From an uncultured Candidatus Saccharibacteria bacterium (GTDB lineage Bacteria; Patescibacteriota; UBA1384; JAGGWG01; CAZAJM01), in NCBI GenBank assembly GCA_964485625.1, contig CAZAJM010000001.1, positions 29,803 to 93,802 of the forward strand: a stretch of DNA of 64,000 nt, given 5' to 3'. Within the stretch, counting starts at the first letter, position 1, and each line of letters starts with the position of its first letter. Both the position numbers and the translations under genes were made by a program. Below the pieces are notes generated by a model that was given only the letters and a program-made list of their open reading frames with translations, made no database searches and had not been told where the DNA came from. Of this stretch, positions 1 to 64,000 are shown piece by piece.

Positions 1-462
1 TTGCCTGACATCATCTATGGATATGTTTTCCGATCTACCAGTAATGTAGTGGTAGTATCTTTGCTGATGTGTTTGGGCCTCTTTTTGCTTTTCTCTGACC
101 CAATCATCATCCATGAGATCAATAAATTTGATCTCTAGTCTATCAGCAAGTGAATGGAATAAGAAGGTTGCTTGAGGTACTGCCAGTCTTGTTTGACAAG
201 ACTGAAGGACTACGTTAGCCATTGACTTGCAAACCCTAACTACCAGACCAGTAACATTTCCATGAGCTTGAATTGCGTTGGCAAGCGAGTAGCCTATTTG
301 GCAGTTTCCTCCAATAGAGTCAATGAGTAAAAGGACCTTTTTGCCAGGATCAAGTAATTCGGTTATCAGTCTTGAATCTGCCTCCCCGGCTTCAGGAATT
401 TCCCCAAGAGACATTATTTGGTGATCCAGAAAATAGATTCCCGTCTCGTCTTTTTCGGTCAT
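1..462 (-). CDS. ClpP-like serine protease (S14 family), partial; C-terminus lies outside the window
   Basis: Minus-strand translation from the ATG at 462 reads MTEKDETGIYFLDH...IDSIGGNCQIGYSLANAIQ...VRVCKSMANVVLQSC...ATFLFHS. These match the ClpP motifs INSPGG, catalytic Ser in xSMA/G, and His in MIHQP. The ORF runs off the window edge. Confidence 0.55.
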   Translation of the reverse strand, partial: MTEKDETGIYFLDHQIMSLGEIPEAGEADSRLITELLDPGKKVLLLIDSIGGNCQIGYSLANAIQAHGNVTGLVVRVCKSMANVVLQSCQTRLAVPQATFLFHSLADRLEIKFIDLMDDDWVREKQKEAQTHQQRYYHYITGRSENISIDDVRQ

Positions 463-617
463 GATCTACCATCTTCCTTTCTGGGTGCTTGTTCACTAAT
501 TATTATTTACCATATTTTTGTCTCTTAGTCAACTGTTTTGGCCATCTTCCCTTGAAAAAACTTCTTTTCTACCCTATTCTTTACTAAAGAGAAATAGTTT
601 TTAATTTTTTAGTTACT

Positions 618-1370
618 ATGGCAGGACATTCCAAGTGGGCGAATATTAAGCACCGTAAGGGCAGACAAGATAAGAAAAGGGGTAAGCTTTTTAGTAAGCT
701 ATCTAAGATGATATCAACTGCCGCTAGGGAGGGTGGCGGAGATATTGATATGAACCCTAATTTATCTATGGTAGTAGATAAGGCTAAAGAGGCCAATATG
801 CCTAAAAGTAATATTGAGCGAGCGATTAAGAAAGGCACCGGTGAACTAGAAGGCGAAGAGTATAAGTCGGACAGATTAGAGGCCTACGGCTCAGGCGGAG
901 TCGCCATTATTATCAATATCATGACAGATAATCGTAATAGGACATTATCGGACTTGAAAGGAATTTTGCGTGATCATGAGGGCAGTTTGGCAGAGAAAGG
1001 CTCTGTTGCTTGGAAGTTTGAGAAGAAAGGTAAAATGTTGATAGAGGTAGCCAGCGAAGAAGACCGAGATAGATTACTTGAGCCAATTATTGAGTTTGGT
1101 GCAGAGGACTATCAGGAGTTGGATGACGGTCTGTTGGTCTACACTAGCCCCAGCCAGCTTCATGAAGTAAAGCGGAAGTTAGAACAGAACAAGATTAAGG
1201 CTAAAGAAGCTGAGTTTACCTGGGAGCCCAAGATTGAGGTGAAGATAGAGGATAAAAGTACTGCCAAACGAATACTAAACTTGATGGATGAGCTCGAGGA
1301 CCATGATGATGTTGAGTCGGTCTATGCTGATTTTGATATTGAGGATAAAATATTAAATGAAATTAGATGA
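618..1370 (+). CDS. yebC: YebC/PmpR family DNA-binding transcriptional regulator
   Basis: N-terminus MAGHSKWANIKHRKGRQDKKRGKLFSKL is the YebC signature. 250 aa, and immediately upstream of ruvC as in many bacteria. Confidence 0.9.
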   Translation: MAGHSKWANIKHRKGRQDKKRGKLFSKLSKMISTAAREGGGDIDMNPNLSMVVDKAKEANMPKSNIERAIKKGTGELEGEEYKSDRLEAYGSGGVAIIINIMTDNRNRTLSDLKGILRDHEGSLAEKGSVAWKFEKKGKMLIEVASEEDRDRLLEPIIEFGAEDYQELDDGLLVYTSPSQLHEVKRKLEQNKIKAKEAEFTWEPKIEVKIEDKSTAKRILNLMDELEDHDDVESVYADFDIEDKILNEIR

Positions 1371-1837
1371 AGATCTTAGGAATCGACCCCGGTATCGCTA
1401 GGGTAGGATGGGGGTTGGTTGAAAAAAAGGATGGGCAAGAGAAGTACTTAGATTGTGGACTGATTAGTACTAGTAAAAATACTTCTGAACCGGAGAGATT
1501 AAAGAAGATCTACAAGGCCACTTGTGATATAATAAAGGAGAGTCAGCCAGATCTGGTGGCTATTGAGAAACTTTACTTTTTTAAAAACCAGAAAACTGCT
1601 TTTGTAGTTAGTCAGGCCAGAGGAGTGATAGTTCTAGCGGCGGCTAGCAAAAAAAGAAAGATAAAGAGTTTTACACCTCTACAGATCAAACAATCCGTTA
1701 GTGGTTATGGTCAGGCAACTAAGGCTCAGGTTGGCAATATGGTTAAAGCGATTTTATCTTTAGATAAGGTGCCCAAGCCCGATGATGTTGCCGATGGGCT
1801 GGCCTGTGCGATCTGTGCTAGTAGTAGTGTAAGATAA
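1367..1837 (+). CDS. ruvC: Holliday junction resolvase RuvC
   Basis: MKILGIDPGIARVGWG... is the RuvC N-terminal catalytic Asp motif. 156 aa; start overlaps the yebC stop. Confidence 0.9.
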   Translation: MKILGIDPGIARVGWGLVEKKDGQEKYLDCGLISTSKNTSEPERLKKIYKATCDIIKESQPDLVAIEKLYFFKNQKTAFVVSQARGVIVLAAASKKRKIKSFTPLQIKQSVSGYGQATKAQVGNMVKAILSLDKVPKPDDVADGLACAICASSSVR

Positions 1838-1856
1838 AAGAAGGAGGGTTAAGTAA

Positions 1857-2867
1857 GTGCCTAGATTACGTCAAAATATGACTACAGGTGAGTGGGTGGT
1901 AATTGCTCCCGGTAGGTCCAAGCGGCCTCAAGATTTTGTTAGCGCCACCTCTGCTAAGAGAGTCTCTAAAAAAGACTGTCCTTTCTGCATGGAAAACAAT
2001 AAGGCGTATAAGACGTCGATTAAAGAGTATGAGACAGATAATGTCTATGTGATTCCCAACCTCTATCCGGCCTTTGTTAATGAGGATGAGGTAACTGAGC
2101 AAGGCGGGGATTTCTATCCCAGCTACAAGAGTCTGGGCGGTCATGATGTGATTATCTTAAAAGACCATGATAAAGAACTAGAAGATCTAAAAAGATCTAC
2201 TTTAGAAGAGTACTATCATATCTATCAAAAGCGAATTAATTTTTTCAAAAAAAATCCAGTGGTAGAATATGCTATGGTTATCCATAACTTTGGTCCGGAG
2301 TCGGGTGCTAGTATCGTTCATCCTCACTCTCAGCTGATGGCCTCTGCAGTTATTCCGCCTCGGGTAGATCTAGAACTAAAAACTACTAAAAAATATTATC
2401 AAGAACATGGCAGCTGTGTTTATTGTGACTTAATTAAAAACGAACTGGAAGACAAGATTAGAATTATTGGAGAGAATAATAAATTTATTGCCTTTACTTT
2501 CTGGGCGGCCCGTTTCCCTTTTGAGGCCTGGATCATGCCCAAGCGCCATGAGCTTTTCTTTGAGGATATTGGTAGATCAGAGAGATTAGCTTTAGCGGAG
2601 GTCTTTGATCAAGTGCTAACTAAATATGATAAGGCTCTTAACCAGCCACCATATAACTACTATATCCATACTACTCCACCCAGATTAGAGAATGAGCCAC
2701 ACTTAAAAGATTACTATCATTGGCATATTGAGATTACTCCCCGGGTAAGTAACTTTGGTGGCTATGAACTGGGTTCTGGGTTGGTGATCGATGTTGTCTC
2801 TCCGGAAAAAGCGGCTAGTTTTTTAAACAACCCCAAACAAGAAGAAAGTCAGGATTCATTTGCCTAA
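1857..2867 (+). CDS. GalT-like hexose-1-phosphate uridylyl/nucleotidyl transferase (HIT superfamily, branch III)
   Basis: CPFC zinc motif near the N-terminus and an HPHSQ histidine-triad-like active site (GalT HPHxQ). About 336 aa, typical of GalT. Confidence 0.7.
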   Translation: MPRLRQNMTTGEWVVIAPGRSKRPQDFVSATSAKRVSKKDCPFCMENNKAYKTSIKEYETDNVYVIPNLYPAFVNEDEVTEQGGDFYPSYKSLGGHDVIILKDHDKELEDLKRSTLEEYYHIYQKRINFFKKNPVVEYAMVIHNFGPESGASIVHPHSQLMASAVIPPRVDLELKTTKKYYQEHGSCVYCDLIKNELEDKIRIIGENNKFIAFTFWAARFPFEAWIMPKRHELFFEDIGRSERLALAEVFDQVLTKYDKALNQPPYNYYIHTTPPRLENEPHLKDYYHWHIEITPRVSNFGGYELGSGLVIDVVSPEKAASFLNNPKQEESQDSFA

Positions 2868-2918
2868 TCAACTAAATATTGATAGATTAATATATACATT
2901 TAAGAAAAGGAATTAATC

Positions 2919-3641
2919 ATGAATAAAACTGTTCAATACCTAATCTACTTTCTACTTCTAGTCTTAATCTTCTGGCTCTGGCTTAGTGGTGCTCTGGCTA
3001 GAGGGGTTGATTTTGCCCTCAGGTCAGGTGTGCCGGAGAAGACCATGATCTTAGTTCTGGCTCTGCCGATCGTGGTTACTCTTGTCTCATTTTCAAGACA
3101 GGTTATTGGCTTTCGAGTCTTTGGTATCTACCTGCCCTCAATTTTAACCATAATTTTTCTAGACATTGGTATCCAGTACGGCCTAATTCTGTTTATCACT
3201 ATTATCTTGCTAGGTACTTTTATGAGGTTTCTGCTCCAAAAATACCGTCTGCTCTATTTGCCCAGAATGTCGATAACTCTAACCGTAATTGCTCTGGGTA
3301 TGGTTATCTTTCTAGTTCTATCAGGCTACTTTGACTTTACCAATATTGCTCAGGCGACGGTCTTCTCTATGCTTCTAATGATAATTTTAGCTGAGAAGTT
3401 TATTGAGGCGGAGATCGAGAAAGGTTTGCCCGAGACAATCAAGCTTACTTTTGAAACACTAATCATCTCTATCTTAGCCACTCTTCTAGTAAGATGGCCT
3501 CTACTCCAGAACTTCTTGTTGCTCCACCCAGAAAGCATTATTGCAGTTATTATCTTTAATTTAAGTGTGGGCAGATGGACAGGCCTAAGAATTAGAGAGT
3601 ACTTGCGTTTTGGCGATGTAATTAACAAACAGGAGGAATAA
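2919..3641 (+). CDS. Polytopic membrane protein, 7TM type associated with RimK-like ATP-grasp systems (7TM_transglut-like module without a transglutaminase domain)
   Basis: 240 aa, about 7 hydrophobic helices. Immediately upstream of, and translationally coupled to, the ATP-grasp/retropepsin gene (stop TAA directly followed by ATG at 3642). Confidence 0.45.
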   Translation: MNKTVQYLIYFLLLVLIFWLWLSGALARGVDFALRSGVPEKTMILVLALPIVVTLVSFSRQVIGFRVFGIYLPSILTIIFLDIGIQYGLILFITIILLGTFMRFLLQKYRLLYLPRMSITLTVIALGMVIFLVLSGYFDFTNIAQATVFSMLLMIILAEKFIEAEIEKGLPETIKLTFETLIISILATLLVRWPLLQNFLLLHPESIIAVIIFNLSVGRWTGLRIREYLRFGDVINKQEE

Positions 3642-5039
3642 TTGATGGCTAGCCCGGACAAAATCTTAGGGATGAACGCTCGTAATTTGATATATATCCG
3701 TCCTAATAATCTAAAACCGGCAACTAGATTAGCTGATGATAAGCTTGGGCACAAGAAACTCCTAGATGACAATGAGTACCCGGTGCCAAATATTTTTGCT
3801 GAGTTTAAAACTCCAGATGATGTCCAACAGTTTGATTGGAAGAACCTACCCAACTCTTTTGTAATTAAGCCGGCTATGGGTTTTGGCGGAGAGGGTATTA
3901 TGGTTGTCTTTGCTAAGACCAAAGAGGGCTGGATTAGAACCGATGGCTCAACAATTGATATCGAGCAGATGAAGATTCACTGCCTAGATATTCTAGATGG
4001 TTCCTACTCCATGCACTCCACTCCGGATGTGGCCTTTATTGAACAGAAAGTAATTACCCACCCGGTCTTTAAGAAGTATACCTATAAAGGAACTCCTGAT
4101 ATTAGAATTATTGTTTTTAATCAGGTGCCGGTGATGGCCATGCTTCGGGTGCCGACAGAAGAGTCCGATGGCAGAGCCAATCTTCATGCCGGAGCACTAG
4201 GCATTGGTATTGAGATAGCCAGTGGCATTACTACCCATGCTATCTACCACGGTCATGAAGTTTCTCGGTTGCCCAGCAATAACAAGGTTAAGCTTCATGG
4301 GCTTAAGATCCCTTATTGGGACGATATGCTCAAGATGTCTTCTGAAATTCAAAAACTTACCGATATTGGCTATTTGGGTTTGGACTTTGTTCTAGACAAG
4401 AACGAAGGGCCAATGATTTTAGAGCTTAACGCTAGGCCAGGGCTTTCAATTCAAAATGCTAATCTGGCTCCACTGCGAGATAGACTAAGAAGAGTAAAGG
4501 GGCTAAAGATAAAAAACTCAACCAAGGCGGTAAGAATTGCCAAAGAGCTTTTTGGTGGAGAGATTGAAAGAGAGGTTGAGGAGGCAACGGGCAGGCCAAT
4601 GGTTGGTTTTGTAGAGAAGGTCAAGATTGAGGGGAGAAAGAAGAAAAAGGCAGAAGTGAAAGCCAAGATAGATACGGGTGCCGGTTTTAGCTCTGTTGAA
4701 AGGGAGTTGGCTAGAGATCTGGGATACAAAAAGTCGATAGAGTTTTTCGACTCTTTTGATCTACCTGAATCGGTTTCGGCCGATGAGGCTAGAAAAATGT
4801 GTGAAGATTATGAACCTAAAATGTTAAAAGACAAACATATTATAGATGTGGCTATAGTTCACTCATCTCATGGCAGTAGTATAAGGCCTGTGATTAAACC
4901 GAAAATCACTCTTTCGGGAAAAACATTCCATGCCAAAGTAAACATATCTAAAAGAGAGCATTTAATGTATCCAATGATCGTTGGCAGAAGAGACTTGAAA
5001 GGTTTTATTGTTAATCCGGAGAAAAGTTTTGTGAAATGA
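3642..5039 (+). CDS. RimK-related alpha-L-glutamate-ligase-like ATP-grasp fused to a C-terminal retropepsin-like (PF05618 'ATP-dependent Zn protease'-type) domain
   Basis: The N-terminal ~300 aa carry ATP-grasp features (KPAMGFGGEGIMVV, ILELNARPG). The C-terminal ~150 aa carry a DTGA aspartyl motif (KIDTGAGFSS) and a ...MIVGRRDLKGFIVNPEKSF tail, as in PF05618. Confidence 0.7.
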   Translation: MMASPDKILGMNARNLIYIRPNNLKPATRLADDKLGHKKLLDDNEYPVPNIFAEFKTPDDVQQFDWKNLPNSFVIKPAMGFGGEGIMVVFAKTKEGWIRTDGSTIDIEQMKIHCLDILDGSYSMHSTPDVAFIEQKVITHPVFKKYTYKGTPDIRIIVFNQVPVMAMLRVPTEESDGRANLHAGALGIGIEIASGITTHAIYHGHEVSRLPSNNKVKLHGLKIPYWDDMLKMSSEIQKLTDIGYLGLDFVLDKNEGPMILELNARPGLSIQNANLAPLRDRLRRVKGLKIKNSTKAVRIAKELFGGEIEREVEEATGRPMVGFVEKVKIEGRKKKKAEVKAKIDTGAGFSSVERELARDLGYKKSIEFFDSFDLPESVSADEARKMCEDYEPKMLKDKHIIDVAIVHSSHGSSIRPVIKPKITLSGKTFHAKVNISKREHLMYPMIVGRRDLKGFIVNPEKSFVK

Positions 5040-5479
5040 AGGAAGATGTATTAATTAGGATGGGGGAAGACAAGGACTTAGAAGAAGTATTATTTTTAGA
5101 CAATAAGATATTTCCTCAAAACAAGGTTAGTAGAAATAAGCTAAAAAAGAGAGTCGAAAATAATCTAGTTGTTGTGGCGGAGATTGGTAGTGAAATAGCC
5201 GCTTTTTCATTCTACAAGCCTCAAAATAAAAATAGTTGGCTGATGGGTAAGGTAGCCGTTAGTGAAAAACATAGAAGAAAGGGTGTAGGTACTAAGTTAT
5301 TTGATTTTGTTCTTAAACGGGCTAGGCAAAATGGAATTAATAAATTAATCTATCGAGTCAGAAGGGATAATAAGAAGGCAATTAAGATGTATAAGAGAAG
5401 AGGAGCAATTATCGCCAAAGAGATAAAAAGCTTTTATCGAGATGGTCAAAGTGCTTATCAAATGGAAGAGAAGATATAA
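5036..5479 (+). CDS. GNAT family N-acetyltransferase (RimI-like)
   Basis: Acetyl-CoA binding motif HRRKGVGTKLFDFVL. 147 aa. ATGA overlap with the upstream ATP-grasp gene. Confidence 0.8.
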   Translation: MKEDVLIRMGEDKDLEEVLFLDNKIFPQNKVSRNKLKKRVENNLVVVAEIGSEIAAFSFYKPQNKNSWLMGKVAVSEKHRRKGVGTKLFDFVLKRARQNGINKLIYRVRRDNKKAIKMYKRRGAIIAKEIKSFYRDGQSAYQMEEKI

Positions 5480-5495
5480 GCTTGAATGTTCAATT

Positions 5496-6242
5496 ATGAA
5501 TGAATTAGAACCAACTTTAAGACAAAATAATCAAGAAAGAGCAGAAAAGCTTGATAATGAATGGTTTGAAGATTTTATTAAAAACGGCAAAATTGAGCCA
5601 CCCTTACTATTGTCTGGAGAAAAAAAGTATCGAGCTGCTCAAAAAGAGGCTTTTCTTGCTGGTGAGATTGAAAATCCATCATTAGATTATCCGGAGTTTG
5701 ATTTGGATGATTTAGCAAAGAGAGAAGGCAATTTAAGAGAGCTAAAAAGGCAAGTAAGGTTGTCTGTAGATGACACCGATGAAGCGGCTTTTGTAGAGAG
5801 TAGGGAGGCTAGGGTTGTTAGGCAAGCCTATTTATGGCGAATAAATGAGTCTATTGCCTCTATCGGCCTGTTAAGAGCAGCGGCAGAAGGAGAGAAGAGA
5901 GATTTTAGAGGTGTCTATGAAATAATGGAGAAATATTTTTACTTGAGTAATTTATTAAAAGATCAGGATTCGGAGAAAGCTAGGGAAAAAGCTCAAACAA
6001 GTGCTTGGAAACGATGTGTTAGAACCTTCAGGGGTAGCGATTGTAAAACCCCGGGAGTTTGTTTTACTAAAGATATTGCTTATCGAGAAGGTCAGATTGG
6101 AGTTTGGCAGGTAGTGGCTGATAGTCCTGACGAGGTAAGAAGATTTAGTATTGGCAAATATGATCCGGCCAATGATAGGCATATTTGGATATTGGATCAA
6201 CTTGGAATTACGGATGATGATTTGGAGAAATTAGAGAAATAA
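5496..6242 (+). CDS. Hypothetical protein; last gene of the inserted operon between ruvC and ruvA
   Basis: ORF with an ATG at 5496 (MNELEPT...). Charged and probably helical; no recognisable motif. Confidence 0.45.
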   Translation: MNELEPTLRQNNQERAEKLDNEWFEDFIKNGKIEPPLLLSGEKKYRAAQKEAFLAGEIENPSLDYPEFDLDDLAKREGNLRELKRQVRLSVDDTDEAAFVESREARVVRQAYLWRINESIASIGLLRAAAEGEKRDFRGVYEIMEKYFYLSNLLKDQDSEKAREKAQTSAWKRCVRTFRGSDCKTPGVCFTKDIAYREGQIGVWQVVADSPDEVRRFSIGKYDPANDRHIWILDQLGITDDDLEKLEK

Positions 6243-6252
6243 TTAAATATTT

Positions 6253-6834
6253 ATGATCGGATATTTGGCAGGAGAGATTAAAAAAATAGGTGAGGATTAT
6301 CTGGTGGTCTTTGTAGTGACTGCTAAGGGTTTTGGTATTGGATATAAGATAAATGTCAGTGAGAAGCTGATTGATAAGTTTAAGGTTGGTGAAAGAATCG
6401 AGCTATATATTCACCACTACTTAACAGAGCAGAGTGAGGATCTTTACGGCTTCTTAAATATTGGTGAGCTGGATCTGTTTGAGAGCTTGATTGAGGTTTC
6501 CGGGGTTGGCCCTAAAGCAGCTCAGGCCTTACTCTCTTCTTTGAGTGTCTCTTCAATTAAAGATGCTATTAGCGAAGGTAGTGTTGATGTACTTACAGAG
6601 GCTAAGGGAATTGGTAAGAAAGGTGCTCAGAAGATCATCGCTGAACTTTCTGATGTAATTGCTCGGAAGGGAATTGAAGGCTTGGAAGGAAGCGGTCCTA
6701 AGGCAGAGGCCTACGAGGCCTTACTTGAGCTTGGGTATAACCAAGTGGAGGCTAAAACAGCTTTGCGAATGGTTGATAGTGATCTAAAAGATAGTGAAAA
6801 GATTGTTAAGGCGGCTCTCTCTAATATTAGCTAG
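6253..6834 (+). CDS. ruvA: Holliday junction branch-migration protein RuvA
   Basis: MIGYLAGEI... N-terminus, HhH region (GVGPKAAQALL, GIGKKGAQKII), and a C-terminal RuvB-binding domain. 193 aa. Confidence 0.9.
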   Translation: MIGYLAGEIKKIGEDYLVVFVVTAKGFGIGYKINVSEKLIDKFKVGERIELYIHHYLTEQSEDLYGFLNIGELDLFESLIEVSGVGPKAAQALLSSLSVSSIKDAISEGSVDVLTEAKGIGKKGAQKIIAELSDVIARKGIEGLEGSGPKAEAYEALLELGYNQVEAKTALRMVDSDLKDSEKIVKAALSNIS

Positions 6835-6892
6835 TTATACTATCTAAATTATGTTAAACTAAACTTAGTCTATAAGGTTATTTTTTCTAATT

Positions 6893-7921
6893 ATGAGTGA
6901 AGAGATTACGGATCCAAAAGTTACTGACGAGCAGGAGGAGATGATCGATCTGACTCTACGTCCGGAGAGCTTGGAAGAGTTTGTCGGCCAAAGCAGAGTT
7001 AAGGAAAATCTAGATATTTTTATTAGGGCAGCTAAAGGTCGGGATGAAGCCCTAGAGCATATCTTGCTCCACGGTCCGCCTGGTTTGGGTAAGACTACTC
7101 TGGCAAATATCATTGCCAAGGAGACCGGATCGAGCATTCGAATCACCTCCGGTCCGGCTATTGAGCGGGCTGGCGACTTGGCCTCTCTGCTTACCAATAT
7201 TTCCGATGGGGATATTCTTTTTATTGATGAAATTCATCGGCTTAACAAACAGATTGAAGAGGTGCTCTATCCGGCGATGGAAGATAAGGCACTAGATATT
7301 ATTGTTGGCAAGGGGCCATCGGCTCGTACTCTGCGCTTAGATTTGCCCAAGTTTACCATTATTGGCGCTACGACTAAGGCGGCCTCTATCTCCTCTCCTC
7401 TAAGGGATCGGTTCGGCGCTGTTCATCGACTTGTTTTCTATAGTGATGAAGATATCAAGCGGATTGTTAAGCGCTCGGCCGGTATTTTAGAGATGGAGAT
7501 TGATGAGCAGGCAGCAGAGATGCTAGCCACTAGATCAAGGCGGACCCCCCGAATCGCTAACCGGATTTTAAAAAGAGTTAGGGATTATGCTCAAGTAGAA
7601 TCTGATGGGGTGGTTGATAAGGCCACTGCTCAGTCTGCTTTGGAGATGTTGGCAATTGATGAGAAGGGCTTAGATGAGATCGATCGGAGTATAATAGAGG
7701 TAATAATTAATAATTTCTCTGGTGGACCGGTGGGCTTAAAAGCCCTTTCGGCCGCAGTTAGTGAAGAGAAAGAAACAATCGAGGAGGTCTATGAGCCATA
7801 TTTAATGCAGATTGGTTTTTTGGATCGAACCTCTCAGGGTAGGGTAGCGACCAAGAACGCCTATCTTCATTTGGGTAAAAAATTTATTGATCCGGAAGGA
7901 GGTGAGAATAAGTTGATATGA
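6893..7921 (+). CDS. ruvB: Holliday junction ATP-dependent DNA helicase RuvB
   Basis: [12 protein letters not shown]...[16 protein letters not shown] Walker A, DEIHRL Walker B, and a winged-helix C-terminus. 342 aa. Confidence 0.95.
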
Positions 7922-8103
7922 TATTTGTCTTACTTGCATATTTAGCTTTTGTCTTGATCTTTGCTATTTTTAGCTACTTTGCCCTCTATCATATCTGGCG
8001 ATTTGGTTTTGTTGGGGATCTAACTAAAATAGTTGTTTATGGCTATGTTATTTTATCACTATTAATTATTATCATTAGTTTGTTTTTGATTTTTGTAATT
8101 TAA
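7918..8103 (+). CDS. Small hydrophobic membrane peptide (hypothetical)
   Basis: 61-aa, two-TM ORF overlapping the ruvB stop. No motif. Confidence 0.3.
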
Positions 8104-8106
8104 TTT

Positions 8107-8913
8107 ATGAACAATAGAAAAGAGAGAAGAATTCAATTTCCGGGAAGGCAGACTGGGGAGAAGGTTAATCTGTTTTTCCGTCGTCATCCACTTAGTTTTT
8201 TTGGTTTTAGTCTAATCGGATTTATTATGGTTGCTCTGCCCCTGGTGGTTTTTGTTGTAATGATTAATAGTGGTTTTCTGTTATTAGATGGCCCCCTAGA
8301 TTACAAAGTTGCCGTAGCTATAATTAGCGCCTATCTGCTTTTTGTAATGGGGATGATGATTGTTGCCTGGATGAACTTCTATTTAGACGTATACATTGTT
8401 ACAGACAAGAGGCTGATAGATATTCATCAGGCAGGTCTTTTTAGCAGAAATCTCTCGGCTGTTGATTTGGTAGATGTCGAAGATGTTAAGGCCGATGTTA
8501 AAGGCCTGCTGGCGACCTACTTTAATTTTGGAACAGTAGATATCCAGACGGCTGGGGAACTACAAAATGTTCAATTTACTGATGTGCCGGAGCCATATAG
8601 GTTGGCTAGAAAAGTTATGGACTACCATGAAGAAGCGGTTAGAGAGCAGAGGGAGGAGGCTATTAAGAAAGTTGCTCAAGAAGAGAAAGAGGCGGAAGAG
8701 GTGGGGGGTGAAGTCTCTCCAGCCCCAAAAAAATCAGATAGTCAATTGGAGGCCAATGTCGATTCAGGTGAGGTTAAGATAGAGAAAGAACCAGACTCGA
8801 CTAAAATTGAGGAGATTGATAGTGATGTTGGGCCCAAACAAGGCCAAGACGAACAAGAAGATAGGCAGGTTAATAACAAGGAGCTAAAAGAGGGGGGTGA
8901 GATAGATCTTTAG
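8107..8913 (+). CDS. Membrane protein with a bacterial PH-like (bPH_2/YdbT-like) domain and an acidic C-terminal tail
   Basis: Two N-terminal TM helices, then YLDVYIVTDKRLIDI...FGTVDIQTAG typical of bPH_2. D/E-rich C-terminus. Confidence 0.55.
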   Translation: MNNRKERRIQFPGRQTGEKVNLFFRRHPLSFFGFSLIGFIMVALPLVVFVVMINSGFLLLDGPLDYKVAVAIISAYLLFVMGMMIVAWMNFYLDVYIVTDKRLIDIHQAGLFSRNLSAVDLVDVEDVKADVKGLLATYFNFGTVDIQTAGELQNVQFTDVPEPYRLARKVMDYHEEAVREQREEAIKKVAQEEKEAEEVGGEVSPAPKKSDSQLEANVDSGEVKIEKEPDSTKIEEIDSDVGPKQGQDEQEDRQVNNKELKEGGEIDL

Positions 8914-8948
8914 TTGTGTTATAATAAAGTTGAATTAAAATTTTTAGC

Positions 8949-11900
8949 ATGAGAAATAGATTAAAATCTTTTCTTTTTCTGTGCGGCTTTTTCCTTGTCT
9001 TAGTCGCTGCTTACTTTATTTTCCCCTTATTTACGACCGCCGATGCAGGGGAGGATATTACGATCTCTACAGATACTACCTGGTCAGCCGGTGAGTATAC
9101 CTATCAGGATATAACTATTACTAATAATGCTACGCTAACCTTAGAGGCAGATACAGGTACGGATACAGGTGTAACAATAAATGCCCGTAATATTAATATT
9201 GAGTCGGGTTCTTCAATTTCTGCTGACAGCCAAGGTTATCCAGCTGTGTCTGGTACTGCACCAGGTACAACTTGGATTGGCCGAGGAGGTGGAGGAGCTT
9301 ATGGAGGTAACGGTGGTAATGCTAGTATTGTTTCAGGTGATTCTGGTTTAGGTGGGATTAGTTTTGGCTCAAATTTTAACCCCAACTCTTTAGGTTCGGG
9401 TGGCGGCAGAGACCCCGAAGGCGGTAGTGGGGGTGGATTAATAAAGTTAGATCTTTCGGGGGACCTTTCAGTTGAAGGAATATTATCTGCTGATGGAGGT
9501 GACGGTACTCATGGTAGAGCAGGTGGCGGATCAGGTGGTGGAATTTATATTAAAGCAGATGAAGTTATTGGCGGGGGAGATATTTCTGCCAATGGCGGTT
9601 CATCTCCTGCTTCTGGCGGTGGTGGTGGAGGCGGGCGAATAGCTATCTATTATTCTTCCGGTCTTACTCTTGCCTCGGAAAATATCATTGTAGGTGGTGG
9701 CTCTGGGGGCGGTGACAGTGACAGAGATGGTCAGGCGGGTTCGATTTTTATTTTTGATAGTTCATCGAGAAACCTTACTGTTGATGAAGATTTAAGTTTG
9801 ACAACTAACTGGGGTTTTGATGAGAGTGGTAACCCCACTAGCGATGGTGAGTATAATCTAAATAATTTGACAGTAACTAATAATTCAACCTTAATTCTTG
9901 AGGGCTATCACACTGATGATTCTGATGGTGTGGGAGTTACAATCAATTTGGATGGCGATCTTGATGTAGATTCTGGCTCAACAATATCTGCTGACGAACA
10001 AGGCTATTCTGCTGAATATGGTCCTGGCAAAGGCCAGACTGATTCTGGTAGAAATGGCGGTGCTGGTTATGGCGGTGATGGTCAACATTGGAGATATGGA
10101 GATATTGGTGTTGGTACAGCTGGTATTAGTTACGGTAATACCATGATGCCCAATGATTTAGGATCTGGTGGTGGCGGAGTTGGTTATGGCGGAGATGGAG
10201 GTGGAATGGTTAAAATATTGGCTGAAGGTAGTGTTGATATTAATGGTACTATGTCTGCTAATGGCGGAAATGGGAGTTATTATAGTGGGTCAAGAGGTGG
10301 TGGTGGGAGTGGCGGCACAGTTTTCATAAGAGCTGATAGTGTCACGGGCAACGGATCGATCGAAGCTGATGGTGGTAATGGTGAGGCAGGAGGTTTTTCA
10401 GGTGGTGGTTCTGGAGGTCGAGTGGCGATATATTCTGCTACGATATCTATAAATTCGGCTAATATTAGTGCTGATGCAGGCACAAACAACGAAGGTACTC
10501 CAGCTGAGGATGGCACAATTTTCCTTTACAACACAACCACAGGTGATGTAACAGTAGAGAACGACGTTACTTTTAGTGGTGATCAAGGCGTTAATCGAGA
10601 TGGTACTTCCAGAACAGATGGCGTTTACTATTTTAATAACTTAACAATTTCAGATAGCTCAACAGTGACCCTTGAGAGCTACTTTACTGATAGTAGTGAT
10701 GGCAGAGGTGTGACAATAAACTTGGACGGTGATCTCACCCTGGGAGCTGGCTCTACTATTACTGCCTCGGGTCAAGGTTATACGGCTGGCTATGGCCAAG
10801 GGAAAGGCAACTGGGCTGGCGGTCTCCAGAGTGGATCGGGAGGTAGTTATGGAGGCGAAGGTGGATTTTCAGAACCTGCCGGCAATCCTACAAGTCCCGG
10901 TACTGTTTATGGTGAAAATCAAAAATATTATCCTTACTTTTTAGGTTCTCCAGGGGGCAGTACTCATGGGGCTGATGGTAATGCTGCTACTGGCGGAGGG
11001 GCAATCGCTATTAGAGCTTTAGGAGATATAGTTATTAATGGAGATATTAAGGCTAATGGAGAAGGGGGGGTAAATGGAACTTCAAATTATGGTGGTGGTG
11101 GTGGAAGCGGTGGAAGTATTTTTATGTCGGCTAACAATTTTAGTGGTAGTGGTAATATTCAAGCTAACGGTGGGGGTTTAGGGGTTGGCAATGGGTTTAG
11201 AGCTGGAGGCGGAGGTGGTGGCAGGATATCTATTGCCTACTTTGATAGTTTTACAATAGATGATAATAATGTTATTGCTACGGGGGGAAGTGGAGATGGT
11301 AGTGATAGAGATGGTAGTGACGGAACAGTCTATATCAGAAAGATGGAACTTCCTGAGGCTGATTTTAATCTCAAAAATCCAAATAATAACTCAACACAAT
11401 ATACTAATAGTAGGAATGTAAATATTGAGCCGGAGGACGAAGATGCTGATGAGTACTATGAATCTAGTAATGGTGATCCAACCCCAGCTTTCTATATATC
11501 AGGTTGGCATAAAGTAAGCGAAGGCAAGCAGCTGGATTCAGCTGAAGGAACAAAACAAGTAAGGGCTTGGATTAAAGACTCAAATGCTTTGATTTCATCT
11601 AGTGTTGGCACAGCCAATATTGTTCTTGATCAGACTAAACCAACTATCAACCTATCTACTAAGAACTCTTCTACCGCTAACAGCAAGATTAAGATTAAAG
11701 GTGTAATTTATGATCAGCTTTCAGGGGCCGACTATATTCAGATAAACGGCACCTCTCATAGTTTAAGTACTAATAATTTTTGCTTGATGATGAGTGGTCG
11801 GGAGAATGGATCAGGCAATACTGCCACAGATCAATCTTTTGAAGCGGATGTTAGTTTAGCCAACGGTTTAAATACTTTCACTTTAATTGCTTTTGATCGA

Positions 11901-12500
11901 GCTGGTAATAGCCAGATGGCTAGCTTAGAAATTACTAAGGAGGAGGGTTCTCAAGACAGTGATCAGGACCCCTGGTCTGATGTTCCAGAGTATATTGGTG
12001 GAGATGAGGCTGAAGATGATGAAATTGATTCTAATGGTGATAAACAGAATGAGGATGTTGATGTTGGCATTGTTGATTTGGATAAAATAGAGGAAGACTA
12101 TGATGAAGATTTTGATTACGATGAAGATGGGAATAAGCTTATATTTAATAATAGAAATCCTGTTATTAGAGGTAATTCTGATCCGGAAGCAGAGATAGTG
12201 CTAGTTATTGATGGCCAAGAACATAGAACTAGTGCTGATAGTGAGGGCAATTGGTCTTACCAATTTAGCAATCTTGAAGTTGGTGAGTATAGTTTAAATA
12301 TTAGTGAATATACTAAGGAGGGGGAGCTAGTAAGATCTCAAGACTATATTTTAGAAATTAAAGATCAAGATCAGCAAGATAAGAGTATCTTCTATAGTTA
12401 CTGGTGGCTCTGGTTAATAATTTTAGCAATTATTGTTACCATTATATATTACTATCTAAAAAAGAAAGATAATTTTGGAGATAGCAGTACTAGTAATTAG
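8949..12500 (+). CDS. Giant (1183 aa) secreted, C-terminally membrane-anchored, Gly-rich beta-helix-like surface protein with three internal ~270-aa repeats
   Basis: N-terminal signal peptide. The module ...GVTINLDGDL..GSTISA..QGY...GGGGSGG...GGRIAIYYS is repeated three times, approximately nt 9100-9700, 9900-10450 and 10690-11250. D/E-rich spacer, then a C-terminal TM (WWLWLIILAIIVTIIYYYLKKK). Confidence 0.8.
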   Translation: MRNRLKSFLFLCGFFLVLVAAYFIFPLFTTADAGEDITISTDTTWSAGEYTYQDITITNNATLTLEADTGTDTGVTINARNINIESGSSISADSQGYPAVSGTAPGTTWIGRGGGGAYGGNGGNASIVSGDSGLGGISFGSNFNPNSLGSGGGRDPEGGSGGGLIKLDLSGDLSVEGILSADGGDGTHGRAGGGSGGGIYIKADEVIGGGDISANGGSSPASGGGGGGGRIAIYYSSGLTLASENIIVGGGSGGGDSDRDGQAGSIFIFDSSSRNLTVDEDLSLTTNWGFDESGNPTSDGEYNLNNLTVTNNSTLILEGYHTDDSDGVGVTINLDGDLDVDSGSTISADEQGYSAEYGPGKGQTDSGRNGGAGYGGDGQHWRYGDIGVGTAGISYGNTMMPNDLGSGGGGVGYGGDGGGMVKILAEGSVDINGTMSANGGNGSYYSGSRGGGGSGGTVFIRADSVTGNGSIEADGGNGEAGGFSGGGSGGRVAIYSATISINSANISADAGTNNEGTPAEDGTIFLYNTTTGDVTVENDVTFSGDQGVNRDGTSRTDGVYYFNNLTISDSSTVTLESYFTDSSDGRGVTINLDGDLTLGAGSTITASGQGYTAGYGQGKGNWAGGLQSGSGGSYGGEGGFSEPAGNPTSPGTVYGENQKYYPYFLGSPGGSTHGADGNAATGGGAIAIRALGDIVINGDIKANGEGGVNGTSNYGGGGGSGGSIFMSANNFSGSGNIQANGGGLGVGNGFRAGGGGGGRISIAYFDSFTIDDNNVIATGGSGDGSDRDGSDGTVYIRKMELPEADFNLKNPNNNSTQYTNSRNVNIEPEDEDADEYYESSNGDPTPAFYISGWHKVSEGKQLDSAEGTKQVRAWIKDSNALISSSVGTANIVLDQTKPTINLSTKNSSTANSKIKIKGVIYDQLSGADYIQINGTSHSLSTNNFCLMMSGRENGSGNTATDQSFEADVSLANGLNTFTLIAFDRAGNSQMASLEITKEEGSQDSDQDPWSDVPEYIGGDEAEDDEIDSNGDKQNEDVDVGIVDLDKIEEDYDEDFDYDEDGNKLIFNNRNPVIRGNSDPEAEIVLVIDGQEHRTSADSEGNWSYQFSNLEVGEYSLNISEYTKEGELVRSQDYILEIKDQDQQDKSIFYSYWWLWLIILAIIVTIIYYYLKKKDNFGDSSTSN

Positions 12501-12960
12501 CCTGTTAATGATGGTATCCGGCTTTGCCGGTGTTATATTGCCGTTTTTACCTGACATGCTTCTTATCTTCGCCGGGGCCCTAACCTACGCTCTATTCAAT
12601 GGTTTTTCGGTTATAACCCCTACTGTGTTGTTAGTTATTGCTGGGCTGACGATCTTCTCTTTTCTAGTTGATATTATCTCCTCTACTTTAGGGGCCAAGA
12701 CTCAACAAGCAAGTAAATATGGCCAGTTTGGTGCTGTTATTGGGGCAGTTATTGGTATCTTTACATCAGGATTTCTGGGTATTATTCTAGGTCCAGTTTT
12801 GGGAGTTATTTTGTTTGAGATGATCTTTGCTAAGAAGAAGTTTGACCGGGCTTTTCAAGCAGGTTTGGGTTCATTAGTGGGCTTTATTTTTGGCTCCCTC
12901 TTAAAGCTGATTATTGCTGGCTTTACCATAGCTTGGTTTGTTAAATTGGTATTATTTTAG
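12475..12960 (+). CDS. DUF456-like small polytopic membrane protein
   Basis: MEIAVLVISLLMMVSGFAGVILPFLPDMLL resembles the DUF456 N-terminus. Four TM helices. The true start may be the internal Met near 12508, because the ORF start overlaps the preceding gene. Confidence 0.5.
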   Translation: MEIAVLVISLLMMVSGFAGVILPFLPDMLLIFAGALTYALFNGFSVITPTVLLVIAGLTIFSFLVDIISSTLGAKTQQASKYGQFGAVIGAVIGIFTSGFLGIILGPVLGVILFEMIFAKKKFDRAFQAGLGSLVGFIFGSLLKLIIAGFTIAWFVKLVLF

Positions 12961-12984
12961 AATATTGGCTATAATAGGCCTAGT

Positions 12985-15009
12985 ATGGAGGGGGTAGTAA
13001 ATAATATTCCAAAGTATTTTTTCCTAGCACTGCTGGTAGTTTTTCTTCTGCCGGTTTTTTGTTTAGCCGGAGAGAAGAGCTTGGTTATTAACGAGGTTTA
13101 TTATGATACCATCGGCATAGATAGCAAGGAAGAGTTTGTAGAGATATATAACCAAACCGGAGAGGTTGTAGATCTGAACAACTGGAGACTTGAAGATAAT
13201 TCTAATAGTGGTAGATATGTTTTTGAAGACATATCTATACCAGGTGAGGGTTTTCTTATTTTGGCCAGAGATAGGGCGGGCTTTCAAGAGCTATTTAATT
13301 TTGATCCTGATCTAGCCAATCTAAAGATAAATTTAAATAATAGTGGAGACTATCTAGAACTATACAACCCAGATAATAATCTTGTTGATAAGATAAGCTG
13401 GGAGTTAAAGGAAGATGATCCAAGTGCTAAGACGGGAGAGAGTATAGAGAGATCACCGGCCGGTTCGGATAATATTACTATCAGTGTCCAGCCTACTCCA
13501 GGTCTTGGTCTGATTTCACCCCCAAAGATCAAAGATATTAAGGTTAGTCAGGAAGTAGCGGAGATAGATTATTATGCTCCAAATTCAGCAGAATTTGACC
13601 GTCTTGAAGTCTATCTTGATGATGGTAGTGGTTTTAAATTAGAGAAGAGTTATTTAAGTCAGCCAAATAGAATAATTATCGATAATTTAGAACTAGCTAG
13701 TAACTATATTGTTAAGATTAATCTAGTGTTAATCTACCAATCAAAAGAGTATGGTTTTGAATCCCAACCCAAACAGTTTAAAACAGATTTTGACTACAGT
13801 GATCAAGTAGTAATTAGTGAGCTCTACCCTAATCCAGAAGAGGGGGAGGAAGAATTTATTGAGCTATATAACAGTTCGAGCAGGACCGTAAGTCTAGATG
13901 GCTGGAGTCTAGAAGATAATGCTAAGTCCTATTATCTAGATGGCCATAAAATTGCTCCGGGAGAGTATTATTTATTAACTAAATCTCAAACCGGTATAAG
14001 CTTAAATAATAGTGGGGACAAGCTGAGCCTTATTTATCCGGATGGCTCAATTAGTGATCAGACAGAGTACCAGTTAATTGATAGAGGCATTTCGTGGTCG
14101 AGAAATGCAAAAAATAGTTTCTCTAAGACCTCAAAACCGACGCCTGGCACAGAAAATATTTATTCTAACCTTGAGCAGAACGAAGAAAGACCTATCTTAG
14201 ACTTAACAATTGCTCAGTCTCTAAAAGTAGATGATGGTCGGTTGGTTAGAATTAGAGGAAAGTTAAGTGTTAGTAGAAATGTTTTTGGCAAGCAGTACCT
14301 ATATCTCCAGGATAATACGGCGGGCATCCAGCTATATAACTATCATGGTCGGTGGCCTAAACTTAAGCTGGGAGATAAAATTGAGGTTATTGGAGAGCTA
14401 TCAAGCGTCCGCGGTGAGCGAAGAATTAAGATTACAAGTATTGATAATATCAGTATTATTGGCAGAAATAACAAGATTAGGCCTTGTCGACTTAATTGGT
14501 CTAACCCAGACCGACAGATTGGCAAACTAGTTAGAACCAAAGCAGAAGTCTCCGGGTCAGCAGGCAGCACATTCTATTTAGCCAATAAAAATCATGAGAT
14601 AAAAGTATATATCAAAGGCTCAACCGGAATCAATAAGCCAAAAACCTACAAAGGCAGTTTAGTGGAAGTTGTAGGCATTCTTACTAAGACAAGTGTCGGA
14701 TACAAGATTCTGCCAAGAAAGAATATGGACATTACTCTTATCCAGAGCCCAGCTGATCAGGCAACAAGTGACAAATATAGTTTAGCTTCGTACTCTAAGA
14801 ATGGTGAAGCTGTAAGTCTTGCTAATAAGGCTAGTCCTCGGGTTGCTGGGAGTATAGATATGCCCAACCCGGTCGACTATAGAGATAAATTTAATAACAA
14901 TAGCCAAGCTAAACAATTCCAATTTGCCTATCTTTTGATTGCCTTTGGCTTGCTTGGCCTATTTGGTCTGGGAGGATATAGCTACTTAGAGCAGTATCTT
15001 GAAATCTAA
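12985..15009 (+). CDS. Lamin-tail-domain (LTD) protein with two LTDs, an OB-fold-like domain and a C-terminal TM anchor
   Basis: Two copies of the LTD signature (LVINEVYYD...EFVEIYN...DLNNWRLED and VVISELYPNP...EFIELYN...LDGWSLED). Signal peptide. C-terminal hydrophobic anchor. Confidence 0.8.
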   Translation: MEGVVNNIPKYFFLALLVVFLLPVFCLAGEKSLVINEVYYDTIGIDSKEEFVEIYNQTGEVVDLNNWRLEDNSNSGRYVFEDISIPGEGFLILARDRAGFQELFNFDPDLANLKINLNNSGDYLELYNPDNNLVDKISWELKEDDPSAKTGESIERSPAGSDNITISVQPTPGLGLISPPKIKDIKVSQEVAEIDYYAPNSAEFDRLEVYLDDGSGFKLEKSYLSQPNRIIIDNLELASNYIVKINLVLIYQSKEYGFESQPKQFKTDFDYSDQVVISELYPNPEEGEEEFIELYNSSSRTVSLDGWSLEDNAKSYYLDGHKIAPGEYYLLTKSQTGISLNNSGDKLSLIYPDGSISDQTEYQLIDRGISWSRNAKNSFSKTSKPTPGTENIYSNLEQNEERPILDLTIAQSLKVDDGRLVRIRGKLSVSRNVFGKQYLYLQDNTAGIQLYNYHGRWPKLKLGDKIEVIGELSSVRGERRIKITSIDNISIIGRNNKIRPCRLNWSNPDRQIGKLVRTKAEVSGSAGSTFYLANKNHEIKVYIKGSTGINKPKTYKGSLVEVVGILTKTSVGYKILPRKNMDITLIQSPADQATSDKYSLASYSKNGEAVSLANKASPRVAGSIDMPNPVDYRDKFNNNSQAKQFQFAYLLIAFGLLGLFGLGGYSYLEQYLEI

Positions 15010-15469
15010 GTTGTTTGCCAGTATAGTTGAGGCCAATATGGATAAAATAATTACTGGTAGCAACCTGGAAACTAAAAATTTTGCCAAGAAGCTGGCCCCT
15101 AGTTTAAAGGGTGGTAGTTTGGTCTGTCTCTATGGCGACTTAGGTGCCGGCAAGACAGTATTTGCCAAAGGCATTGCCCAGGCTTTAGGGATAGAAGAGG
15201 AAGTCAACAGTCCCAGCTATACTATCTTGAAGATATACAGACTTAAAGAAAAAAAGTTCGACTTAGCTCATTTTGATTTCTACCGCTTAAAAGACCACGA
15301 GCTTAACTACCCTCCAGCTGATCTTCAAGATTATCTAACTAAAGATTATCTGGTTCTGATAGAATGGCCTGAGAGGGTTGAGAAATTTCTGCCCAAAAGC
15401 AAAGGTAGAGTTAATATTGTTATTAAAAATATTGGTGATAATAAAAGGGAGCTAAAGTTTAAAAAATGA
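14999..15469 (+). CDS. tsaE: tRNA threonylcarbamoyladenosine biosynthesis ATPase TsaE
   Basis: LYGDLGAGKTVFAKGIAQALGI...NSPSYTI is the TsaE/YjeE signature. 156 aa. Confidence 0.85.
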   Translation: MKSKLFASIVEANMDKIITGSNLETKNFAKKLAPSLKGGSLVCLYGDLGAGKTVFAKGIAQALGIEEEVNSPSYTILKIYRLKEKKFDLAHFDFYRLKDHELNYPPADLQDYLTKDYLVLIEWPERVEKFLPKSKGRVNIVIKNIGDNKRELKFKK

Positions 15470-15894
15470 AATTAGCAATAGATACTAGTAGTAAGGATAG
15501 TCAGATAATATTACTTAATGAGAGTAACGAAGTTGTTGATCGGATTAATTGGTCTAAGAAGTCTAGTCAGTCAGAGTTGACTTTAAAGAATATCGATAAA
15601 ATTCTAAAAAACAGTCACTCCAGTATCTCTAAAATTAAGGCCATATTTGTTAATAAGGGACCTCTAACTGAGCCTGGCGAAGAAGCCTCATTTACAGGCC
15701 TAAAAATTGGAGTTACTGTGGCCAATAGTTTAGCTTTTTCTTTAAAAATACCTGTCTATGGTGTATCATTGTCTAGTCGGTCATTTTTAGATGAGATTAA
15801 AAATTTAAAAATAGATAGAACAAAAAATAAAGAGAAATATGTCCAACCGGTCTATCCCAAGGAGCCTAATATTCAGTTAAAAAATGAAAAGTAA
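15466..15894 (+). CDS. tsaB: TsaB-like (inactive Kae1/YeaZ homologue), short form
   Basis: MKLAIDTSS... then a GPLTEPGEEASFTGLKIGVTVANSLAF-type motif. Only 142 aa, so the C-terminal half of canonical TsaB is missing. Overlaps the tsaE stop. Confidence 0.65.
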   Translation: MKLAIDTSSKDSQIILLNESNEVVDRINWSKKSSQSELTLKNIDKILKNSHSSISKIKAIFVNKGPLTEPGEEASFTGLKIGVTVANSLAFSLKIPVYGVSLSSRSFLDEIKNLKIDRTKNKEKYVQPVYPKEPNIQLKNEK

Positions 15895-17254
15895 GAATAA
15901 AAAAGAAAAAAAGAAGAAGATTTTAAAGAAGACTAATCGTTCTAAGAGAGGATTTAAGAAGTCTTGGTGGAAGTACCTGATTGGGATACTTATTTTTGCT
16001 GTTATTGGCTACCTAGGTTACCAAGCCTGGGGTGTTTTTAATTCAATTTGGACAGAGAACAAGACGGGAGAGTCGCCATTTTTAAAGCTCTTTGGTAATG
16101 TCGAGGCAGGGGAGTTAAGAGGAGAAGGTGATGGGCGGATAAATATATTACTTCTAGGTATTCCTGGCGGTAACCATAATGGCAATACTCTTTCTGATAC
16201 AAATATTGTTGCCAGCATTGATCCGATTAATAACAAGGCGGCCATGCTCTCACTACCCAGGGATATGTGGGTTAACAACCCTGATACGGGCGGCTCCTCC
16301 AAATTAAATGCCATTCACGCTTACGGAGAGATGCAGGAAGAAGGCTATGGGCCTACTCTCTCTAAGAAAACCATCAGCGAAATTTTGGATATACCCCTCC
16401 ATTACTATATCAGAGCGGATTTTAGAGGAGTTGAAAAACTGATTGATGCCTTGGGTGGAATTGAAGTGGAGGTAGAGAAGGATATATATGATCCATATTT
16501 TCCTGATCAATACGGTACTGGCTACCAAGCCTACTCAATTGAAGAGGGGACCCATAAATTATCAGGACCAGAGACTCTAAAGTTTACCCGTTCTCGCTAC
16601 ACCACCTCTGATTTTGATCGAGCTGGACGTCAGCAACAAGTATTAATGGCGGCTAAGGATAAGATGAGTAAGCGTGAGCTATTTGTTCAACCAGAGAAAG
16701 TTTTAGATATATTAGGGATTGCTAAAGATCATCTTCGAACAGATTTGCAGCCTGATGAGATAAAAAGATTGATGACTATTGTTGAGCAGATAAATACCGA
16801 CGAAATTGTTTCAAAAGTGCTTGATAATTCTGCTAACGGTCTGCTCTACTCTAGTAGTATTAATGGTGCTTCTGTTCTGCTTCCTGTTGGCGATGACTTT
16901 ACTAGAATCCAGGCCCTAGCTCATCGAATATTTGTTGAGCCCTATCTAAAACAAGAAGATGCTAAAATTGAGATAAGAAACGGTACCACAACTGCCGGGC
17001 TAGCTACTCAGACAAGTGAGATTTTAACTGACTTTGGTTACAATATCAGCAAAGTGGATGATGCTAAGCAGAAGGACTATAGCCAAACGATAATTGTCGA
17101 CTATAGCCATGGTGACAAGCCCCATACTTTAGATTTACTGAAGAAAAGAATGGTTGGAGCCAAAACCATGACCGATGGATTTGCTAAAACAGAGGCCGAT
17201 ATTTTGATTGTTCTAGGTAGTGATTTTACTATTGACGAGCTATATCGGGATTAG
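15884..17254 (+). CDS. LytR-CpsA-Psr (LCP) family cell-envelope phosphotransferase with a LytR_C domain
   Basis: K-rich N-terminus plus TM. LCP core (DTNIVASIDP...SLPRDMWV, YYIRADFRGVEKLIDALGGIEV). A C-terminal LytR_C-like region. Confidence 0.85.
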   Translation: MKSKNKKEKKKKILKKTNRSKRGFKKSWWKYLIGILIFAVIGYLGYQAWGVFNSIWTENKTGESPFLKLFGNVEAGELRGEGDGRINILLLGIPGGNHNGNTLSDTNIVASIDPINNKAAMLSLPRDMWVNNPDTGGSSKLNAIHAYGEMQEEGYGPTLSKKTISEILDIPLHYYIRADFRGVEKLIDALGGIEVEVEKDIYDPYFPDQYGTGYQAYSIEEGTHKLSGPETLKFTRSRYTTSDFDRAGRQQQVLMAAKDKMSKRELFVQPEKVLDILGIAKDHLRTDLQPDEIKRLMTIVEQINTDEIVSKVLDNSANGLLYSSSINGASVLLPVGDDFTRIQALAHRIFVEPYLKQEDAKIEIRNGTTTAGLATQTSEILTDFGYNISKVDDAKQKDYSQTIIVDYSHGDKPHTLDLLKKRMVGAKTMTDGFAKTEADILIVLGSDFTIDELYRD

Positions 17255-17369
17255 TTAATTTGAAGCCAATAACAGAGACTATTATCCTGCCTAAACGTTA
17301 TTTGTTTTTCTATTATTTGTCTGATAAGATTAATCATATAATTTAGTCAAGAACAATAAACTATTAATA

Positions 17370-18437
17370 ATGGATAAAATCAAGAATTTTTTCAGTAGAT
17401 TAATATCAAAAGTTAAGAACTTTTTTAGAAGAAATAGATCCGAGTCAGCGGATAAAACCGACCAAGAATCCGATCTATCAGAGAGGTTCCAAGAGAATGA
17501 CAGCCAATCTGAAAAAACTGGTCCAAACTATGGCCGGATAGCGGTCTATGCTTTGGGAGTATTGGTTGGAGTATTTTTAGTAACTAGTGCCGTGTTCGCC
17601 GTTGGGATATATAGATACGATTGGGATAATCGACCAACAAATATTGCCAAGGAGACCTTTCCTTATCCGGCTGCCATGGTTGGACTTAAATCGATCACTA
17701 TAAATCAGGTTGAGCAAGAAGCCGACCGATTGGAACACTTTTTCTCCCAAACCGATCAAGGCCAAGAGGCTCCAGATGAAGCAGTGATGAAGAACCAGAT
17801 ACTGGAAAGGCTGATTGAAGGTCAGGTAGTAAAAAATTTGGCTCAAAAATATAGCGTTTCTGTTAGCAGCGACGAGGTGGATAAACAGTACCAAACAATA
17901 GCCGAGCAGAATGGAGGTGATGAAAAACTAGAGAAGCTTCTAAACGAGCTATATAATCTCACACCTGTCGAGTTTAAGGAATTAATTTTACGTCAACTAA
18001 GAATGGAGCAGTTAAAGCAGAAGTTTGATAACGAATTACGAAAGATGATCAAAGCAAGACATATTTTAGTTAAGGTTGATCAGGATGCTAATAAAAAGCA
18101 AGTTAATAAGGCGAGGAAAGAAGCAGAAGATATTTTAAAACGAGTTAACAAAGAAGGTACAGACTTTGCCAACATCGCCAAAAAGTTTAGCCAAGATAAG
18201 GCCTCAAAAGACGATGGTGGCCAACTACCTTGGTTTGGCAGAGGCGATATGGTGGAGAATTTTGAGGAAGCAGCTTTTAATATGGAGATTGGGGAGACTA
18301 GTGAGCTGGTAGAGAGCCAATATGGTTTTCATATAATCAAGTTAGAAGACAGAAGAGGTGAAATTGAGAAAGATTTTACCGGATGGATAGAGGAGATGAC
18401 AGAAAAGTGGTTTGTTCATAAGTTTATCGTTTTCTAA
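17370..18437 (+). CDS. Membrane-anchored parvulin-type peptidyl-prolyl cis-trans isomerase (PpiC/PrsA/SurA-like)
   Basis: ARHILVKV...GGQLPWFGRGDMVENFEEAAF...YGFHIIKLEDRR parvulin domain. N-terminal TM. Confidence 0.85.
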   Translation: MDKIKNFFSRLISKVKNFFRRNRSESADKTDQESDLSERFQENDSQSEKTGPNYGRIAVYALGVLVGVFLVTSAVFAVGIYRYDWDNRPTNIAKETFPYPAAMVGLKSITINQVEQEADRLEHFFSQTDQGQEAPDEAVMKNQILERLIEGQVVKNLAQKYSVSVSSDEVDKQYQTIAEQNGGDEKLEKLLNELYNLTPVEFKELILRQLRMEQLKQKFDNELRKMIKARHILVKVDQDANKKQVNKARKEAEDILKRVNKEGTDFANIAKKFSQDKASKDDGGQLPWFGRGDMVENFEEAAFNMEIGETSELVESQYGFHIIKLEDRRGEIEKDFTGWIEEMTEKWFVHKFIVF

Positions 18438-18447
18438 GAGCTAAGAT

Positions 18448-19071
18448 ATGAAGCAACAAACTAAAAAGGAGGTTTGGTACTGGCTAATTATTGGCATTGG
18501 CATTCTTTTGGTAATGACAATTGGCTATGGTGCTAAAAAAGATGCCAGTAACAAAAAATCAACCAATGACAAAGAAGATAGCTCTCAACAAGCTCAAGTT
18601 GATCAAGAAGAGGATATAGAGGAGGAAAATCAAAGCCATCCTGACCAAAGTGACGATACAGAAGCGATTGGTGGGGCGACTCAGGATAATTATCAGACCA
18701 ATCAATCCGGGGGGCAACTAGGTCAATCATGTCTACTCGATGATGTTGAGCTTAGCAGTAGTAGTAATCTTGATAAAATAAAAATTAATCTACTACCAGA
18801 GGATGAGACCAATCTGCCTAAGTGGCAAGCCAGTCAAGAGGATGACAAGATAAACCTATCTATAAGCGATACTAGCAACTATGATATTGTAACTGGTTCT
18901 AAGACCTACCAAGGAGATGATGTGATCAGAGGAGATCGAAGGGTAGAGAAAATAACTATCGATACTTCTAGTGGCGGTCAGGTTTCACTCAGGATTAATT
19001 TAGATCAAGGAAGAGCCTATCAAGTTAGTAAATCTACTAACCCGTTAAGATTAATTATCAAAATATATTAA
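18448..19071 (+). CDS. Hypothetical membrane-anchored acidic protein
   Basis: N-terminal TM, a D/E/Q-rich low-complexity region, and a C-terminal beta-rich domain. No motif. Confidence 0.45.
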   Translation: MKQQTKKEVWYWLIIGIGILLVMTIGYGAKKDASNKKSTNDKEDSSQQAQVDQEEDIEEENQSHPDQSDDTEAIGGATQDNYQTNQSGGQLGQSCLLDDVELSSSSNLDKIKINLLPEDETNLPKWQASQEDDKINLSISDTSNYDIVTGSKTYQGDDVIRGDRRVEKITIDTSSGGQVSLRINLDQGRAYQVSKSTNPLRLIIKIY

Positions 19072-19079
19072 TAAGCTAA

Positions 19080-19871
19080 ATGATAAAAAGAACTAGCCTA
19101 ATACTATTATTAATCTCTCTAATATTTTTAACAGGGTGTAATCTACCTTTCTCTACGGCTTCTAGAGTAAGTAGTTACACCAGTAAAGTTGAAGAGATTT
19201 TTAAAGAAAGCCAATCTAGACTTGATCAAGTTGGAGAAAATCTAACTATAAAAGAATTTAATCAAGAGAAACTTCAGGAAGATGTTAGTAGCTTAGAAGA
19301 AGCAATCAGCCAGGAACAAGCTAGCTATAACCAAATAAAGAATCTCAATCCTCCCCAGCCGGCTAAAGAGCTAGAGTCAAAGCTAGATCAATACTACAAA
19401 GAAGAACTAGAAGCCCTTAATGACTCTAAAGACCTCTATAGCTACCTACTTTCAACTGAAGAGTATTGGAACCAAGATCCAGCCTATATTTCCAAGTTAG
19501 AAAACCTAAACTATAGCAGTTTGGACCAACTAGCGACTAAACTAGAAAATCTAGCTGAACAGGCCAGAGACGATTTAAGAGAACTAAGAAATATTGAAGC
19601 CAATAAGACTACCCAGGGTTATCATGAGCAATTAATTAAGATATATAAGGGCACTAGTGATTTTTTCAGTGATCTAGTCCAGGCAGTAGAAGACGAGGAT
19701 GTTTCTCAAATTGAATCGGCTGCTGATAGGTTAGAAGAAGTAGCCACCTCGGCCTCTAATGCTTTTAGTGATTTAAAGTTATCCGAGCAATTTAGCAACT
19801 ACTCAGAAGAATTAAATAGCTTAAGCAACCAGATCAATAGTGAGATAGATAGATTAAAGAAAGAGTACTAA
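19080..19871 (+). CDS. Putative lipoprotein with a coiled-coil region
   Basis: Signal peptide with an LTGC lipobox (LIFLTGCNLP). E/L/K-rich heptad-like sequence. Confidence 0.5.
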   Translation: MIKRTSLILLLISLIFLTGCNLPFSTASRVSSYTSKVEEIFKESQSRLDQVGENLTIKEFNQEKLQEDVSSLEEAISQEQASYNQIKNLNPPQPAKELESKLDQYYKEELEALNDSKDLYSYLLSTEEYWNQDPAYISKLENLNYSSLDQLATKLENLAEQARDDLRELRNIEANKTTQGYHEQLIKIYKGTSDFFSDLVQAVEDEDVSQIESAADRLEEVATSASNAFSDLKLSEQFSNYSEELNSLSNQINSEIDRLKKEY

Positions 19872-19917
19872 AAAAGAGAAAAAAAGAGCGGCAGATAAGA
19901 ATAAAAATAGATTAATC

Positions 19918-20442
19918 TTAAGCTGTCGCTTTTTGATTGAAACCGGTTCCATCGCAAAAGGGGCATTTTCTTGCTGTCATATCTTCGTTAATCCCAAATA
20001 TTTTAGTTCCTCCACAGATGGGGCAGACTTGATCGAAAGCTAGTTTTCTACCACTTTCCATAGCAATCCAACCAGAACCACAGCAAGTCCGACAACTATA
20101 GTCAGGCTCTTCCCGACCACAATCGGGGCAATCCACAATTTCTGCGTAATAGATAATCTTAAGGCAGTCTCTGTTGAAGCCTAGATATTTAGCTTCAGAA
20201 AACATATGGTCATTTTTAAACCAGTTTGCAGCTTTAATTGACCTTGTCTCTAATATAGCTAAAGCAACCTTTTTGGGTACATTAATTGTCATGCCAGGAA
20301 GTAGAATCGTTTTTTTCTCCAGATCAAACATTACAATGAAATCGCTAATTACATCAGGAATTTCTAAGCCAATCCACTGCCTTTTAATATCAACTGGCGC
20401 ACGACCATCAGGAATAGATTCTATTACAATCGACCTGCTCAT
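19918..20442 (-). CDS. Hypothetical protein with a C-terminal DnaJ-type CxxCxGxG zinc-finger cluster
   Basis: C-terminal motifs CPDCG, CRTCCGSGW, CPICGGTK, CPFCDGTGF. N-terminal domain unknown. Confidence 0.5.
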   Translation of the reverse strand: MSRSIVIESIPDGRAPVDIKRQWIGLEIPDVISDFIVMFDLEKKTILLPGMTINVPKKVALAILETRSIKAANWFKNDHMFSEAKYLGFNRDCLKIIYYAEIVDCPDCGREEPDYSCRTCCGSGWIAMESGRKLAFDQVCPICGGTKIFGINEDMTARKCPFCDGTGFNQKATA

Positions 20443-20534
20443 TGCTTGACCTCCTCTTCAAGCTGCACTTAGCTCTAATTTTTAGTTTAAATTAAAAAAA
20501 CCTTTTGTCAAAGATGCAAAAATTATAGAAAAAT

Positions 20535-20759
20535 CTAATCGCAAGCTACTCCATTAGAGTCTGTATCGAGATCATGGATATCTAAGCCGGTTGATTGTGT
20601 GCAGTAATCTAATATCTCTTGAGCTTTCTCTTGATTAAGCTCATCACAATCATATATATCACTAGTGCAATCGTATCTGATTGGTAAACAACCAAACATA
20701 ATTAAGCCAATTAGAATAACACCAGTTATTATCCCACTAATTGTATACCTATTGTTCAT
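20535..20759 (-). CDS. Small secreted Excalibur (extracellular Ca-binding) domain protein
   Basis: Signal/TM N-terminus. The C-terminus DLDTDSNGVACD fits the Excalibur DxDxDGxxCE motif. 74 aa. Confidence 0.55.
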   Translation of the reverse strand: MNNRYTISGIITGVILIGLIMFGCLPIRYDCTSDIYDCDELNQEKAQEILDYCTQSTGLDIHDLDTDSNGVACD

Positions 20760-20822
20760 CCTAAATACATTTTAGCATATTTGCTTAAGTATATGTTTGA
20801 CCAGTCCCATCTTGACTCATAT

Positions 20823-20930
20823 TTGTTCAAATCCATCCAGATTAAACACAGTAAAAAAGTATACTCCACAAGGGAGTAATTTTTCTACGGACTCTACCGT
20901 ATAAACTTCTAACTTTGGTGTTTGGGATTT
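20823..20930. repeat. 3'-flanking module copy 1 (~110 nt), paralogous to 22204-22313. Contains the conserved box GGACTCTACCGTATAAACTT(C/T)TAACTTT(G/A)GTGTTTGGG and a hairpin terminator.
   Basis: Compared by eye: ttgttcaaat(c/t)c...cagat(t/c)aaacac...ggactctaccgtataaactt...gtgtttggg(a/g)ttt is shared between the regions downstream of the minus-strand genes at 20970 and 22379. Confidence 0.7.
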
Positions 20931-20969
20931 GAGTAAAGAAAAAAATCGCTATAAACTTAAAATCATAAT

Positions 20970-21563
20970 TTATTCTTTGGGATATAACGATTTGAACACT
21001 ATTACGTCTCTAGTGTAACAGTGGTGGCAACCTGCCTGTATTTTTCCCTCTATCATTTCTGCTACTAAACGAAGTTCTCTAACCGCTCTTTCAATTTCAT
21101 AGTCAAACAAGGCGATGGAAATATTTGGGTCTCCATCATGCATGGTCCCGGGAGTCGGAATATTCAGGAAATAATCATACCTAATAAACTGCCTCTGTGC
21201 AGCAAATTCTCCGCCATACCTGTCGATTAGCCAACTGCCATAATGTTCTTTATTCCATCTGATTATGTCTTCATCTGATACTTCCATAAATAGTTCTGGA
21301 CAAAAAGCAATAGCGAGTTCTTCAGGCGTCATTTCGACTACTCCATTTACTTGAGAAATTGGAGAGTGTTGGATATCCCAATCAACAATGTATCCGGGGT
21401 GATGAGTGGGCTGGTCATCTCTAGAATGCTGAATCCTCAACCTTGCAGCGTTAGAAGCTATATTTATTGAACCAACGTCTGAGCTTTTAACCATTAATTT
21501 ATCCCCGTGATTGTGGAACCAGTCAGGTCCTAAACCAGACATTATCGGCTTTTTAAGATACAT
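20970..21563 (-). CDS. Hypothetical protein (orphan X1) in the tRNA-Asp-adjacent islet
   Basis: 197-aa ORF with its own promoter/RBS (GGTGAGGTGAAAAG-ATG). His/Cys-containing (HHPGY, CHHC). No recognisable family. Confidence 0.5.
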   Translation of the reverse strand: MYLKKPIMSGLGPDWFHNHGDKLMVKSSDVGSINIASNAARLRIQHSRDDQPTHHPGYIVDWDIQHSPISQVNGVVEMTPEELAIAFCPELFMEVSDEDIIRWNKEHYGSWLIDRYGGEFAAQRQFIRYDYFLNIPTPGTMHDGDPNISIALFDYEIERAVRELRLVAEMIEGKIQAGCHHCYTRDVIVFKSLYPKE

Positions 21564-21604
21564 CTTTTCACCTCACAAGGTGCAAGAGTGTTCACTCATT
21601 AAAT

Positions 21605-21658
21605 ATATTAAACTAACCTTTAGTTTTAATCAAATAAAAAACCACCTTTTCGGGTGGC
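21605..21658 (-). promoter_or_regulatory. Terminator-promoter module upstream of X1: minus-strand hairpin GCCACCCGAAAAGGTGG+T-run, then TTGATT-N17-TAATAT
   Basis: Read on the minus strand. -35 is at 21633-21628, -10 at 21610-21605, and the hairpin at 21658-21636. A paralogous module sits upstream of X2. Confidence 0.55.
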
Positions 21659-22063
21659 AATGTTCAAAGTAGAATTCAGGCTAATTAATTACTCTAAATA
21701 GTTTTTAAGAAGCTTAGTTATTGTTCTCCTACCCCATCCGCTCTTGAGGTATTTTTCTCTACTCTTGGCATCTTTCTTATTTAAAAAGACCTCGTAATAG
21801 ATTAATTTAAGAGGTCTTTTATGTTTGGTTTAGTTTGAATTTCCTTTTCTATGGCTCTCTATCCTCTTTTTAAGTTTAGTCGAGTAGCCAATATATAAGC
21901 TATTGTCTTTCTTGCTTTGTAATATATAGACGTAATACATATTTAAACACGTTCGCGTAATAAATCTTAGATTTACACGCGACACGCCACGTTTAATTTT
22001 TTATTGTCTAAAAATTATTACGTGGCGGGGCTTGCCGGAATTTCACTGTCCCCATAGGGCTTC

Positions 22064-22105
22064 CCCGCCTGCCATCGCCTGCGGCTTAGCCAATGGCGGG
22101 CACGG
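22064..22105. repeat. GC-rich miniature repeat, copy A (CCCCGCCTGCCATCGCCTGCGGCTTAGCCAATGGCGGGCACGG)
   Basis: Member of the CCTGCCCGCC...GGCAGGCGGG family seen at five sites. Sits in an otherwise AT-rich intergenic region. A perfect GC palindrome CTCCCGCCGTGGCGGGAG lies at about 22163-22182. Confidence 0.6.
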
Positions 22106-22203
22106 CGCCCTCTGGCCTTCTCTTTTTGATAATATCAAAAAATAGATAGGTCACCCTCCCGCCGTGGCGGGAGAAAACATTGTGTTTTCCCGACCCCTTT
22201 CCT

Positions 22204-22313
22204 TGTTCAAATTCGCCCAGATCAAACACTGCCAAAATAAAACCGCCCTTAAAAGGGCGAACTTATTCTGGCGGACTCTACCGTATAAACTTTTAACTTT
22301 AGTGTTTGGGGTT
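22204..22313. repeat. 3'-flanking module copy 2 (paralogue of 20823-20930), including a minus-strand intrinsic terminator (hairpin 22244-22259 plus T-run)
   Basis: Same conserved box ggactctaccgtataaactt and flanks as copy 1. Hairpin CGCCC-TTAAAA-GGGCG flanked by an A/T run. Confidence 0.7.
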
Positions 22314-22378
22314 TAATAAAAAAGACCAGAAAAGACTCGGGAGAGGCCTAACTGGCCTTTAAGTTCTGGAGACTAGTG

Positions 22379-22939
22379 TTAGGAGGATTGCAGGCATTTT
22401 TTCTGAACATTATCAAAAAGGATAAACTGAAAGCCTTCAATTTCCCTAACGGGGAGAATGCTTTTAGACCGAAGTTGACTGATATGCTCCATATGTTCGG
22501 CGATGGGGCAGGACAGAGGGGAGCTATATCCTTCTAAAATACACATTCCATACTCACCACTGCCATCTTGGGTCTCGTTACCACAGATATATTCTTGTCT
22601 GCTGCTCTGGCTGAGTCTTTCACATTCTGGAAGTTCAATTATGGTATTTGAGTCATCTATCCGTAGTGCTTTGCTTTCAGGTAATTCTCCCCCTGTGTTT
22701 GCTCCGTCCCATTCGCTTTGGAAAGTACTAATAACATCTTCAGGCCTGTTTGCTTCGACTATACAGTGAGTTCTTTTTCTAGCAATCAGTGCCCTTCTGA
22801 TATTACTTGGGTCTAGCTCCTCTTTGTTGTCATATTTCACGAACAAGCCTACATTGTCTACAGCTATAATGATTTCATGAAAGCCATTAGTCCCAACTCT
22901 TGCAGATCTTTTCCATAAAGGCACTTGATAGAGTGGCAT
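22379..22939 (-). CDS. Hypothetical protein (orphan X2) in the tRNA-Asp-adjacent islet
   Basis: 186-aa ORF with an AGGAGG RBS and a strong upstream promoter. Cys-rich C-terminal half. No recognisable family. Not similar to X1 despite shared flanks. Confidence 0.5.
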   Translation of the reverse strand: MPLYQVPLWKRSARVGTNGFHEIIIAVDNVGLFVKYDNKEELDPSNIRRALIARKRTHCIVEANRPEDVISTFQSEWDGANTGGELPESKALRIDDSNTIIELPECERLSQSSRQEYICGNETQDGSGEYGMCILEGYSSPLSCPIAEHMEHISQLRSKSILPVREIEGFQFILFDNVQKKCLQSS

Positions 22940-22979
22940 GAGATATCTCCTCCTAATTTTGTGGTAGGTGCGTGAATTG

Positions 22980-23034
22980 ATGATAAATTAAACTTTAATT
23001 ATTTTCAACCTAAAAACCACCTTTTCAGGTGGCT
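22980..23034 (-). promoter_or_regulatory. Terminator-promoter module upstream of X2: minus-strand hairpin GCCACCTGAAAAGGTGG+T-run, then TTGAAA-N17-TATCAT
   Basis: -35 at 23008-23003, -10 at 22985-22980, hairpin at 23034-23013. Paralogous to the module at 21605-21658. Confidence 0.6.
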
Positions 23035-23056
23035 AGGGTAGAGTATAACTAAACTT

Positions 23057-23130
23057 CGGGGCTGACCGGATTTGAACCGGCGGTCTCCTGCGTGACAGGC
23101 AGGCGCTTTAAACCACTAAGCTACAGCCCC
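23057..23130 (-). tRNA. tRNA-Asp (anticodon GTC)
   Basis: Minus-strand sequence GGGGCTGTAGCTTAGTGGTTTAAAGCGCCTGCCTGTCACGCAGGAGACCGCCGGTTCAAATCCGGTCAGCCCCG folds as a cloverleaf. Anticodon loop is CTGTCAC. No encoded CCA. Confidence 0.85.
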
Positions 23131-23156
23131 AAAAATAAATTGTTAAAATTGATAAA

Positions 23157-23325
23157 CCCCATGTTCTCCAAGCCTCTTTAAGGATCTGAACCGGCTTGGT
23201 CTGTCCGGTGGACACCGGACCGCTTTAAACCACCCCGCCTGCCAAAGACTAAAGCTGGTGACCTGCCCGCTAGTGCCTGAGCACAGCAATGGCAGGCGGG
23301 TGGCGGGCAGGTAAGCTACAGCCCC
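23157..23325 (-). pseudogene. Degenerate tRNA-Asp-like copy interrupted in the D-loop by a 78-nt GC-rich repeat element (23234-23311)
   Basis: The minus strand begins GGGGCTGTAGCTTA (identical to the tRNA-Asp 5' end), then the 78-nt insert, then GTGGTTTAAAGCG (identical D-loop). It then diverges into a degenerate anticodon/T-arm (anticodon loop TGTCCAC lacks U33), and the acceptor 3' strand is not complementary. Confidence 0.55.
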
Positions 23326-23385
23326 ATACAATCAGATATAAGAAAAAGATACCACAGAATATCTCTTTTTTCAACCTCTAATAAT

Positions 23386-25299
23386 CTAATAGTTCTTTTT
23401 GAGGAGCTTATCAAGTTCAATTTCTGCAACACCAATTACCTTATCTGCTCCTCCGTAATATATTAATACCTTATCGTCTTTAAGTATTTTGCCACAAGGG
23501 AATACAACATTATTTACAAACCCTTCTTTTTCCCAATTTTCCGTTGGCTCGAGTATGGGATATTTACTTCTGTAGATTACTTCCTCTGGTCTTTCTAGGT
23601 CTAAGAGTAAGGTTCCCACCCTATACTGACCATCTTTACTACTAACACCATGATAGAGTACTAGCCAGCCTTTTTTGGTTTTTAGTGGGGTAGTGTTGAT
23701 GCCAATCTTCTTATCATCCCACATGCCTGCTCTAGGACCAATCATACCTTCTTTCTCTAACCACTCATTATCTTCAAATATTAGGTCGTCTAAGTAGTCT
23801 ATAGCGACCTCTCTACCTCCCACCCGGTGGAAGAGCAAGTATCTACCATTAATTTTTTCCGGGAAGAGACAGGCATCTTTATCGTCTGTGTTAGGGGGAG
23901 AGACTATTTTTGGCTCTGACCAGTTCCAATTCTTGCTATAGAAATCTTTTGTTTTAATATAGCTCATCGCTACTCTGGGTGGATTGACTCCATCAAAGGC
24001 AGTGTAGAGGAGGTAATATCTATCTCCAATTTTAGTAATTCTGGGATCTTCACAGCCTGAGAAGCAGTTTGGTTTTTTCTTCTTCTCAAAATCGGCTCTT
24101 GGAGTGTAGATTGGCTGATCGTATCTTTTAAAATTGTAACCGTCATTGCTAGTTGCCAGGCCAATAGTTGAGGTGTTGTTCTTTGAGAATGCCCGATAGA
24201 GCATATAGGTGGTGCCTTCATGTTCAACTGCGGCTGGGTTAAAGACTGCTTCAGCCTCCCAGTCATTTGTCTCTAATGGTTTTAGGATTGGGTTATGTTG
24301 GTACTTTTTTACCTTGAGTGCTTTTTTGACCTGGTTGTTTTTCATCTCTCGGAGTAGCTTCTCCACCCTTATACTCGCCCTAGCACAGTGGGTATCGGCA
24401 GCGCCATAGTAGATATCTATTGAACTATTGTTCTTGATTGCTCCACTTGGGAAGACGACATTTTTAATTACCCCCTCTCTTTCGTAGGGTTCTTCTGGCA
24501 GTAGGAGAGGATTGTCTGTTCGGGAGATTATCTTTTTAGGATTATTTTTATCTAATAAGACCGCTTCTATGCCAAATATTCGATCGTCGTGGTAGTAGTT
24601 TTTAATATGAGAGTAGATTAGTAGCCAGCCTTGTTCTAGCTCAATTGGCCTGGCTCCAATCTCTGTTTGATCGCTATTTAATCTTTTTAGATTGAGGGTC
24701 TTTTTATCTAAATTTTGATACCACTTCTGCCAAAGATCTTGATCCCACATCTCCTCAATTGTTTCAAAGCTTCTTAAGGCAGTTTTTGACGGAGGTAAGT
24801 CTGTGTTGGCTGAGAGGATAGATAAATATTTGCCATTCACTTTTTCTGGGAATAGCGTCATCGCCTTGGCGTTGAAGGGAGTTACTAGATGTTTCTCCTC
24901 AACTGTTTTTAGGTCTTTTGAGATTGCTAGACCAACTTTGATGCTATCTGGCCTGGGTGGCCAGGCAGAGAGAGCGGTATAGAAAATATAGTATTTGCTA
25001 TCTATTTTAGTGACTCTAGGGTCTTCACAGCCAAATAGGTCCCAGTTGGTGCTGGGAGCAATTAGTTGCATTGGAGTACTAAATTTTTTGCCGTCTTTGC
25101 TTCTGGTTATGCCAATAGTGGAGAGAGATAATTTCTGACCCTGAACCTCTATCTCATTTGAAAGAGCTCTAAAAAGAAGAACTGTTTTGTCATCTTTTTC
25201 TATAGCGCTAGGATTAAAAGTAGCTTGGGCCTGCCAAGCATCTTCTGGGTTAGGTGAGATTAGCGGATTGTTTTTACTTTTTTTTGCTAGGTTTGTCAT
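23386..25299 (-). CDS. Tandem two-domain GH130-like glycoside phosphorylase (beta-mannoside-phosphorylase family 5-bladed beta-propeller)
   Basis: Two copies of the GH130 core (FNPSAIEKDDKTVLLFRA...GITRSKDG and FNPAAVEHEGTTYMLYRA...GLATSNDG, each followed by CEDPR). 637 aa. Confidence 0.75.
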   Translation of the reverse strand: MTNLAKKSKNNPLISPNPEDAWQAQATFNPSAIEKDDKTVLLFRALSNEIEVQGQKLSLSTIGITRSKDGKKFSTPMQLIAPSTNWDLFGCEDPRVTKIDSKYYIFYTALSAWPPRPDSIKVGLAISKDLKTVEEKHLVTPFNAKAMTLFPEKVNGKYLSILSANTDLPPSKTALRSFETIEEMWDQDLWQKWYQNLDKKTLNLKRLNSDQTEIGARPIELEQGWLLIYSHIKNYYHDDRIFGIEAVLLDKNNPKKIISRTDNPLLLPEEPYEREGVIKNVVFPSGAIKNNSSIDIYYGAADTHCARASIRVEKLLREMKNNQVKKALKVKKYQHNPILKPLETNDWEAEAVFNPAAVEHEGTTYMLYRAFSKNNTSTIGLATSNDGYNFKRYDQPIYTPRADFEKKKKPNCFSGCEDPRITKIGDRYYLLYTAFDGVNPPRVAMSYIKTKDFYSKNWNWSEPKIVSPPNTDDKDACLFPEKINGRYLLFHRVGGREVAIDYLDDLIFEDNEWLEKEGMIGPRAGMWDDKKIGINTTPLKTKKGWLVLYHGVSSKDGQYRVGTLLLDLERPEEVIYRSKYPILEPTENWEKEGFVNNVVFPCGKILKDDKVLIYYGGADKVIGVAEIELDKLLKKNY

Positions 25300-26926
25300 C
25301 TTTTTTTATCTTGGCCGGCTCAATTTCCGGTTTACCGGTACTTTTTAGTTGACCTAAAAATTTATCTAAATTAGAGGTTGCTACACAGACATGAGAGTCT
25401 GCCCCACCATAGTAGACAAAGAGGGTATTATCAATTATGACCGCTCCGCAAGGATAGACTACTCCCGCCTTGAAGCCCTCGTTATCATACCACATATCTG
25501 GTTCAATTATGGGTGATTTTGAGCGGTAGAGTACCTTGGTAGGGTCCTCTAGATCGAGTAGCATAGCTCCAACTAAATACTTGCCACTATCTTTATCATC
25601 TACTGCTTGGTAAATTAGCAGCCAGCCCTCATCTGTTTTAAGGGGTGGAGCTCCGGCACCGATCTTACGGCTATCCCAGTACATATTCGATCTTGGTTGG
25701 ATCTTGTGCTCACCTTTAAGATACTGACCTCTTTTGAAATTAAGGCTATCGACAAAGTCTATCAGTATGTTTGGGAATATTCGATGGAAGATTACATATT
25801 TACCTCTAACCTTTTCCGGTAAGATGCAGGCGCTCTTGTCGACTACGCCTGGTGGGGAGATTAATATTGGTTTCTCCCAGAGCCAACGATGGCTTAGGAA
25901 GTCTTCTAAGCTAATTGAGGTTAGGGCTATCCTAGGTTCGCTATACCCGTCGAAGTGAACATAGGTCATATATACTCGGCCATCGATTATGGTTGCTCTA
26001 GGGTCTTCACAGCCTCCAAAGCCACCGCCTGAGACAAAGTCATAATTTATGTCTCTGTTGTGTTTATTAATATCTAGGCTCGCTCTAAAAGCTGGTTGAT
26101 CTAGGCGCTTATCTATATTAACTCCATCTTTGGAGCTGGCATAACCAACGGAGGAGATGTAATCATAGCCTTGGGCCCGGTAGAGAATATGGACCTCTCC
26201 TTGGGCATGGACGGCGGCAGGGTTGAAGGTGGTAAAGTTCTCCCACTCGTTCTCTTGCTTGGGAGTGATAAGAGGATTATTATCATGTTTGTCTATCTTC
26301 AATTCTTCTGCTTCTTTGGTAGCTAGGCCAATCTTAAAGCCCGGATAGATAGCAGCATAGATACCGCTTGTCTCTGAGTGCCAGTAGGAGATATATTGGC
26401 CTTGGTGGAAGATGGTGTTAATAAAGGTGTGTCTGTCTTTGCGCCAGGATTCCGGACTCTGCCAGATAGGATGTGAGTGTCGCCAGATAGGATTATCTTC
26501 GTTATCAAAAAGGAGAGCACCGATCTGGTAGTCTCCTTCATCGTTTTGGTAATGGTAGAAGAGCAGGTGACCGTGACTAGTCTGGAAAACGTTTTGAATA
26601 GAGATTTTATCTTGGTCGATATTCTCCGCTCCGGCAGCAATTTTTTCTTTGTATAGGTTTTTTAACTCTTCTCTTCTTTTAAAAATTCTCCTGGCTTTCT
26701 CTTCGACTGGCCGGTACTGACAGATCTCAAAATTAAAACCTTTCTTTGACTGGGCTAATGTGGTCTGGCCTCCCTCGTCTTTAAATGCTAAATATACTTT
26801 TTGATCTTCTTTAAAAACTGAAACATTTTGTTCAGGCAAACTTTCTGGCTCAGCCGACGATCTCTTGGCTGGTCTTTTTTTCTCCTTTTTTGGTTTCTTA
26901 CTTTTATTTATCCACTGCCAGAACAT
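25274..26926 (-). CDS. GH130-like glycoside phosphorylase with a K-rich N-terminal extension
   Basis: FNPAAVHAQGEVHILYRA...GYASSKDG...GGCEDPR core in the C-terminal half. Basic N-terminus. 3' end overlaps the downstream paralogue. Confidence 0.75.
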   Translation of the reverse strand: MFWQWINKSKKPKKEKKRPAKRSSAEPESLPEQNVSVFKEDQKVYLAFKDEGGQTTLAQSKKGFNFEICQYRPVEEKARRIFKRREELKNLYKEKIAAGAENIDQDKISIQNVFQTSHGHLLFYHYQNDEGDYQIGALLFDNEDNPIWRHSHPIWQSPESWRKDRHTFINTIFHQGQYISYWHSETSGIYAAIYPGFKIGLATKEAEELKIDKHDNNPLITPKQENEWENFTTFNPAAVHAQGEVHILYRAQGYDYISSVGYASSKDGVNIDKRLDQPAFRASLDINKHNRDINYDFVSGGGFGGCEDPRATIIDGRVYMTYVHFDGYSEPRIALTSISLEDFLSHRWLWEKPILISPPGVVDKSACILPEKVRGKYVIFHRIFPNILIDFVDSLNFKRGQYLKGEHKIQPRSNMYWDSRKIGAGAPPLKTDEGWLLIYQAVDDKDSGKYLVGAMLLDLEDPTKVLYRSKSPIIEPDMWYDNEGFKAGVVYPCGAVIIDNTLFVYYGGADSHVCVATSNLDKFLGQLKSTGKPEIEPAKIKKDDKPSKKK

Positions 26927-27096
26927 AATACTTCCTTAATAAAACTATTATTACCATTTTAACATATCGGCTAAACTAAGGGCAAATATTATTAGCTAAA
27001 ATTATATATATTTGACCATCTAATCTGGCTTTTTTAGGTATTTTCTGATAGTTTGATAGAGTAATAGCTTCTTATTTACTAAATACTTTTAAAGCA

Positions 27097-28728
27097 ATGT
27101 CTTTCTACGACGAGCCCTATCCAAACAAAAGACTCTATGAGATTATCCCCGCAAGTGTTAGTTGGTCTATTTTACTTACTCCGATAGTACTTTCTTTTTT
27201 AAGGCCGACATATATCGCCATCTTTATGATCCTTTTCGATCTCTACTGGTTGCTAAAGGCGGTATATATGGGTTCTAGGTTAATAACAGGTTACTTGCAT
27301 ATGAAAAGAGAGACTAAGATCAACTGGCTCTCTCGGCTTAAGGAATTAGAAGACTTTGATCATCATTACAAGGTGGTTAGAGAGAGTTTGGAAAATGCTC
27401 AAGGTTGGTGGCAGAGAAGGTATTTTAGAAGAGAGCTAGATCAACTGAAAGCCATTAAGTCTCGGCAGAACTTACTTAAAGATTGGAACGAGGTCTACCA
27501 TGTAGTAATGCTGCCAACCTACAAAGAGCCTTATGAGGTTCTAGCAAAATCTATACGGGCCATAGATAAGAGTTTCTATCCTAACAAAAAAATGATTGTT
27601 GTCTTGGCTCTAGAAGAGAGGGCTGGCAAAGAAAGAGTAGATTTAGGCAACAAGTTAAAAGAGGAGTTTGGAAATTTGTTCAAAGAGTTTCTCATCACAG
27701 TCCACCCCGATGGCATAGAGGGTGAGCTTAAGGCTAAAGGGGCTAATGTTACTTGGGCTGGTAAGAGAGTGAAAGAATATATTGATGATCAAGAAGATAT
27801 TAACTACGAAGATGTAATCGTCTCGGCCTTTGACTGTGATACTAGGCCCTCGCCTCAGTACTTTGCCTCTCTAACCTACAAGTATGTTACCAACCCCAAC
27901 CGGCTTAGGAGATCGTTTCAGCCGATCCCTATATTTGCCAATAACATTTGGGATATACCTCTAATTAATAGATTGGTCTCCTTCGGCTCCACTTTCTGGC
28001 AAGTGATTGAGTCGACCAGGCCCTGGCACTTGGTTAATTTTTCCTCGCAGGCGATGAGCTTAAAGACATTAATAGATATTGATTACTGGGATACAGGTGT
28101 GGTTAGTGAAGACTCTAAGCAGTACTATCGAGCTTTCTTTAAATTTAAGGGTGATCATCAATGTATCTCTATTTTTACCCCAGTCTATATGGATGCTATG
28201 CAGGGTCAGAACTTCTGGCAGGCCTTAATTAATCAGTATAAGCAGAAAAGACGTTGGGCTTGGGGAGTGGAACATATTCCTTACCTGCTAAGAGAGTTGC
28301 CAAAGTACAAGGAGATATCGCTTTGGCAGAGATGGGTAATTTTCTACCGGGTCTTCGATGCTCATGTCTCTCAAGCTACAGCCTCACTTTTGATTGCTTT
28401 TGCTGCTTGGATGCCGCTGCTTCTAAACCCTGGCTTTAGAGATACCGTTCTTGCCTACAACTTGCCCTATATGGCTCGGGTTTTGCTAGGCATCTCTTGG
28501 ATCGGTATTATCGTCTCTGGTTTTGTCTCGGTGCTCTTACTAACTCAGATTCCAAGAGGTAAAATCAATAGGGTAAAATATATTACTACTTTTGGTATGT
28601 GGTTTTTAGTTGCTCTCTCGGCCCTTTTCTTCGGCTCTATACCAGCCTTAGAATCTCAGACTAGATTGATGCTGGGCAAGTACCTAGGTTTCTGGGTTAC
28701 TCCTAAAGAGGCTAGCAGGACTAGTTAA
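27097..28728 (+). CDS. Processive family-2 glycosyltransferase (cellulose/chitin-synthase-like) integral membrane protein
   Basis: DCD (SAFDCDTRP), SEDSK (TED-like) and QKRRWAWG (QxxRW) motifs. TM helices at both ends. 543 aa. Confidence 0.7.
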   Translation: MSFYDEPYPNKRLYEIIPASVSWSILLTPIVLSFLRPTYIAIFMILFDLYWLLKAVYMGSRLITGYLHMKRETKINWLSRLKELEDFDHHYKVVRESLENAQGWWQRRYFRRELDQLKAIKSRQNLLKDWNEVYHVVMLPTYKEPYEVLAKSIRAIDKSFYPNKKMIVVLALEERAGKERVDLGNKLKEEFGNLFKEFLITVHPDGIEGELKAKGANVTWAGKRVKEYIDDQEDINYEDVIVSAFDCDTRPSPQYFASLTYKYVTNPNRLRRSFQPIPIFANNIWDIPLINRLVSFGSTFWQVIESTRPWHLVNFSSQAMSLKTLIDIDYWDTGVVSEDSKQYYRAFFKFKGDHQCISIFTPVYMDAMQGQNFWQALINQYKQKRRWAWGVEHIPYLLRELPKYKEISLWQRWVIFYRVFDAHVSQATASLLIAFAAWMPLLLNPGFRDTVLAYNLPYMARVLLGISWIGIIVSGFVSVLLLTQIPRGKINRVKYITTFGMWFLVALSALFFGSIPALESQTRLMLGKYLGFWVTPKEASRTS

Positions 28729-28794
28729 ATAAAAAAGAACGCTAAAATTAGAAAATCATATTAAGCTATGATAACCTAAATAGCGTTTTTTAAA

Positions 28795-29337
28795 TTATTC
28801 TAGATCGATACAGACAAGAAACTTGTCAGCGCCAATATGCTCAATTCCCCAAAGATCGTGATCTGTAAAGTCTGATGTCAGCCGGCGGCAATTTACTTCT
28901 GATTCTAGCCGAGCCTTCTTAACCCTAGTTGCTCCAGTGTTGGCAGAATTAGTTCGAGGGCAATATCGGATAGAATTTGCCTGCTGGATTGAAGATAGTA
29001 GAATAGAATTGTCTTTCTGGGTTGGTATTCCATCTTCTAGCTCAGCTTGGCTCATATCAAGTAGTAATTCAAGAGTAAAAGGAGAGTAACAAGGTAGGGA
29101 GACTAAGACGATAAAGGCATATCCACTTTCGTAGTTGCTAGCGCAGATCCAAGGTATGGGTGCTGTTTGCCAAAGATTGCTAAGAAGATCAAAAGCATTA
29201 TTGAATTCATCTGACCTATCAATATTTCTAAATCTCTCAGTTCTGGGTGGATCATGATCAACAAAAATTGCTAATTGAGATGTGGTGTCGATAACTAATT
29301 CGCCAGCGTTACGATCAACTGTTTCTGCTACAGCCAT
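28795..29337 (-). CDS. Hypothetical protein
   Basis: 180-aa ORF downstream of the Nudix gene. No motif recognised. Confidence 0.4.
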   Translation of the reverse strand: MAVAETVDRNAGELVIDTTSQLAIFVDHDPPRTERFRNIDRSDEFNNAFDLLSNLWQTAPIPWICASNYESGYAFIVLVSLPCYSPFTLELLLDMSQAELEDGIPTQKDNSILLSSIQQANSIRYCPRTNSANTGATRVKKARLESEVNCRRLTSDFTDHDLWGIEHIGADKFLVCIDLE

Positions 29338-29412
29338 TCTTCTTCCTCCTTATCAAGCTGCGTTTAGTCCCTATAGCTTAACTGATTTATTTAATATTTC
29401 AAGAGCCTGTTT

Positions 29413-29817
29413 TTAAATTAAAAATAATTTTCTAATTTTTGATAGTGACTTCTTTTGATTGGGATAGCTGAGAGTTTCTTCTAATTCATTAATAGAGCAC
29501 CAGAGATGCTTCTCTTTACCATTGAGATATTTTACATCTTGATTGGGGATTTTAACTAGAAAAGAATATTCAGTAGATATTTTACTGTCACTTTCTAATA
29601 TTACCGTGCTTTTAACTTTAAGATCAGTAACTTTAATCGGTTCTACCTCTATTTCTTCCTTAACCTCCCTAATTGCAGTCTCCTTAGGTCTCTCCCCTTT
29701 TTCTACGTGGCCGGTTAAGACTACTTTGTCTCCAGCCTTTCTATCTAGAACAAAAAATTCTTCTTTGCCGTTCTTCTCTCTATAGACAAACATCATTGCT
29801 TTTTCAACTTTTTTCAT
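29413..29817 (-). CDS. NUDIX hydrolase
   Basis: Nudix box GHVEKGERPKETAIREVKEEIEV (GX5EX7REUXEEXGU). 134 aa. Confidence 0.8.
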   Translation of the reverse strand: MKKVEKAMMFVYREKNGKEEFFVLDRKAGDKVVLTGHVEKGERPKETAIREVKEEIEVEPIKVTDLKVKSTVILESDSKISTEYSFLVKIPNQDVKYLNGKEKHLWCSINELEETLSYPNQKKSLSKIRKLFLI

Positions 29818-30218
29818 CTGATTTTACTTAAGTCGTTGTTAATAACAAGCGGATTCATAGCTTCTACTTCTTCACTATAGTTTAGTCCATTAGGGATAGG
29901 GTTGAGCAAGAATATTTTCTTTTCTAAAACATAGGCAAAAGCCATTTCGATTAAACTATTGCCACCCAAGTAATTATCTATTCCGTTTTTTTCTTTATTG
30001 ATCACCAATATACCATCACAGTTTTTGATTTCTTGGTAGTAGTTTTTTATTACATCAGCATCAATTTTTTCCCATTTATTTTCAACACTTTTCTCTCCCG
30101 AAGCGTAACCTTCAATGTTGGTAGGCAGTATTACTTGGTGACCATCTTCAATAAGTTTTTGCTTAGTATCAACTGCATCTTTAGCAAAAGACATACTACT
30201 GCAAATTACAATTTTCAT
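29814..30218 (-). CDS. Nucleoside 2-deoxyribosyltransferase / DNPH1(Rcl)-like protein (paralogue of 57671-58087)
   Basis: N-terminal Rossmann start MKIVICSSMSF, and a catalytic-Glu region GGNSLIEMAFAYVL (cf. NDT/DNPH1 SGTAFELGFA). 3' end overlaps the Nudix start. About 35% identical to the second copy by eye. Confidence 0.6.
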   Translation of the reverse strand: MKIVICSSMSFAKDAVDTKQKLIEDGHQVILPTNIEGYASGEKSVENKWEKIDADVIKNYYQEIKNCDGILVINKEKNGIDNYLGGNSLIEMAFAYVLEKKIFLLNPIPNGLNYSEEVEAMNPLVINNDLSKIR

Positions 30219-30373
30219 ATTTATAACTAATTAATCGTTGACTACATTTTACCAAAACCATCAATCAAAAAAAAGTCCCGCCTTGGTGGGATGAGGTAAT
30301 TTGGAACAGGGTATAGGGTTGGATTAATGACTCTATACAGGTTTCAAATATAAATAGAGCCAAAGATACAATA

Positions 30374-30889
30374 TTATTGTTCTATCAATGACTCTTTGAA
30401 TGGACATTCGTTATTGCTATCAAAACATTGTCGCTGATCTAAGAAGGAAGAAGCAATTCCTTCAGAGACACATACCCAGTCCGGAAGAGATAATTTAACT
30501 TCCCAGCCTGTAGGCTCCTGGGCTAGAATAATTCCAAACAAAGTTAATTGTTCATTGTCCAATTGCCAGCTGTGATGATAAGCTACTAGTCTTTTCTGTA
30601 TGGAGTTTTTGGGGTAACAGTATTGGTAGGCTGCAATATCTCTTGTTGTATACTGATAAGACTCTCTACTATTTTTATCCAATACGGGGCACACTCTTCT
30701 TTGATCAATAACAACTTCAAATCCTGTGTTTATTGGATCTGGGTTAACCGGAGAAGTAAGAACAGCAAATCTACAATTGATACAGTTAGGGGGCAGATTT
30801 TCTATGAATATAATTGATTCAGTTCCTAGTTTCATCTTGATCCAATCTTGTGTCGGTTCTGGTTTTATAGTTACAACCTCCTTTCTCAT
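30374..30889 (-). CDS. Hypothetical Cys-containing protein
   Basis: 171-aa ORF. No motif recognised. Confidence 0.4.
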   Translation of the reverse strand: MRKEVVTIKPEPTQDWIKMKLGTESIIFIENLPPNCINCRFAVLTSPVNPDPINTGFEVVIDQRRVCPVLDKNSRESYQYTTRDIAAYQYCYPKNSIQKRLVAYHHSWQLDNEQLTLFGIILAQEPTGWEVKLSLPDWVCVSEGIASSFLDQRQCFDSNNECPFKESLIEQ

Positions 30890-30945
30890 TCGAATTGCAT
30901 ACTCAACTAGATTTTATACTATTAATAAGATAAATCAAAAAAGCA

Positions 30946-30992
30946 GCCCTCCACCTATCATCGTCTGCGGCTTCAGTTGTTGGCAGGCGGGG
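30946..30992. repeat. GC-rich miniature repeat, copy C (degenerate left arm; ...CATCGTCTGCGGCTTCAGTTGTTGGCAGGCGGGG)
   Basis: The core GCGGCTTCAGT(T/C)GTTGGCAGGCGGG is nearly identical to copy E at 53845-53886. Confidence 0.55.
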
Positions 30993-31132
30993 TTTCTTGA
31001 TGTGCGAAGCATTGGCGAAGTATGGTCAAACCAATTTAGCTCTTACCCCATATCCTAGCTCTATATAGTTTTGGTTAAATAAAGAAGGCGAAATAGCTTG
31101 TTTTGGCTAAACGCCTAAGATCAATATTTAAT

Positions 31133-31492
31133 TTATTCCAATTCAAGTCCGCCTCTAGTTTCTACTCTTTTTAGTAGAAGTACTGCATCAATGTCTACTC
31201 CTTTAACCTCTTCTTTGCCCATTGTTATATTCAATTCAGAAATTGAACTGAATATATCTTCGATAGTAGAATGAAATACTATGCTAATTATTCGAAGTTG
31301 ATCCTCTGTAAGCTCTAAGCCACTATATTTTTCACGACTGAGAATTTCTTCCAGTTTGTCTCTAATCACATCGGGACTATCTAAGACACTATCTGGGTCA
31401 GAGGATCCTTCACTATAACTTGTCAATATCGTTACAGTTAATTCATCTACTAACTCTTGAGGTAATTTAGGAAGGCCTTGTTCGTTGGACAT
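31133..31492 (-). CDS. Hypothetical acidic protein
   Basis: 119-aa ORF, D/E-rich. No motif. Confidence 0.35.
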   Translation of the reverse strand: MSNEQGLPKLPQELVDELTVTILTSYSEGSSDPDSVLDSPDVIRDKLEEILSREKYSGLELTEDQLRIISIVFHSTIEDIFSSISELNITMGKEEVKGVDIDAVLLLKRVETRGGLELE

Positions 31493-31724
31493 TCTAATGT
31501 CCTTTCAGGTGCTGAGTTGTGTACTTTTAATACCATATATTAAAATTGGTAATTAGTCAATCAAAAAAGGGTACATTCTAGTTCGAAGTGCAATAAAGCA
31601 TTGGTTTTAATCTTTGAGTGATTTAGTTGTGTCCCTGAATTAGCTCTAGCAATTAAGATCATAATAGCTAAATATACTAATTGGTAGTTTCCAAGATTTC
31701 TAAGTATGTGGTAAAATATAGTGG

Positions 31725-32168
31725 ATGAATAAAGAGAAATATGTCTCTAGAAAGACAGGAGGGCAGTTTCTAAAGTTTGCCACAGTTGGTGTCTCTAATA
31801 CTTTGGTTGATATTGGTGTTCTGAATTTGTTGATGTATCTAAGCGGGGTCTATCAGGGGACATCGATTATTGTATTTAACATTATCTCTGTCTCTCTAGC
31901 CATTATTAACAGCTATATCTGGAACAAGTACTGGACATTTGGCTCCAAAGAGAAAGATAATCAAGCTCAGGAGTTTGGCACTTTTGTGGCAGTTAGTTTA
32001 GGTGGTGCCTTAATCAATACTTTTGTTGTCTATAGCCTAACCACCTTTCTTGATCCGGCTTTTGGTCTGGGCAAGGAGCTCTGGGCCAATGCGGCTAAAG
32101 TCTTGGCAATCGGTTTGGCTTGGTTGTGGAACTTTAATGGCTATAAATTCTTTGTCTTTAAGAAATAG
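31725..32168 (+). CDS. GtrA family membrane protein (polyprenol-phosphate-sugar flippase-associated)
   Basis: FLKFATVGVSNTLVDIGVLNLLMY is the GtrA signature. 4 TM, 147 aa. Confidence 0.8.
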   Translation: MNKEKYVSRKTGGQFLKFATVGVSNTLVDIGVLNLLMYLSGVYQGTSIIVFNIISVSLAIINSYIWNKYWTFGSKEKDNQAQEFGTFVAVSLGGALINTFVVYSLTTFLDPAFGLGKELWANAAKVLAIGLAWLWNFNGYKFFVFKK

Positions 32169-32173
32169 GTTTT

Positions 32174-33751
32174 ATGGAAAAAAGGAGGCTATATAGTTTA
32201 ATTGCTTTAGCGTTGCTTGCTCTAACGGCAATCTATTATTTTATCTACATTAAATTTGTTCCCGGAGGTATTTTCCCTGATGCTGCTGCCAATGGCCTGG
32301 ATGCTAATCTGATCTTAGATGGCCAGCACCAACCATTCTTTCCACGGGGAAATGGCAGAGAGGCGCTTTTCTTCTACTTAATGGCGGGATCAATCGCTCT
32401 TTTTGGAGTTAACCATTGGTCTATACTTATTCCTGGGGTTTTGGTAGCAATTCTTACTATCTGGGGAGTGTATAAGCTGGCGAGCTTGGTCTTCAATCAA
32501 AAAGTTGGCTTAGTGGCAATGATAATGACCAGTGTCTCATACTGGCTCTTTATTATCTCCCGGAGTGGTTTTAGGGCAATACTGATGCCGATGTTTCTGG
32601 TCTTCTTTCTCTACTTTCTTTTTTTAGCTATAAAACAAGTTAGGTACCGTTGGCTTTGGGCCAGTCTGTCCGGACTAATGTTTGGCTTAGGCTTCTACTC
32701 TTACATTGCTTATAGGATGGTCTTGGCGTGGCCGGTCTTCTTTATATTCCTTCTAATAGTATCAAAAATAAGTGGGCGCAAAAAATACTCCCAGTACGCT
32801 AAGATAGGCTGGTATTTTATCTTGTTTAGTATATTGGCTCTGATTCCACTAGGAATATATTTTGCATATAACCCGGAGGCAGTGGTTGGTAGAGCAGGGC
32901 AGGTTTCAATTTTTAGTCCCGAGCTTAACCAAGGTGATCTTATTGGCACGTTGATTGAACAAGTAAAAGTAAATTTCTTCGCTTTTTGGAGTGAGGGCGA
33001 TCTTAACTGGCGGCACAATATCTCCGGCTGGTCTCTTTTTGATCCATTAACCGGAGTCTTCTTAATCGGTGGGCTGGTCTTCTTCTTTATTAAATCTATC
33101 CAATTTATTGGTAACTTGTTTAGCAGACTTAGTTTTAAAGGTATAGAGTACTTTATGATCTTAGTTACCTTCTTGCTCTTGCTAGTGCCGGCGATTATGT
33201 CTCCTGAAGGAGCACCCCATGCTCTGCGGCTAATAGGTTGTCTGCCATTTGCTACGATTATGGCCGGTTGGTTCTTGGTGGCTCTCTTCGAGCTCTTTAG
33301 TCGCTCTAAAAACCCAGGCTTTAATATCTTTAGCAAGATTTTAATTGCAGGTTCAGTAGCTTTTATTCTAATTTTTAACATTACTAGCTTCTGGACTGTG
33401 GCGGCTACAGATAGTGACTACTACCATGCCTTTAGAAAAGATTTAACCTATGCTAGTCAGTACTTAAACGAGCGTAGTGATCGAGATAATACTTATTTAG
33501 CTCTGGATGAGTACTCTCTTCAAACACCTGAGTTTCTAACTTCCATCAACAACCAACCATATATCCCAGCTGATTTAGATAAGCTTGATAGTCTCAGGCT
33601 GCTACCTGATCAGCAGATTGTTTTCACTCTATCAACTCTTGAGTTAGCAGAGCGCTTTGAGGAGTTTCATCCGAAAGTAGAGATTGTTAGGCAAGAGTTT
33701 AACCAATTAAGTGAGGAGGGGGAGGAACTAATTAGAGTTTATGAAAGATAG
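32174..33751 (+). CDS. GT-C fold glycosyltransferase, PMT/ArnT (GT39/GT83) family
   Basis: About 525 aa and polytopic. N-terminal loop with a DA...D/E motif region typical of the PMT_2 family. Directly downstream of gtrA. Confidence 0.7.
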   Translation: MEKRRLYSLIALALLALTAIYYFIYIKFVPGGIFPDAAANGLDANLILDGQHQPFFPRGNGREALFFYLMAGSIALFGVNHWSILIPGVLVAILTIWGVYKLASLVFNQKVGLVAMIMTSVSYWLFIISRSGFRAILMPMFLVFFLYFLFLAIKQVRYRWLWASLSGLMFGLGFYSYIAYRMVLAWPVFFIFLLIVSKISGRKKYSQYAKIGWYFILFSILALIPLGIYFAYNPEAVVGRAGQVSIFSPELNQGDLIGTLIEQVKVNFFAFWSEGDLNWRHNISGWSLFDPLTGVFLIGGLVFFFIKSIQFIGNLFSRLSFKGIEYFMILVTFLLLLVPAIMSPEGAPHALRLIGCLPFATIMAGWFLVALFELFSRSKNPGFNIFSKILIAGSVAFILIFNITSFWTVAATDSDYYHAFRKDLTYASQYLNERSDRDNTYLALDEYSLQTPEFLTSINNQPYIPADLDKLDSLRLLPDQQIVFTLSTLELAERFEEFHPKVEIVRQEFNQLSEEGEELIRVYER

Positions 33752-35267
33752 TGGTAGAAAAAACTGGCTTTATCTTACACCTGTAATTATTCTTTCAGTT
33801 ATCTTGCGCTACTGGAACTTGAGCGCTATTGCCCTCTGGCATGATGAGGCCTTCTCTGTACTAATGCCTGAGTACCCAGTTAGTGAGATGCTGGCTCGCT
33901 TGGCCTTAGATGTTCACCCACCTCTTTATTACTTGCTCTACTATGGCTGGAAAGAGATCTTTGGCAACACTGTCTTTGATTTAAGAATGTTCTCAGTCTT
34001 TTTCGGTATTCTTGGTTTAATAGGAATATATTTGCTTGTCAGAAAGACTTTTGAGGATAACAAACTAGCTCTATGGGCAATTTTTCTCTCGGCCGTTAAT
34101 CCATTTCTAATACTTTACGCTCAAGAAGGAAGAATGTATGCCCTGGGGCTCTTTTTAGCTATCTTTGCTAATTACTTTCTAATTAAAGCGATCAGAAGAA
34201 AGCAGATTAGTGATTGGTTCTTCTTTATTGTCTTTGCTAGCGCTGCTACCTACACCCACTACTATCTGCTTTTCTCGGTCTTTGCCATGATGCTCTTTAT
34301 CGCCTACAAAGCAGTAGCAGACAGAGAGCAGAGGAGTTACTTTATTCGCTCTTTTTTAACTAGCGGTGCCTTTCTGGTGCTGCTATATCTACCCTGGCTA
34401 AGGCAGTTCTTTGACCAACTCAGCCAAGTCCAAGAAAACTACTGGATTCCCGAGATGACTCTCTGGTCTGTACCTAATACCTTGATTAACCTACTGACCG
34501 GAGGAGTGGTCTCGATAGGGGAGAGCAATTGGTGGCTAGGGGTGATCTTTATCGGTTTAATTCTCTTCCTCTTTATTAGGGGGCTGGGCTATCTAAAGAA
34601 AAGATCGACTGAGGGCATGGTCTTAATTATTCTTAATTTTCTAACCCCTTTTATTCTGGCGATACTACTCTCTTTTAAACAATCTCTTTATCTAGATCGC
34701 TACTTTATCTTTATTGTTCCTTTCTATCTCATTGTTCTTACCGCCGGTATCTACTCTCTTAAACCCAAAAATCTTAGAAGAGCAATTATGCTTATCTTTG
34801 CCGCCGTTATGGCCTTCTCATATATTAACTACTGGCAGACAAGTAATATTAATCAAAAGCCCGGCATGAGAGGTGCTTCTACATACCTAAATAATAGTTA
34901 TGGGGAAGATGATAAAATATTAGTAACTTCCAGCTTTGTTTACTTTACCTTCAAGCACTACAATCAGACAGGTCAGGAACCAATTCTCTATGCCCCAGGA
35001 GAGCTCTCTCATTTCTCCGGTACTGCTCTGCTAGATGAGGATGATATTGCCAAAAACTTTGAAAAGTTTGGAGAAGAGGGCGATACTATCTGGCTTATCT
35101 CAACCAGTGGTTTTGGTAACTTTAGACCGGAGTTGCCTAGTGACTGGCATAAGCTGAGTGAGCAGGAGTACCCAGACTCCAATAGCGTGAAAGGAAGTAT
35201 CTTTATTGAAAAGTATCAAATATTTAGTGAAGACCTAACGGGTATGATAAAATATATGGGAGAGTAA
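33741..35267 (+). CDS. GT-C fold glycosyltransferase, PMT/ArnT (GT39/GT83) family, paralogue
   Basis: YLTPVIILSVILRYWNLSAIALWHDEAF... PMT_2-like N-terminus. 508 aa. Start overlaps the previous gene. Confidence 0.7.
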   Translation: MKDSGRKNWLYLTPVIILSVILRYWNLSAIALWHDEAFSVLMPEYPVSEMLARLALDVHPPLYYLLYYGWKEIFGNTVFDLRMFSVFFGILGLIGIYLLVRKTFEDNKLALWAIFLSAVNPFLILYAQEGRMYALGLFLAIFANYFLIKAIRRKQISDWFFFIVFASAATYTHYYLLFSVFAMMLFIAYKAVADREQRSYFIRSFLTSGAFLVLLYLPWLRQFFDQLSQVQENYWIPEMTLWSVPNTLINLLTGGVVSIGESNWWLGVIFIGLILFLFIRGLGYLKKRSTEGMVLIILNFLTPFILAILLSFKQSLYLDRYFIFIVPFYLIVLTAGIYSLKPKNLRRAIMLIFAAVMAFSYINYWQTSNINQKPGMRGASTYLNNSYGEDDKILVTSSFVYFTFKHYNQTGQEPILYAPGELSHFSGTALLDEDDIAKNFEKFGEEGDTIWLISTSGFGNFRPELPSDWHKLSEQEYPDSNSVKGSIFIEKYQIFSEDLTGMIKYMGE

Positions 35268-35283
35268 TATTAAAGGAGGTAAA

Positions 35284-35907
35284 ATGGATATTAAAAAAGT
35301 TAATGTAAAAAACATGAACGAAACAAAAACGTCAACTAAGATTTTAATGGTAGCTCTAGTGTTAATTCTAGCTACAGGCATGCTCCTGGCCGGCTACTAC
35401 TATGGCAGGAGCAGTGTGGTCTGTAAGCATGATTCAAACAGGTGCTATCAGCAAGAGCAGACAAGCACTACTGATGAGGTAGTAGAGGATGAAGAGACAG
35501 GGGAAGAAGTAGATAATGAGGTAGCTTCAGTTTCTGTTAGAGATGTTGATTTCGAAGAGGTTTTTATTGAGGAAATTGAGCCAACAAGCGATAGTTATGA
35601 AACTATTGGAGAGATAGAATACGCTGACCTAACAGGTGATGGAGAAGAAGAGGCTATATTTTTGGCTATGACCGGTGGTAGCGGCGCAGGAATGGGAGTA
35701 TTTGTTTATGGCTATCAAAACGGTGACCTAAAACAGCTTCACAAAGAGAGTGGTTATTCTAGTTACCAGTTTGAGATAAGAAATCAGAATAGGCTTAAGA
35801 TCACAGCAGTTAATATGGGTTCCAGCCAAAACAGAAATAAAGCCCATGCTGAGATGGCTAGAGATGTAGATAAAACGTATAGCTACCAAAACGGAGAGTT
35901 TGAATAG
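35284..35907 (+). CDS. Hypothetical membrane-anchored protein
   Basis: N-terminal TM, an acidic linker, and a C-terminal globular region. No motif. Confidence 0.45.
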   Translation: MDIKKVNVKNMNETKTSTKILMVALVLILATGMLLAGYYYGRSSVVCKHDSNRCYQQEQTSTTDEVVEDEETGEEVDNEVASVSVRDVDFEEVFIEEIEPTSDSYETIGEIEYADLTGDGEEEAIFLAMTGGSGAGMGVFVYGYQNGDLKQLHKESGYSSYQFEIRNQNRLKITAVNMGSSQNRNKAHAEMARDVDKTYSYQNGEFE

Positions 35908-35912
35908 ATTTA

Positions 35913-36545
35913 ATGACTAAAGACTCCAAGACAAATTGGCTGGTATTTGCCATAATAATTGCTTTAGGGCTGTTGGTTTATGGCGGATATTTGTTGACCA
36001 AATCTGCTAGTAATCATTCGTACGATGACTCTACAGTTGAGCCTTCCGATCTTCTGAAAGATTCAGAAAGTGACAACGACTGCCAGTCTTGCCAAGAGCA
36101 AGAAGTGGATGCTAGTGAGCAAGAGGCAAGAGATGTGCTTGACCAGTTTCAAAGCTATCAGACTGATAGGCAGGCAAGTAGGGTTCTTTCTATGATGACT
36201 GAACCAGAGACTGTTAATGAGGAGAATGATTTAGCTACAATTGTTCTGGGTATTGAAGATGGAGAAGAGATCTATCGACTCTACTCTGCCAATGAGCTAA
36301 CTTTTAACCTCCTTAGCTATGAGGTAACTAGTAGCGAAAAGATAGATGATGAAGAGTACTGGCTCTATGTTAGCGAAACCAGAGAGCTTTGGGACAGGAC
36401 AACAGGGGATTGGAGCGATGAGCAAAGTCAGGTTGAAAGAAAATTTGAGATAATAAAAATAGATGATCATTGGAAAGTTAGAAAATATACTACTGTTGAG
36501 GGCAATGGTAAATATGATGGATTTAGTAATGTAAATAATATTTAA
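35913..36545 (+). CDS. Hypothetical membrane-anchored protein
   Basis: N-terminal TM, an acidic linker, and a C-terminal domain. No motif. Confidence 0.45.
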   Translation: MTKDSKTNWLVFAIIIALGLLVYGGYLLTKSASNHSYDDSTVEPSDLLKDSESDNDCQSCQEQEVDASEQEARDVLDQFQSYQTDRQASRVLSMMTEPETVNEENDLATIVLGIEDGEEIYRLYSANELTFNLLSYEVTSSEKIDDEEYWLYVSETRELWDRTTGDWSDEQSQVERKFEIIKIDDHWKVRKYTTVEGNGKYDGFSNVNNI

Positions 36546-36555
36546 TGCAATTATT

Positions 36556-37272
36556 ATGCCTAAATTAAGCGTTGTTATCCCGGCTTACAATGAATCTAAA
36601 AGAATTACTCCAACTCTGGAGGCCACTAGAAAATATTTAGAGGGTCAAGACTATGATTATGAAGTTTTAATTGTTAATGATGGTTCTACTGATAATACTG
36701 CTCAGGTGGTAAATGGGGTTATAGAGAATTGGTCTGAGTTTAAGCTAATAGATAACAGGAAGAATAAAGGCAAGGGTGGTGTGGTTAAGCAAGGCATGCT
36801 AGAGGCCAAGGGAGATTGGCGACTGTTTATGGATGCCGATAACTCAACTCCAGTCAGTGAGGTGGAGAAGTTTTGGCCATATACTAATCGCTATGAGATC
36901 ATTATTGGTTCTCGTTACTCCCATGGCGGAGAGGTAACAGAGGCTCAGCCATTAAGTCGGCGAGTGATGTCTCGGTTGGGTAATTTTCTTATTCAAGTGA
37001 TGGTGGCTTGGGGGATGAAAGATACACAGTGTGGCTTTAAGATGTTCTCGGCCAAAGCAACTGAAGAGATCTTTCCTTATCAGACTATGCAGATGTGGTC
37101 TTTTGATATTGAGCTAATTGCTATTGCCAAACGTCATAAGTACAAGATAGCTCAGGAAGGTATTGTCTGGCGTAATGAAGGAGATAGCAAGGTAGGTTCG
37201 GACGCTGCTATGAGAACTTTTAAGAACTTGTTTCGTATTAAGTGGAATCTTATCACTGGTAAGTATAGCTAA
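36556..37272 (+). CDS. Polyprenol-phosphate glycosyltransferase (DPM1/GtrB-like GT2)
   Basis: LSVVIPAYNESKRI...VNDGSTDNT and a DAD motif (FMDADNS). 238 aa, soluble. Classic dolichyl/undecaprenyl-phosphate mannose/glucose synthase architecture. Confidence 0.85.
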   Translation: MPKLSVVIPAYNESKRITPTLEATRKYLEGQDYDYEVLIVNDGSTDNTAQVVNGVIENWSEFKLIDNRKNKGKGGVVKQGMLEAKGDWRLFMDADNSTPVSEVEKFWPYTNRYEIIIGSRYSHGGEVTEAQPLSRRVMSRLGNFLIQVMVAWGMKDTQCGFKMFSAKATEEIFPYQTMQMWSFDIELIAIAKRHKYKIAQEGIVWRNEGDSKVGSDAAMRTFKNLFRIKWNLITGKYS

Positions 37273-37320
37273 AAAGAAAAAGAGGGCCTTAAAATTATAA
37301 GTTTTATTTAAGGCTCCTTT

Positions 37321-38673
37321 TTAATGGAGCAGTTTTAGGTTCCAGATCTCAATATCATCGATATCACCATAGCCATTCTTGCCAATCTGAATTGAGATGG
37401 TATTGCTGCCTCTTCTAAATATTTTACCGGGCAGCTCTCTTTCTACCTTTCTGCCATTATCTTGGGTAGAGTTTGGCTGGAGTTGGAACTGATGGCCGTT
37501 AATAGTACAAGTACTGTTCTCCACTCCTCTAGAGTTATATACCAAAGTTAGGCTAGGTGGAACTGATTCTAGCTCGAATGTAGTCTGCCAGCTGCTAGCG
37601 TTAGCTTTCTGGCTAAAGTTACTATTAACCTCTCCCTGATAGAAGTTATTACCTAGCCGAATATGCCCTTCCTCAATTACTAGCTCTTGATTGTTGCCTC
37701 CGTAAGGAGTAATCGGCCAGTCTCCTGTCTTAAAGCTTATCTGCCAATTGATTGACCCCTGGCCACTACTTGGGCGTAAGTTATTAAGACTTAAGCTGTA
37801 TCTCTGATTGGCATTGAAGGTAACACCCCAAGCTCTAATTAAACTCTTATCATCTTGATGGGGGTAGTCAAATATACCGTGATTAACAAGTAGGTATGGC
37901 TTAAGCTCAACTGCCCGATCAAAGTCTTCTAGCTCAACTGGCTGACTGAATCGAATCAGGATATGCTTAACAGGGCTGACTCCGGTCTCTCCATCACCAA
38001 CATTGCATCTTACTACTCTAAACTGGTTGCCAAACGAATTCTCAAGCTCGGGTTCAATTGGGAAGATATCAGCAAAGACTTTAGAGGCCTGCCTTATCTC
38101 CTGGTCTGTCTTGCGTATAAGTTTTGCTCTAACTGCCGGAATAGGCGGACTGCCTTTCCAGAGACAATATTGCTTATTCTCCAGATTAACTTTCTCTCCT
38201 TTATACCTCAGGCATAGGTGTAGGTGGGTACCTGTAGAGTAGCCACTGTTGCCCATCTTGCCAATAATGTCTCCAGCTCGAACAATATCACCAGCCCTGA
38301 CTAGACTAACAGAGAAGTGAGAGTAGCTGCTCTCTAGGTTGCCATGGTTTATCTTAACGTAGTTTCCACCAATATATTGATGTGGGTACGTGTTGCCAAA
38401 ACCATTGGTCGCTTCTACAACCACTCCATCCATAACCGCTCTTACGGGTTGGCCTGGTCTGCCAACATAGTCGTTAGCTCCATGCCAGACCCCACCATAT
38501 TGGTAGCAGTAGAAACCACAGTGAGTAGGAATATATTCATCAAGAGGGAAGTAGAGACAATGGCCATACTCATTGAAGGCCCTAGCCTCAACAGAAAGAC
38601 CGTCGCTATTTGACTGGTAAGTAAGAGTAAGGAACAGAAAGACTAGAAATATGATTAGCCAGTTTAGCCTCAC
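37321..38673 (-). CDS. Secreted M23 (LytM) family metallopeptidase with a C-terminal beta-rich domain
   Basis: Signal peptide. HGANDYVG (HxxxD) and GTHLHLCLR (HxH) motifs. Confidence 0.85.
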   Translation of the reverse strand: MRLNWLIIFLVFLFLTLTYQSNSDGLSVEARAFNEYGHCLYFPLDEYIPTHCGFYCYQYGGVWHGANDYVGRPGQPVRAVMDGVVVEATNGFGNTYPHQYIGGNYVKINHGNLESSYSHFSVSLVRAGDIVRAGDIIGKMGNSGYSTGTHLHLCLRYKGEKVNLENKQYCLWKGSPPIPAVRAKLIRKTDQEIRQASKVFADIFPIEPELENSFGNQFRVVRCNVGDGETGVSPVKHILIRFSQPVELEDFDRAVELKPYLLVNHGIFDYPHQDDKSLIRAWGVTFNANQRYSLSLNNLRPSSGQGSINWQISFKTGDWPITPYGGNNQELVIEEGHIRLGNNFYQGEVNSNFSQKANASSWQTTFELESVPPSLTLVYNSRGVENSTCTINGHQFQLQPNSTQDNGRKVERELPGKIFRRGSNTISIQIGKNGYGDIDDIEIWNLKLLH

Positions 38674-38777
38674 CTGTCTTCGCCTCCTTCTTTGTTTGTC
38701 AAAGTACTAGCACGTAGAAAGCTAGTTTAATTCTAGATTAATAAGGGCAAAAAGGCAAAATAAAAAGGCCTAAGCGG

Positions 38778-39161
38778 TTAGTATCTGTTGATCTGGTGAA
38801 GTAACCACTTAAGCTTGCGAAGGTGACCATAGTTATTGAAAAGAGTTTCAGACTCTTCCATAATCTCGTTAAGGCCACACATAAACTCATCTTCTCGAGC
38901 TTCCTCTCTGCCTGACCAAGGATTAACTCTGTCTTGTGTTTGATTGGTTGAGGAAAATAGGCCGGCCCGGATCTTATCAATTATTTCTACAACTTCATCT
39001 GTATTTTTATGTCTTAGCTGCCAATATTCATCCAGGGTGATTATCCCCTGATCTACTAAGAACATAAACATATCCATGATCTGCCTTTCAATGTTGTAGA
39101 TCTGAGCTAGCTCCCTATCTCTGTTCATGCTCTCCTCCTTCCCTTGGTACGCGTTAGACAA
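38778..39161 (-). CDS. Hypothetical protein
   Basis: 127-aa ORF. No motif. Confidence 0.4.
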   Translation of the reverse strand: MSNAYQGKEESMNRDRELAQIYNIERQIMDMFMFLVDQGIITLDEYWQLRHKNTDEVVEIIDKIRAGLFSSTNQTQDRVNPWSGREEAREDEFMCGLNEIMEESETLFNNYGHLRKLKWLLHQINRY

Positions 39162-39208
39162 AGCTTATCAATAATTAGTTGTTTAGTCAAAATAAAAAGG
39201 CGCAAATC

Positions 39209-39859
39209 TTAGAAGCTGTAGCTGCCTCCAAGGCGCCAGTTAATATCTCCAATGAAATATTCAAGGGAGAGTTGGTAGTCGTCTTGATCAATTATTGCTA
39301 TTGGGCCAATCCCATATCGCTTAATGTACTTATCGTTTGTACCAGTAGCAGATATGCCAAATCTAGTTCTGTCTCCTCTAAGGTAGGCCAGTCTTTCAAC
39401 TTGAATACCCCAGTCCATATCTGTGATAAAGAGTCTAACCTGGCCATCAATAATTAGACTGTTTCTTTGGTGGCTATTATCAAGACCTAGAATGAAGAAT
39501 AGGTCTGACTCTGGATCGTAGTTTTCGTGCTTCTGCCTATCTTCTTGATAGCCGCCCATGCCAATTTTTAGCCACTGGGCGCTATCAATAGTATTGGCAG
39601 TAAAGTCAATCTGGTAATAGTCTGAACCATCTAGATGGAAAACATTATCTCTAAAGTTAAGCTCTGGTCTGCCGGCACCTTCACTAACAATAGCAGAGAG
39701 ATTTCTCTGCAGTATGCCACTATTATAGCTTTCCAAACCAATGCCAATATCCCATGAACTAAGGCCCTGGGAGTTACAATCAGCTTGGCTTAGAATAACA
39801 AAAACAATAATTATCACTGTTAGGATGAGCAGATGAGTTCGTTTGGATACCTTTTTCAA
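39209..39859 (-). CDS. Secreted beta-strand-rich protein ending in a C-terminal Phe (porin/beta-barrel-like)
   Basis: Signal/TM N-terminus. Alternating hydrophobic pattern. C-terminus ...RLGGSYSF. Confidence 0.45.
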   Translation of the reverse strand: MKKVSKRTHLLILTVIIIVFVILSQADCNSQGLSSWDIGIGLESYNSGILQRNLSAIVSEGAGRPELNFRDNVFHLDGSDYYQIDFTANTIDSAQWLKIGMGGYQEDRQKHENYDPESDLFFILGLDNSHQRNSLIIDGQVRLFITDMDWGIQVERLAYLRGDRTRFGISATGTNDKYIKRYGIGPIAIIDQDDYQLSLEYFIGDINWRLGGSYSF

Positions 39860-39916
39860 GGTACGTCACCTTCCTTTCTAGTACAAATATATTACTCTTT
39901 GCCTAGGTTTGTCAAT

Positions 39917-40723
39917 CTAGACAGAGATATCTCGGCTCTTAAATACTTGCCAAGCGACTACTGAGGTTAATACTATCACTCCGCCAAAGACCAGGTAGGT
40001 ATAGTCTAATACCTCTCCTCTGCCTAGAAGGCTGGTTGGATCAAAGTAGTGGAAAAAGGAGATATATTTTAGATCTTCAAGAGAGTCTTTGAGAGTTGAG
40101 ACAATATTGGCAACATACATCAAAATAATTACACCTACTGAGATAAAACTTACCAGGCCTTTTTTAGATGAAAGAGAGGAGATTAGTATGCCGATGCAGT
40201 AGATGCTCCAGGAAAAGAGCAGTGCTACTAAGGCAAAGGTAAGGTAATTCTCGGTCTGGTAATTAACATCATAGAGAATTGAGAGAGGAATAATTGAGTA
40301 GATAGTAACAAAGACAAAGATAATTAGATTAAAGAGGCCTGACAAGTACTTGGCTAAGAAAAGCTTGGTTCTAGAGATTGGCTGGGCTAGAATAGTCTCG
40401 ATAGTGTTTTTTTCTATCTCTCCGGCAATAGCCGATCCAGCAATGCCGACTCCAATAGCGATGATCATAATGGGCCAGACGAAACTGAACATTTCTGTAG
40501 CCAAGAAATTTTCTACCGAGTCAAAGAACAAACCCCCTTCAAAACCAAAGGCTTCCATGAAGCCATCTGGGAAGGTCTCTAGTAGCTTCTCAAACTCTGG
40601 GGCTTGCTGGGCAAAAGTAGGGAAGAGGCCAACATACATCCAAATAAAAGCGATGGCTGAGGCGATATAGATGCCCAGAGACAGTAACCGGTCTTTAATG
40701 TTTGAAATTAAAATCGGAATCAT
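39917..40723 (-). CDS. ABC-2 type transporter permease
   Basis: 6 TM, 268 aa. Overlaps and lies downstream of the ABC ATPase gene. Confidence 0.7.
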   Translation of the reverse strand: MIPILISNIKDRLLSLGIYIASAIAFIWMYVGLFPTFAQQAPEFEKLLETFPDGFMEAFGFEGGLFFDSVENFLATEMFSFVWPIMIIAIGVGIAGSAIAGEIEKNTIETILAQPISRTKLFLAKYLSGLFNLIIFVFVTIYSIIPLSILYDVNYQTENYLTFALVALLFSWSIYCIGILISSLSSKKGLVSFISVGVIILMYVANIVSTLKDSLEDLKYISFFHYFDPTSLLGRGEVLDYTYLVFGGVIVLTSVVAWQVFKSRDISV

Positions 40724-41595
40724 TTGTAAAATTCTAAAAATATTTTCTCTAAATCAGCATGGTTTATCTCAACGTCTTTGATCTTCTCTTTAGCTAAGAC
40801 TTTTAGCAGAGGGTTAATATCTCCCTTAACGGCTAGATTCATTCGGTGGTCATATTTTTTCTCTACCTTGACGTTTTTTAAGTTGGAGTAGTTAGTTGGC
40901 TTGAAATCTTTTTTAAAATCAATCCTTACCGTGTAGATATGTTTTTTCTTAATCTCGCTTACTTCTTCGATAGCGGCTATCTTGCCCTGTTTGATAATTA
41001 CTACTCGATCACAGATCTTCTCAACTTCATGAAGGTTGTGGGAAGAGAGGAAGATGGTCTTTTTCTCTTCCTTTAGTTCTTCTAGTATTTCATAGATAGC
41101 GTTTTGGAGAATGGGATCTAAACCCAGAGTTGGCTCATCCATAATCATTAAGTCCGGGTCGCTCATCAAGCTTAAAATTAGAGCTAGTTTCTGCTTATTC
41201 CCAGTAGACAGGTTAGCTACTTTCAAGTTGGGGTCAAAATTAAGCCGAGAGATTAGCTCTTTGGGATCTTTTATAATATCTCTAATTTCCTTAATTAGAT
41301 CAATGTGTCTTCTGCCCGTCCAACTCTCATAGAGTCTGGGGCCAGAGGCTAGGTAGCCGATCCTTTCTTTTAAGTTAGTAGTATTAGTTAAAACATCTTT
41401 GCCAAAGATCTCTACGCTTCCACTATTTGGCCTGATAAAATCTAACATACATCTTATGGTAGTAGTCTTGCCAGCACCATTGGGACCTAGAAAACCTAAA
41501 ATCTCACCTTTCTTAACGTCAAAACTAACTCCATCAACGGCCTTTACTTTGCCAAAATGTTTCTTAAGGTCTTTAATTTTAACCACTTCTTTCAT
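40720..41595 (-). CDS. ABC transporter ATP-binding protein
   Basis: Walker A GPNGAGKTT, signature LSTGNKQKL, Walker B IMDEPTLGLD. Confidence 0.9.
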   Translation of the reverse strand: MKEVVKIKDLKKHFGKVKAVDGVSFDVKKGEILGFLGPNGAGKTTTIRCMLDFIRPNSGSVEIFGKDVLTNTTNLKERIGYLASGPRLYESWTGRRHIDLIKEIRDIIKDPKELISRLNFDPNLKVANLSTGNKQKLALILSLMSDPDLMIMDEPTLGLDPILQNAIYEILEELKEEKKTIFLSSHNLHEVEKICDRVVIIKQGKIAAIEEVSEIKKKHIYTVRIDFKKDFKPTNYSNLKNVKVEKKYDHRMNLAVKGDINPLLKVLAKEKIKDVEINHADLEKIFLEFYK

Positions 41596-41706
41596 ACTGA
41601 TAATAATATTACTAAGAAAAGGTTAGTTTGTAAATATCTTCTGTTAGAGGTAAAATTAATTTAAGCAGTACCCAGACAAAATATGAAGAACAAGGAGTGG
41701 GATCCG

Positions 41707-41847
41707 ATGAGCTCTATGCCGGAGACAAAACCAAATGAATATATTCCCCAAATATATACCAAGTGTCCAAATCCTCATTGTGATTATGTTAACAGCTCCA
41801 ATAGGGATCGTTGTCCAAGGTGCAAGAGAGACCTTAAGAGGATATGA
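41707..41847 (+). CDS. Zinc-ribbon micro-protein (46 aa); not in the supplied ORF track
   Basis: AAGGAG RBS 11 nt upstream. MSSMPETKPNEYIPQIYTKCPNPHCDYVNSSNRDRCPRCKRDLKRI with CxxxC...CxxC. Its TGA overlaps the next ATG (ATATGA). Confidence 0.45.
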   Translation: MSSMPETKPNEYIPQIYTKCPNPHCDYVNSSNRDRCPRCKRDLKRI

Positions 41848-42017
41848 GCAGACTTTGCAGTAACTGTGGCTCATATATCACAAATGTCTTAGATAAATAC
41901 TGCTATGGTTGTGGTGCTGAAATAGCAAGCAGGGCAAGCACTAGGAATTGCCCAAGTTGTGGTAATAGCAACTATGTTAGTGACAGCTACTGTAGGGGAT
42001 GTGGTAGGAAGCTTTGA
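41844..42017 (+). CDS. Double zinc-ribbon micro-protein (57 aa); not in the supplied ORF track
   Basis: MSRLCSNCGSYITNVLDKYCYGCGAEIASRASTRNCPSCGNSNYVSDSYCRGCGRKL has four CxxC pairs in the DZR pattern. Confidence 0.5.
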   Translation: MSRLCSNCGSYITNVLDKYCYGCGAEIASRASTRNCPSCGNSNYVSDSYCRGCGRKL

Positions 42018-42082
42018 CAAGTAGTATAATAGCTGTTAGACTCTAGGTCCGTAAAACAACGCACCAGCGGAGGGATGAGCAG

Positions 42083-42208
42083 ATGAACGGCAGCGAGAAG
42101 ATCAGATGCAGGGTTTGTGGGGGACAGATCAATCAGGGGGAGTGCAGTGTTTGCGGGGGATACAATAATAGCAAGCCAGAGCCTCATCCGGATCAGAATT
42201 ACAAGTAG
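42083..42208 (+). CDS. Zinc-ribbon micro-protein (41 aa); not in the supplied ORF track
   Basis: MNGSEKIRCRVCGGQINQGECSVCGGYNNSKPEPHPDQNYK with CxxC...CxxC. Confidence 0.4.
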   Translation: MNGSEKIRCRVCGGQINQGECSVCGGYNNSKPEPHPDQNYK

Positions 42209-42317
42209 CTTAAGTTAAGTAACATTATCTAGACCGAATCATTAGTTCTTTGTTAGCATTCAATACTTGAACTTTTGAACACATTTATTTCGGTCTTCTT
42301 TTTTTTAGACAATATTG

Positions 42318-42623
42318 TTACTCGTTCTTTTTTATAAACTGTTTTAGAGAATCTAGAGCCTGGGCGCCGACCAGCCTATCTACCTCTTTGCCTTTATCAT
42401 AAATAATGAAGGTTGGCACGCCCATAATATTTTCTTGCTCAGAGATGTTGGGGTTTCGGTTAATATTTAGCTTGTAAACTTCAATATCAACCTCTTTTTT
42501 CAATTGTTCTACCACCGGCTCCATCTGCTTGCAAGGTATGCACCATGAACCCCAAAAATCTACTAGAATTTTTTTCTTTGATTCCAGAACCTTCTCTTGG
42601 AAAGTTTTTGAGTTTAATTCCAT
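42318..42623 (-). CDS. Thioredoxin
   Basis: WGSWCIPCKQM active site (WCxPC). 101 aa. Start/stop abuts the SQD1-like gene. Confidence 0.85.
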   Translation of the reverse strand: MELNSKTFQEKVLESKKKILVDFWGSWCIPCKQMEPVVEQLKKEVDIEVYKLNINRNPNISEQENIMGVPTFIIYDKGKEVDRLVGAQALDSLKQFIKKNE

Positions 42624-44161
42624 TACTTGTCAATTAATTTACCCTGGTAGCCTTTCTTCTTTTTCTTTTTATCGGTTTTAACAATCTCTAAAACTTCTGA
42701 ATCTTTCTTCTCTCCCGACCATCTAGTTTTAGGCATTATGGTATGTTTTTTCTCTTTCATTCTGCTAACAATTTCGGGTTTGGTTAGTAGTTTGAAGGTC
42801 TCAGTTATCTCTTCTTCTAGGCCAATCGTTGGTTTAAAGCCAAATCTGTTAGGTAGATTACGAGAGACCACCTCTAAGGGATGGTTCTCGGCTTCTACTC
42901 GAGGGTTTTCTAATCTCTGAATTTTTACATTCTTTTTGAACTTTTTGCCAACCTTAGCGATTGTTTGAGCTAGATCGTTAATTTTGTAGAGGCCTGATAC
43001 CTGATTTACGACATCATACTGGCCCGGTTCAGGAGGTGAGAAGATTAATCTGGCCATACAGTCCATGGCGTCTCTTAAGGCAATAAAGCCTCTTATCTGT
43101 TCGCCACCACCATATACCGTTAAAGGCAGGCCAAGGATGGCTTGAGCAACGAAACGATTAATAACTGTGCCGAACCATTCGTCAATATCGAATCTTGTTC
43201 TTAAGTTTTTATCTTTAGCAACCTCATCGGTGTGGACTCCGTAGATCACTCCCTGCATAACATCATAACTTCTAAGCCACCAATACTTACAGGCCTCATA
43301 AACATTGAAGGTGTCCTGAACTTTTGAGCAATGGTAGAAGCTAACCGGATCTCTGGGAGTTATCTCTCCTCCTAAACTCCACTCTCGGTCATCCCACTTT
43401 AAGGTAGCATCAGAAGGGAACGTACCCTCAAAAAGCGGTCGACCAGTCAGGGGCCCACCGTACTCCCCCATGGTTCCAAGCTTAACCAACGAGCTTTCGG
43501 GCACGATGTCTTTCATCGCCCAGAGCAAGCCCAAGGTGCCTAAGGTGTTGTTGTTTTGGGTCTCTATAGCATGCTCGGCATCGACCATTGAATAAGGAGC
43601 AGAAGGGATTTCTGCATAATGAACAACTGCCTCAGGCTTAACCTCTTCCATAAATTCTCTTAAGTTGTCACCATCCCTAATATCCATCTTACGGAAGTTG
43701 ATATTAATCCCTAATTTTTTTTGAGCGGTATGGAGCCTTTCGGTCATTCTGGCAATAGGAACGATAGTATGGGCGCCTTTTTCCATAACGCAGTCTCGGC
43801 GGGTATAGTTATCGATACCCGATACTTGGCAGCCTAGCTTACCTAGCTTAAGAGCTAGAGTCCAGCCTAAATAACCGTCAACCCCCAAGATCATCACCTT
43901 CATATTTTTAAGCTGATAGCCGTAAGGGCCTTTCTGCCATTGAGGACATTGTTTAAAAGTAATGGTTGGTTCAAAGTGACCTAAATCAGGTCTTCTTCGA
44001 CATTCAATCATAACCTGTTGATCTTTTTGATCTTTGATTTTCTCTCTTGACTGGCCACAGGCAGTAAAGTCTACGTTGCCGATAATTTTTGCTGCCGGGC
44101 AGTTCCAGCAAGTCTTGTTAGCATTTTTTGCCACTGTACTTTTCTTTTTTCTTTTTGCCAT
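42623..44161 (-). CDS. UDP-sulfoquinovose synthase (SQD1/Agl3)-like SDR with a Cys-rich, Lys-rich N-terminal extension
   Basis: SQD1-specific block SFYHCSKVQDTFNVYEACKYWWLRSYDVMQGVIYGV (cf. plant SQD1 [36 protein letters not shown]) and NPRVEAENH (SQD1 NPRVEAEEH). GxxGxxG Rossmann ILGVDGYLG. N-terminal ~85 aa carry CWNC...C...C...C. K-rich C-terminal tail. Confidence 0.8.
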   Translation of the reverse strand: MAKRKKKSTVAKNANKTCWNCPAAKIIGNVDFTACGQSREKIKDQKDQQVMIECRRRPDLGHFEPTITFKQCPQWQKGPYGYQLKNMKVMILGVDGYLGWTLALKLGKLGCQVSGIDNYTRRDCVMEKGAHTIVPIARMTERLHTAQKKLGININFRKMDIRDGDNLREFMEEVKPEAVVHYAEIPSAPYSMVDAEHAIETQNNNTLGTLGLLWAMKDIVPESSLVKLGTMGEYGGPLTGRPLFEGTFPSDATLKWDDREWSLGGEITPRDPVSFYHCSKVQDTFNVYEACKYWWLRSYDVMQGVIYGVHTDEVAKDKNLRTRFDIDEWFGTVINRFVAQAILGLPLTVYGGGEQIRGFIALRDAMDCMARLIFSPPEPGQYDVVNQVSGLYKINDLAQTIAKVGKKFKKNVKIQRLENPRVEAENHPLEVVSRNLPNRFGFKPTIGLEEEITETFKLLTKPEIVSRMKEKKHTIMPKTRWSGEKKDSEVLEIVKTDKKKKKKGYQGKLIDK

Positions 44162-44172
44162 AAGATGATTTA

Positions 44173-45456
44173 TTAGATTCTATTTATTATTGAAACTATA
44201 TCTTCTACTTGGGGCTTGTCGATTACTTTAATTTTTTTTGATCTGACCAACAGAAAAGCCTGGCTGTTATGTACTCCTGTAAGAAAAGGTCTGGAATATT
44301 TTTGATTGTCTAGTTTGGCTAGGAGATTGAAACCTCGGTTTGGGACCAAGATTAAATCAGGGGCAGATCCTACTTGATCACCTCTATAGATCTCTTCCTT
44401 TCTATATATCTTCTTAATTACCTTCCTGTCCTTGACCTCTATTTTATCAAATAATTGTTCTAATTTATTGATAATTGTCAACCTCTGGTCCCCATTTTTA
44501 ACCTGGCCGGAGGGGTAGTTATCAGCATAATGAAGATATATTCTGCCATGCTCTAGGGCAAAAGCTTGTGAGTTAGCTTTGATGTCAGTTAGGCTAGAGC
44601 CTGAACCGATATCTAGAAAACCGGTTTCTATTAAGTACTGGTTTAGATTAACATCATAGTCGGCATTTTCCATACCGTGATCGGACAAGATTAAAAGAGG
44701 AGTGTTGGCAGAACTTCGTTCAACAATTTTTTTAATAGTTTGATCAACTAGTTTGAAATACTTAAGAAAACTTTGATGGTAGTCACTCTGTTTGCCTTCC
44801 CAATCATGCCAACGGTGATGGCCAAGTCGATCGCTGCCTGTGATAACGTACATTAGAATTTGAGGAGATAGCTTATCCAGATAGTTAAAAAGAGTTTCTT
44901 CTCGCTTAAGATGTACCTTTTCTAGTTGATTATATAGCAGGTAGGGTGATTGCCTTACTTTCTCTGAATCTAAGTCAACTTGGTAGTCAATCTTTTTTAG
45001 ATAACTAAGTTCACTACTTGGATAGACTGCTTTTTTCAAAGTGGGTGAGACAAAACCTGAAATATGAATACCATTTATTTTTTGAGCCGGATAGGTGGCA
45101 GGGACGTTGATAATTAGATATTTTTTGTCTTTTCTTTCTTGCCAAAAAGGTTTGGCTTTTAAAGATAGAAAATTAGGAAAGGAGGTAGTGTAGGTACCCG
45201 GGATTATACCCGTAAAACCAAAGATTCCGTGTTCTCCGGGATTCTTGCCGGTAATGATTGAGCTCCAGGAGACAGAAGAGATAAAAGGAATGGAAGAGTC
45301 CATTTTTGAAAAAAGCGACTCTTTCTTAAGCTTAGAGAAAAATGGCATCACTCCCTGATCAGAGAGCCTGTCAATTAAGCTATATGGAACACCATCGATG
45401 CCAATAATGATCTTTTCCAGATTATCCATACGAACATTATATCTTCTTAGAAACAA
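44173..45456 (-). CDS. Alkaline-phosphatase-superfamily type I phosphodiesterase/nucleotide pyrophosphatase-like protein
   Basis: IIGIDGVPYSLI metal-site motif near the N-terminus and a later His-rich region (GHHRWHDW). 427 aa. The true start may be an internal Met (MDNLEKII). Confidence 0.7.
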   Translation of the reverse strand: MFLRRYNVRMDNLEKIIIGIDGVPYSLIDRLSDQGVMPFFSKLKKESLFSKMDSSIPFISSVSWSSIITGKNPGEHGIFGFTGIIPGTYTTSFPNFLSLKAKPFWQERKDKKYLIINVPATYPAQKINGIHISGFVSPTLKKAVYPSSELSYLKKIDYQVDLDSEKVRQSPYLLYNQLEKVHLKREETLFNYLDKLSPQILMYVITGSDRLGHHRWHDWEGKQSDYHQSFLKYFKLVDQTIKKIVERSSANTPLLILSDHGMENADYDVNLNQYLIETGFLDIGSGSSLTDIKANSQAFALEHGRIYLHYADNYPSGQVKNGDQRLTIINKLEQLFDKIEVKDRKVIKKIYRKEEIYRGDQVGSAPDLILVPNRGFNLLAKLDNQKYSRPFLTGVHNSQAFLLVRSKKIKVIDKPQVEDIVSIINRI

Positions 45457-45562
45457 AAAAGAAACGGAAATAGCAGTATGGGGTTATGATTATCAAAGAT
45501 ATTTAAAATAATAGTTAGATCTATGATATGATAAAGGCAATATATATTGACAGCAAACTATT

Positions 45563-45874
45563 ATGTCTAAACCAAAAGTAGGGTTTAATAAAGAGAACAT
45601 CGACAAATGTATCTGCCCAGATTGTCCGGTTCAGGGAGAGTGTATGGAAGAGGCAAGGGCTAAGCTAAAAGTGAAGAAAGAAAAGGGTGTCAAACCGGAA
45701 CCAAAAGATTTAAAGCCAATTGGTATGTACTGCGCTCAGGCGGTAGGAACAACGAGTTGTGACGATTTGGATGAAGACAAAGGTTGTATCTGCCCCAGCT
45801 GTCCGCTCTGGAGTGAGAACGACTTACAAGAAACTTACTACTGTTTTAAAGAAGAGGCCGATAGAACTAAATAG
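45563..45874 (+). CDS. Small Cys-rich protein with duplicated CICPxCP motif (DUF2769-like)
   Basis: CICPDCPVQGEC and CICPSCPLWSEN are repeated. 103 aa. Confidence 0.45.
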   Translation: MSKPKVGFNKENIDKCICPDCPVQGECMEEARAKLKVKKEKGVKPEPKDLKPIGMYCAQAVGTTSCDDLDEDKGCICPSCPLWSENDLQETYYCFKEEADRTK

Positions 45875-46068
45875 CTCTTATCAGAGGCTACTTAGTTTGT
45901 AGCGAAAGTTGATAAGTACAATTAGAAACAAAGCTATATCAATATACGCTAGAGTTAGTTTGAAGTTTCTTAAGTTTGAGTATATAGGCGTAATACATAA
46001 ATCTGTTTTACATTGAGCCCTACTTCGCAAAAGCTTGGCAGGGCTATTTTATACCTAACTAATGAATA

Positions 46069-46142
46069 GGTGACCGACGGGAATCGAACCCGCATCGCCG
46101 ACGCCACAGGTCGGAGTTCTAAGCCATTGAACTACGGCCACC
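46069..46142 (-). tRNA. tRNA-His (anticodon GTG) with encoded G-1
   Basis: Minus strand reads G-GTGGCCGTAGTTCAATGGC...CCGACCTGTGGCGTCGG...GGGTTCGATTCCCGTCGGTCAC-C. An 8-bp acceptor stem including G-1:C73 is the hallmark of tRNA-His. Confidence 0.8.
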
Positions 46143-46150
46143 ATAAATAT

Positions 46151-46501
46151 CTAACAAATTTTACTACCCGGTTTAATTTTGTCTTTTGGGGTTATCAATT
46201 TCACATTACCATCTTTATCCTCAGCGCAGAGAAGCATGCCTTCTGATTTTTCTCCGGCAAACTCAGCTTCTTCTAGGTTTACTAACACAACAATCTCTTT
46301 ATCTTCTAACTCACTTTGTTTGTAGTAGGGTGCTAAGCCAGAGACAATCTGAATCTGATTATCTTCACCAATATCTACTTGAAGCTTATATAGCTTATCA
46401 GTATTTTCTACTCTCTCTACTTTATTTACTTTACCAACTCGTATATCCAGTTCTTGCCACTTATCAAATGGTATTTTATTCATATATGGGGATTGTAGCA
46501 A
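46151..46501 (-). CDS. tRNA-binding OB-fold protein (CsaA/Trbp111/Myf domain)
   Basis: LDIRVGKV..VE...KLYKLQVDIGE...IVSGLA...LVNLEEAEFAGEKSEGML is a tRNA_bind domain. 116 aa. Confidence 0.8.
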   Translation of the reverse strand: MLQSPYMNKIPFDKWQELDIRVGKVNKVERVENTDKLYKLQVDIGEDNQIQIVSGLAPYYKQSELEDKEIVVLVNLEEAEFAGEKSEGMLLCAEDKDGNVKLITPKDKIKPGSKIC

Positions 46502-46516
46502 GAATTAGGGTTAATT

Positions 46517-47398
46517 TCAACCCTTATTAATAATACCTATAAAATCCTGCTTAAACTTAGCTTCATCTATATCAACAGCTACATTTATTTGGCTACCGTC
46601 TTTACTGATTTCCGTTTTACCTCTTTTTTCTCCACTAGTGGTAACAGTTAATTTAGTGTTTTCGGTTCTGTAGGCTTGTTTGTTAATTAGATAATAGACT
46701 GTTAGGGGATCGTACATTGGCGCACCATTGATGCCTTGTTTGTGATTGTTTTTGATATACTCTCTAACGATATTGGTAACTAATTCTCTAAGATCCTTAT
46801 CCTTAATTCTTCTAAAAAATTTCTCTTTTAAAATAACTTGATGACAGACTTTTAGTGGGACCAAGGTTTTTTTAATTTTTGAGTTAAAAACAATTTGGGT
46901 TGCTTCTGGGTCTACATAGATATTAAACTCTGCTTCGGGGGTGATATTGCCAGGAGAGTTCACCGCTCCTCCCATGATAATAATCTGGTTGATCTGGTTC
47001 TCTAGCTCAGGCGAGGTTTTTAGTATTTCAGCAATGTTGGTTAGAGGCCCCAGAGTAACAATTGTATTAATATTTTGCTTCTCTATAGTTGATATTATCT
47101 TGGCAATATTTGAGCTAATATTAACTGGCTTAATATCAATAGTGCCAAGCCCGTTTTTGCCATGAACCGGAGCGGTAACCAAATCATTCTCAAGTGGTTT
47201 TTGGGCCCCTGGAATTGGTTTAATCCCACTCTTTAGCTTTGAAAGTAGATATTGGGCATTGGCTTGAGCTTGGCCCAGGCCAACATTGCCGGCGACAGTG
47301 CTAATAGCTTTAATATCTAAATTGCTTTTTAGAGCCAGGATTAAGGCTAGAGCGTCATCTATGCCCGGATCTGTATCAATTATAATTCTTTCATTCAT
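46517..47398 (-). CDS. Inosine-uridine-preferring nucleoside hydrolase (IU-NH)
   Basis: N-terminal IIIDTDPGIDDALALILAL (DxDxxxDD) motif. 293 aa. Confidence 0.85.
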   Translation of the reverse strand: MNERIIIDTDPGIDDALALILALKSNLDIKAISTVAGNVGLGQAQANAQYLLSKLKSGIKPIPGAQKPLENDLVTAPVHGKNGLGTIDIKPVNISSNIAKIISTIEKQNINTIVTLGPLTNIAEILKTSPELENQINQIIIMGGAVNSPGNITPEAEFNIYVDPEATQIVFNSKIKKTLVPLKVCHQVILKEKFFRRIKDKDLRELVTNIVREYIKNNHKQGINGAPMYDPLTVYYLINKQAYRTENTKLTVTTSGEKRGKTEISKDGSQINVAVDIDEAKFKQDFIGIINKG

Positions 47399-47457
47399 TA
47401 GCTATATTATATCAGAAAAAAAAGGAGGTTCATAATTGAACCCCTATAACTACCTTG

Positions 47458-47532
47458 TGGAGCGGGTGACGGGGGTCGAACCCGTATTGCGAGATTGGAA
47501 ATCTCGAGTAATAGCCATTATACCACACCCGC
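47458..47532 (-). tRNA. tRNA-Gly (anticodon TCC) with encoded CCA
   Basis: Minus strand GCGGGTGTGGTATAATGGCTATTACTCGAGATTTCCAATCTCGCAATACGGGTTCGACCCCCGTCACCCGCTCCA. Anticodon loop TTTCCAA. Confidence 0.8.
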
Positions 47533-47625
47533 GCGTCCGCTAAATTTGTTCTAAAACTGACTTAATCCAGCCCATAATTTTACGATGTAATTTTACACCA
47601 AGGTCCGGGTTATTGCAAGCCTTGG

Positions 47626-48546
47626 CTAATATGATTTTCTCTCCCAAGCACTATTAACTAAGGTCTTTAAGAACTCTTTGAATGAGTAACCGGCTGCTTG
47701 AGCTGATTTGGGCAGTAAGCTTTCATCTGTCATGCCCGGGATTGTGTTGATCTCTAAAATATATGGTCGGTCTTCATTATCTACCATAAAATCAACCCTA
47801 GCAAAATCTCTGGCTCCGACTAGCTTGAATACTTTTTTGGCTAGTTTCTGAACCTGTTTGGCTAGTTTCTTATCAATTGGTGCCGGTACTATCTCTTCTG
47901 TGCTACCATCATATTTAGCCTGATAATCAAAGAAGCCATTTTTAGGTACTATCTTAATAACGGCTAGGGCTTTAGTCTCTCCTGTTTCTTCCATCACTCC
48001 TACGGTTAGCTCCATGCCTTTAATCTCTTCTTCAATATGAACAATATCATCAAACTCAGAAGCTTCTCTAACTGCTTCTTTTAAGGTTTTACTGTCTTTA
48101 GCCAGACTTACTCCTAGACTAGAACCCTCTTTGTTGGGTTTGATAAACCAAGGCGGATTAAAGCTAGGTAGAGTTATTGGTTTGTTCTTGTTTACCAGTT
48201 TAGTCTTAGGGTAGGGCAGACCTTCAGACTTTAAAAGTTTTTTAAATACTTTTTTGTCAATGCCAATGGCTGAGGCTAGTACTCCAGAGCCGATATATGG
48301 AATATTTAGTAGTTCTAAAAAACCCTGGATTGTCCCATCTTCTCCTAGCCGACCGTGGAGTATAGGGAAGGCTATGTCGATACTATCTTTATCATCAATT
48401 AATTTCTCTAAATCATCTTTGGGATCATAGACCTCTAGATTAAACTCGTCTTTTAGGGCTTTTTCTACCTGTTGGCCTGACTTTAAAGAGACCTCTCTTT
48501 CTCTAGAGACACCACCATAAATTAGAGCTAAGTTAATGTTTTTCAT
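47626..48546 (-). CDS. ddl: D-alanine--D-alanine ligase
   Basis: MKNINLALIYGGVSREREVS N-terminus. ATP-grasp central domain, EINTIPGMT C-terminal motif. The track ORF extends to 48621 and would overlap the upstream gene, so the Met at 48546 is preferred. Confidence 0.85.
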   Translation of the reverse strand: MKNINLALIYGGVSREREVSLKSGQQVEKALKDEFNLEVYDPKDDLEKLIDDKDSIDIAFPILHGRLGEDGTIQGFLELLNIPYIGSGVLASAIGIDKKVFKKLLKSEGLPYPKTKLVNKNKPITLPSFNPPWFIKPNKEGSSLGVSLAKDSKTLKEAVREASEFDDIVHIEEEIKGMELTVGVMEETGETKALAVIKIVPKNGFFDYQAKYDGSTEEIVPAPIDKKLAKQVQKLAKKVFKLVGARDFARVDFMVDNEDRPYILEINTIPGMTDESLLPKSAQAAGYSFKEFLKTLVNSAWERKSY

Positions 48547-49276
48547 AACCGGTAAAGTTCTCTGATTTGATATTGGCATCGTTGACTCCGGCTTTTTTGA
48601 CTTCTTTCTCGACTGCTCCAACCATGCCTGGTGGGCCGGCTATCATGAAGTAGTAGTTGTCTAATTTGGTAAAGTAATCTGTTATAAACTCTTTGTCTAT
48701 TCTCCTGCTCTCCTCTTGCCACTTATTTGATGAGGTCATAGTAAAAATTACATTCAGATTATCCATCTGATCGTTGAGTTCTTTTAGTCTATCAAAGTAT
48801 ACAGTCGACTCTTGGTCTCGGTTGGAGTAAACAAGTTCTATCTCATAGTCTAGGTTTTGGTTTTTAACATGCTCAATCATTGACTTAAAAGGTGTGATAC
48901 CAATGCCCCCAGCGATAAAGACTAGAGTTTTATCGATTTTACCCGGCAGAGTAAAAGTGCCGGCGACATTATCTATCTCCACCTCTTCTCCAATTTCAAG
49001 TTTCTCCAAGGCCTGTTTGTACGGACTACCTGTTAGGCGGGTGGCCATAGTGATGGTTTGGCTGTTTTCAGGCGGGTTGACAATAGAGAAATGTTTACGG
49101 TTCCCTCCTTTAATTTCTTTGAACATGCGCAAGAAAAAGTACTGGCCGGCCTCAAAGTCAATTTTTTTCTCAAGCTTAAAAGTAAGCTCTAAGGTTCTTT
49201 TGGCAACTAGATTTTTGTTTTTCAGCTTTGCTTTCATATTTAAGATTATTATCTCAATTTGACCGTCTTCTGTCAA
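48533..49276 (-). CDS. Ferredoxin-NADP(+)-reductase-like FAD/NAD(P)-binding oxidoreductase
   Basis: RxFS FAD motif (RKHFSIVN) and GGIGITP NAD(P)-binding motif. 247 aa; the start may be the Met at 49237. Confidence 0.65.
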   Translation of the reverse strand: MTEDGQIEIIILNMKAKLKNKNLVAKRTLELTFKLEKKIDFEAGQYFFLRMFKEIKGGNRKHFSIVNPPENSQTITMATRLTGSPYKQALEKLEIGEEVEIDNVAGTFTLPGKIDKTLVFIAGGIGITPFKSMIEHVKNQNLDYEIELVYSNRDQESTVYFDRLKELNDQMDNLNVIFTMTSSNKWQEESRRIDKEFITDYFTKLDNYYFMIAGPPGMVGAVEKEVKKAGVNDANIKSENFTGYEKH

Positions 49277-49356
49277 TTGACTAATAATTTCTAGGTAATA
49301 TCATTAACAAAGTAGCGTAGCTTGACATGTAGTGCAGTGAGGAAGGAGGAGTGAGG

Positions 49357-49950
49357 ATGGCTGGTGAAGGTGTAGCTTTAAGACATTGTTTGGGATTATT
49401 TGATCTGAGTATAGAAGATCTTTTTGTGATAAAGCGCAATAAAGAGAAAACTGACCCAGATGTATTGAGTAAATTCGCAAAATTTTTGAGTTGGTTAAGC
49501 AGACACTTCATTAGTTTTACCAGTGAAGATGGGAAAAAAGATTGCAATGATGAAGATTTTGCTTTCCGAATGAATGTTTTTGTTTCTTTAGTGAGGCTGG
49601 CCCCTCAGGGAAGGTGTATTGGTTTTGGTGGTGTGGTTAATCAAATAGAAGAAGAGCTGGATCATGATGGTAGTATATCTAGCAGGGTGATAAGTATAGC
49701 TATTGGAAGACTGACTAAGAGATATGAAGATAGTAGTAAGGGGGTAAGTCCTTCTAAAATGAGAGAATTTGTTCAAAATTTAATTATTGTTTATGCTGTA
49801 TTTAGGTATCTTAAGAGTTTTTTTTATCCATTAAGAAGTATTAACGAGATTGAAGAAAGTGAAAAAAAGAAGTTAATTCTAAAAATGATTGCCTTAATAA
49901 ATGCACTACTAGAAGGAGCTGGTTTATCGACGTCGCTTTTTAAAGGGTAG
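49357..49950 (+). CDS. Hypothetical protein
   Basis: ORF preceded by a GGAGGAG RBS. No motif. Confidence 0.4.
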   Translation: MAGEGVALRHCLGLFDLSIEDLFVIKRNKEKTDPDVLSKFAKFLSWLSRHFISFTSEDGKKDCNDEDFAFRMNVFVSLVRLAPQGRCIGFGGVVNQIEEELDHDGSISSRVISIAIGRLTKRYEDSSKGVSPSKMREFVQNLIIVYAVFRYLKSFFYPLRSINEIEESEKKKLILKMIALINALLEGAGLSTSLFKG

Positions 49951-49986
49951 TATGCCCAATATTTAGCCGCGTCTTTTTTTTAACAA

Positions 49987-51156
49987 TTACCTAATTTTAT
50001 CAATCTTTCTTTTGGAGAACTTTTTGGCAAATCGGTGGGCTTCGTCTCTTACTTTCTGAAAAACTCTCTTGTTGCCTTTAATAATCTTTTTTAGATCTTT
50101 GTCTAGGTTTTTAAAGATAAGCTTATCTTTATTATCCCTGCCTTTAGCTAGGCCTACTACGGGTATACCCAAGCTATTTTGTTTGACTATCTGGAAAGCT
50201 TGATTTACCTGGCCTCTACCGCCATCAATTAGAATAATATCAGGAAAGGGCCACTCATTGTGCTTGACTCTTCTAGCTAGAACCTCTTTTAGAGCGCCAA
50301 CATCGTCTTTTTGTTTGGCCTTTTTTATCTTAAAAAGCCGATAATCTTGCTTGCTTGGTTTATTGTTCTCAAAAACTACCATCGAGCCGTATGTTCCTTT
50401 GCCGGCAAAATGAGATATATCATAACCCTCTATTCTCATAAACTCAGTCGCTAGGTGTTCGCCAATACTTTCTCTGCTAATTAGAGCACTGTCTCGGACT
50501 TGTTTTAAACTCTCTATTTTTTCCGGATTTCCTTTTTTCAATCTTTTGTAAAGCCTCTTCTTCTCCCCTCTTAAGAATAGACGCAGGTTTTTAATGTTTC
50601 TTTGGTACTCTTGCTTGCTAACACTATCTGTACAAGCGCCGGGGCAGAGTCCAATCTGGCTATGAAAACAAGGTCGACCTAAATCTGGCTTATTACAATA
50701 GGGGAAAATTTTTCTAAGCATCTCTAGAGCATCTCTGGCAATACTATAGGTTCTATATGGCCCAAAAATGCTAAAGTTTCGGCTAGGATATTTTTTGATA
50801 AACTGCCCTCTAATAATGAAGGGGGCCGGGTAATCTTGGTAATTTAGTTTCGGGATAGCGATATAGGCAAAAGATTTATTGTCTTTACCTTTAACATTAA
50901 AAAATGGCCAATGTTTTTTGATTAGATTAGTTTCCAACATCAACGCTTCCAGAACAGAGTCAGAAACGATATGATCTATTTTGCTAGATTGATTAAGTAG
51001 TTGCTGGACCTTGCTGTTATCGTTGTAGAAATAGCTCATTACCCGGCTACGTAAGTTGCCAGCTTTGCCAATATAAAGGATATCTTCTTTTGATTTAAAG
51101 AGATAGACTCCTGGCTTCTCAGGTAAATTTTTGGCTTGTTCTTTTAAAGTTTTCAT
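49987..51156 (-). CDS. uvrC: Excinuclease ABC subunit C, compact form (GIY-YIG + RNase-H-like endonuclease; no UVR or (HhH)2 region)
   Basis: GIY-YIG N-terminus (GVYLFKSKEDILYIGKAGNLRSRV). C-terminal IDGGRGQV motif (cf. E. coli IDGGKGQL). Only 389 aa. Confidence 0.8.
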   Translation of the reverse strand: MKTLKEQAKNLPEKPGVYLFKSKEDILYIGKAGNLRSRVMSYFYNDNSKVQQLLNQSSKIDHIVSDSVLEALMLETNLIKKHWPFFNVKGKDNKSFAYIAIPKLNYQDYPAPFIIRGQFIKKYPSRNFSIFGPYRTYSIARDALEMLRKIFPYCNKPDLGRPCFHSQIGLCPGACTDSVSKQEYQRNIKNLRLFLRGEKKRLYKRLKKGNPEKIESLKQVRDSALISRESIGEHLATEFMRIEGYDISHFAGKGTYGSMVVFENNKPSKQDYRLFKIKKAKQKDDVGALKEVLARRVKHNEWPFPDIILIDGGRGQVNQAFQIVKQNSLGIPVVGLAKGRDNKDKLIFKNLDKDLKKIIKGNKRVFQKVRDEAHRFAKKFSKRKIDKIR

Positions 51157-51171
51157 ATTCTATCAATATTC

Positions 51172-51241
51172 GGTATTCGGAAGTCCGACCCGCCTGCCAA
51201 AGACTGAAGCTTTGCTGATGGCGGGCAGGCTTCCGAATATT
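51172..51241. repeat. GC-rich miniature repeat, copy D, nested inside the hairpin arms ATTCGGAAG...CTTCCGAAT
   Basis: attcggaagtccgacCCGCCTGCCaaagactgaagctttgctgaTGGCGGGCAGGcttccgaat. The core is the reverse-complement orientation of copy E. Confidence 0.6.
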
Positions 51242-51282
51242 ATTAATGATTTAATAGTAATTTATCAGGTTGTGTACAAAAT

Positions 51283-51309
51283 CGGAAGTCCGACTTCCGA
51301 TTTTAGGAA
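51283..51309. terminator. Perfect 13-bp-stem palindrome AAAATCGGAAGTC-CGA-GACTTCCGATTTT just 3' of uvrA; probable bidirectional intrinsic terminator and core-less relative of repeat D
   Basis: Inverted repeat read directly from the sequence. A/T runs on both sides. Confidence 0.6.
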
Positions 51310-53822
51310 AGTTCTTTTTTTAGGTATTTGGCGGTCTCTGATTCGTCGGTGTATTTGGCCACCTCTTTAGGTTGGCCTTCTACTACAACTTTGCCGCCTG
51401 ATTTGCCGCCATCCGGGCCTAAGTCGATTATCCAGTCGGCATTTTTAATTACATCTAAATTATGCTCAATAACCATGACTGAGTTGCCTCGATCAACCAG
51501 GGACTGAAGGACTTCTAGCAGCATCTCGACATCGTAGTAGTGTAGGCCGACGGTCGGTTCATCTAGCAAGTAGAGAGTATTACGTGAGTTTTTGGTAAGC
51601 TCTCTGGCTAGTTTAAGTCTTTGAGCCTCGCCGCCTGAAAGAGTGGTGGCAGACTGGCCTAGTTCTAAATAGCCCAAACCTACTTCTTTGAGCATTAGCA
51701 GCTTTTCGCTAATAGTTGGAATATCTTTAAAGAAACTGTAGGCCTCATCTATAGTCATCTTAAGTACTTGAGCGATATTCTTAGCTTCATATTTAATCTC
51801 AAGTGTCTCTTTGTTAAACCTCTTGCCTTTACAGATCTCACACTCTACTTCGACAGAAGGGAGAAAGTGAAGCTCAACCTCTTTGTAACCGGCTCCACTA
51901 CAAGCCTGGCATCTGCCCGCGTCGACATTAAAAGAGAATCTAGATTTAGAGTAACCTCTCTCTCGGCTAGCCTCTTGGTTGGCAAAGAGATCTCTAATTG
52001 GAGTGAAGGCACCTGAGTAAGTAGCAGGATTGGAGCGGCTCGATCGGCCGATTGGTGATTGATTGATCTCGACCATATTAACTAGCCTCTCACTGCCCTC
52101 AATTTTGCTCAAATTTGTAAGTTGGGGGTGATTGCCGGGGTCTTTCTTGAAGTACTTTGGTAGGTTCTTGGTAATAGTTTTAAAGAGGGTCGATTTGCCT
52201 GAGCCCGATACCCCAGTCAGAGTAACTAATTTACCTAAAGGCAACTCAATATCAATGTTTTTTAGGTTGTTGGCCGTGGCCCCTTTAAAAATTAGCTTAT
52301 CTTTAACTTTGGTTCTAACCTTATCTGTTTCTATCTCTTTCTTGCCTCTTAGATAGTTGAGAGTTAAAGTGGCTTCTTCTGAGTTTAAAAGCTCTTTGAC
52401 CTTACCACTGCTAACAATCTCGCCGCCCTGCTTGCCCGGGCCCGGGCCTAGATCGACTAGATAATCTGATTGTCTGATCACATTTGGATCATGTTCTACC
52501 ACAATAACGGTGTTGCCCAGATCTCGAATATTTTTTAAAGTGTTCATCAACCTGTTAGTATCACGGGCATGGAGACCGATGGTCGGCTCATCTAGAATGT
52601 AGAGAGCACCAGAGAGTTTAGAGCCCATTTGAGAAGCCAGTCTAATTCTTTGAGCTTCACCGCCAGCCAATGTTCCGGCCTTTCTGTCTAAGTTAAGATA
52701 GTCTAGCCCAACCTCTTCTAGAAAAGTTAGCCGAGAAATAATCTCTTCTAGTAGGTTATAGGCGATTTCAAACTGGGAGTTTTCTAGCTTGTTGGATAAC
52801 TTAGTAAAAAATTCCCCGGCCTGTTTAATAGTTAGGCTAGTAATCTCATCGATATTTTTACCTTCAATTTTAACCGATAGGGCTTCTTTGGAGAGCCGCT
52901 TGCCTTTACAGTCTGGGCAAGGTTTATCTGACCATTTATGAGTAGTGCCTAAACCCTCGCAAGTTGGGCAGGCGCCAAAAGGTGAGTTAAAAGAGAAGAG
53001 TCGGGGCTCAATTTCGGGGAAGGAGAAACCGTCTTTGGGACAGGTTCGTGAGGTTGAGAGCATCAGCTCCTTGGCTAGTTTTCCTCGATGGTCATCGGTG
53101 TAGTAGAGAACATTGACCAAGCCTTCAGAGAGCTCAATTGCCATCTCGACTGCCTCAAATAGTCTGGTCTGATCGACCATGTCGAGCTGATCGACTACAA
53201 TTTCAATAGTGTGGTTTTTGTAGCGTTCTAATCTAATTTGGTCATGTAGGCTGGCAAACTCACCATCGATGCGTGCCTCGTCAAAGCCTTTATTTAAGTG
53301 ATCATATAGTAGTTGATAATAGTCTCCTTTTCTACCTAAAACAACCGGGGAGGTAATGACCATCCGTTTGGCCTTAGACTCCTTGAAGTTTGTTTTTATG
53401 ATATCGACCATTTCGTCTGTAGATAGCTTCTCTATCTCATCGCCACATTCTAAGCAATATGGTTTACCAATCCGGGCATAGAGCACCCTCAAGTAGTCAT
53501 ATATCTCAGTTAAGGTAGCGACATTTGACCTAGGGTTGGAGGACATTGCTTTTTGGTTGATTGCTATAGCTGGGGAGAGGCCACTAATCTCATCTACTTC
53601 GGGTTTTTTCATCTCTCCCAGAAACTGCCGGGCGTAAGGAGAGAGAGATTCAATGTACCTTCTCTGGCCTTCGGCAAAGATAGTATCGAAAGCTAAAGAC
53701 GATTTACCCGAACCGGAGACTCCGGTAACGGCAATAATCTTATTTTTAGGCAGCTTAAGATCGATGTTTTTTAAGTTATGCATCCTAGCCCCTTTTATTG
53801 TAATAGTATCTTTTTCACTCAT
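51303..53822 (-). CDS. uvrA: Excinuclease ABC subunit A
   Basis: Two ABC modules (GVSGSGKSSLAF, GVSGSGKSTL) and zinc-finger CxxC pairs. 839 aa, shorter than the ~940-aa canonical form. Confidence 0.95.
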   Translation of the reverse strand: MSEKDTITIKGARMHNLKNIDLKLPKNKIIAVTGVSGSGKSSLAFDTIFAEGQRRYIESLSPYARQFLGEMKKPEVDEISGLSPAIAINQKAMSSNPRSNVATLTEIYDYLRVLYARIGKPYCLECGDEIEKLSTDEMVDIIKTNFKESKAKRMVITSPVVLGRKGDYYQLLYDHLNKGFDEARIDGEFASLHDQIRLERYKNHTIEIVVDQLDMVDQTRLFEAVEMAIELSEGLVNVLYYTDDHRGKLAKELMLSTSRTCPKDGFSFPEIEPRLFSFNSPFGACPTCEGLGTTHKWSDKPCPDCKGKRLSKEALSVKIEGKNIDEITSLTIKQAGEFFTKLSNKLENSQFEIAYNLLEEIISRLTFLEEVGLDYLNLDRKAGTLAGGEAQRIRLASQMGSKLSGALYILDEPTIGLHARDTNRLMNTLKNIRDLGNTVIVVEHDPNVIRQSDYLVDLGPGPGKQGGEIVSSGKVKELLNSEEATLTLNYLRGKKEIETDKVRTKVKDKLIFKGATANNLKNIDIELPLGKLVTLTGVSGSGKSTLFKTITKNLPKYFKKDPGNHPQLTNLSKIEGSERLVNMVEINQSPIGRSSRSNPATYSGAFTPIRDLFANQEASRERGYSKSRFSFNVDAGRCQACSGAGYKEVELHFLPSVEVECEICKGKRFNKETLEIKYEAKNIAQVLKMTIDEAYSFFKDIPTISEKLLMLKEVGLGYLELGQSATTLSGGEAQRLKLARELTKNSRNTLYLLDEPTVGLHYYDVEMLLEVLQSLVDRGNSVMVIEHNLDVIKNADWIIDLGPDGGKSGGKVVVEGQPKEVAKYTDESETAKYLKKELS

Positions 53823-53833
53823 GATATTTATCT

Positions 53834-53900
53834 AAATCGGAAGGCCTGCCCGCCATTGCCTACGGCTTCAGTCGTTGGCAGGCGGGTTACCTTCAGAATT
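53834..53900. repeat. GC-rich miniature repeat, copy E (CCTGCCCGCCATTGCCTACGGCTTCAGTCGTTGGCAGGCGGG at 53845-53886), flanked by TCGGAAGG/CCTTCAGA partial inverted arms
   Basis: Sits in the 45-nt uvrB-uvrA intergenic spacer. Termini CCTGCCCGCC/GGCAGGCGGG. Confidence 0.6.
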
Positions 53901-55748
53901 GGTTTTTTTAGTTAATTCTTCTAAGTCTATTAAAGGTTTAATATCTTTTTTTATTGTTTTCGGTTTTTTGCCGTGTTTACGGTTGTACTCCAGTTGGATC
54001 TTTCTTCTTCTATTTACCTCATCGATCGCTCTTTTCATAGAACCGGTTACCTTATCAGCATAAAGTATCACTCGGCCTTTAATATTTCTAGCTGCCCGGC
54101 CCATAGTCTGAATAAATGAGGTCTCGGAACGTAGAAAGCCCTCTTGGTCTGCCTCCAGAATTGCGACTAGAGAGACTTCGGGTAAATCTAAGCCCTCTCT
54201 AAGCAGATTAACTCCGACTAAGACATTAAATTGGCCCTCTCTAAACTCAGTTAATATCTCCGAGCGCTCCACTGTGCCTGTATCGGAGTGCATGAACTTA
54301 GATTTAATGCCGTTTTCGTTAAAATAGCTTGAAAGCTCCTCGGCATTTTTCTTAGTAAGAGCGTTGACTAAGACCCGTTCTTCTCTATTTATCACCTTTG
54401 CAATTTCTTTCTCTAGATCATCAATTTGAGAGGTATCGGTCTTTTTATTGTAAACTTTCTTAATCTCAATCTCTGGATCAACTAGATAGGTTGGTCTGAT
54501 TATCTGCTGGGCAATAACAGAAGATTTTGTTCTCTCATAGTCAGATGGTGTAGCTGAAGTATAGATTATTTGGTCAACTCTCTCGTCAAATTCAGAAAAG
54601 TTTAATGGTCTATTGTCTATAGCTGAGGGCAGTCGCCAGCCATGATTGATTAGAGTTTTCTTTCTGGCCTGATCTCCTCGGTACATACCCTTGATTTGAG
54701 GCACGGCAATATGGGACTCATCGATAATAGTAAGAAAGTCCGGTTTGCCGTTTTCGTCTTTGGGGAAATATGATATCAGGGTTTCCGGCGGTTGACCCGG
54801 TAGTTGTCCGGTGAGGTGGCGGGAGTAGTTTTCTATGCCGTTACAGTAGCCAACCGATTTGATCATCGCTAGATCATTCTTAACTACTCTTTCCAGTCTC
54901 TCTGCAGCTAAATATTTATTGTTATCTTTAAAATACTTAAGCCGCTCGTCTAGTTCTTGGCGGATTGTTTTAGCTGCCTCCTCAATATCTTCTTCTTTGC
55001 GAATAAAGTGCTTGGCCGGAAAGATAACCAATTGATCCATCTCCTCAATTGTTGATCTGGTTGTCTTATCAACTACTGAAAGCCTGGCAATTTTCTGGTC
55101 TTTTAGTTCTATTCGATAGGCAAGATCTTTGCTGGGTGGGACAATCTCAATTACATCTCCTCGAGCTCTAAACTTGCCTCGATCCAGATCGAAGCTATTT
55201 CGCTCATATTGCAGTTTGATTAGTTGATTAATGAGATCGCTGCGAGTAATTACATCTCCTAGGTTTAAGTATATTGCTTGTTCAAAATAGTCTGTCGGCA
55301 CCCCCAAGTTATATATACAGGAGACACTGGCAACGACGATCACATCGCTGCGAGTCTGTAAGGCCTCTGTTGCTTCGTGACGAAACTTCTCTATCTCCTC
55401 ATTGATGCTAGCCTCTTTTTGAATGTAGGTATCAGTCGTTGGCAGGTAGGCTTCCGGCTGATAGTAATCGTAGTAGGAGACAAAGAACGCCACCTTGTTA
55501 TCGGGAAAGTAGTTCTTATACTCCCGATAGAGCTGAGCTGCCAGCACTTTGTTTGGCGAGATAACCAATGTAGGTCTATTAATCTTCTCAATTAAATTGG
55601 CAACGCTAAAAGTCTTGCCACTACCGGTTACTCCCAGAAGGGTCATCTTCTCAGCTCCAGATCGGTAGCCTTTTAAAAGCTTTTTAATCGCCTTGGGCTG
55701 GTCTCCGGTCGGAGAGTATTTTGATGAAAGTTTGAATTTATTTGCCAT
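53868..55748 (-). CDS. uvrB: Excinuclease ABC subunit B
   Basis: GVTGSGKT Walker A, helicase motifs, and a C-terminal UVR region. 626 aa. Confidence 0.95.
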   Translation of the reverse strand: MANKFKLSSKYSPTGDQPKAIKKLLKGYRSGAEKMTLLGVTGSGKTFSVANLIEKINRPTLVISPNKVLAAQLYREYKNYFPDNKVAFFVSYYDYYQPEAYLPTTDTYIQKEASINEEIEKFRHEATEALQTRSDVIVVASVSCIYNLGVPTDYFEQAIYLNLGDVITRSDLINQLIKLQYERNSFDLDRGKFRARGDVIEIVPPSKDLAYRIELKDQKIARLSVVDKTTRSTIEEMDQLVIFPAKHFIRKEEDIEEAAKTIRQELDERLKYFKDNNKYLAAERLERVVKNDLAMIKSVGYCNGIENYSRHLTGQLPGQPPETLISYFPKDENGKPDFLTIIDESHIAVPQIKGMYRGDQARKKTLINHGWRLPSAIDNRPLNFSEFDERVDQIIYTSATPSDYERTKSSVIAQQIIRPTYLVDPEIEIKKVYNKKTDTSQIDDLEKEIAKVINREERVLVNALTKKNAEELSSYFNENGIKSKFMHSDTGTVERSEILTEFREGQFNVLVGVNLLREGLDLPEVSLVAILEADQEGFLRSETSFIQTMGRAARNIKGRVILYADKVTGSMKRAIDEVNRRRKIQLEYNRKHGKKPKTIKKDIKPLIDLEELTKKTNSEGNPPAND

Positions 55749-56536
55749 ATCGAGAAATATCCCCTAGCAACTACTTACTTAGGGGTTGGTGAGTTAATAT
55801 ATATTGATTGTTTACCTGGCAAGCTAAGTTTAGTCTGCTAGGCAAGATCATTATACAGCTTGAGATAATTTTGGTCAAGGGTTGAAAAAAGTAAGAAAAT
55901 GAACTAATATTTACTTATCACCGACTAGAACCACCATAACCAAACAGAAAGGAGAAACAACTATGGACGCAGTCTGGTTTGTTGGATCGCTTTTGATTAT
56001 TCTTCTTTTCTGGAGACTGATAAGTTCTAGGAGAAAATCCGGAGGAAGAACAGTCTCTTTCTTCAATGTACATAAGAGCTCAGGAAGGAGAGAGTAAATT
56101 GAACCATTGGACCGATGAAGCTGTTATTACCATGATTGTTACCGGCCAGGAGGTTGCCGATGACATTAAAACGAAACAGGATCCAACAATAGTGAGTTGC
56201 CCTGATTGCGGCGCAGAGCATGATTATAGGGAGAGGTGTCCAGGATAATGTCAGTTGCTGAAAGAATCACAGGTTTATCTGTAATAGAATTATGCAATTA
56301 CTCTTTTCCAAGAATTACCAGATCAGATCAAGTTAGACCGACAAGAGCTTTTCAGTCCACCGGAGATAGCAGGCTTGATAGAATGAGAGTTATTGGTAAC
56401 GGTGATTTGGAAGTTATGAGAGAAAGAGAGCATTTGTTAGAACCACTGTCTAATTTTCTTCGCGAATAGAAGCGAGGATATTCTTAGGCAGTTTTTAATT
56501 AAAAAAGACTCAAAATATTTTAATAATCATATATAA

Positions 56537-57133
56537 TTATGAGTCTTGATCTGGGTTAATATATTCTGGATTGACGGCCACAAACTTAACTGGCTTGCAA
56601 TCTTGTCTAACCATCTTAGCAACCCATTCTTGTTCGTTGAATTCTTCCCCCAAACTACATGTCTCTATAACTCCAAAAATTTCCAAGCCTTCTTTTTGTA
56701 TGGGATAACAGTTCATAATAACATTTCTATCTGAGTTTCCATCTCTATGAATTGCTGGCGATCTATTTGACGCAGAGTTAGCGGTGACTGTGGTTATATT
56801 AGGCAATGAATCCCATCTGGAAACGATTGACAACATTTCTTTATCCCTTGAATATAGATAAATGTGAGTGCCATTGAATGGATGAGCTGAACTAATAGCC
56901 CAATCTAAGGATTTAAATAAGTAAGTTTTAGTCCCATCATAATCAATAGTAATAGCGTGTCGTCCAGTAGGCAAGCCATTTTCATCTTCCTCGCTTACTC
57001 CATCAATTATTCTTATTGGGCCTCCCATGCTCGGTGCGTGTTCTAACGAATCAAAATCAATCTCATCTTCAGGTGAGGCAGGAGTAAATAGAAATATTAG
57101 TCTTTGAAATCTAAACACATCTTGGTTTTCCAT
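56537..57133 (-). CDS. Hypothetical protein
   Basis: 198-aa ORF. No motif. Confidence 0.4.
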   Translation of the reverse strand: MENQDVFRFQRLIFLFTPASPEDEIDFDSLEHAPSMGGPIRIIDGVSEEDENGLPTGRHAITIDYDGTKTYLFKSLDWAISSAHPFNGTHIYLYSRDKEMLSIVSRWDSLPNITTVTANSASNRSPAIHRDGNSDRNVIMNCYPIQKEGLEIFGVIETCSLGEEFNEQEWVAKMVRQDCKPVKFVAVNPEYINPDQDS

Positions 57134-57207
57134 GGCTGCTACTCCTTTTCAAGGTTCTTGAGTACGCAAAAACATCATATCATACATAATATTTGTTTTA
57201 CAATTAT

Positions 57208-57663
57208 TTAGATCAAATATTTTTCAAAATCCTTAACTATCGGTGCTTTCGTCTTGTAGCCACTATCAACAATTTTGAATCCTTCCCTCTCTAAAAGTTT
57301 AATCTGCTTTGAAGGCTGGCCCATATATTTTTCGTAGACCTGGCCATCAGGTTTTATCACCCTCCAGTAGGGGGTTAGGTTCTTTCTGCCTTCTTCTCTG
57401 TCCTCTTCGGTTTTGTTGGCAGCAATACCGATAAATATACCTGTAGTTAGTTGGCAGGTAAAATCTACTTGGTGTTTCTTGTTAAGTTTTTCCACGATCT
57501 GTTTGGTAGTAATTAGCTTACCTTTAGGAACTTTACTGATAATTTGAGATATCTCCATCGGGCAAGAGATATACATCAGGCCTCTGTCTGTCTCTTTCTT
57601 GCTCATAAAACCTTCTTTTTCTTCACTAAATTTTTTTTGCCAAGACTTTTTTGTTTTAGTCAT
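57208..57663 (-). CDS. Alkyltransferase-like (ATL) protein: MGMT DNA-binding fold without the active-site Cys
   Basis: ISKVPKGKLITTKQIVEKL HTH region and TPYWRVI in place of the MGMT PCHRV motif (Cys replaced by an aromatic residue, as in ATL PWHRV). 151 aa. Confidence 0.55.
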   Translation of the reverse strand: MTKTKKSWQKKFSEEKEGFMSKKETDRGLMYISCPMEISQIISKVPKGKLITTKQIVEKLNKKHQVDFTCQLTTGIFIGIAANKTEEDREEGRKNLTPYWRVIKPDGQVYEKYMGQPSKQIKLLEREGFKIVDSGYKTKAPIVKDFEKYLI

Positions 57664-57670
57664 TTTTTAA

Positions 57671-58087
57671 TTATTTAGGTATTTTCCCCAAATCTCCATT
57701 AATTACTTTTGGCTTCATGGCAATAATCTCGGTTCTATACAACTCATTATTTGGAACTGGATTTAGGAGGTAAATTTTTTGATCTAATATGTGGGCAAAG
57801 CCCATCTCCAAGAAAGTATTGCCACCGATATAGTTTTTAGTTCCATTTTTATCCCAATTACAGACCAAAACCGCATCGGTACCCTGCATCTGTTGCCAGA
57901 AAGACCGGATGGCATCTTTGTTGTATTTCTGTTCTAATTTGATCCGCTCTTTATCCTCAGGGCTCTTACCGGCGATGTTTTTAGCAAGCTTTGTAATAAA
58001 AGCCTCATGCCCCAACCTGTTAAGTTGGTCTTTGCTCTTAATCATCTCATCAGTAAAATTCATTGAACCAATTACTCCAATTCTCAT
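57671..58087 (-). CDS. Nucleoside 2-deoxyribosyltransferase / DNPH1(Rcl)-like protein (paralogue of 29814-30218)
   Basis: MRIGVIGSMNF and GGNTFLEMGFAHILDQKIYLLNP align with MKIVICSSMSF and GGNSLIEMAFAYVLEKKIFLLNP of the first copy. 8 nt upstream of the ATL gene. Confidence 0.6.
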   Translation of the reverse strand: MRIGVIGSMNFTDEMIKSKDQLNRLGHEAFITKLAKNIAGKSPEDKERIKLEQKYNKDAIRSFWQQMQGTDAVLVCNWDKNGTKNYIGGNTFLEMGFAHILDQKIYLLNPVPNNELYRTEIIAMKPKVINGDLGKIPK

Positions 58088-58231
58088 GGTAGCTTAATTT
58101 TAAGAATTAACTAGAAAAAAGGCAAATTAATAATTGTCTAATATTGACTAAGGTGTAACACTGTGATATTATGTAACCACTTTGTACCTATCGGTTGGTA
58201 GAACCAAAAAACTGCCAGGAGGTAGTCGACT

Positions 58232-59068
58232 ATGTCTGAACAGACAAAAGTCGTTGTCCTCAACGAGGCCCCCCATAATAGGATAGAGAAGGGCCTTGCC
58301 TGCTTGGCCAATGCTGGGGTAACCAGTGACCATTGGCAGCAGGCCACCATCGATGACCCGATCGCCCGAAGGTGTGTCGCCTCAGCTCTCAAGGGCGAGG
58401 TAGCTACTCCAATCACTCAAGACGATTGGTTGGAGCGTGAGGCTGAGATCCTCAGCCAGATCTGCGATAGTGGGAAGGGCTCAGGCATGTTCAGTGTCGA
58501 GTCCCTCCGTCCCGCACTGAACCGGGCAGTTGAGGAATGGGGAGAACCCACTGAGCACTGGCGGGTAATCCCCGGTGCCTACACCCTCCCCGACTTGTTC
58601 GAGATTCTCTACCGCTTGGAAGACAAGTGGCAGGAGGATCACAGCGGCAAGAGCTTCCTCTGCGGGAGGCGCAAAGAGGAGTGGTGGCGGACCAGTGACA
58701 CGTACCAGCCTATCGCCACTGAGCTTGGTGTCATGGTCTGCAACCTCGAGACCTGCGCTAACCCGACTGATCTGGACGGTGCCCCCTACTACCTCAACCG
58801 TGAGGAGCAGGAGGCCTGGGTCAAGACCCAGGGAGCGGAGGAAATGATGAGCGCTGAAGAGGTTATCTACCTCTTCATCCGCTCTATTATGGGGCTAAGC
58901 CGCCCTCTCTGGCCTGCCGGTACCATGCGCTGCCGAAACAACACCGGTTCGGGCGGCTCGCTCAGCGTCTATTGGCACGCGCGCGATGGCTTGAGCGTCA
59001 GCGGCTGGCACGATGTTGGTCCGAGTTGGTGCATCGGTGCTCTCCCCCGGAAGTTGGTTTTGGCCTAG
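58232..59068 (+). CDS. DGR variable (target) protein with a C-terminal VR in a CLec/FGE-like fold; strongly GC-rich gene
   Basis: The C-terminal ~36 codons are the VR. The whole ORF is about 55-58% GC against ~38% flanks. GGAGG RBS. No signal peptide or TM. The VR-encoded tail ...GSGGSLSVYWHARDGLSVSGWHDVGPSWCIGALPRK. Confidence 0.8.
   Translation: MSEQTKVVVLNEAPHNRIEKGLACLANAGVTSDHWQQATIDDPIARRCVASALKGEVATPITQDDWLEREAEILSQICDSGKGSGMFSVESLRPALNRAVEEWGEPTEHWRVIPGAYTLPDLFEILYRLEDKWQEDHSGKSFLCGRRKEEWWRTSDTYQPIATELGVMVCNLETCANPTDLDGAPYYLNREEQEAWVKTQGAEEMMSAEEVIYLFIRSIMGLSRPLWPAGTMRCRNNTGSGGSLSVYWHARDGLSVSGWHDVGPSWCIGALPRKLVLA
58945..59053 (+). repeat. DGR variable repeat (VR), 109 nt
   Basis: Identical to the TR at 59417-59525 at all 92 non-mismatched positions. 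All 17 mismatches fall where the TR has A (VR has G/C/T). A GC palindrome GGCCTAGGCC (59062-59071) lies immediately 3'. Confidence 0.85.
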
Positions 59069-59416
59069 GCCCTTGGGGTCTGGGATCTATTGGGTGTTAG
59101 CTCTTGGTTTTTCCGCTCTGCGGATCACCTTGGACTAACGCCCATCTTTTTTTAAATAAAAATATGGTAGAATATAGTTAAGATAGCAATGAATTGGAGT
59201 TTACGGATTCCAATCGCTATCTTCCTGATCTCTTGGAGACAGAGTCCTTAATTTGAATCTGAATTAAGGGGAGTTTTTAAAAAGGGATTAGAGACTTCTT
59301 ACTGTCTGTTTGGCAGGGTTTTGGTAGCTTGAATACTTGCCACATAAAATACAGGGAGGAGTAGCCTTATTTGAGGTCTCAACTCCTGGTGGTTGCAGAG
59401 GACAGATAGTAAATTA

Positions 59417-59525
59417 CGGTTCGGGCAACTCGCTCAACGTCAATTGGAACGCGAACGATGGCTTGAACGTCAACAACTGGCACGATGATGATCCGAATTG
59501 GAACATCGGTGCTCTCCCCCGGAAG
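59417..59525 (+). repeat. DGR template repeat (TR), 109 nt, rich in AAC codons
   Basis: cggttcgggcAActcgctcaAcgtcAattggAacgcgAAcgatggcttgaAcgtcaAcAActggcacgatgAtgAtccgaAttggAAcatcggtgctctcccccggaag. Capitals mark TR adenines substituted in the VR. Confidence 0.85.
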
Positions 59526-59544
59526 TCTCTATTTCTTTTGGAAT

Positions 59545-59892
59545 TTATCTGACAGACCTTATCCAACCTCCCAACATTTTGCCAATCTCTTGGAGCATTT
59601 CTTCCAGAGCTAAATATCTTTTAGTCGGAATTGCCTTAATTTCCTCTCCCATTCTAAGAAGAACTTTTAAAAGATCTAATTTAATACTGGCTTTTTTCAA
59701 GTATTTTAACTTTGTTTCTCTATGAGAATTGTTGCTAGCAGTAATTAAGTATTCCATAATCTCTAATGTAATGTCATCTGTTTTTTGCCCTAGGGTGTAT
59801 TTATTTCTTTTTGGCATTTTTTCAACTACAAACATTAATTCTCGATAGAAATTGTAAGTTTTGGTAACAATAGGAGCTTCTTGATTGCTCAT
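59545..59892 (-). CDS. avd: DGR accessory variability determinant (Avd), four-helix-bundle family, encoded antisense between TR and RT
   Basis: 115 aa. Resembles 23S-rRNA-IVS/Avd four-helix-bundle proteins (YTLGQKTDD..., KLDLLKVLLRMGEEIKAI, C-terminus EIGKMLGGWIRSVR cf. ...VAKMLSGLIRSR). Its ATG overlaps the RT ATG in the palindrome CATG at 59890-59893. Confidence 0.65.
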   Translation of the reverse strand: MSNQEAPIVTKTYNFYRELMFVVEKMPKRNKYTLGQKTDDITLEIMEYLITASNNSHRETKLKYLKKASIKLDLLKVLLRMGEEIKAIPTKRYLALEEMLQEIGKMLGGWIRSVR

Positions 59893-60880
59893 GGCTAAAC
59901 TAATTAATGATATTACTAGTATTGAAAACTTGTTTTTAAGCTGGAAAAATTTTAGAAAAGGCAAACGCCATAAACCGGATGTGCAGCAGTTCGAACGGTA
60001 CCTTGAAGATAATCTATTCCAACTTCGTCAAGAGTTTAAAACGGGCAGCTACAGACATGGTAATTATATCAGCTTCAATATTACTGACCCAAAATCAAGA
60101 TTGATTCACAAGGCTAAAGTTAGGGATCGAGTAGTACATCACGGAGTATACCGTCAACTTTATCCAATCTTTGATAAAGGCTTTATTTTTGACAGCTACT
60201 CTTGTAGAAATAACAAAGGAACTCATAGGGCGATAAAGAGGTTAAGAAAATTTACTATCAAGGTATCCAAAAACAATATAAGAGTCTGTTGGGCTTTGAA
60301 GCTTGATGTTAAAAAGTTTTTTAATAGTGTAGATCAGCAAATTCTGTTAAAGCTTATCTCTAAGAAAATTAAAGACAGAAAAGCTCTAAGTTTAATTGAT
60401 GAAATAATCGGTAGTTTTTCTGTGGATAAAAAATCTCAGAGAGAGAGAGAGAGAGAGTTAAGGGGTCTGCCGATTGGCAATTTGACTTCTCAACTTTTTG
60501 CAAATATCTACCTAAATCCCTTGGATCAGTTTGTAAAGCATGAGTTAAAAGAAAAATATTATCTTCGTTACTGTGATGACTTTGTTATTCTTAGTAAAGA
60601 CAGAAAGCATCTGATTAAGCGTATTTTTAAGATCGAGAAGTTTTTAAGCAAGAAATTAAAATTAAATTTACATCCTGATAAAATAATTCTAACAAAACTA
60701 AAACAGGGCATAGACTTTTTAGGTTACGTTGTTTTGCCACATTCAATTGTTCTGCGAACTAAAACTAAAAAAAGGATGTTAAATATGATTAACGAGAGTA
60801 ACAAAGACTCGTACTTAGGACTGCTCAAGCATTGTGATAGTTATAAATTGAAACAAAGAATAAGAAGTATTTTTGATTGA
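59891..60880 (+). CDS. DGR reverse transcriptase
   Basis: RT motifs: GLPIGNLTSQLFANIYL (the DGR-specific IGxxxSQ replacing group-II QGxxSP) and YLRYCDDFVIL (YxDD). About 330 aa, the size typical of DGR RTs. The track ORF starts at a TTG at 59885. Confidence 0.9.
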   Translation: MAKLINDITSIENLFLSWKNFRKGKRHKPDVQQFERYLEDNLFQLRQEFKTGSYRHGNYISFNITDPKSRLIHKAKVRDRVVHHGVYRQLYPIFDKGFIFDSYSCRNNKGTHRAIKRLRKFTIKVSKNNIRVCWALKLDVKKFFNSVDQQILLKLISKKIKDRKALSLIDEIIGSFSVDKKSQRERERELRGLPIGNLTSQLFANIYLNPLDQFVKHELKEKYYLRYCDDFVILSKDRKHLIKRIFKIEKFLSKKLKLNLHPDKIILTKLKQGIDFLGYVVLPHSIVLRTKTKKRMLNMINESNKDSYLGLLKHCDSYKLKQRIRSIFD

Positions 60881-60922
60881 GAACATTACATTTTTAACTA
60901 TCTGTTTTTTTAACTAAAAAAA

Positions 60923-60997
60923 TCGGGGCACTCGGACTTGAACCGAGAATCTCCACGTCCCAAACGTGGCGCCTTAAGCCAATTAGGCCATGCCCCG
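60923..60997 (-). tRNA. tRNA-Pro (anticodon TGG)
   Basis: Minus strand CGGGGCATGGCCTAATTGGCTTAAGGCGCCACGTTTGGGACGTGGAGATTCTCGGTTCAAGTCCGAGTGCCCCGA. Anticodon loop TTTGGGA. Confidence 0.8.
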
Positions 60998-61068
60998 ATC
61001 TAGAAATAATATAGCAGAAGCTAGGCCATATTTCAATATCTAGTTATTTTGATATAATATAGACACAT

Positions 61069-61983
61069 ATGAATCTAGATTTTGTTCAAATTGTTAAAAA
61101 GACTTGGAAGCTGGTCTCCAAGAGGCCCTACTTTTGGCTAGTTGGTATTTTAGCTGGTAGTGGCGGTGGTTTTAGTATTTCTTTGAACTTACCTGCTTGG
61201 GGAGGCAACGCAAATCAAGTTTTTGCTCAGGGTAGTGATTTTAATGGTTTCCAGACTGAACTTACTAGCTTTATTGATTCAAATTGGCTAATAATATTAA
61301 TTATACTGATTATCCTAATATTAATTGGCCTTATCTTTCTAATACTATCTTTTGCTGCTAAGGCTGGTTTAGTTAAAACAGTTTGGGGTATAGAGAAAGA
61401 GGGTAAAGAGAGTGATTTTTTCGCTACAATTGGCAATGGCTTTAAATACTTTTGGCGAGTGGTTGGTCTTAGCTTGCTAGCCTGTCTAACAGTGGCAGTC
61501 GCTATAGTTTTGTTTGCCGCTCCGATCTTTATTCAATCGCTCCTGCCTCTACTGTTTTTCGGTTGGGTTATGATTGGATCAATTCTAGTCTTTGCTCTAG
61601 CTATATTTGTTGAGATCTTCTATGTCCTCTCTCTAAGAGAGATTGCCATTAAAGATATAACCATTGGTGAGGCTCTTAGAAACAGCTGGCAGATCATTAA
61701 AAAAAGAGTTGGCCAGATAGTTCTAGGCCTACTAGTCTTCTACCTTGTTAGTATAGTTTTTGGTCTTGGTTTTGCTATCGTCACTCTTACCTATTTGCTA
61801 ATATCTGCCCTTCTAGTCTGGTTGGCATATATTCTCTCCTCAACCGCCGCAATAATTTTTGGCATCTTCTTAGGGCTGGTTTTAACAATCTTAACTCTAG
61901 TTCTAGTTGGTTTCTTATCGAGCTTTAAGATTAGTTACTGGACATTAATCTATGATAAGATACAATTAAAGAAAGTTAGTTAG
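61069..61983 (+). CDS. Polytopic membrane protein (hypothetical)
   Basis: 304 aa, 6 or more TM helices. No motif. Confidence 0.5.
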   Translation: MNLDFVQIVKKTWKLVSKRPYFWLVGILAGSGGGFSISLNLPAWGGNANQVFAQGSDFNGFQTELTSFIDSNWLIILIILIILILIGLIFLILSFAAKAGLVKTVWGIEKEGKESDFFATIGNGFKYFWRVVGLSLLACLTVAVAIVLFAAPIFIQSLLPLLFFGWVMIGSILVFALAIFVEIFYVLSLREIAIKDITIGEALRNSWQIIKKRVGQIVLGLLVFYLVSIVFGLGFAIVTLTYLLISALLVWLAYILSSTAAIIFGIFLGLVLTILTLVLVGFLSSFKISYWTLIYDKIQLKKVS

Positions 61984-61987
61984 AATT

Positions 61988-62239
61988 ATGGATATTAAAG
62001 ATCAATTAGTAGCAGTCTTGGGTTTAGTAGTAATTGTTTTGGTAGCCGGTTTCCTATACTACGGCAATCAAACAGGGGAGGTAGCCGGAGCAGATACAGT
62101 TGGCGAAAGTAATGTTTTTAAAAATGCTCAAGTCCAGTCTCAGAACATCTCTGATATTGGTCAACAGAAAATAGATCAGTCTATTGGAGCAGAGGTGGAA
62201 GCAGTTAAGAAAGTTGAAGAGGCGTTAAAGAGAAAGTAA
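61988..62239 (+). CDS. Small membrane-anchored protein (hypothetical)
   Basis: 83 aa, one N-terminal TM. Confidence 0.35.
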   Translation: MDIKDQLVAVLGLVVIVLVAGFLYYGNQTGEVAGADTVGESNVFKNAQVQSQNISDIGQQKIDQSIGAEVEAVKKVEEALKRK

Positions 62240-62254
62240 TAACAAGCTTGTAAA

Positions 62255-63283
62255 ATGAGAGAGTTTCTCTTTGAGAAATTTCTAGGAGGGCTAGTAGAGT
62301 TGCTAGTCTTTTTTAATTTTGCCAAGTGGAGTAAGAAAGTAGATTTAAAAACAGTTGATCCTAGAGCCAGATCGATGATAGAGGCAGCAGAAGAATTAAG
62401 TATTAAGATTTATAATTTAAAGTTGAATAACAAGCAGACTGAAATATTTAAAGCCAGAAAAGATAGAAAAACAGTGATATTCAAGCACTTGCCAATAAGA
62501 GTTGGCTACAAGGCTATCTACCAAAAAAAGATAGATGATAAGTTAGTTTCAAAAAGAATATTGATTAAAAAAAACCTCCCTGCCTCAGAGGGTTTCAATG
62601 CCTATCATTACACTAGATTAGTTGAAGAAAGAGCCAAAGAGATTGGCTTTCCGTTAATCGTTAAGCCCAGAAGAGGCTCTCTGTCTAAAAATATTACCAG
62701 AGAAGTTAATGACTTAAATAAACTAAGAAAGATTTTAAATTCTATCAGTACTCAGATGATGATAGAAAAAGAATATCAAGGTAGAGAGTATCGAGTAACA
62801 TTAGTAGCAGGGAAGATGGTAGCTGCTTGCTTGAGAGAACCTGCCAAGATAACGGGAGATGGTAAAAAAACAGTTAATCAGCTAATAAAGGAGAAAAATA
62901 GAGATAAGAATGACCATCGGAGTGCTACAAAAAGAAAGGTAAAGAGAGTAAAAAAGGAGATTGAGCAAGACTATATTCCTGAAAAAAATGAAACAATTTA
63001 TCTTAGTGATAATATTAACTTAAATTCAGGTGCCCAAATTCATGATGTGACACAAACAGTAAACAAAAAAAACAAAAAAATGTTTGAGAAAGTAGCCAAG
63101 CTTTTTAGCACTAGCATTATTGGCCTAGACTATATTTCAAAGGATATCTCAAAACCATATAAAAAAATTGGTGGAGCAATTATTGAACTAAACTCCTTGC
63201 CATATATTAACATGCACGAGTACCCCCATTATGGCGAGCCCCAAGAGGTGGCAAAGAAAATCTGGCAAGAAGTTCTTAGGTAA
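62255..63283 (+). CDS. ATP-grasp domain protein (ligase of unknown specificity)
   Basis: IGFPLIVKPRRGSLSKNI, EYRVTLVAGKMVAAC and GGAIIELNSLP resemble ATP-grasp B/C-domain motifs. 342 aa. Confidence 0.5.
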   Translation: MREFLFEKFLGGLVELLVFFNFAKWSKKVDLKTVDPRARSMIEAAEELSIKIYNLKLNNKQTEIFKARKDRKTVIFKHLPIRVGYKAIYQKKIDDKLVSKRILIKKNLPASEGFNAYHYTRLVEERAKEIGFPLIVKPRRGSLSKNITREVNDLNKLRKILNSISTQMMIEKEYQGREYRVTLVAGKMVAACLREPAKITGDGKKTVNQLIKEKNRDKNDHRSATKRKVKRVKKEIEQDYIPEKNETIYLSDNINLNSGAQIHDVTQTVNKKNKKMFEKVAKLFSTSIIGLDYISKDISKPYKKIGGAIIELNSLPYINMHEYPHYGEPQEVAKKIWQEVLR

Positions 63284-63318
63284 AAAAACACTTAAACAAG
63301 TAGTAATTATGCAATTGA

Positions 63319-63675
63319 TTAAGCCCTATTGTAGTCGTCTTCTATCCTCTCAATATCATCTTCTCCTAAATAATCTCCAGTTTGGACCTCAATAAAAACT
63401 AGATCTTCTCCCCCTTTGTTCTCTACACGGTGGATATCTCCAGGATTAATTATCACCGTCTCTCCTGGCTTCATCTCCCAAGTCTTCTCGTTTAGGGTCA
63501 TATAGCAGCCCTCGTTGATTGTGGTCCAATTCTCTTGTCTTTTTTGGTGTTTCTGTAAACTTAATCTTTCTCCCGGCATAACAGTGATTCTTTTCACCTT
63601 ATAACCATCTCCTAAGGCGATAATTTCCCACTTACCCCAAGGTCTCTCATCGGACATTTTCTCTTTTTTAGCCAT
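63319..63675 (-). CDS. Cupin-fold protein (mannose-6-phosphate-isomerase-type cupin_2)
   Basis: ERPWGKWEII...KRITVMPGERLSLQKHQKRQENW...PGDIHRVEN with two His-containing cupin motifs. 118 aa. Confidence 0.75.
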   Translation of the reverse strand: MAKKEKMSDERPWGKWEIIALGDGYKVKRITVMPGERLSLQKHQKRQENWTTINEGCYMTLNEKTWEMKPGETVIINPGDIHRVENKGGEDLVFIEVQTGDYLGEDDIERIEDDYNRA

Positions 63676-63765
63676 AATAACTATTAATTTATTACTTTGT
63701 ATTACATATATTATACCCTATAGTAGTTGAAAAATCAGAATAATAGTGATATTCTACCTCTATAG

Positions 63766-63839
63766 GCCCTCGTAGCTCAACTGGATAGAGCGCTTGGCTT
63801 CGGACCAGGAGGTTGCAGGTTCGAATCCTGCCGAGGGTA
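63766..63839 (+). tRNA. tRNA-Arg (anticodon TCG)
   Basis: GCCCTCGTAGCTCAACTGGATAGAGCGCTTGGCTTCGGACCAGGAGGTTGCAGGTTCGAATCCTGCCGAGGGTA. Anticodon loop CTTCGGA. No encoded CCA. Confidence 0.8.
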
Positions 63840-64000
63840 CTTACGAGGTAGGTGGAGAACCTGCTGTCTGTCAGATAGAGATAGGTTCGGCTGAAAGCGT
63901 TTCGACTATAGGCAAGCGAAACTTAAACCTAGGCCAATGGAAGAAGGGCTTTAAGCCCATCGAATCCTGCCGAGGGTACTTGCGAGGTAGGTGAAGAACC
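63821..64000 (+). repeat. 41-nt direct repeat (63821-63861 and 63960-64000; 2 mismatches) comprising the last 19 nt of tRNA-Arg plus 22 nt downstream; the second copy reaches the window edge
   Basis: tcgaatcctgccgagggtactt(a/g)cgaggtaggtg(g/a)agaacc occurs twice, 139 nt apart. The sequence preceding the second copy is not tRNA-like. Confidence 0.7.

Follow-up and report, generated by a model that had tools for sequence, protein, structure and literature searches.

A conserved phosphodiesterase, SQD1-like synthase and thioredoxin gene unit probably involved in sulfonated sugar synthesis in uncultured anaerobes

Three adjacent genes in the window (the whole 64-kb stretch of DNA that was analyzed) encode an AlkP-superfamily phosphodiesterase (PDE), a 512-aa synthase carrying a five-cysteine N-terminal module (Cys5), and a thioredoxin; together they form a tightly conserved unit, here called the cassette, which recurs in numerous bacteria and archaea, mostly anaerobic and uncultured. 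Judging by the sequences of their products, the three genes are probably one operon for the production of a UDP-6-sulfoquinovose-type sugar nucleotide used in a surface glycoconjugate. The explanation as a whole, in which such an operon is combined with sulfur delivery by PDE, Cys5 and thioredoxin, is given a probability of roughly 0.5. Activated sulfate would then possibly be the starting material for the sulfonated sugar, along an as yet undescribed route. In a further-reaching and less likely form of this explanation, sulfoquinovose glycoconjugates would be made from sulfate without free sulfite by many anaerobes that are not phototrophic (CPR, DPANN, Asgard, Thermoplasmatota, Chloroflexota).

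Gene organization and distribution

The three-gene set described in the sequence-only reading was confirmed, with all three open reading frames present on the minus strand (Table 1). One base is common to the synthase stop codon and the thioredoxin start codon, and an 11-nt gap separates the PDE gene from that of the synthase. The PDE open reading frame comprises 427 aa from a TTG codon; the database gene call (P0121) comprises 418 aa and starts at M10 (45429), the probable true start.

Table 1. Positions of the cassette genes, their main regions and the glycosyltransferase cluster in the window
Feature	Positions	Strand	Evidence
PDE (AlkP-superfamily, NPP/PhnA-like metallo-phosphodiesterase, COG3379 type)	44173-45456	minus	PF01663, E 1.7e-37
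Cys5-SQD1-like synthase, whole gene, 512 aa	42623-44161	minus	NF041015, E 5e-126; SQD1 PDB, E 2e-79
Thioredoxin, 101 aa	42318-42623	minus	PF00085, E 2e-27; TIGR01068, 101.7 bits
Cys5 module, synthase residues 13-84	43910-44125	minus	five invariant Cys
SQD1/Agl3-like extended-SDR core, synthase residues 87-465	42767-43903	minus	alignments to SQD1
Synthase Y276-H277-x2-K280 motif	43322-43336	minus	SQD1 alignment
Conserved family-specific insertion over the active-site region, P237-P272	43346-43453	minus	alignment
Family-specific C-terminal extension, synthase residues 466-512	42626-42766	minus	alignment; without counterpart in SQD1
Thioredoxin active site W27-C28-I-P-C31	42531-42542	minus	
GtrA-like / two PMT_2 GT-C / two unassigned ORFs / GT2 cluster	31725-37272	plus	Pfam PF04138, PF13231 (x2), PF00535
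GT2 in plus-strand glycosyltransferase cluster	36556-37272	plus	PF00535

Members of the Cys5-synthase family (approximately 500 aa, 64-90% identical) were found in 161 species-level genomes, belonging to Patescibacteria, DPANN, Asgard, Thermoplasmatota, Chloroflexota and others; according to database records the hosts are mostly uncultured anaerobes from sulfidic sediments. In some members, an intein is located inside the YxxxK motif. The initial impression of a sulfoquinovose enzyme that is unexpected in an organism with CPR-like features gave way to that of a sizeable and very conserved subfamily. Both operon partners originally proposed, the PDE upstream and the abutting thioredoxin downstream, are kept across two domains of life: the PDE gene directly precedes that of the synthase in 65 of 74 loci, and the thioredoxin gene lies immediately downstream of it in all 77 testable ones. 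The window thioredoxin scores 101.7 bits against TIGR01068 (cut-off 96.8) and has the active site WCIPC; cassette thioredoxins in general read WC[PVLIT][PA]C, and the usual WCGPC was seen in none of the parsed sequences.

Common neighbors of the cassette are a short GT2, a GalE-like SDR, Wzx-type flippases and GT4s. A nearby glycosylation cluster had also been pointed out, and it is present in the window 5 kb from the cassette (GtrA, two GT-C, GT2); a polyprenyl-phosphate-type GT2 often adjoins the cassette of relatives, and in other genomes a short GT2 directly follows the thioredoxin gene. We infer from this association that the cluster is a possible downstream user of the sugar nucleotide, with a polyprenyl-phosphate GT2, a flippase and GT-C enzymes probably receiving the synthase product.

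The synthase core and its family-specific regions

SQD1 and Agl3 oxidize UDP-glucose at C4 in an NAD+-dependent step, which is followed by 5,6-dehydration, attack of a sulfite-level sulfur nucleophile at C6, and re-reduction. That the 512-aa protein belongs to this enzyme family is well supported by its sequence, and the match is far beyond chance. NF041015, the NCBIfam model for UDP-sulfoquinovose synthase, matched it over model positions 1-383 of 384 with 420.8 bits (421.7 bits for the core alone), the next family scoring 41 bits; Pfam PF01370 and PF16363 matched as well. The best sequence matches were the SQD1 crystal-structure entries (E 2e-79; next PDB entry 2e-6), the best fold match by Foldseek was 1qrr (E 3e-34; next fold 8e-17), and a neighbor-joining tree placed the family inside the spread of canonical SQD1/SqdB homologues, far from GalE-like outgroups. 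Profile, sequence, fold and tree thus agree with the earlier SQD1-like assignment and set the protein apart from GalE-type epimerases. The score lies below the curated equivalog cut-off of 575 bits, which is not informative since this cut-off is narrow: the same model gave 332 bits for the genetically defined S. meliloti SqdB and 458 bits for a Pseudonocardia homologue 60% identical to SQD1.

The catalytic signature was examined using the family motif [ST]MG..Yx3K (PMC8987622) and mutational data (PMC8987622, PMC4388408); the residues sought were SQD1 T145, Y182, H183 and K186 and the Glu-Tyr pair (E147/Y148 in Agl3). As seen in the SQD1 alignment, the synthase keeps T230-M231-G232-E233-Y234 and Y276-H277-C-S-K280, and its G93-V-D-G96-Y-L-G99 is aligned to GGDGYCG of SQD1. 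A few members of the family have L or F in place of M231. The SQD1-type blocks quoted previously, SFYHCSKVQD, CKYWWLRSYDVMQGVIYGV and NPRVEAENH, were all found. At 60 positions neither the four canonical homologues compared nor the Cys5-synthase family show any variation, and 56 of these are identical between the two groups. Agl3 is inactivated by R101A, and the counterpart of R101 is Pro186 (HYAEIPSAPYS vs. HFGEQRSAPYS in SQD1). This proline is near-invariant in the family and is likewise present in a haloarchaeal homologue from Natrinema.

Residues 1-86 precede the core and contain exactly the cysteines originally noted, C18-W-N-C21 and three more (C35, C54 and C72), in the pattern N-x4-C18-W-N-C21-P-A-A ... 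D-F-x2-C35-G-Q ... I-E-C54-x-R-R-x2-L-G-x2-E-P-x-I-T-F-x2-C72-P-x-W. All five are invariant in 116 fused homologues and in nine stand-alone ones with ~30-50% identity. Cys5 had no match in Pfam or PDB, and a profile search of 1.84 billion representatives returned only the Cys5-synthase family and the stand-alone copies; the extension is a real and previously undescribed domain, an autonomous module also found alone. The stand-alone genes directly follow a PDE gene of the same family, overlapping its stop codon by 4 bp, with no SDR nearby. A zinc ribbon, as suggested earlier, in which one zinc is bound by two CxxC (or CxxH) knuckles on beta-hairpins, is not the obvious call, since Cys5 has a single CxxC (C18/C21), the other three cysteines being singletons 14, 19 and 18 residues apart. 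In the AF2 model of the synthase, Cys5 is made of short strands; structure prediction of the extension was confident for residues 11-30 and 51-90 only, while residues 31-50, a loop which holds C35, had low pLDDT. Near the active site (residues 233-301) the model is likewise of poor quality, and it cannot show where Cys5 docks.

This low-confidence region includes the insertion P237-P272 (...LTGRPLFEG...W..REWSLGGE.TPRDP), which is ~10 residues longer than in SQD1/SqdB and has W256, R259, W261, S262, G264, G265 and E266 invariant. In the C-terminal extension, also present in a split variant (L090), the conserved positions are R467, K471, H473, P477, T479, W481, G483, K485, E492, Y494, P496 and G497, and the family-conserved part reads ...H.IMPKT.W.GEK..(x)LE.Y.PG.K...GY. 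The window protein ends in ...KTDKKKKKKGYQGKLIDK; the lysine run reported for its tail is there, but is peculiar to this synthase and its close relatives.

The conserved insertion beside the active site and the replacement of the Agl3-essential Arg by Pro would both fit a different sulfur nucleophile, namely a Cys5 persulfide (or sulfide, or thiosulfate-derived sulfur) adding to the 4-keto-5,6-ene, with thioredoxin resolving the disulfide so formed. The enzyme would then yield a UDP-6-thio-6-deoxy-hexose, or some thio-sugar related to it, instead of sulfoquinovose. Thioredoxin and an invariant cysteine module suit persulfide chemistry, as does the predominance of hosts from sulfidic sediments. 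We nevertheless consider this scenario very unlikely: the family retains the SQD1 signature together with almost every conserved active-site position, the recurrent operon linkage is to ATP sulfurylase, no cysteine desulfurase or rhodanese appeared among the recurrent neighbor clusters (most of the smaller clusters being without annotation), and we know of no such thio-sugar from these lineages.

Sulfate activation and sulfur delivery

The PDE retains all six ligands of its two-metal site (three Asp and three His), the Ser/Thr nucleophile and, after it, the TGxxPxxHG motif; its active-site residues are invariant in every genomic context. The Asn after HGIxG, which contacts the transferred group in NPP and PhnA, has no counterpart (HGIFGF, with F81 invariant, vs. 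HGICGN in PhnA). The window PDE contains no cysteine and none is conserved across its family, so that the most plausible thioredoxin target is Cys5. The PDE itself is tied to cysDN: in ~30 of 80 metagenomic loci a family member directly follows cysN, in the order CysD-[TauE]-CysN-PDE, with TauE in some. Neither Cys5 nor thioredoxin was found within 10 kb in ~30 cysDN-PDE loci, indicating that the PDE has a role for which Cys5 is not needed.

Linkage to sulfate activation was also observed for the cassette. Of 74 genome loci, 17 have cysDN or sat within 8 kb of it, in most cases at a distance of 0.4-3.6 kb and in the same orientation. Among individual loci, L155 has the order CysN-PDE-Cys5..., and L184 has Trx<-Cys5-SDR divergent from CysD-TauE-CysN-PDE. 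The expectation of a sulfite source was borne out in part: ATP-sulfurylase genes are found near these relatives' loci, but no CysH was found with them and no ATP-sulfurylase gene is present in the whole 64-kb window. A CysD-profile search detected no CysH-like protein beside the cassette or adjacent ATP-sulfurylase genes; the PF01507 proteins in cassette loci were CysD only, and no PF01507 (PP-loop) domain was found in the PDE, synthase or thioredoxin. Thioredoxin accordingly appears not to serve a separate PAPS/APS reductase of the CysH kind, its link being to the Cys5-synthase (77/77). Neither cysC nor cysH is present in the cysDN operons adjoining the cassette, and this holds for small DPANN and CPR genomes too. 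The sat-type loci additionally contain genes for an APS kinase and a DHH protein and a sulfotransferase-like gene, which offers another reason (O-sulfation) for the co-location. The C-terminal tail typical of CysD, ...[KR]L[KR]xLGY[LMI], also ends five cassette thioredoxins, two Cys5-synthases and one APS kinase, and it is likewise present on the RHH proteins preceding cysD or sat; this suggests a shared docking partner.

Our preferred explanation is that the synthase would not rely on free sulfite, and that Cys5, PDE and thioredoxin would be a joint sulfur-delivery device. The PDE would handle adenylyl sulfate (APS), the ATP sulfurylase product; the sulfo group would be carried as S-sulfocysteine on Cys5, most likely on C35 in its flexible loop, and a metal may be bound by the remaining four cysteines; thioredoxin would provide two electrons and free sulfite at the synthase active site. 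Such a device would be like CysH-type APS/PAPS reductases overall, but built of unrelated proteins. More tentatively, the three components may be an APS reductase of a kind not known before (a "sulfite relay") that depends on thioredoxin but not on CysH. In it, an AlkP-fold metalloenzyme would transfer the APS sulfo group to a cysteine in a carrier module of 70 residues, docked on or fused to the UDP-sulfoquinovose synthase and tied to ATP sulfurylase by the common LGY tail. The constancy of thioredoxin (77/77) and PDE (65/74), the invariance of Cys5, its stand-alone copies after PDE, the position of PDE after cysN and the LGY tails all count for sulfur delivery. Against it, a Ser/Thr nucleophile and a two-metal site are those of phosphorus-attacking enzymes, nothing would be gained by plain hydrolysis of APS to AMP and sulfate, and to our knowledge sulfuryl transfer to Cys5 has no precedent. 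The lack of a window ATP sulfurylase, the cysDN-PDE loci without Cys5, the O-sulfation alternative and the change of R101 to Pro count in the same direction, as does the use of free sulfite without a helper by canonical SQD1 and Agl3 (PMC4388408).

A catalytic core almost unchanged relative to the free-sulfite enzymes (PMC4388408) would equally suit an ordinary UDP-sulfoquinovose synthase with accessory parts, a scenario we hold to be possible but doubtful. Cys5 would then be a zinc or Fe-S domain with a structural role, or else a thiol redox switch; thioredoxin would only keep it reduced or regulate it, and metal binding could account for four of the five cysteines. The PDE, as expected of NPP-type hydrolases, would be a helper that clears pyrophosphate or nucleotide by-products and so pulls the unfavorable ATP-sulfurylase reaction forward, or removes side products such as UDP-glucose-5,6-ene; the ~30 loci with PDE after cysN and no Cys5 or thioredoxin fit such a generic helper of sulfate activation. 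The sulfite would be supplied by a reductase whose gene lies elsewhere, or by the sulfidic surroundings. The absence of ATP sulfurylase near the window cassette also fits this scenario. Left unexplained are a dedicated non-canonical thioredoxin at 77/77 loci, stand-alone Cys5 translationally coupled to PDE with no synthase nearby, cassette-adjoining cysDN operons devoid of cysC and cysH, and the CysD-type tail on some thioredoxins and synthases.

In the ~30 loci without cysC, the PDE gene occupies the usual cysC place directly after cysN, and sulfatase-like and sulfotransferase-like genes are among the cassette neighbors. The PDE could thus be the key novelty, making the donor from APS, for example by pyrophosphate- or phosphoenzyme-dependent 3'-phosphorylation to PAPS in place of CysC, with Cys5 and thioredoxin acting on PAPS. 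This appears highly improbable, as we know of no AlkP-type nucleotide 3'-kinase, a normal CysC is kept beside the cassette in sat-type loci, and a PAPS-reducing catalyst would still be required.

Comparison with known systems

The Cys5-synthase shares with SQD1 (Arabidopsis), SqdB (cyanobacteria, Sinorhizobium, Rhodobacter) and Agl3 (Sulfolobus acidocaldarius) the extended-SDR fold, GxxGxxG, T-M-G...Y-H-x2-K and the E-Y pair. The window protein is 41% identical to SQD1 over 358 aligned residues, similar to the 44.5% between SQD1 and S. meliloti SqdB, and glycosyltransferase genes lie near the cassette as in the sqdBDC and agl clusters. Unlike these enzymes, it adds Cys5, the ~10-residue insertion (237-272) and a ~45-residue C-terminal extension, and has Pro in place of Agl3 Arg101. 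The family is also set apart by its exceptional conservation (64-90% across phyla), by its non-phototrophic, mostly uncultured anaerobic hosts of both domains, and by its obligatory partners, thioredoxin and PDE, neither of which occurs at the canonical loci that were examined.

The plant SQD1-ferredoxin-glutamate synthase complex improves sulfur-donor handling. This complex, which is cited in PMC4388408, is a precedent for a UDP-SQ synthase in complex with a redox protein; its partner proteins are unrelated to those of the cassette, and it is neither operon-encoded nor fused.

The PDE resembles NPP (ENPP4/6/7, Xanthomonas NPP) and PhnA (phosphonoacetate hydrolase) in metal ligands, nucleophile and TGxxPxxHG, at merely 13-17% identity. 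It differs from them in being cytoplasmic, with no evident signal peptide, in having F81 where PhnA has Asn, and in its partners (cysN, Cys5 and the SQD1-like enzyme). No characterized member of the COG3379-type PDEs was found.

In CysH, S-sulfocysteine is formed on a C-terminal catalytic cysteine of a flexible segment, and sulfite is then freed by thioredoxin. The likeness of the cassette to these APS/PAPS reductases (PF01507) is confined to the proposed mechanism: coupling to ATP sulfurylase, the need for thioredoxin, and a flexible-segment cysteine as the S-sulfocysteine carrier. In contrast to CysH, the cassette has no PF01507/PP-loop domain, and nucleotide binding would fall to a metalloenzyme of the AlkP/NPP fold. 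Its cysteine module, a domain of 70 aa, is unrelated, and sulfite would be consumed in place by the fused sugar-nucleotide enzyme.

A synthase of the SQD1/Agl3 family

Three abutting ORFs were found on the minus strand, as the sequence-only reading had stated, encoding an AlkP/NPP-family metallo-phosphodiesterase (PDE, COG3379 type), an SDR and a thioredoxin; Pfam and NCBIfam agree for the PDE and the thioredoxin. The SDR stop and the thioredoxin start have one base in common, and 11 nt separate the PDE from the SDR; the database gene call for the PDE (P0121) starts at M10, giving 418 aa. The cysteine-containing N-terminal extension that had been described for the SDR is present: 86 residues precede the Rossmann fold and contain C18-W-N-C21, C35, C54 and C72. 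The C-terminal end is a Lys-rich tail.

Coordinates and assignments of the features in the window
Feature	Coordinates	Strand	Remarks
Thioredoxin	42318-42623	-	Pfam and NCBIfam; TIGR01068 above cut-off
SDR (synthase), 512 aa	42623-44161	-	NF041015 match end to end
PDE, 427 aa, AlkP-type, PF01663 'Phosphodiest' domain	44173-45456	-	Pfam and NCBIfam
DUF2769 protein, Cys-rich	45563-45874	+	PF10967, E 3.5e-10
GtrA-like protein, two PMT_2 (GT-C) glycosyltransferases, two ORFs without assignment, GT2	31725-37272	+	5 kb from cassette
Zinc-ribbon-like ORF, 54 aa	41683-41847	+	CPNPHC..CPRC
Zinc-ribbon-like ORF, 57 aa	41844-42017	+	CSNC..CYGC..CPSC..CRGC
Zinc-ribbon-like ORF, 41 aa	42083-42208	+	CRVC..CSVC
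637-aa protein	23386-25299	-	Extra N-terminal half; GH130 (beta-1,4-mannooligosaccharide phosphorylase) domain at the C-terminus

The SDR gave a full-length match to NF041015, the NCBIfam model for UDP-sulfoquinovose (UDP-SQ) synthase (E 5e-126, 421 bits), the next SDR family reaching 41 bits. The score lies under the model's cut-off of 575, but this was rejected as an argument against membership, as the genetically defined SqdB of S. meliloti scores lower than the query, at 332. Since a Pseudonocardia homologue 60% identical to SQD1 also falls under the cut-off, at 458, the latter is narrow. Arabidopsis SQD1 is both the closest solved relative by sequence (E 2e-79; next entry 2e-6) and the closest fold in Foldseek (E 3e-34; GalE 8e-17). 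In a neighbor-joining tree of SQD1, SqdB, haloarchaeal and actinobacterial homologues and GalE-like outgroups, the window protein fell within the canonical spread, with the outgroups far away; it is 41% identical to SQD1, and SQD1 is 44.5% identical to SqdB.

The motifs that separate UDP-SQ synthases from other nucleotide-sugar SDRs are [ST]MG...Yx3K, a His after the Tyr, and a Glu-Tyr pair probed in Agl3 (PMC8987622, PMC4388408). They are seen here as T230-M-G-E-Y234 and Y276-H-C-S-K280, and the window protein is identical at 56 of the 60 positions that are invariant both in four canonical homologues and within the family of synthases carrying the five-cysteine N-terminal module (Cys5). The Agl3-essential R101 is replaced by Pro; as a sign of lost or altered activity this is weakened by the haloarchaeal (Natrinema) homologue, which likewise has Pro. 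Neither a position outside the SQD1/Agl3 clade nor a loss of active-site residues was found, the placement being canonical and the motifs intact. By sequence, the core enzyme is a member of the known family, and its product is probably UDP-SQ or a very close analogue.

A conserved cassette and its Cys5 module

PDE, synthase and thioredoxin form a conserved cassette. Among 80 genome loci, a thioredoxin gene lies directly 3' of the synthase in all 77 with sufficient flank; the PDE gene directly precedes the synthase in 65 of 74, lies elsewhere in the flank in five and is absent in four, which bears out the operon partners originally proposed. Intergenic distances are a few bases. The cassette thioredoxins have WC[PVLIT][PA]C as their active site; WCGPC was not seen in any parsed sequence. 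A check of IMG/VR for viral carriage gave one weak locus.

Two flanking genes were rejected as cassette members: the downstream ABC transporter, present in only 3 loci, and the upstream DUF2769 gene, for which tblastn gave no match in the 80 loci. The latter, divergent from the PDE gene, is probably outside the cassette given its absence from these related loci, though the near-identical contig L081 retains it.

Nearly all of the best 120 database matches listed are 500-560 aa long and 69-90% identical to the window protein, with 94-100% query coverage including the extension, and a mis-called start was rejected on these grounds. Those members that carry a name are from Patescibacteria, Diapherotrites, Woesearchaeota, Thermoplasmatota and Asgard archaea. 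When one genome per species was scanned, 161 carried the Cys5-synthase. The 80 retrieved loci, with synthase identities of 64-79%, belong to Armatimonadota, Saccharibacteria, Chloroflexota, Omnitrophota, Planctomycetota and Thermoplasmata and, among other archaea, to Bathyarchaeia, several Asgard groups and Woese-, Aenigm-, Iain- and Altiarchaeales. The five Cys and the pattern TCWNCPAA...DF..CGQ...IEC.RR..LG..EP.ITF..CP.W are invariant in 116 sequences; further family traits are a conserved insertion of ~10 residues (237-272, ...REWSLGGE...) and a conserved C-terminal extension. As judged from the alignments, the N-terminal extension is a genuine domain and the marker of a large subfamily.

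Cys5 had no match in Pfam or the PDB. Among 1.84 billion cluster representatives, a profile search recovered only 46 proteins, and it placed the module in no architecture beyond the synthase family, its fragments and stand-alone copies, the last being 68-87 aa long and ~30-50% identical with all five Cys kept. A 1083-aa repeat protein (P0260) showed repeated matches to positions 52-78. A word-index homologue search with the 86-aa domain gave just 6 fragments and was uninformative. In the AlphaFold model of the synthase (pLDDT 79, with low confidence at residues 233-301) the module has short beta-strands, predicted with good confidence at residues 11-30 and 51-90 and poorly in the C35 loop. The sequence-only reading, largely right in its interpretation though in need of some corrections, had taken the module as possibly a zinc ribbon. 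A single CxxC accompanied by three lone Cys does not make a classical zinc ribbon the natural choice; that four Cys hold a metal while a fifth stays free and mobile would be a reasonable guess.

Several variants of the module and the synthase were seen. In L090 the synthase is split, a 400-aa protein with the IPSAP motif and the C-terminal extension lacking Cys5, and a stand-alone Cys5 gene lies 6 kb off. Four family members of 838-855 aa (P0024, P0057, P0071, P0098) carry an insert, two of them with a LAGLIDADG-type intein domain (PF14528). In P0024 the insert lies within the catalytic YxxxK (SFYH / C...intein... / SKVQD), equivalent to window position 43328-43330, where the window protein has a Cys (C278) and the family consensus is Val. 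A stand-alone Cys5 homologue without PDE or synthase is found beside a UbiA prenyltransferase (L094:548-790), in mobile- or viral-looking surroundings with an MCM helicase, a dUTPase and a PD-(D/E)xK nuclease; another copy follows a NosD/beta-helix protein (L099).

Genomic association with sulfate activation and surface glycosylation

Recurrent neighbours of the cassette are a short GT2 gene directly after the thioredoxin, a GalE-like SDR, Wzx-type flippases, GT4s and a TrmB-type regulator. Sulfate activation is represented by RHH-CysD-CysN (RHH being small proteins encoded before cysD or sat) or by Sat with a DHH protein and adenylyl sulfate (APS) kinase, and some loci have a sulfotransferase-like protein. 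The cassette is linked to ATP sulfurylase: 17 of 74 loci have a gene for it no more than 8 kb away, mostly on the same strand and 0.4-3.6 kb off; for a gene at one or two copies per genome we estimate a chance expectation of ~1-2%. A CysD-derived HMM found no CysH-like protein within +/-8 kb of each locus, and in nine cysDN loci, several from small DPANN/CPR genomes, APS kinase is also absent nearby.

In the window, the GtrA/GT-C/GT2 genes are a typical polyprenyl-phosphate-sugar surface glycosylation set, which fits a route that attaches a sugar to polyprenyl phosphate, flips it and transfers it on the outer side of the membrane. The three zinc-ribbon-like ORFs, convergent with the cassette, lie in the 720-bp 'gap' that separates the thioredoxin gene from those of the ABC transporter.

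A C-terminal tail common to CysD and cassette proteins independently supports the idea that the cassette and the sulfate-activating machinery are physically linked. This tail, an acidic stretch followed by [KR]L[KR]xLGY[LMI] and sometimes D, terminates every CysD examined (L006-L055) and is also found on the RHH proteins preceding cysD or sat in these loci, five cassette thioredoxins (L011, L026, L034, L048, L161), two Cys5-synthases (L071, P0115), one APS kinase (CysC, L070:16310-16843), one PDE paralogue (L163:5950-7575) and one sulfatase-like protein. It resembles a docking peptide through which these proteins would bind one shared partner, possibly CysN.

Stand-alone Cys5 genes occur immediately 3' of a PDE of the same family, often with a 4-bp overlap and with no synthase near (L082-L089, L101-L103, L105-L118); in L102 the next gene encodes the same RHH protein that elsewhere precedes cysD or sat. 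A metagenome scan seeded with a PDE of the stand-alone type returned 80 loci in three classes: PDE directly after cysN in ~30 (CysD-[TauE/TSUP]-CysN-PDE, with TauE in some), full cassettes in ~28 and PDE-Cys5 pairs in ~9. The order in L155 is CysN-PDE-Cys5..., and in L184 Trx<-Cys5-synthase is divergent from CysD-TauE-CysN-PDE. Cys5 goes with the PDE, and the PDE goes with CysDN. The cysN-linked PDEs are nested within the cassette-PDE diversity and 40-42% identical to the window PDE. In no context do the metal ligands, S60, the TGxNPxxHG motif or the unusual Phe81 vary, suggesting that the enzyme activity is probably the same throughout. The nearest folds to the PDE model (pLDDT 95.5) are phosphonoacetate hydrolase and NPPs; cysteine is absent from the window PDE, and none is conserved across the family.

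Around the PDE-Cys5 pairs, a ThrC-like PLP enzyme and a GHMP kinase are repeatedly convergent with the pair (L108, L110, L116, L119), followed in L116 by aspartokinase and aspartate-semialdehyde dehydrogenase; a PGA_cap protein, an amidohydrolase and a Fer4 protein also occur. No clear functional signal emerged from these threonine-pathway genes or the other neighbours. The ThrC-like gene may merit attention, since cysteate synthase is a sulfite-using ThrC paralogue. A second, shorter AlkP type tied to sulfate activation (252-262 aa; PF01663, E 1e-12), with the metal-ligand motifs kept, is encoded inside or beside cysDN operons adjoining the cassette (L006:12124-12912; L007:8274-9032, minus strand; L008:10054-10827).

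Large PF01663 paralogues (680-720 aa) and sulfatase-like proteins surround CysD-TauE-CysN-PDE operons (L148:2620-6813, minus strand; L160, L170, L181), and exopolysaccharide-type genes (exosortase, Wzz, Wzx) follow cysN-PDE in L180 and L150. These genes hint at sulfated polymers being made with no APS kinase in view. That the PDE acts in place of CysC, generating PAPS, is very improbable; sat-type loci do carry an APS kinase.

A proposed route of sulfur delivery to the synthase

Sulfite is toxic and scarce, and its supply to SQD1-type enzymes is an old open question; the original SQD1 structural work reportedly did not settle the 'sulfur donor', and in plants SQD1 depends on a partner complex. 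The sulfur of APS is at the sulfate level whereas SQD1 chemistry requires it at the sulfite level, so two electrons are required. As the thioredoxin is the sole universally linked redox protein, and the sole conserved cysteines of the cassette are in Cys5, we tentatively suggest that PDE, Cys5 and thioredoxin serve sulfur delivery. The NPP-like PDE would bind APS, the sulfo group would be passed to Cys5 as S-sulfocysteine, and thioredoxin would free sulfite beside the 4-keto-5,6-ene intermediate. We put the probability that the cassette hides such a novel way of reducing APS and channelling sulfite at about 0.3.

Several observations speak against this relay. AlkP/NPP enzymes normally attack phosphorus, and many cysDN operons have a PDE without Cys5, which implies a Cys5-independent role. 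A synthase using free sulfite in the normal way, with Cys5 as a structural or redox-switch domain and the PDE as a hydrolase pulling sulfate activation forward, is a somewhat doubtful alternative. The APS kinase and sulfotransferase-like protein of sat-type loci could alone explain the co-location, and ATP sulfurylase is absent from the 64-kb window. Use of another nucleophile, with a Cys5 persulfide leading to a thio-sugar, is quite improbable in an enzyme whose UDP-SQ synthase motifs are intact.

Sulfoquinovose is regarded as a sulfur compound made by phototrophs, and known besides from a few N-glycans of archaea (PMC13436972). With the synthase cassette conserved across at least 161 species-level genomes from dark, anoxic lineages, the list of producers would grow by organisms so far overlooked, including genome-reduced CPR and DPANN symbionts and Asgard archaea; the cassette also points to a common anionic surface sugar in the carrier lineages. 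Our literature search found no paper on the cassette, on COG3379 function or on an SQ synthase in CPR, DPANN or Asgard archaea; as far as it showed, the Cys5 domain, the obligatory thioredoxin, the COG3379-type PDE partner and the PDE-cysDN tie are undescribed. The extreme conservation makes the gene convenient as a marker, and the cassette could serve enzymatic UDP-SQ synthesis.

The cassette is a defined three-protein system that may channel sulfur from APS. If true, the relay would represent a novel type of APS reduction and give the COG3379 AlkP-like family and the Cys5 domain their first function; by analogy with CysH, it would perform the same chemistry with unrelated proteins. Compared to the canonical sqdB-type loci of S. 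meliloti, Natrinema and Pseudonocardia, where neither partner is present, the cassette has both a thioredoxin and a PDE.

Follow-up and report, generated by a model that had tools for sequence, protein, structure and literature searches.

A CPR-type diversity-generating retroelement with a putative (AG)n contingency switch in its reverse transcriptase gene

The diversity-generating retroelement (DGR) of Bordetella phage BPP-1 is arranged in the order mtd - avd - TR - brt, where TR is the template repeat. The C-type-lectin-fold variable proteins of DGRs include Mtd, TvpA, TaqVP and AvpA, together with FGE-sulfatase and DUF1566 (Lcl) domains. SSR contingency loci form a second point of comparison; these are exemplified by the phase-variable mod genes of type III restriction-modification and by the poly-G genes of Campylobacter. 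For the DGRs of CPR/DPANN genomes, Paul et al. in 2017 are said to have described an architecture B3 with the arrangement TR-(avd)-RT, in which RT is the reverse transcriptase. As defined by Wu et al. 2018 (PMC5758913), B3 consists of TR, a reversed avd and RT, with the target gene upstream; the TR-(avd)-RT arrangement accounts for 90% of CPR DGRs in that study, and the CPR clade ('DGR clade 2') shows activity below the average (Roux et al. 2021, PMC8144416).

In the element described here the target gene comes first, on the strand of the RT, and is followed by the TR, by avd on the reverse strand and by the RT. It is considered to be a chromosomal DGR of the CPR/Patescibacteria type and of the published architecture B3, in which a TR RNA would direct the rewriting of the variable repeat (VR) as proposed below; the probability of this reading is put at about 0.88. 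The assignment to CPR is made because the relatives of the RT and the architecture both point there. Related RTs in 57 genomes (one per species) sit in elements that have this order and spacing and mismatches biased to A, and the B3 layout is also seen in locus L005; the only other assembly with the same RT, L004, has the (AG)10 tract too, and its contig ends inside avd, before the TR. The identical RT is contained in SRR15425351. The initial annotation had recognised a DGR from the letters, and this reading holds, as an adenine-specific VR/TR pair, an Avd above the curated cut-off and an RT nearest to the Bordetella bRT are all found. The core is an ordinary new member of a class already abundant in CPR bacteria. 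The DGR is complete and probably active at present; ongoing activity is suggested by the 17 differences at adenine sites together with the intact genes.

The VR (58944..59054, forward strand) occupies the 3' end of the 278-aa target ORF and is offset by 472 nt from the intergenic TR (59416..59526, forward strand), each repeat being 111 nt long. It had been claimed that two 109-nt repeats differ at 17 positions, all of them TR adenines; 16 of these lie inside the 109-nt span (58945-59053 / 59417-59525; 11 A>G, 3 A>T and 2 A>C), the 17th (A>C) is at 58944/59416, just 5' of that span, and the restriction to TR adenines stands. The repeat is delimited on its 5' side by a non-A mismatch at 58943; the 3' limit is 59054/59526. 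When the differences over 58944-59054 / 59416-59526 are tabulated by TR base, 17 of 17 fall at A and 0 at other bases (P ~1.4e-10 for all 17 falling at A), in agreement with the claim that non-A mismatches are absent; 12 of the 29 TR adenines are unaltered, and the changes comprise all three of the substitutions noted earlier (11 A>G, 3 A>T and 3 A>C). In the target frame the 29 adenines are distributed as 12 in codon position 1, 17 in position 2 and 0 in position 3, all 17 differences being in positions 1-2; the described richness in AAC is borne out by a count of 8 AAC and 2 AAT codons in the VR frame. The VR is divided into a variable part (58944-59031) and an invariant GC-rich 3' segment, CATCGGTGCTCTCCCCCGGAAGT (59032-59054), whose 23 nt are the same in the VR and at the end of the TR (59504-59526), after which the copies diverge; from its sequence this segment is considered to be IMH-like in the VR and IMH*-like in the TR. 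The stop codon is 14 nt beyond the VR end.

GC-rich inverted repeats are found downstream of the VR in 34% of DGRs (Wu et al. 2018, PMC5758913). In this element a short inverted repeat follows the VR (59064..59084, forward strand; 9-bp stem 59064-59072 / 59076-59084, TTG loop) and is a weak candidate for a homing hairpin; its predicted DNA fold is weak (-4.5 kcal/mol, z = -1.4), and its core GGCCCTTGGGGTC is the same in L001 and altered on both sides in L003. The GC palindrome GGCCTAGGCC, reported earlier as overlapping the stop codon, does lie across the TAG at 59062-59071; its proposed role as a homing hairpin was rejected, as the closest homologue, L001, has GTTCTAGGCC and the fold is no better than that of shuffled sequences (z = -1.4).

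Avd is a 115-aa protein encoded on the reverse strand (59545..59892), with matches above the cut-offs to NF033474 DivGenRetAVD (92.3 bits, cut-off 80) and PF22296 bAvd (74.9 bits, cut-off 40). The earlier identification of an Avd-like ORF between TR and RT is secure at these scores, and its strand is corrected to minus. The ATG of avd overlaps that of the RT gene head to head (CATG, 59890-59893), and no ribosome-binding site is recognisable upstream of avd. A reverse-strand avd is also present in L005 and L004.

The DGR reverse transcriptase is a 329-aa protein (59891..60880, forward strand) matching PF00078; an alternative start codon is TTG at 59885, which AGGAG precedes by 7 nt. The motifs IGNLTSQ (of the IGxxxSQ form) and YCDD are present as first annotated, and an RT of the DGR rather than the group II kind is supported by the best PDB matches, namely Bordetella bRT 8ub7 at E = 2.2e-44 versus 4.8e-19 for the best group II RT. 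The RT has more than 7,598 homologues, which belong to Patescibacteria wherever a name is given.

The target gene (58232..59068, forward strand) encodes 278 aa, with a helical N-terminal region of ~150 aa and a C-terminal domain that contains the VR. An AlphaFold model built on a 70-sequence family alignment is confident, whereas a 3-sequence alignment gave a pLDDT of 38.6; according to the confident model the C-terminal ~130 aa are a C-type-lectin fold. An FGE/CLec-type C-terminus had been anticipated, of which the lectin fold is upheld by the model and the FGE-sulfatase (PF03781) sequence match is not found; the further statement that 240 N-terminal residues are unexplained no longer applies, as the lectin domain occupies ~130 aa and ~150 aa remain. 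The target belongs to a small family without a Pfam model: the target and its family profile have no match by sequence in Pfam, NCBIfam or the PDB, and neither PF03781, PF07603 nor any other Pfam model matches any of the 70 family members scanned. Foldseek of the target model returns one weak match in the PDB and none among viral models, and a search for structural matches to the N-terminal helical domain found none; a single-protein query of a one-genome-per-species collection found no target relatives. No hydrophobic or transmembrane segments and no signal peptide are seen in the protein, and the cytoplasmic location proposed earlier is a presumption drawn from this lack of hydrophobic segments. 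The GC content of the target gene is 59% versus 39% in the flanking DNA; CPR DGRs show the same tendency, of which this is an extreme example. The nearest target homologue is L001. In L001, L006/L007 and L010, which make up about half of the target-family loci considered, TR, avd and RT are all missing from the DNA examined; the family therefore also has members with no element beside them. A search for a remnant of the leader (see below) or TR beside the orphan target in L001 gave nothing significant (E = 0.67).

The region between target and TR contains several non-coding signals. The target gene is followed by a predicted terminator (59091..59155, forward strand), a strong hairpin with a subsequent T run, CATCTTTTTTT; its fold energy of -13.1 kcal/mol (z = -4.5) is matched by none of 200 shuffles, and an equivalent hairpin and T run are present in L005. 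A promoter-like site for the TR RNA (TTTAAA-16-TATAGT; 59151..59178, forward strand; 9 of 12 consensus positions) is situated between this terminator and the conserved leader, and a second such site precedes the target gene (TTGACT-17-TATTAT, TG-extended; 58144..58172, forward strand; 10 of 12), within a ~50-nt leader conserved with L001. Both are putative promoters, and the transcription starts that they imply are likewise presumptive.

The TR leader is a ~160-nt RNA (59195..59366, core about 59200-59354, forward strand) delineated by iterative nhmmer and covariation, which ends ~60 nt before the TR; the RNA is placed 51-86 nt upstream of the TR. It was detected by iterative nhmmer in 54 fetched loci, always just 5' of TR-(avd)-RT. 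Pairing holds in 91.8% of the cells of an alignment of 36 sequences, compared to 39-51% for slid partners, and 152 double-change cells are present versus 20-35 for slid partners; none of 500 shuffles attain these values. Leader helices are found at alignment columns 63-91 and 161-194. This strong covariation indicates that the leader is a conserved structured RNA. The leader has no match in Rfam at E <= 1. A pairing of the leader 3' end with the RNA just after the TR, as a template bracket, was also considered and rejected, since the duplex energies do not surpass those of shuffles (mean z = -0.19).

It is proposed that transcription begins past the target terminator and yields an RNA that includes the structured leader and, after it, the 111-nt TR; RT and Avd would jointly copy the TR RNA into cDNA, misincorporating opposite the 29 TR adenines. 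This cDNA would then take the place of the VR in the target gene, with the invariant GC-rich IMH-like segment setting the boundary of replacement. By this route 18 codons on the surface of the C-type-lectin fold could be recoded (~1e17 protein variants), with no change to the TR or to the remainder of the protein. In this scheme the points at which transcription starts, the function of the leader, priming and activity today are deduced from sequence.

The RT gene contains a perfect (AG)10 tract (60438..60457, forward strand) in the loop just before IGNLTSQ, which is in frame (ON); it is the only period-2 array in the window, the whole 64-kb stretch of DNA that was analysed. An (RE)n run is found at the tract position in 21 of the 120 best RT homologues. 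At least 4 AG units are present in only 3 of 80 related genomes fetched (one per species), and the tract therefore marks a subset of these elements. Among 96 tract-bearing related RT loci, 72 are OFF, 19 are ON and 5 are other; in the 72 OFF loci the frame breaks exactly at the tract, both halves are open and a change of one unit restores the gene (40 need +1 and 32 need -1). The RT of L005, for example, is broken exactly at (GA)7, and (GA)8 or (GA)5 restores the frame. These patterns favour a slipped-strand contingency switch that would make the RT phase-variable, an explanation held to be likely on sequence evidence, with room for the others considered below; the below-average activity of the CPR clade (Roux et al. 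2021, PMC8144416) is in line with it. Gain or loss of a unit would move the RT among one ON frame and two OFF frames; hypermutation would then occur in heritable, reversible bursts, and the switch would be ON in this window.

The tract may instead lack a regulatory role, either as a neutral microsatellite that a tolerant surface loop accommodates or by simply coding for an Arg-Glu loop; the out-of-frame alleles would then be assembly errors or dying genes. Loop length does vary greatly among RTs, most related RTs have no tract, and a length polymorphism between near-identical sequences is limited to one pair, L141 and L170, which are 96% identical and one AG unit apart, one in frame and one out; three identical pairs, the window and L004 among them, have equal tract lengths. 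Random decay, however, would not leave both halves open and one unit from restoration in 72 of the 77 loci that are not ON, and the frame breaks at the tract itself. ON alleles are also fewer than the neutral one in three (16 of 88, p = 0.0012), and A-biased VR/TR differences are still present in 35 of 44 OFF loci, which were therefore active in the past. The tracts, at 12-51 nt, are well inside read length, and consensus errors at such a rate are therefore unlikely. A neutral tract is considered unlikely overall.

The predominance of OFF alleles that are otherwise intact could also be explained if these were expressed via slippage of RNA polymerase or the ribosome on (AG)n, so that the tract would tune RT dosage; a heterogeneous slippage product could supply both the +1 and the -1 corrections needed across loci. 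To our knowledge, however, the documented cases of efficient transcriptional slippage involve long homopolymers, none of them an AG dinucleotide repeat, and no conserved stimulatory structure is found beside the tract, the flanks of which differ between loci. This explanation is judged improbable.

At the level of the whole element, the VR/TR differences might record past activity of a DGR that is now inoperative, its target having become a fixed gene. The target-family copies that stand alone, with no TR or RT nearby (L001, L006 and L010), and the lower activity of CPR DGRs (Roux et al. 2021, PMC8144416) are in keeping with such a relic; against it, all parts are intact, the RT is in frame through (AG)10, Avd is full length and above its cut-off, every TR adenine is retained in codon position 1 or 2, and VR and TR carry the same IMH-like segment. 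The relic is regarded as quite improbable. An ordinary duplication beside an unrelated group II intron or retron enzyme, for which a sub-threshold match to the NCBIfam group II model (150.9 bits, cut-off 300) could be cited, is effectively refuted by mismatches confined to A in one copy only (17 of 17, P~1e-10), by an RT far closer to bRT with a curated Avd adjoining, by the recurrence of the layout in 57 genomes, and by Rfam, which at gathering scores and at E <= 1 finds tRNAs only and no intron RNA or retron ncRNA.

A literature search for DGR RTs linked to phase variation, repeats or frameshifts found nothing relevant, and the (AG)n tract, the leader RNA and the GC excess of targets are unmentioned in Wu et al. 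2018 (PMC5758913) and Roux et al. 2021 (PMC8144416). Taken together, a broader and more tentative reading, to which slightly less than even odds are given, is that hypermutation in a large part of the CPR DGRs is controlled by a heritable, stochastic (AG)n switch in the RT gene, with most cells or lineages OFF and rare ON lineages rewriting a lectin-fold protein in bursts; an undescribed structured leader RNA 5' of the TR would assemble RT-Avd, instead of the BPP-1 spacer, and the targets would be compositionally foreign GC-rich cassettes that are also found as orphans. For the regulation of DGRs, and for the inactive look of many of them in metagenomes, those of the CPR clade especially, a concrete mechanism would be offered by a microsatellite whose length leaves the RT frameshifted, with both halves intact, in about four of five tract-bearing elements. 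RT-based DGR surveys that use called full-length proteins would miss or split OFF alleles. The conserved leader would provide a handle on template-RNA formation in the inverted-avd architecture, and the confident model of a Pfam-less target family widens the list of lectin-fold scaffolds for massive variation.

Compared to the B3 DGRs of CPR bacteria, the element shares the gene order and orientation with reversed avd, the chromosomal location, a single target with a C-terminal VR ~470 nt upstream of the TR, a target that has neither a transmembrane segment nor a known domain, and RT relatives that are Patescibacteria where named; the core has no differences. The target family differs from Mtd, TvpA, TaqVP and AvpA, and from the FGE-sulfatase and DUF1566 proteins, in having no PF03781 or PF07603 match and an N-terminal helical domain without a structural match. 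With SSR contingency loci the RT gene shares a perfect short repeat in an ORF, alleles differing by whole units that are in or out of frame, and a gene that is otherwise intact; it differs from them in that the repeat is an AG dinucleotide and the gene that would be switched is the RT of a mutagenic retroelement in uncultivated CPR bacteria. In comparison with BPP-1, the element is chromosomal without phage context and its target is not a tail fibre; avd is inverted and placed between TR and RT, the RNA 3' of the TR is antisense to avd, where BPP-1 has its spacer, the TR is preceded on its 5' side by a conserved structured RNA, and the RT has a 13-aa insertion with the repeat tract in the loop before IGxxxSQ.

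The stretch from 58232 to 60880 was initially annotated as a complete diversity-generating retroelement (DGR), and this interpretation is supported, with corrections to the mismatch count, the avd strand, the extent of the lectin-type domain and the hairpin. The variable repeat (VR) of the 278-aa target gene (58232-59068) aligns without gaps to the template repeat (TR) at an offset of 472 (58944-59054 against 59416-59526). The repeat pair is real, and a formal alignment tabulated by TR base places 17 of 17 mismatches at adenines of the downstream copy, the TR, with 12 TR adenines unchanged; the initial annotation had counted 17 within slightly narrower limits, which hold 16 (11 A>G, 3 A>T and 2 A>C), the remaining one being an A>C at 58944/59416. 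With adenine at 26% of positions, the probability of all 17 falling on it is about 1.4e-10. When the TR is read in frame with the 278-aa ORF, all 29 of its adenines occupy codon position 1 (12) or 2 (17), and it is rich in AAC as had been noted (8 AAC and 2 AAT codons); the 18 variable codons allow for about 1e17 protein variants. The GC-rich final 23 nt (59032-59054) are the same in VR and TR and are followed by divergence, as would be expected of IMH and IMH*, the GC-rich 3' segments of the two repeats.

The avd gene (59545-59892) lies between TR and the reverse transcriptase (RT) gene and scores above the cut-offs of both NCBIfam NF033474 (92.3 bits, cut-off 80) and Pfam bAvd (74.9 bits, cut-off 40), which confirms its proposed identity; its strand is corrected to minus. 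The ATG codons of avd and RT share CATG (59890-59893) head to head, so that the upstream signals of each gene fall inside the coding sequence of the other; no recognisable Shine-Dalgarno sequence is found for avd, while an AGGAG at 59873-59877 suits an alternative TTG start of RT at 59885. In L005, a locus carrying a target-family member, about 10 nt separate the two starts. RT (59891-60880) contains an RVT_1 domain with the IGNLTSQ and YCDD motifs, and its predicted DGR-type affinity is upheld by its closest solved structure, Bordetella bRT (8ub7, E = 2.2e-44), with group II intron RTs far behind (4.8e-19). RT has more than 7,598 homologues, the named ones belonging to Patescibacteria, Parcubacteria and similar. 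The NCBI protein for RT, P0095, has 299 aa (91% of the 329-aa ORF); its deposited start appears too far downstream, since alignment to homologues and to bRT begins at residue 3.

A perfect (AG)10 tract at 60438-60457 within RT is the sole dinucleotide array in the window; it encodes RERERE in a loop that forms a 13-aa insertion relative to bRT immediately before IGNLTSQ. (RE)n is found at this position in 21 of the 120 best RT homologues, where the surrounding loops are unalignable. L005 features a (GA)7 at the homologous place and its frame breaks exactly at the tract; (GA)8 or (GA)5 would produce an RT of 367-369 aa. A metagenome scan at the DNA level, irrespective of frame, for (AG)6 ahead of the IGNLTSQ codons returned at least 120 loci; frame was analyzed in the 96 tract-bearing loci whose upstream sequence was long enough, comprising 93 of the scan matches listed, the window, L012 and L004, another assembly with the same RT. 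Among the matches listed and these three, RT is out of frame at the tract (OFF) in 72, in frame (ON) in 19 and otherwise damaged in 5. Both RT halves are open in the 72 OFF loci among the matches listed, and one repeat unit restores the frame (+1 in 40, -1 in 32); the scan loci alone, among the matches listed, give 16 ON against 72 OFF, with ON below the one-third that chance would give (p = 0.0012). A TR/VR pair is identifiable in 44 OFF loci, of which 35 keep A-biased differences, which indicates activity in the past. Two contigs from sister samples, 96% identical, carry tracts one AG unit apart, one being ON and the other OFF. From these sequence comparisons we infer RT switching: a slipped-strand contingency switch accounts for the pattern better than gene decay or errors of assembly do. 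Slippage on the tract during expression could instead tune RT dosage, a less likely reading. An apparent RT switch would fit the lower-than-average activity reported for the CPR DGR clade (Roux et al., PMC8144416). Literature searches gave no paper that connects DGR RTs with phase variation or with repeats, the key 2017 CPR paper being outside the coverage. Homopolymer runs of 8 occur in the 200 nt ahead of the IGNLTSQ codons in L084 and L088 (A8) and L078 (T8), loci whose RTs have no AG tract; other repeat types may serve the role of the tract in some related RTs.

Downstream of VR, the palindrome GGCCTAGGCC (59062-59071) had been likened to homing hairpins; it is absent from the closest homologue, and this role is not retained for it. 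The inverted repeat at 59064-59084, which overlaps it, is a weak candidate (z = -1.4). A strong hairpin with a T run at 59091-59155 (-13.1 kcal/mol, z = -4.5) is read as the terminator of the target, and a promoter-like site follows at 59151-59178; putative transcription starts lie upstream of the target gene and of TR. A conserved "TR leader" element (59195-59366), defined through nhmmer and covariation, is shared with L005 despite low protein identity, and iterative nhmmer over all fetched loci finds it in 54, its 3' end lying 51-86 nt (mostly 51-66 nt) upstream of TR in the 13 loci where the TR start is also known. In a MAFFT alignment of 36 sequences the three leader helices are paired in 91.8% of cells, compared to 39-51% with slid partners, and hold 152 double-change cells, compared to 20-35; none of 500 shuffles reaches the observed values. 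The leader has no Rfam match at E <= 1, and we interpret it as a probable 5' domain of the template RNA. Many leaders (L094, L093, L174, L177 and others) run on as CAGGA..GAGAGGAU, and CUCUC-type runs directly follow many TRs of the same loci; these hint at a possible helix bracketing TR, although a duplex test against shuffles gave no signal for pairing of the leader 3' end with RNA after TR.

The target sequence has no match in Pfam, NCBIfam or PDB, and none of 70 family members tested matches Pfam, contrary to the FGE-sulfatase/CLec hit expected for its C-terminus. A word-indexed search finds only three relatives; a full HMMER scan, run over 1.84 billion cluster representatives, yields 91 clusters whose proteins are 260-285 aa long and conserved in their C-terminal half. 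The AlphaFold2 model built on this alignment (pLDDT 94.3, pTM 0.90) bears out the lectin-type fold for the C-terminal part of about 130 aa, with comparison scores of 9.6 for the Bd2740 C-terminal domain, 8.5 for an FGE paralogue, 8.2 for Legionella Lcl, 7.8 for TvpA, 7.6 for Mtd and 5.7 for TaqVP; the helical N-terminal part, which has no match, is about 150 aa, rather than 240. Hydrophobicity over 19-aa windows nowhere reaches the level of a signal peptide or membrane segment, as the initial annotation had held for the signal peptide, in agreement with what is reported for CPR targets (Roux et al. 2021, PMC8144416).

The target gene has a GC content of 0.59 (GC3 0.72), compared to 0.39 in flanking DNA and 0.32 in its own RT and avd, and a GC excess is likewise seen in 8 of 8 target-family loci examined (L001, L003, L005, L006, L008-L011). 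Across 53 CPR DGR loci (one genome per species, targets minus VR), target GC exceeds flanking DNA by a mean of 0.085, and by more than 0.10 in 23, and exceeds the own RT by a mean of 0.129; the window target is the extreme. A and T are equally depleted, so adenine loss does not account for the excess. Target cassettes may have been transferred recently, but this fits badly with so widespread a trend. Family members without adjacent TR, avd or RT occur at L001, L006/L007 and L010. The L001 homologue is 76% identical, and its 10-kb contig lacks TR, avd and RT; 114-nt direct repeats (3343-3456 and 4671-4784, 78% identical) flank it, as in L002, and derive from the 3' end of an upstream 203-aa gene, which would suit either insertion of the GC-rich gene of about 1.2 kb as a cassette or loss of the DGR core.

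The DGR is surrounded by ordinary chromosomal genes, with uvrB upstream and tRNA-Pro and membrane proteins downstream, and no phage context is found around it. The tRNA-Pro(UGG) gene (60922-60998, minus strand) lies 42 nt past the stop codon of RT; tRNA genes often serve as integration sites, and neither an integrase nor a direct repeat is seen near it. About 790 nt (55750-56540) separate uvrB from its neighbour. This stretch has positive GC skew, its ORFs are all short (44-77 aa), and it gives no significant match to Pfam or Rfam; a 60-aa ORF within gives a weak zinc-ribbon match (E = 0.005). For a 151-aa protein (57208-57663, minus strand) the sole match is to the DNA-binding domain of O6-methylguanine methyltransferase, with a score right at the Pfam cut-off; the protein may be alkyltransferase-like; the adjoining 138-aa and 198-aa ORFs are without family.

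The locus is of interest for its apparent RT switch, its leader RNA and its GC-rich target, beyond a DGR core that is ordinary for CPR bacteria and presumably active at present. Architecture B3, the order TR-(avd)-RT with a reverse-strand avd, makes up 90% of CPR DGRs and is almost missing elsewhere (Wu et al. 2018, PMC5758913). In a survey of 80 fetched loci with related RTs (one genome per species), 57 have VR 400-550 nt upstream of TR and TR 420-560 nt upstream of RT, with at least 75% of VR/TR mismatches at TR adenines, and the layout of L005, whose target is 36% identical, matches that of the window; the B3 order and these layouts together identify a canonical CPR-type DGR, a further member of an already known type.

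Follow-up and report, generated by a model that had tools for sequence, protein, structure and literature searches.

Probable Architecture B3 DGR of the CPR type with reverse-strand avd between TR and RT, and simple repeats in the avd and RT genes of its relatives

We analysed a DGR cassette located in a 64-kb stretch of DNA, hereafter called the window. The locus is very probably an ordinary and apparently intact DGR of the CPR/Patescibacteria type with Architecture B3 (probability about 0.87), with the mechanistic part of this reading taken from the Bordetella model. Its core is arranged in the order TR, reverse-strand avd, and RT, without another accessory gene, which fits Architecture B3, and nothing that we found contradicted the CPR-type assignment. 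The preliminary description of this DNA had named a co-directional avd nearby as a finding that would speak against its reading. Avd, RT, and VR each occur only once in the whole 64-kb window, and no such avd was found.

The DGR target gene (58232–59068, plus strand) was taken from the ORF list, encodes 278 aa, and carries the VR at its 3′ end. Profile searches with this gene gave no Pfam or NCBIfam match, and its G+C content was 58–62%, compared with about 33% in avd and RT. The VR (58945–59054, plus strand, 110 nt) stops 14 nt short of the target ORF end and stands in an ungapped register with the TR (59417–59526, plus strand, 110 nt) at an offset of 472. The two repeats were aligned without gaps at 85.5% identity. 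All of the mismatches between them (16/16) were opposite adenines of the plus-strand TR, which requires a plus-strand template RNA. The final 23 nt were the same in TR and VR, as would be the case in an IMH/IMH* element, which this shared end resembles. The avd gene (59545–59892, minus strand) encodes 115 aa, and its stop codon (59545–59547) is located 18 nt from the TR end. The RT gene (59891–60880, plus strand) encodes 329 aa when counted from its ATG. These positions agree with the earlier proposal that avd is encoded antisense between TR and RT.

The minus-strand ORF at 59545–59892 is a genuine Avd. The 115-aa protein scored 92.2 bits against the NCBIfam equivalog model NF033474 (DivGenRetAVD; cut-off 80) and 74.8 bits against Pfam bAvd (PF22296; E = 8.9e-21, cut-off 40). 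An AlphaFold model of the protein, built on 35 homologues, had a pLDDT of 94.7 and formed a four-helix bundle with helices at residues 7–24, 28–53, 58–84, and 90–114. A sequence search of the PDB with the single Avd sequence gave nothing meaningful, and a fold search was needed instead. Using Foldseek, the model was matched to the Avd chains of 4dwl and 8ub7 with TM scores of 0.80–0.89, a probability of 1.0, and an rmsd of 1.5–2.5 Å. The Avd-like character proposed for this ORF in the preliminary description was thus borne out by two profiles above their cut-offs and by a four-helix bundle matching Bordetella Avd.

The RT was identified by its match to Pfam RVT_1 (E = 2.3e-23). Its translation carries LPIGNLTSQ, within which IGNLTSQ fits the DGR-type motif [I/L/V]GxxxSQ. 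The protein scored under the cut-off for every named NCBIfam RT family, including group II intron, retron, and Drt. Its putative assignment to the DGR type rests on the context and this motif; NCBIfam holds no DGR-RT model. Relatives recovered with the RT of the window carry TR/VR pairs. The closest RT loci (41–59% identity) and the named Avd homologues were from Patescibacteria, Berkelbacteria, and Saccharibacteria MAGs.

The first survey of CPR DGRs is said to be that of Paul et al. in 2017. In the searched passages of Wu et al. 2018 (Nucleic Acids Res 46:11; PMC5758913), Architecture B3 is written TR-(avd)-RT, where the brackets mark the reverse strand, and accounts for 90% of their CPR set; start-codon geometry, antisense consequences, and simple repeats are not discussed in those passages. 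Compared with the CPR B3 cassettes as described there, the window has the same set of parts, ordered and oriented alike, and its layout is identical: the target with its VR is upstream, the TR is on the RT strand, and avd is reversed between TR and RT.

We collected 75 related loci through RT from representative genomes and a further 80 through Avd alignment from metagenomes. avd and RT were divergent and head-to-head in 100 of 157 sources, and the remaining orientations of avd included 22 upstream co-directional, 16 downstream co-directional, and 3 convergent cases. The order VR-TR-(avd)-RT, with TR on the RT strand beyond the avd stop codon, was found in 66 of the 69 divergent loci in which a TR/VR pair could be detected. 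The TR end was 329–430 nt away from the avd Pro7 codon in these 66 loci. The gap from the TR end to the avd stop codon had a median of 30 nt and did not exceed 25 nt in 28 of 65 loci, and it is 18 nt in the window. In several relatives, the TR end overlapped the avd stop codon (−4 or −1 nt) or nearly abutted it (0 to +2 nt). The preliminary description had flagged this layout as a departure from other DGRs. This view did not hold, as the layout is the B3 catalogued in the passages of Wu et al. (PMC5758913) and was divergent in 100 of our 157 sources. The TR-(avd)-RT layout of the window is already known and ordinary for CPR DGRs; by itself it is of minor importance and confirms that the window holds a complete, typical CPR DGR.

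We compared the cassette with the DGR of Bordetella phage BPP-1. The two share a DGR RT, adenine-specific differences between TR and VR, and a VR at the 3′ end of the target. They also appear to share a pentamer-type four-helix-bundle Avd, as predicted from the TM scores of 0.80–0.89 between our model and the 4dwl and 8ub7 chains. The order in BPP-1 is mtd-avd-TR-brt, in which avd is co-directional and upstream of TR, and a non-coding spacer RNA of roughly 140 nt follows TR on its 3′ side. In contrast, avd of the window is inverted and fills the whole interval between TR and RT. A second difference is that no conserved spacer structure was detectable by RNAalifold of 61 relatives or by folding of the window.

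We examined the junction between avd and RT. Positions 59885–59900 of the window read TTGCTCATGGCTAAAC. The tetranucleotide CATG at 59890–59893 is common to both starts, with the avd ATG at 59892–59890 and the RT ATG at 59891–59893. The sharing of CATG by the two start codons had been pointed out in the preliminary description, and its coordinates and geometry are correct as read directly from the sequence. The overlap is most likely a by-product of compaction and no signal in its own right. CATG is the only way for two opposed ATGs to overlap by 2 nt. We defined the junction offset as the RT ATG minus the avd ATG and compared 55 unique repeat-free junctions. An offset of −14 was found in 13 loci, −1 (CATG) in 6 loci, +1 (CATATG) in 8 loci, and +2 to +6 in 13 loci, and in 45 of the 55 junctions the distance between the two start codons was between −17 and +6 nt. 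A junction without an intergenic spacer, the norm in this family, can take several equivalent forms, of which CATG is one.

The start codon of RT itself is ambiguous between 59885 and 59891, and the head-to-head overlap with avd is accordingly either 8 or 2 nt. An in-frame TTG is located at 59885, two codons 5′ of the ATG at 59891. If RT starts at this TTG, the overlap would be 8 nt, and CATG would merely be the third codon of RT, lying opposite the start of avd. We regard this as a credible minority reading. A possible RBS for RT, AGGAG (59872–59876, plus strand), which is antisense to avd codons Ala6-Pro7 and was proposed on sequence and spacing, lies 8 nt before TTG and 14 nt before ATG, and the shorter distance would favour TTG. 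The closest relatives also point to TTG: L079, L112, L120, L087, L096, and L141 have only TTG at the equivalent RT start position, and these loci together with L088, L104, and L121 have an in-frame TTG, or ATG, 7–11 nt past the avd Pro7 codon. However, an SD-like motif precedes just 10 of the 37 long ORFs in the window, indicating weak SD use, and the spacing of AGGAG is therefore not decisive for the RT start. ATG is also the generally preferred start codon, and several relatives clearly pair ATG with ATG as CATG or CATATG.

We considered how such a locus would be transcribed. By the Bordetella model, the plus-strand TR RNA would be copied by RT with Avd into adenine-mutagenised cDNA, which would then replace the VR at the 3′ end of the gene at 58232–59068. 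The TR transcript would run on through the antisense avd and possibly into RT. avd and RT are packed head-to-head without an intergenic spacer. Transcription of avd would start from signals lying in the opening codons of RT and would extend into the antisense of TR. The preliminary description had argued that the RNA between TR and RT is antisense to avd and that promoters must be located inside or next to coding sequence. The first point stands for any plus-strand TR transcript that continues more than 18 nt past TR. The logic of the second is sound, applies equally to the translation signals of each gene, and holds for every B3 DGR.

Consensus scans of the window gave candidate signals for some of these transcripts. 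Promoter-like hexamer pairs on the plus strand 5′ of TR (59151–59178, 59310–59337, and 59321–59350) are candidate TR transcript starts. Another promoter-like site (59732–59760, plus strand) lies within avd, antisense to it and 130 nt 5′ of RT, and might serve RT as a promoter of its own. The same consensus scan found no good match to a minus-strand promoter just upstream of avd. Scanning the plus strand of the window from TR to the RT end gave no terminator-like site, and a hairpin between TR and the avd stop codon is absent from the window. As the 18-nt gap contains no hairpin and no plus-strand terminator follows, any 3′ extension of the TR RNA would be antisense to avd and may continue into RT. 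A strong hairpin was found between TR and the avd stop codon in 33 of 65 relatives, mostly without T-runs on either side. We rejected this hairpin as a clear terminator, based on the mostly missing T-runs.

Alternatively, the antisense packing could have evolved as a regulatory circuit that tunes retrohoming, in which the levels of Avd and of TR-RNA/RT are interdependent. This would act by transcriptional interference or RNA duplex formation, through convergent TR-RNA and avd transcripts and overlapping divergent avd and RT promoters. We consider it unlikely. The geometry does force an overlap, since the TR RNA is plus-strand and the avd stop codon is 18 nt off with no hairpin or terminator between them. 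The TR end also abuts or overlaps the avd stop codon in several relatives (−4 to +2 nt), and the junction without an intergenic spacer is kept across the clade. However, compaction in small CPR genomes explains such overlaps without regulation, and approximately half of the relatives (33/65) insert a hairpin, so that tight antisense contact is not universal. The −10-like hexamers that would suit the circuit cluster 16 nt 5′ of the avd ATG (10/67 loci), a peak that can be explained by the conserved N-terminal codons of RT (K-I-Y-K). A leaderless or embedded avd promoter is likewise conjectural: the −16 peak (10/67) is confounded by the RT codons, and the window has no good minus-strand match. 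Antisense regulation of avd by the TR RNA, as suggested in the preliminary description, is possible but unsupported, and compaction remains our reading of the head-to-head junction.

The RNA 3′ of TR in Bordetella is a spacer for priming and scaffolding. If a Bordetella-like spacer is required here, it should be encoded antisense to avd, and the B3 equivalent would bear on the question of how cDNA is primed. We aligned 61 regions from the TR end to the avd start in the RT sense, and RNAalifold gave zero consensus pairs. The TR of the window plus 174 nt folded no better than its shuffles (z = +0.5), and an Rfam search matched only a downstream tRNA-Pro. A conserved spacer RNA like that of Bordetella was thus not supported.

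The remaining alternative, that avd starts at Met20 (59835) to give a 96-aa protein, a 55-bp intergenic promoter region, and no start-codon overlap, follows the gene caller's choice of 59835 on an identical public contig (P0001, 96 aa; L076) and would leave room for divergent promoters, but it is highly improbable because residues 7–24 form helix 1 with pLDDT above 90 in the AlphaFold model, the Pfam and NCBIfam profiles align from residue 7–8 at profile position 2–3, 34 close homologues of 111–121 aa cover 97–100% of the 115-aa form, P7, I8, Q10, K11, Y13, and D14 are conserved at 90% or more with Y16 invariant among close homologues, and an in-frame ATG lies just 5′ of the avd core in 71 of 74 repeat-free relatives. 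The profile alignments, the extent of helix 1, and the full-length homologues thus support the ATG at 59892 as the better predicted start of avd. The automated gene caller appears to have mis-started avd on the identical public contig, where the genes overlap head-to-head.

Simple repeats were observed at the avd 5′ end of relatives. A poly-G tract (7–14 nt) or a (GT)n tract (9–29 nt), both as read on the RT strand, was present in the 5′ extension of avd in 25 of 99 divergent junctions, and these tracts read as PPP or HTHTHT in the called proteins.

The frame of avd differed with the presence of such a tract. An in-frame avd ATG was found in 71 of 74 repeat-free loci compared with 8 of 25 repeat-bearing loci (Fisher p = 1.7e-10), and the latter proportion is the one in three expected for a random frame. 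The tracts were concentrated at the junction, with 25 in 5.8 kb of junction sequence compared with 1 across the remaining 481 kb of these loci. One near-identical pair of loci differing in the length of the avd-side tract was found, L091 and L095. Their flanks are 100% and 98.8% identical; L091 carries (GT)11 and is out of frame, and L095 carries (GT)4 and is in frame.

The window itself carries a repeat inside RT. An (AG)10 tract (60438–60457, plus strand) is located 12 codons upstream of LPIGNLTSQ and is read in frame as RERERE. Judged from its sequence, it is a candidate slipped-strand on/off switch, which would currently be ON in the window. Of 123 unique related RT genes, 20 had a (GA)n tract of 13–60 nt at the same RT site. 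Both halves of RT shared a frame in 9 of these 20 genes, compared with 102 of the 103 genes without the tract (Fisher p = 1.2e-9), and the lone out-of-frame gene without (GA)n has G10 at the same spot. In all of the out-of-frame RT genes (11/11), both halves were open and full-length. Pseudogene decay was rejected as the origin of the out-of-frame alleles, as neither half of RT is interrupted or shortened and the avd cores are intact. Repeats on the avd side and on the RT side never occurred together: 22 loci had the former, 18 the latter, none both, and 43 neither.

Where a repeat is present the frame status looks random, which suggests phase-variable DGRs. We tentatively propose, at slightly short of even chances, that the avd/RT module of CPR DGRs is switchable and that the repeats, as hypermutable tracts, toggle mutagenic retrohoming by slipped-strand frameshifts at avd or RT. 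Contingency loci are known with poly-G/C tracts in Neisseria and Campylobacter and with similar repeats in Haemophilus and Mycoplasma. The DGR tracts are like these in being homopolymer or dinucleotide tracts within a coding sequence, either at its 5′ end or further inside, with lengths that vary between loci and a frame that is on or off. They differ in that the CPR DGR's own machinery (avd or RT) is affected. No publication connecting DGR genes to phase variation by simple repeats turned up in a literature search.

If this proposal is true, a stochastic switch would be placed on top of a hypermutation device, and the antisense packing of avd and RT would belong to the region that controls a phase-variable diversity generator. 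CPR populations would then keep most cells hypermutation-off and a minority on. The reading of DGR activity, and of "broken" RT and avd genes in metagenome assemblies, would also change. The presence of repeats in the DGR machinery, although a side observation, could thus matter more than the layout.

We compared the RT tract among assemblies related to the window. Near-identical pairs of loci differing in (GA)n length were not found among the related loci. The locus of the window also occurs in the runs SRR15425350 and SRR15425351, and the (AG)10 tract has the same length, 20 nt, in the window and in two sister-sample contigs. Two contigs break at the RT (GA)n tract.

The RT gene of the window contains an (AG)10 dinucleotide tract at 60438-60457 (+), which is in frame, encodes RERERE and is followed 12 codons downstream by the motif LPIGNLTSQ. 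The equivalent RT site was compared among related DGR loci gathered via RT or Avd. A (GA)n tract of 13 to 60 nt was found at this site in 20 of the 123 unique related RT genes. The two halves of RT were in a common frame in only 9 of these 20 genes, compared with 102 of the 103 genes without the tract (p = 1.2e-9). The out-of-frame RT alleles carrying a (GA)n tract were intact apart from the frame. From these sequence comparisons, the (AG)10 tract of the window is a candidate phase-variation switch of RT.

The same cassette is present in public contigs from Logan SRR15425351 (L076/L157) and SRR15425350 (L158). The translated RT of the SRR15425351 contig matches the window RT exactly. The (AG) tract is identical in the contigs of these two sister samples, and its length of 20 nt is that found in the window.

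A second type of repeat was found at the 5′ end of avd in the relatives. In 25 of the 99 divergent loci, in which avd and RT are arranged head-to-head, poly-G (7-14 nt) or (GT)n (9-29 nt), as read on the RT strand, lies within the N-terminal extension of avd. Examples at the junction, the region of the avd and RT start codons, are L003:3968-3976, L002:3460-3469, and L014:774-787, and further tracts occur in L082, L085, L091, L095, and L144. These tracts are concentrated at the junction, with 25 in 5.8 kb of junction sequence versus 1 in 481 kb elsewhere. An in-frame ATG for avd was present in 8 of the 25 repeat-bearing loci, as opposed to 71 of the 74 repeat-free loci (p = 1.7e-10). Two loci with near-identical flanks differ in this respect, as (GT)11 of L091 is out of frame whereas (GT)4 of L095 is in frame. 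The avd/RT junction of the window carries neither a poly-G nor a (GT)n tract.

The two repeat types were not found together. Among 83 unique divergent loci, counted with kinship among them ignored, 22 carry the avd-side repeat, 18 carry the RT-side (GA)n tract, none carries both, and 43 carry neither. This mutual exclusion may represent alternative solutions to one function, or it may be a mere effect of clade structure.

In the relatives with a G tract (L002, L003, L004, L005, L007, L009, L010, and L017), ATG, GTG, and TTG are all absent between the tract and the conserved N-terminus of RT. One possible start of the RT ORF in this clade is an ATG that lies opposite the conserved avd His codon of PL[IV]H, on the other strand. 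RT initiated there would overlap the 5′ end of avd by approximately 60 nt, with the tract inside the overlap, and the frames of both genes would then depend on tract length. The other possibility is that RT of this clade has a non-canonical start. Head-to-head overlaps may lead gene callers to misplace the start of avd systematically; contigs of both SRR15425351 and SRR15425350 encode P0001, a 96-aa avd product whose called start is Met20.

At the other end of avd, its stop codon is separated from the end of TR by a 26-60-nt gap in 33 of 65 relatives (for example, L129, L134, L099, and L002; columns 100-180 of alignment A3, which covers this region), and this gap is occupied by a strong GC hairpin of − 11 to − 29 kcal/mol. 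T-runs are mostly missing on both sides of the hairpin, which could be an avd terminator or a DGR RNA element. The window and 27 further loci, in which the gap does not exceed 25 nt, have no such hairpin.

The target gene (58232-59068, +) has a G + C content of 58-62% across the whole ORF, whereas avd and RT are at about 32% and the neighbouring genes at about 35-40%. In 49 relatives, the 500 nt of the target gene upstream of VR exceed the RT gene in G + C by a median of 13 points, and the window is the extreme of this comparison (+ 27 points). A perfect palindrome, GGCCTAGGCC, at 59062-59071 spans the TAG stop codon of the target gene, 8 nt past the VR end, and recalls the GC-rich inverted repeat located 3′ of VR in other DGRs. 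On the RT side, a tRNA-Pro(TGG) gene (60922-60998, −) lies on the opposite strand, 42 nt beyond the stop codon of RT, and marks the boundary of the DGR cassette.
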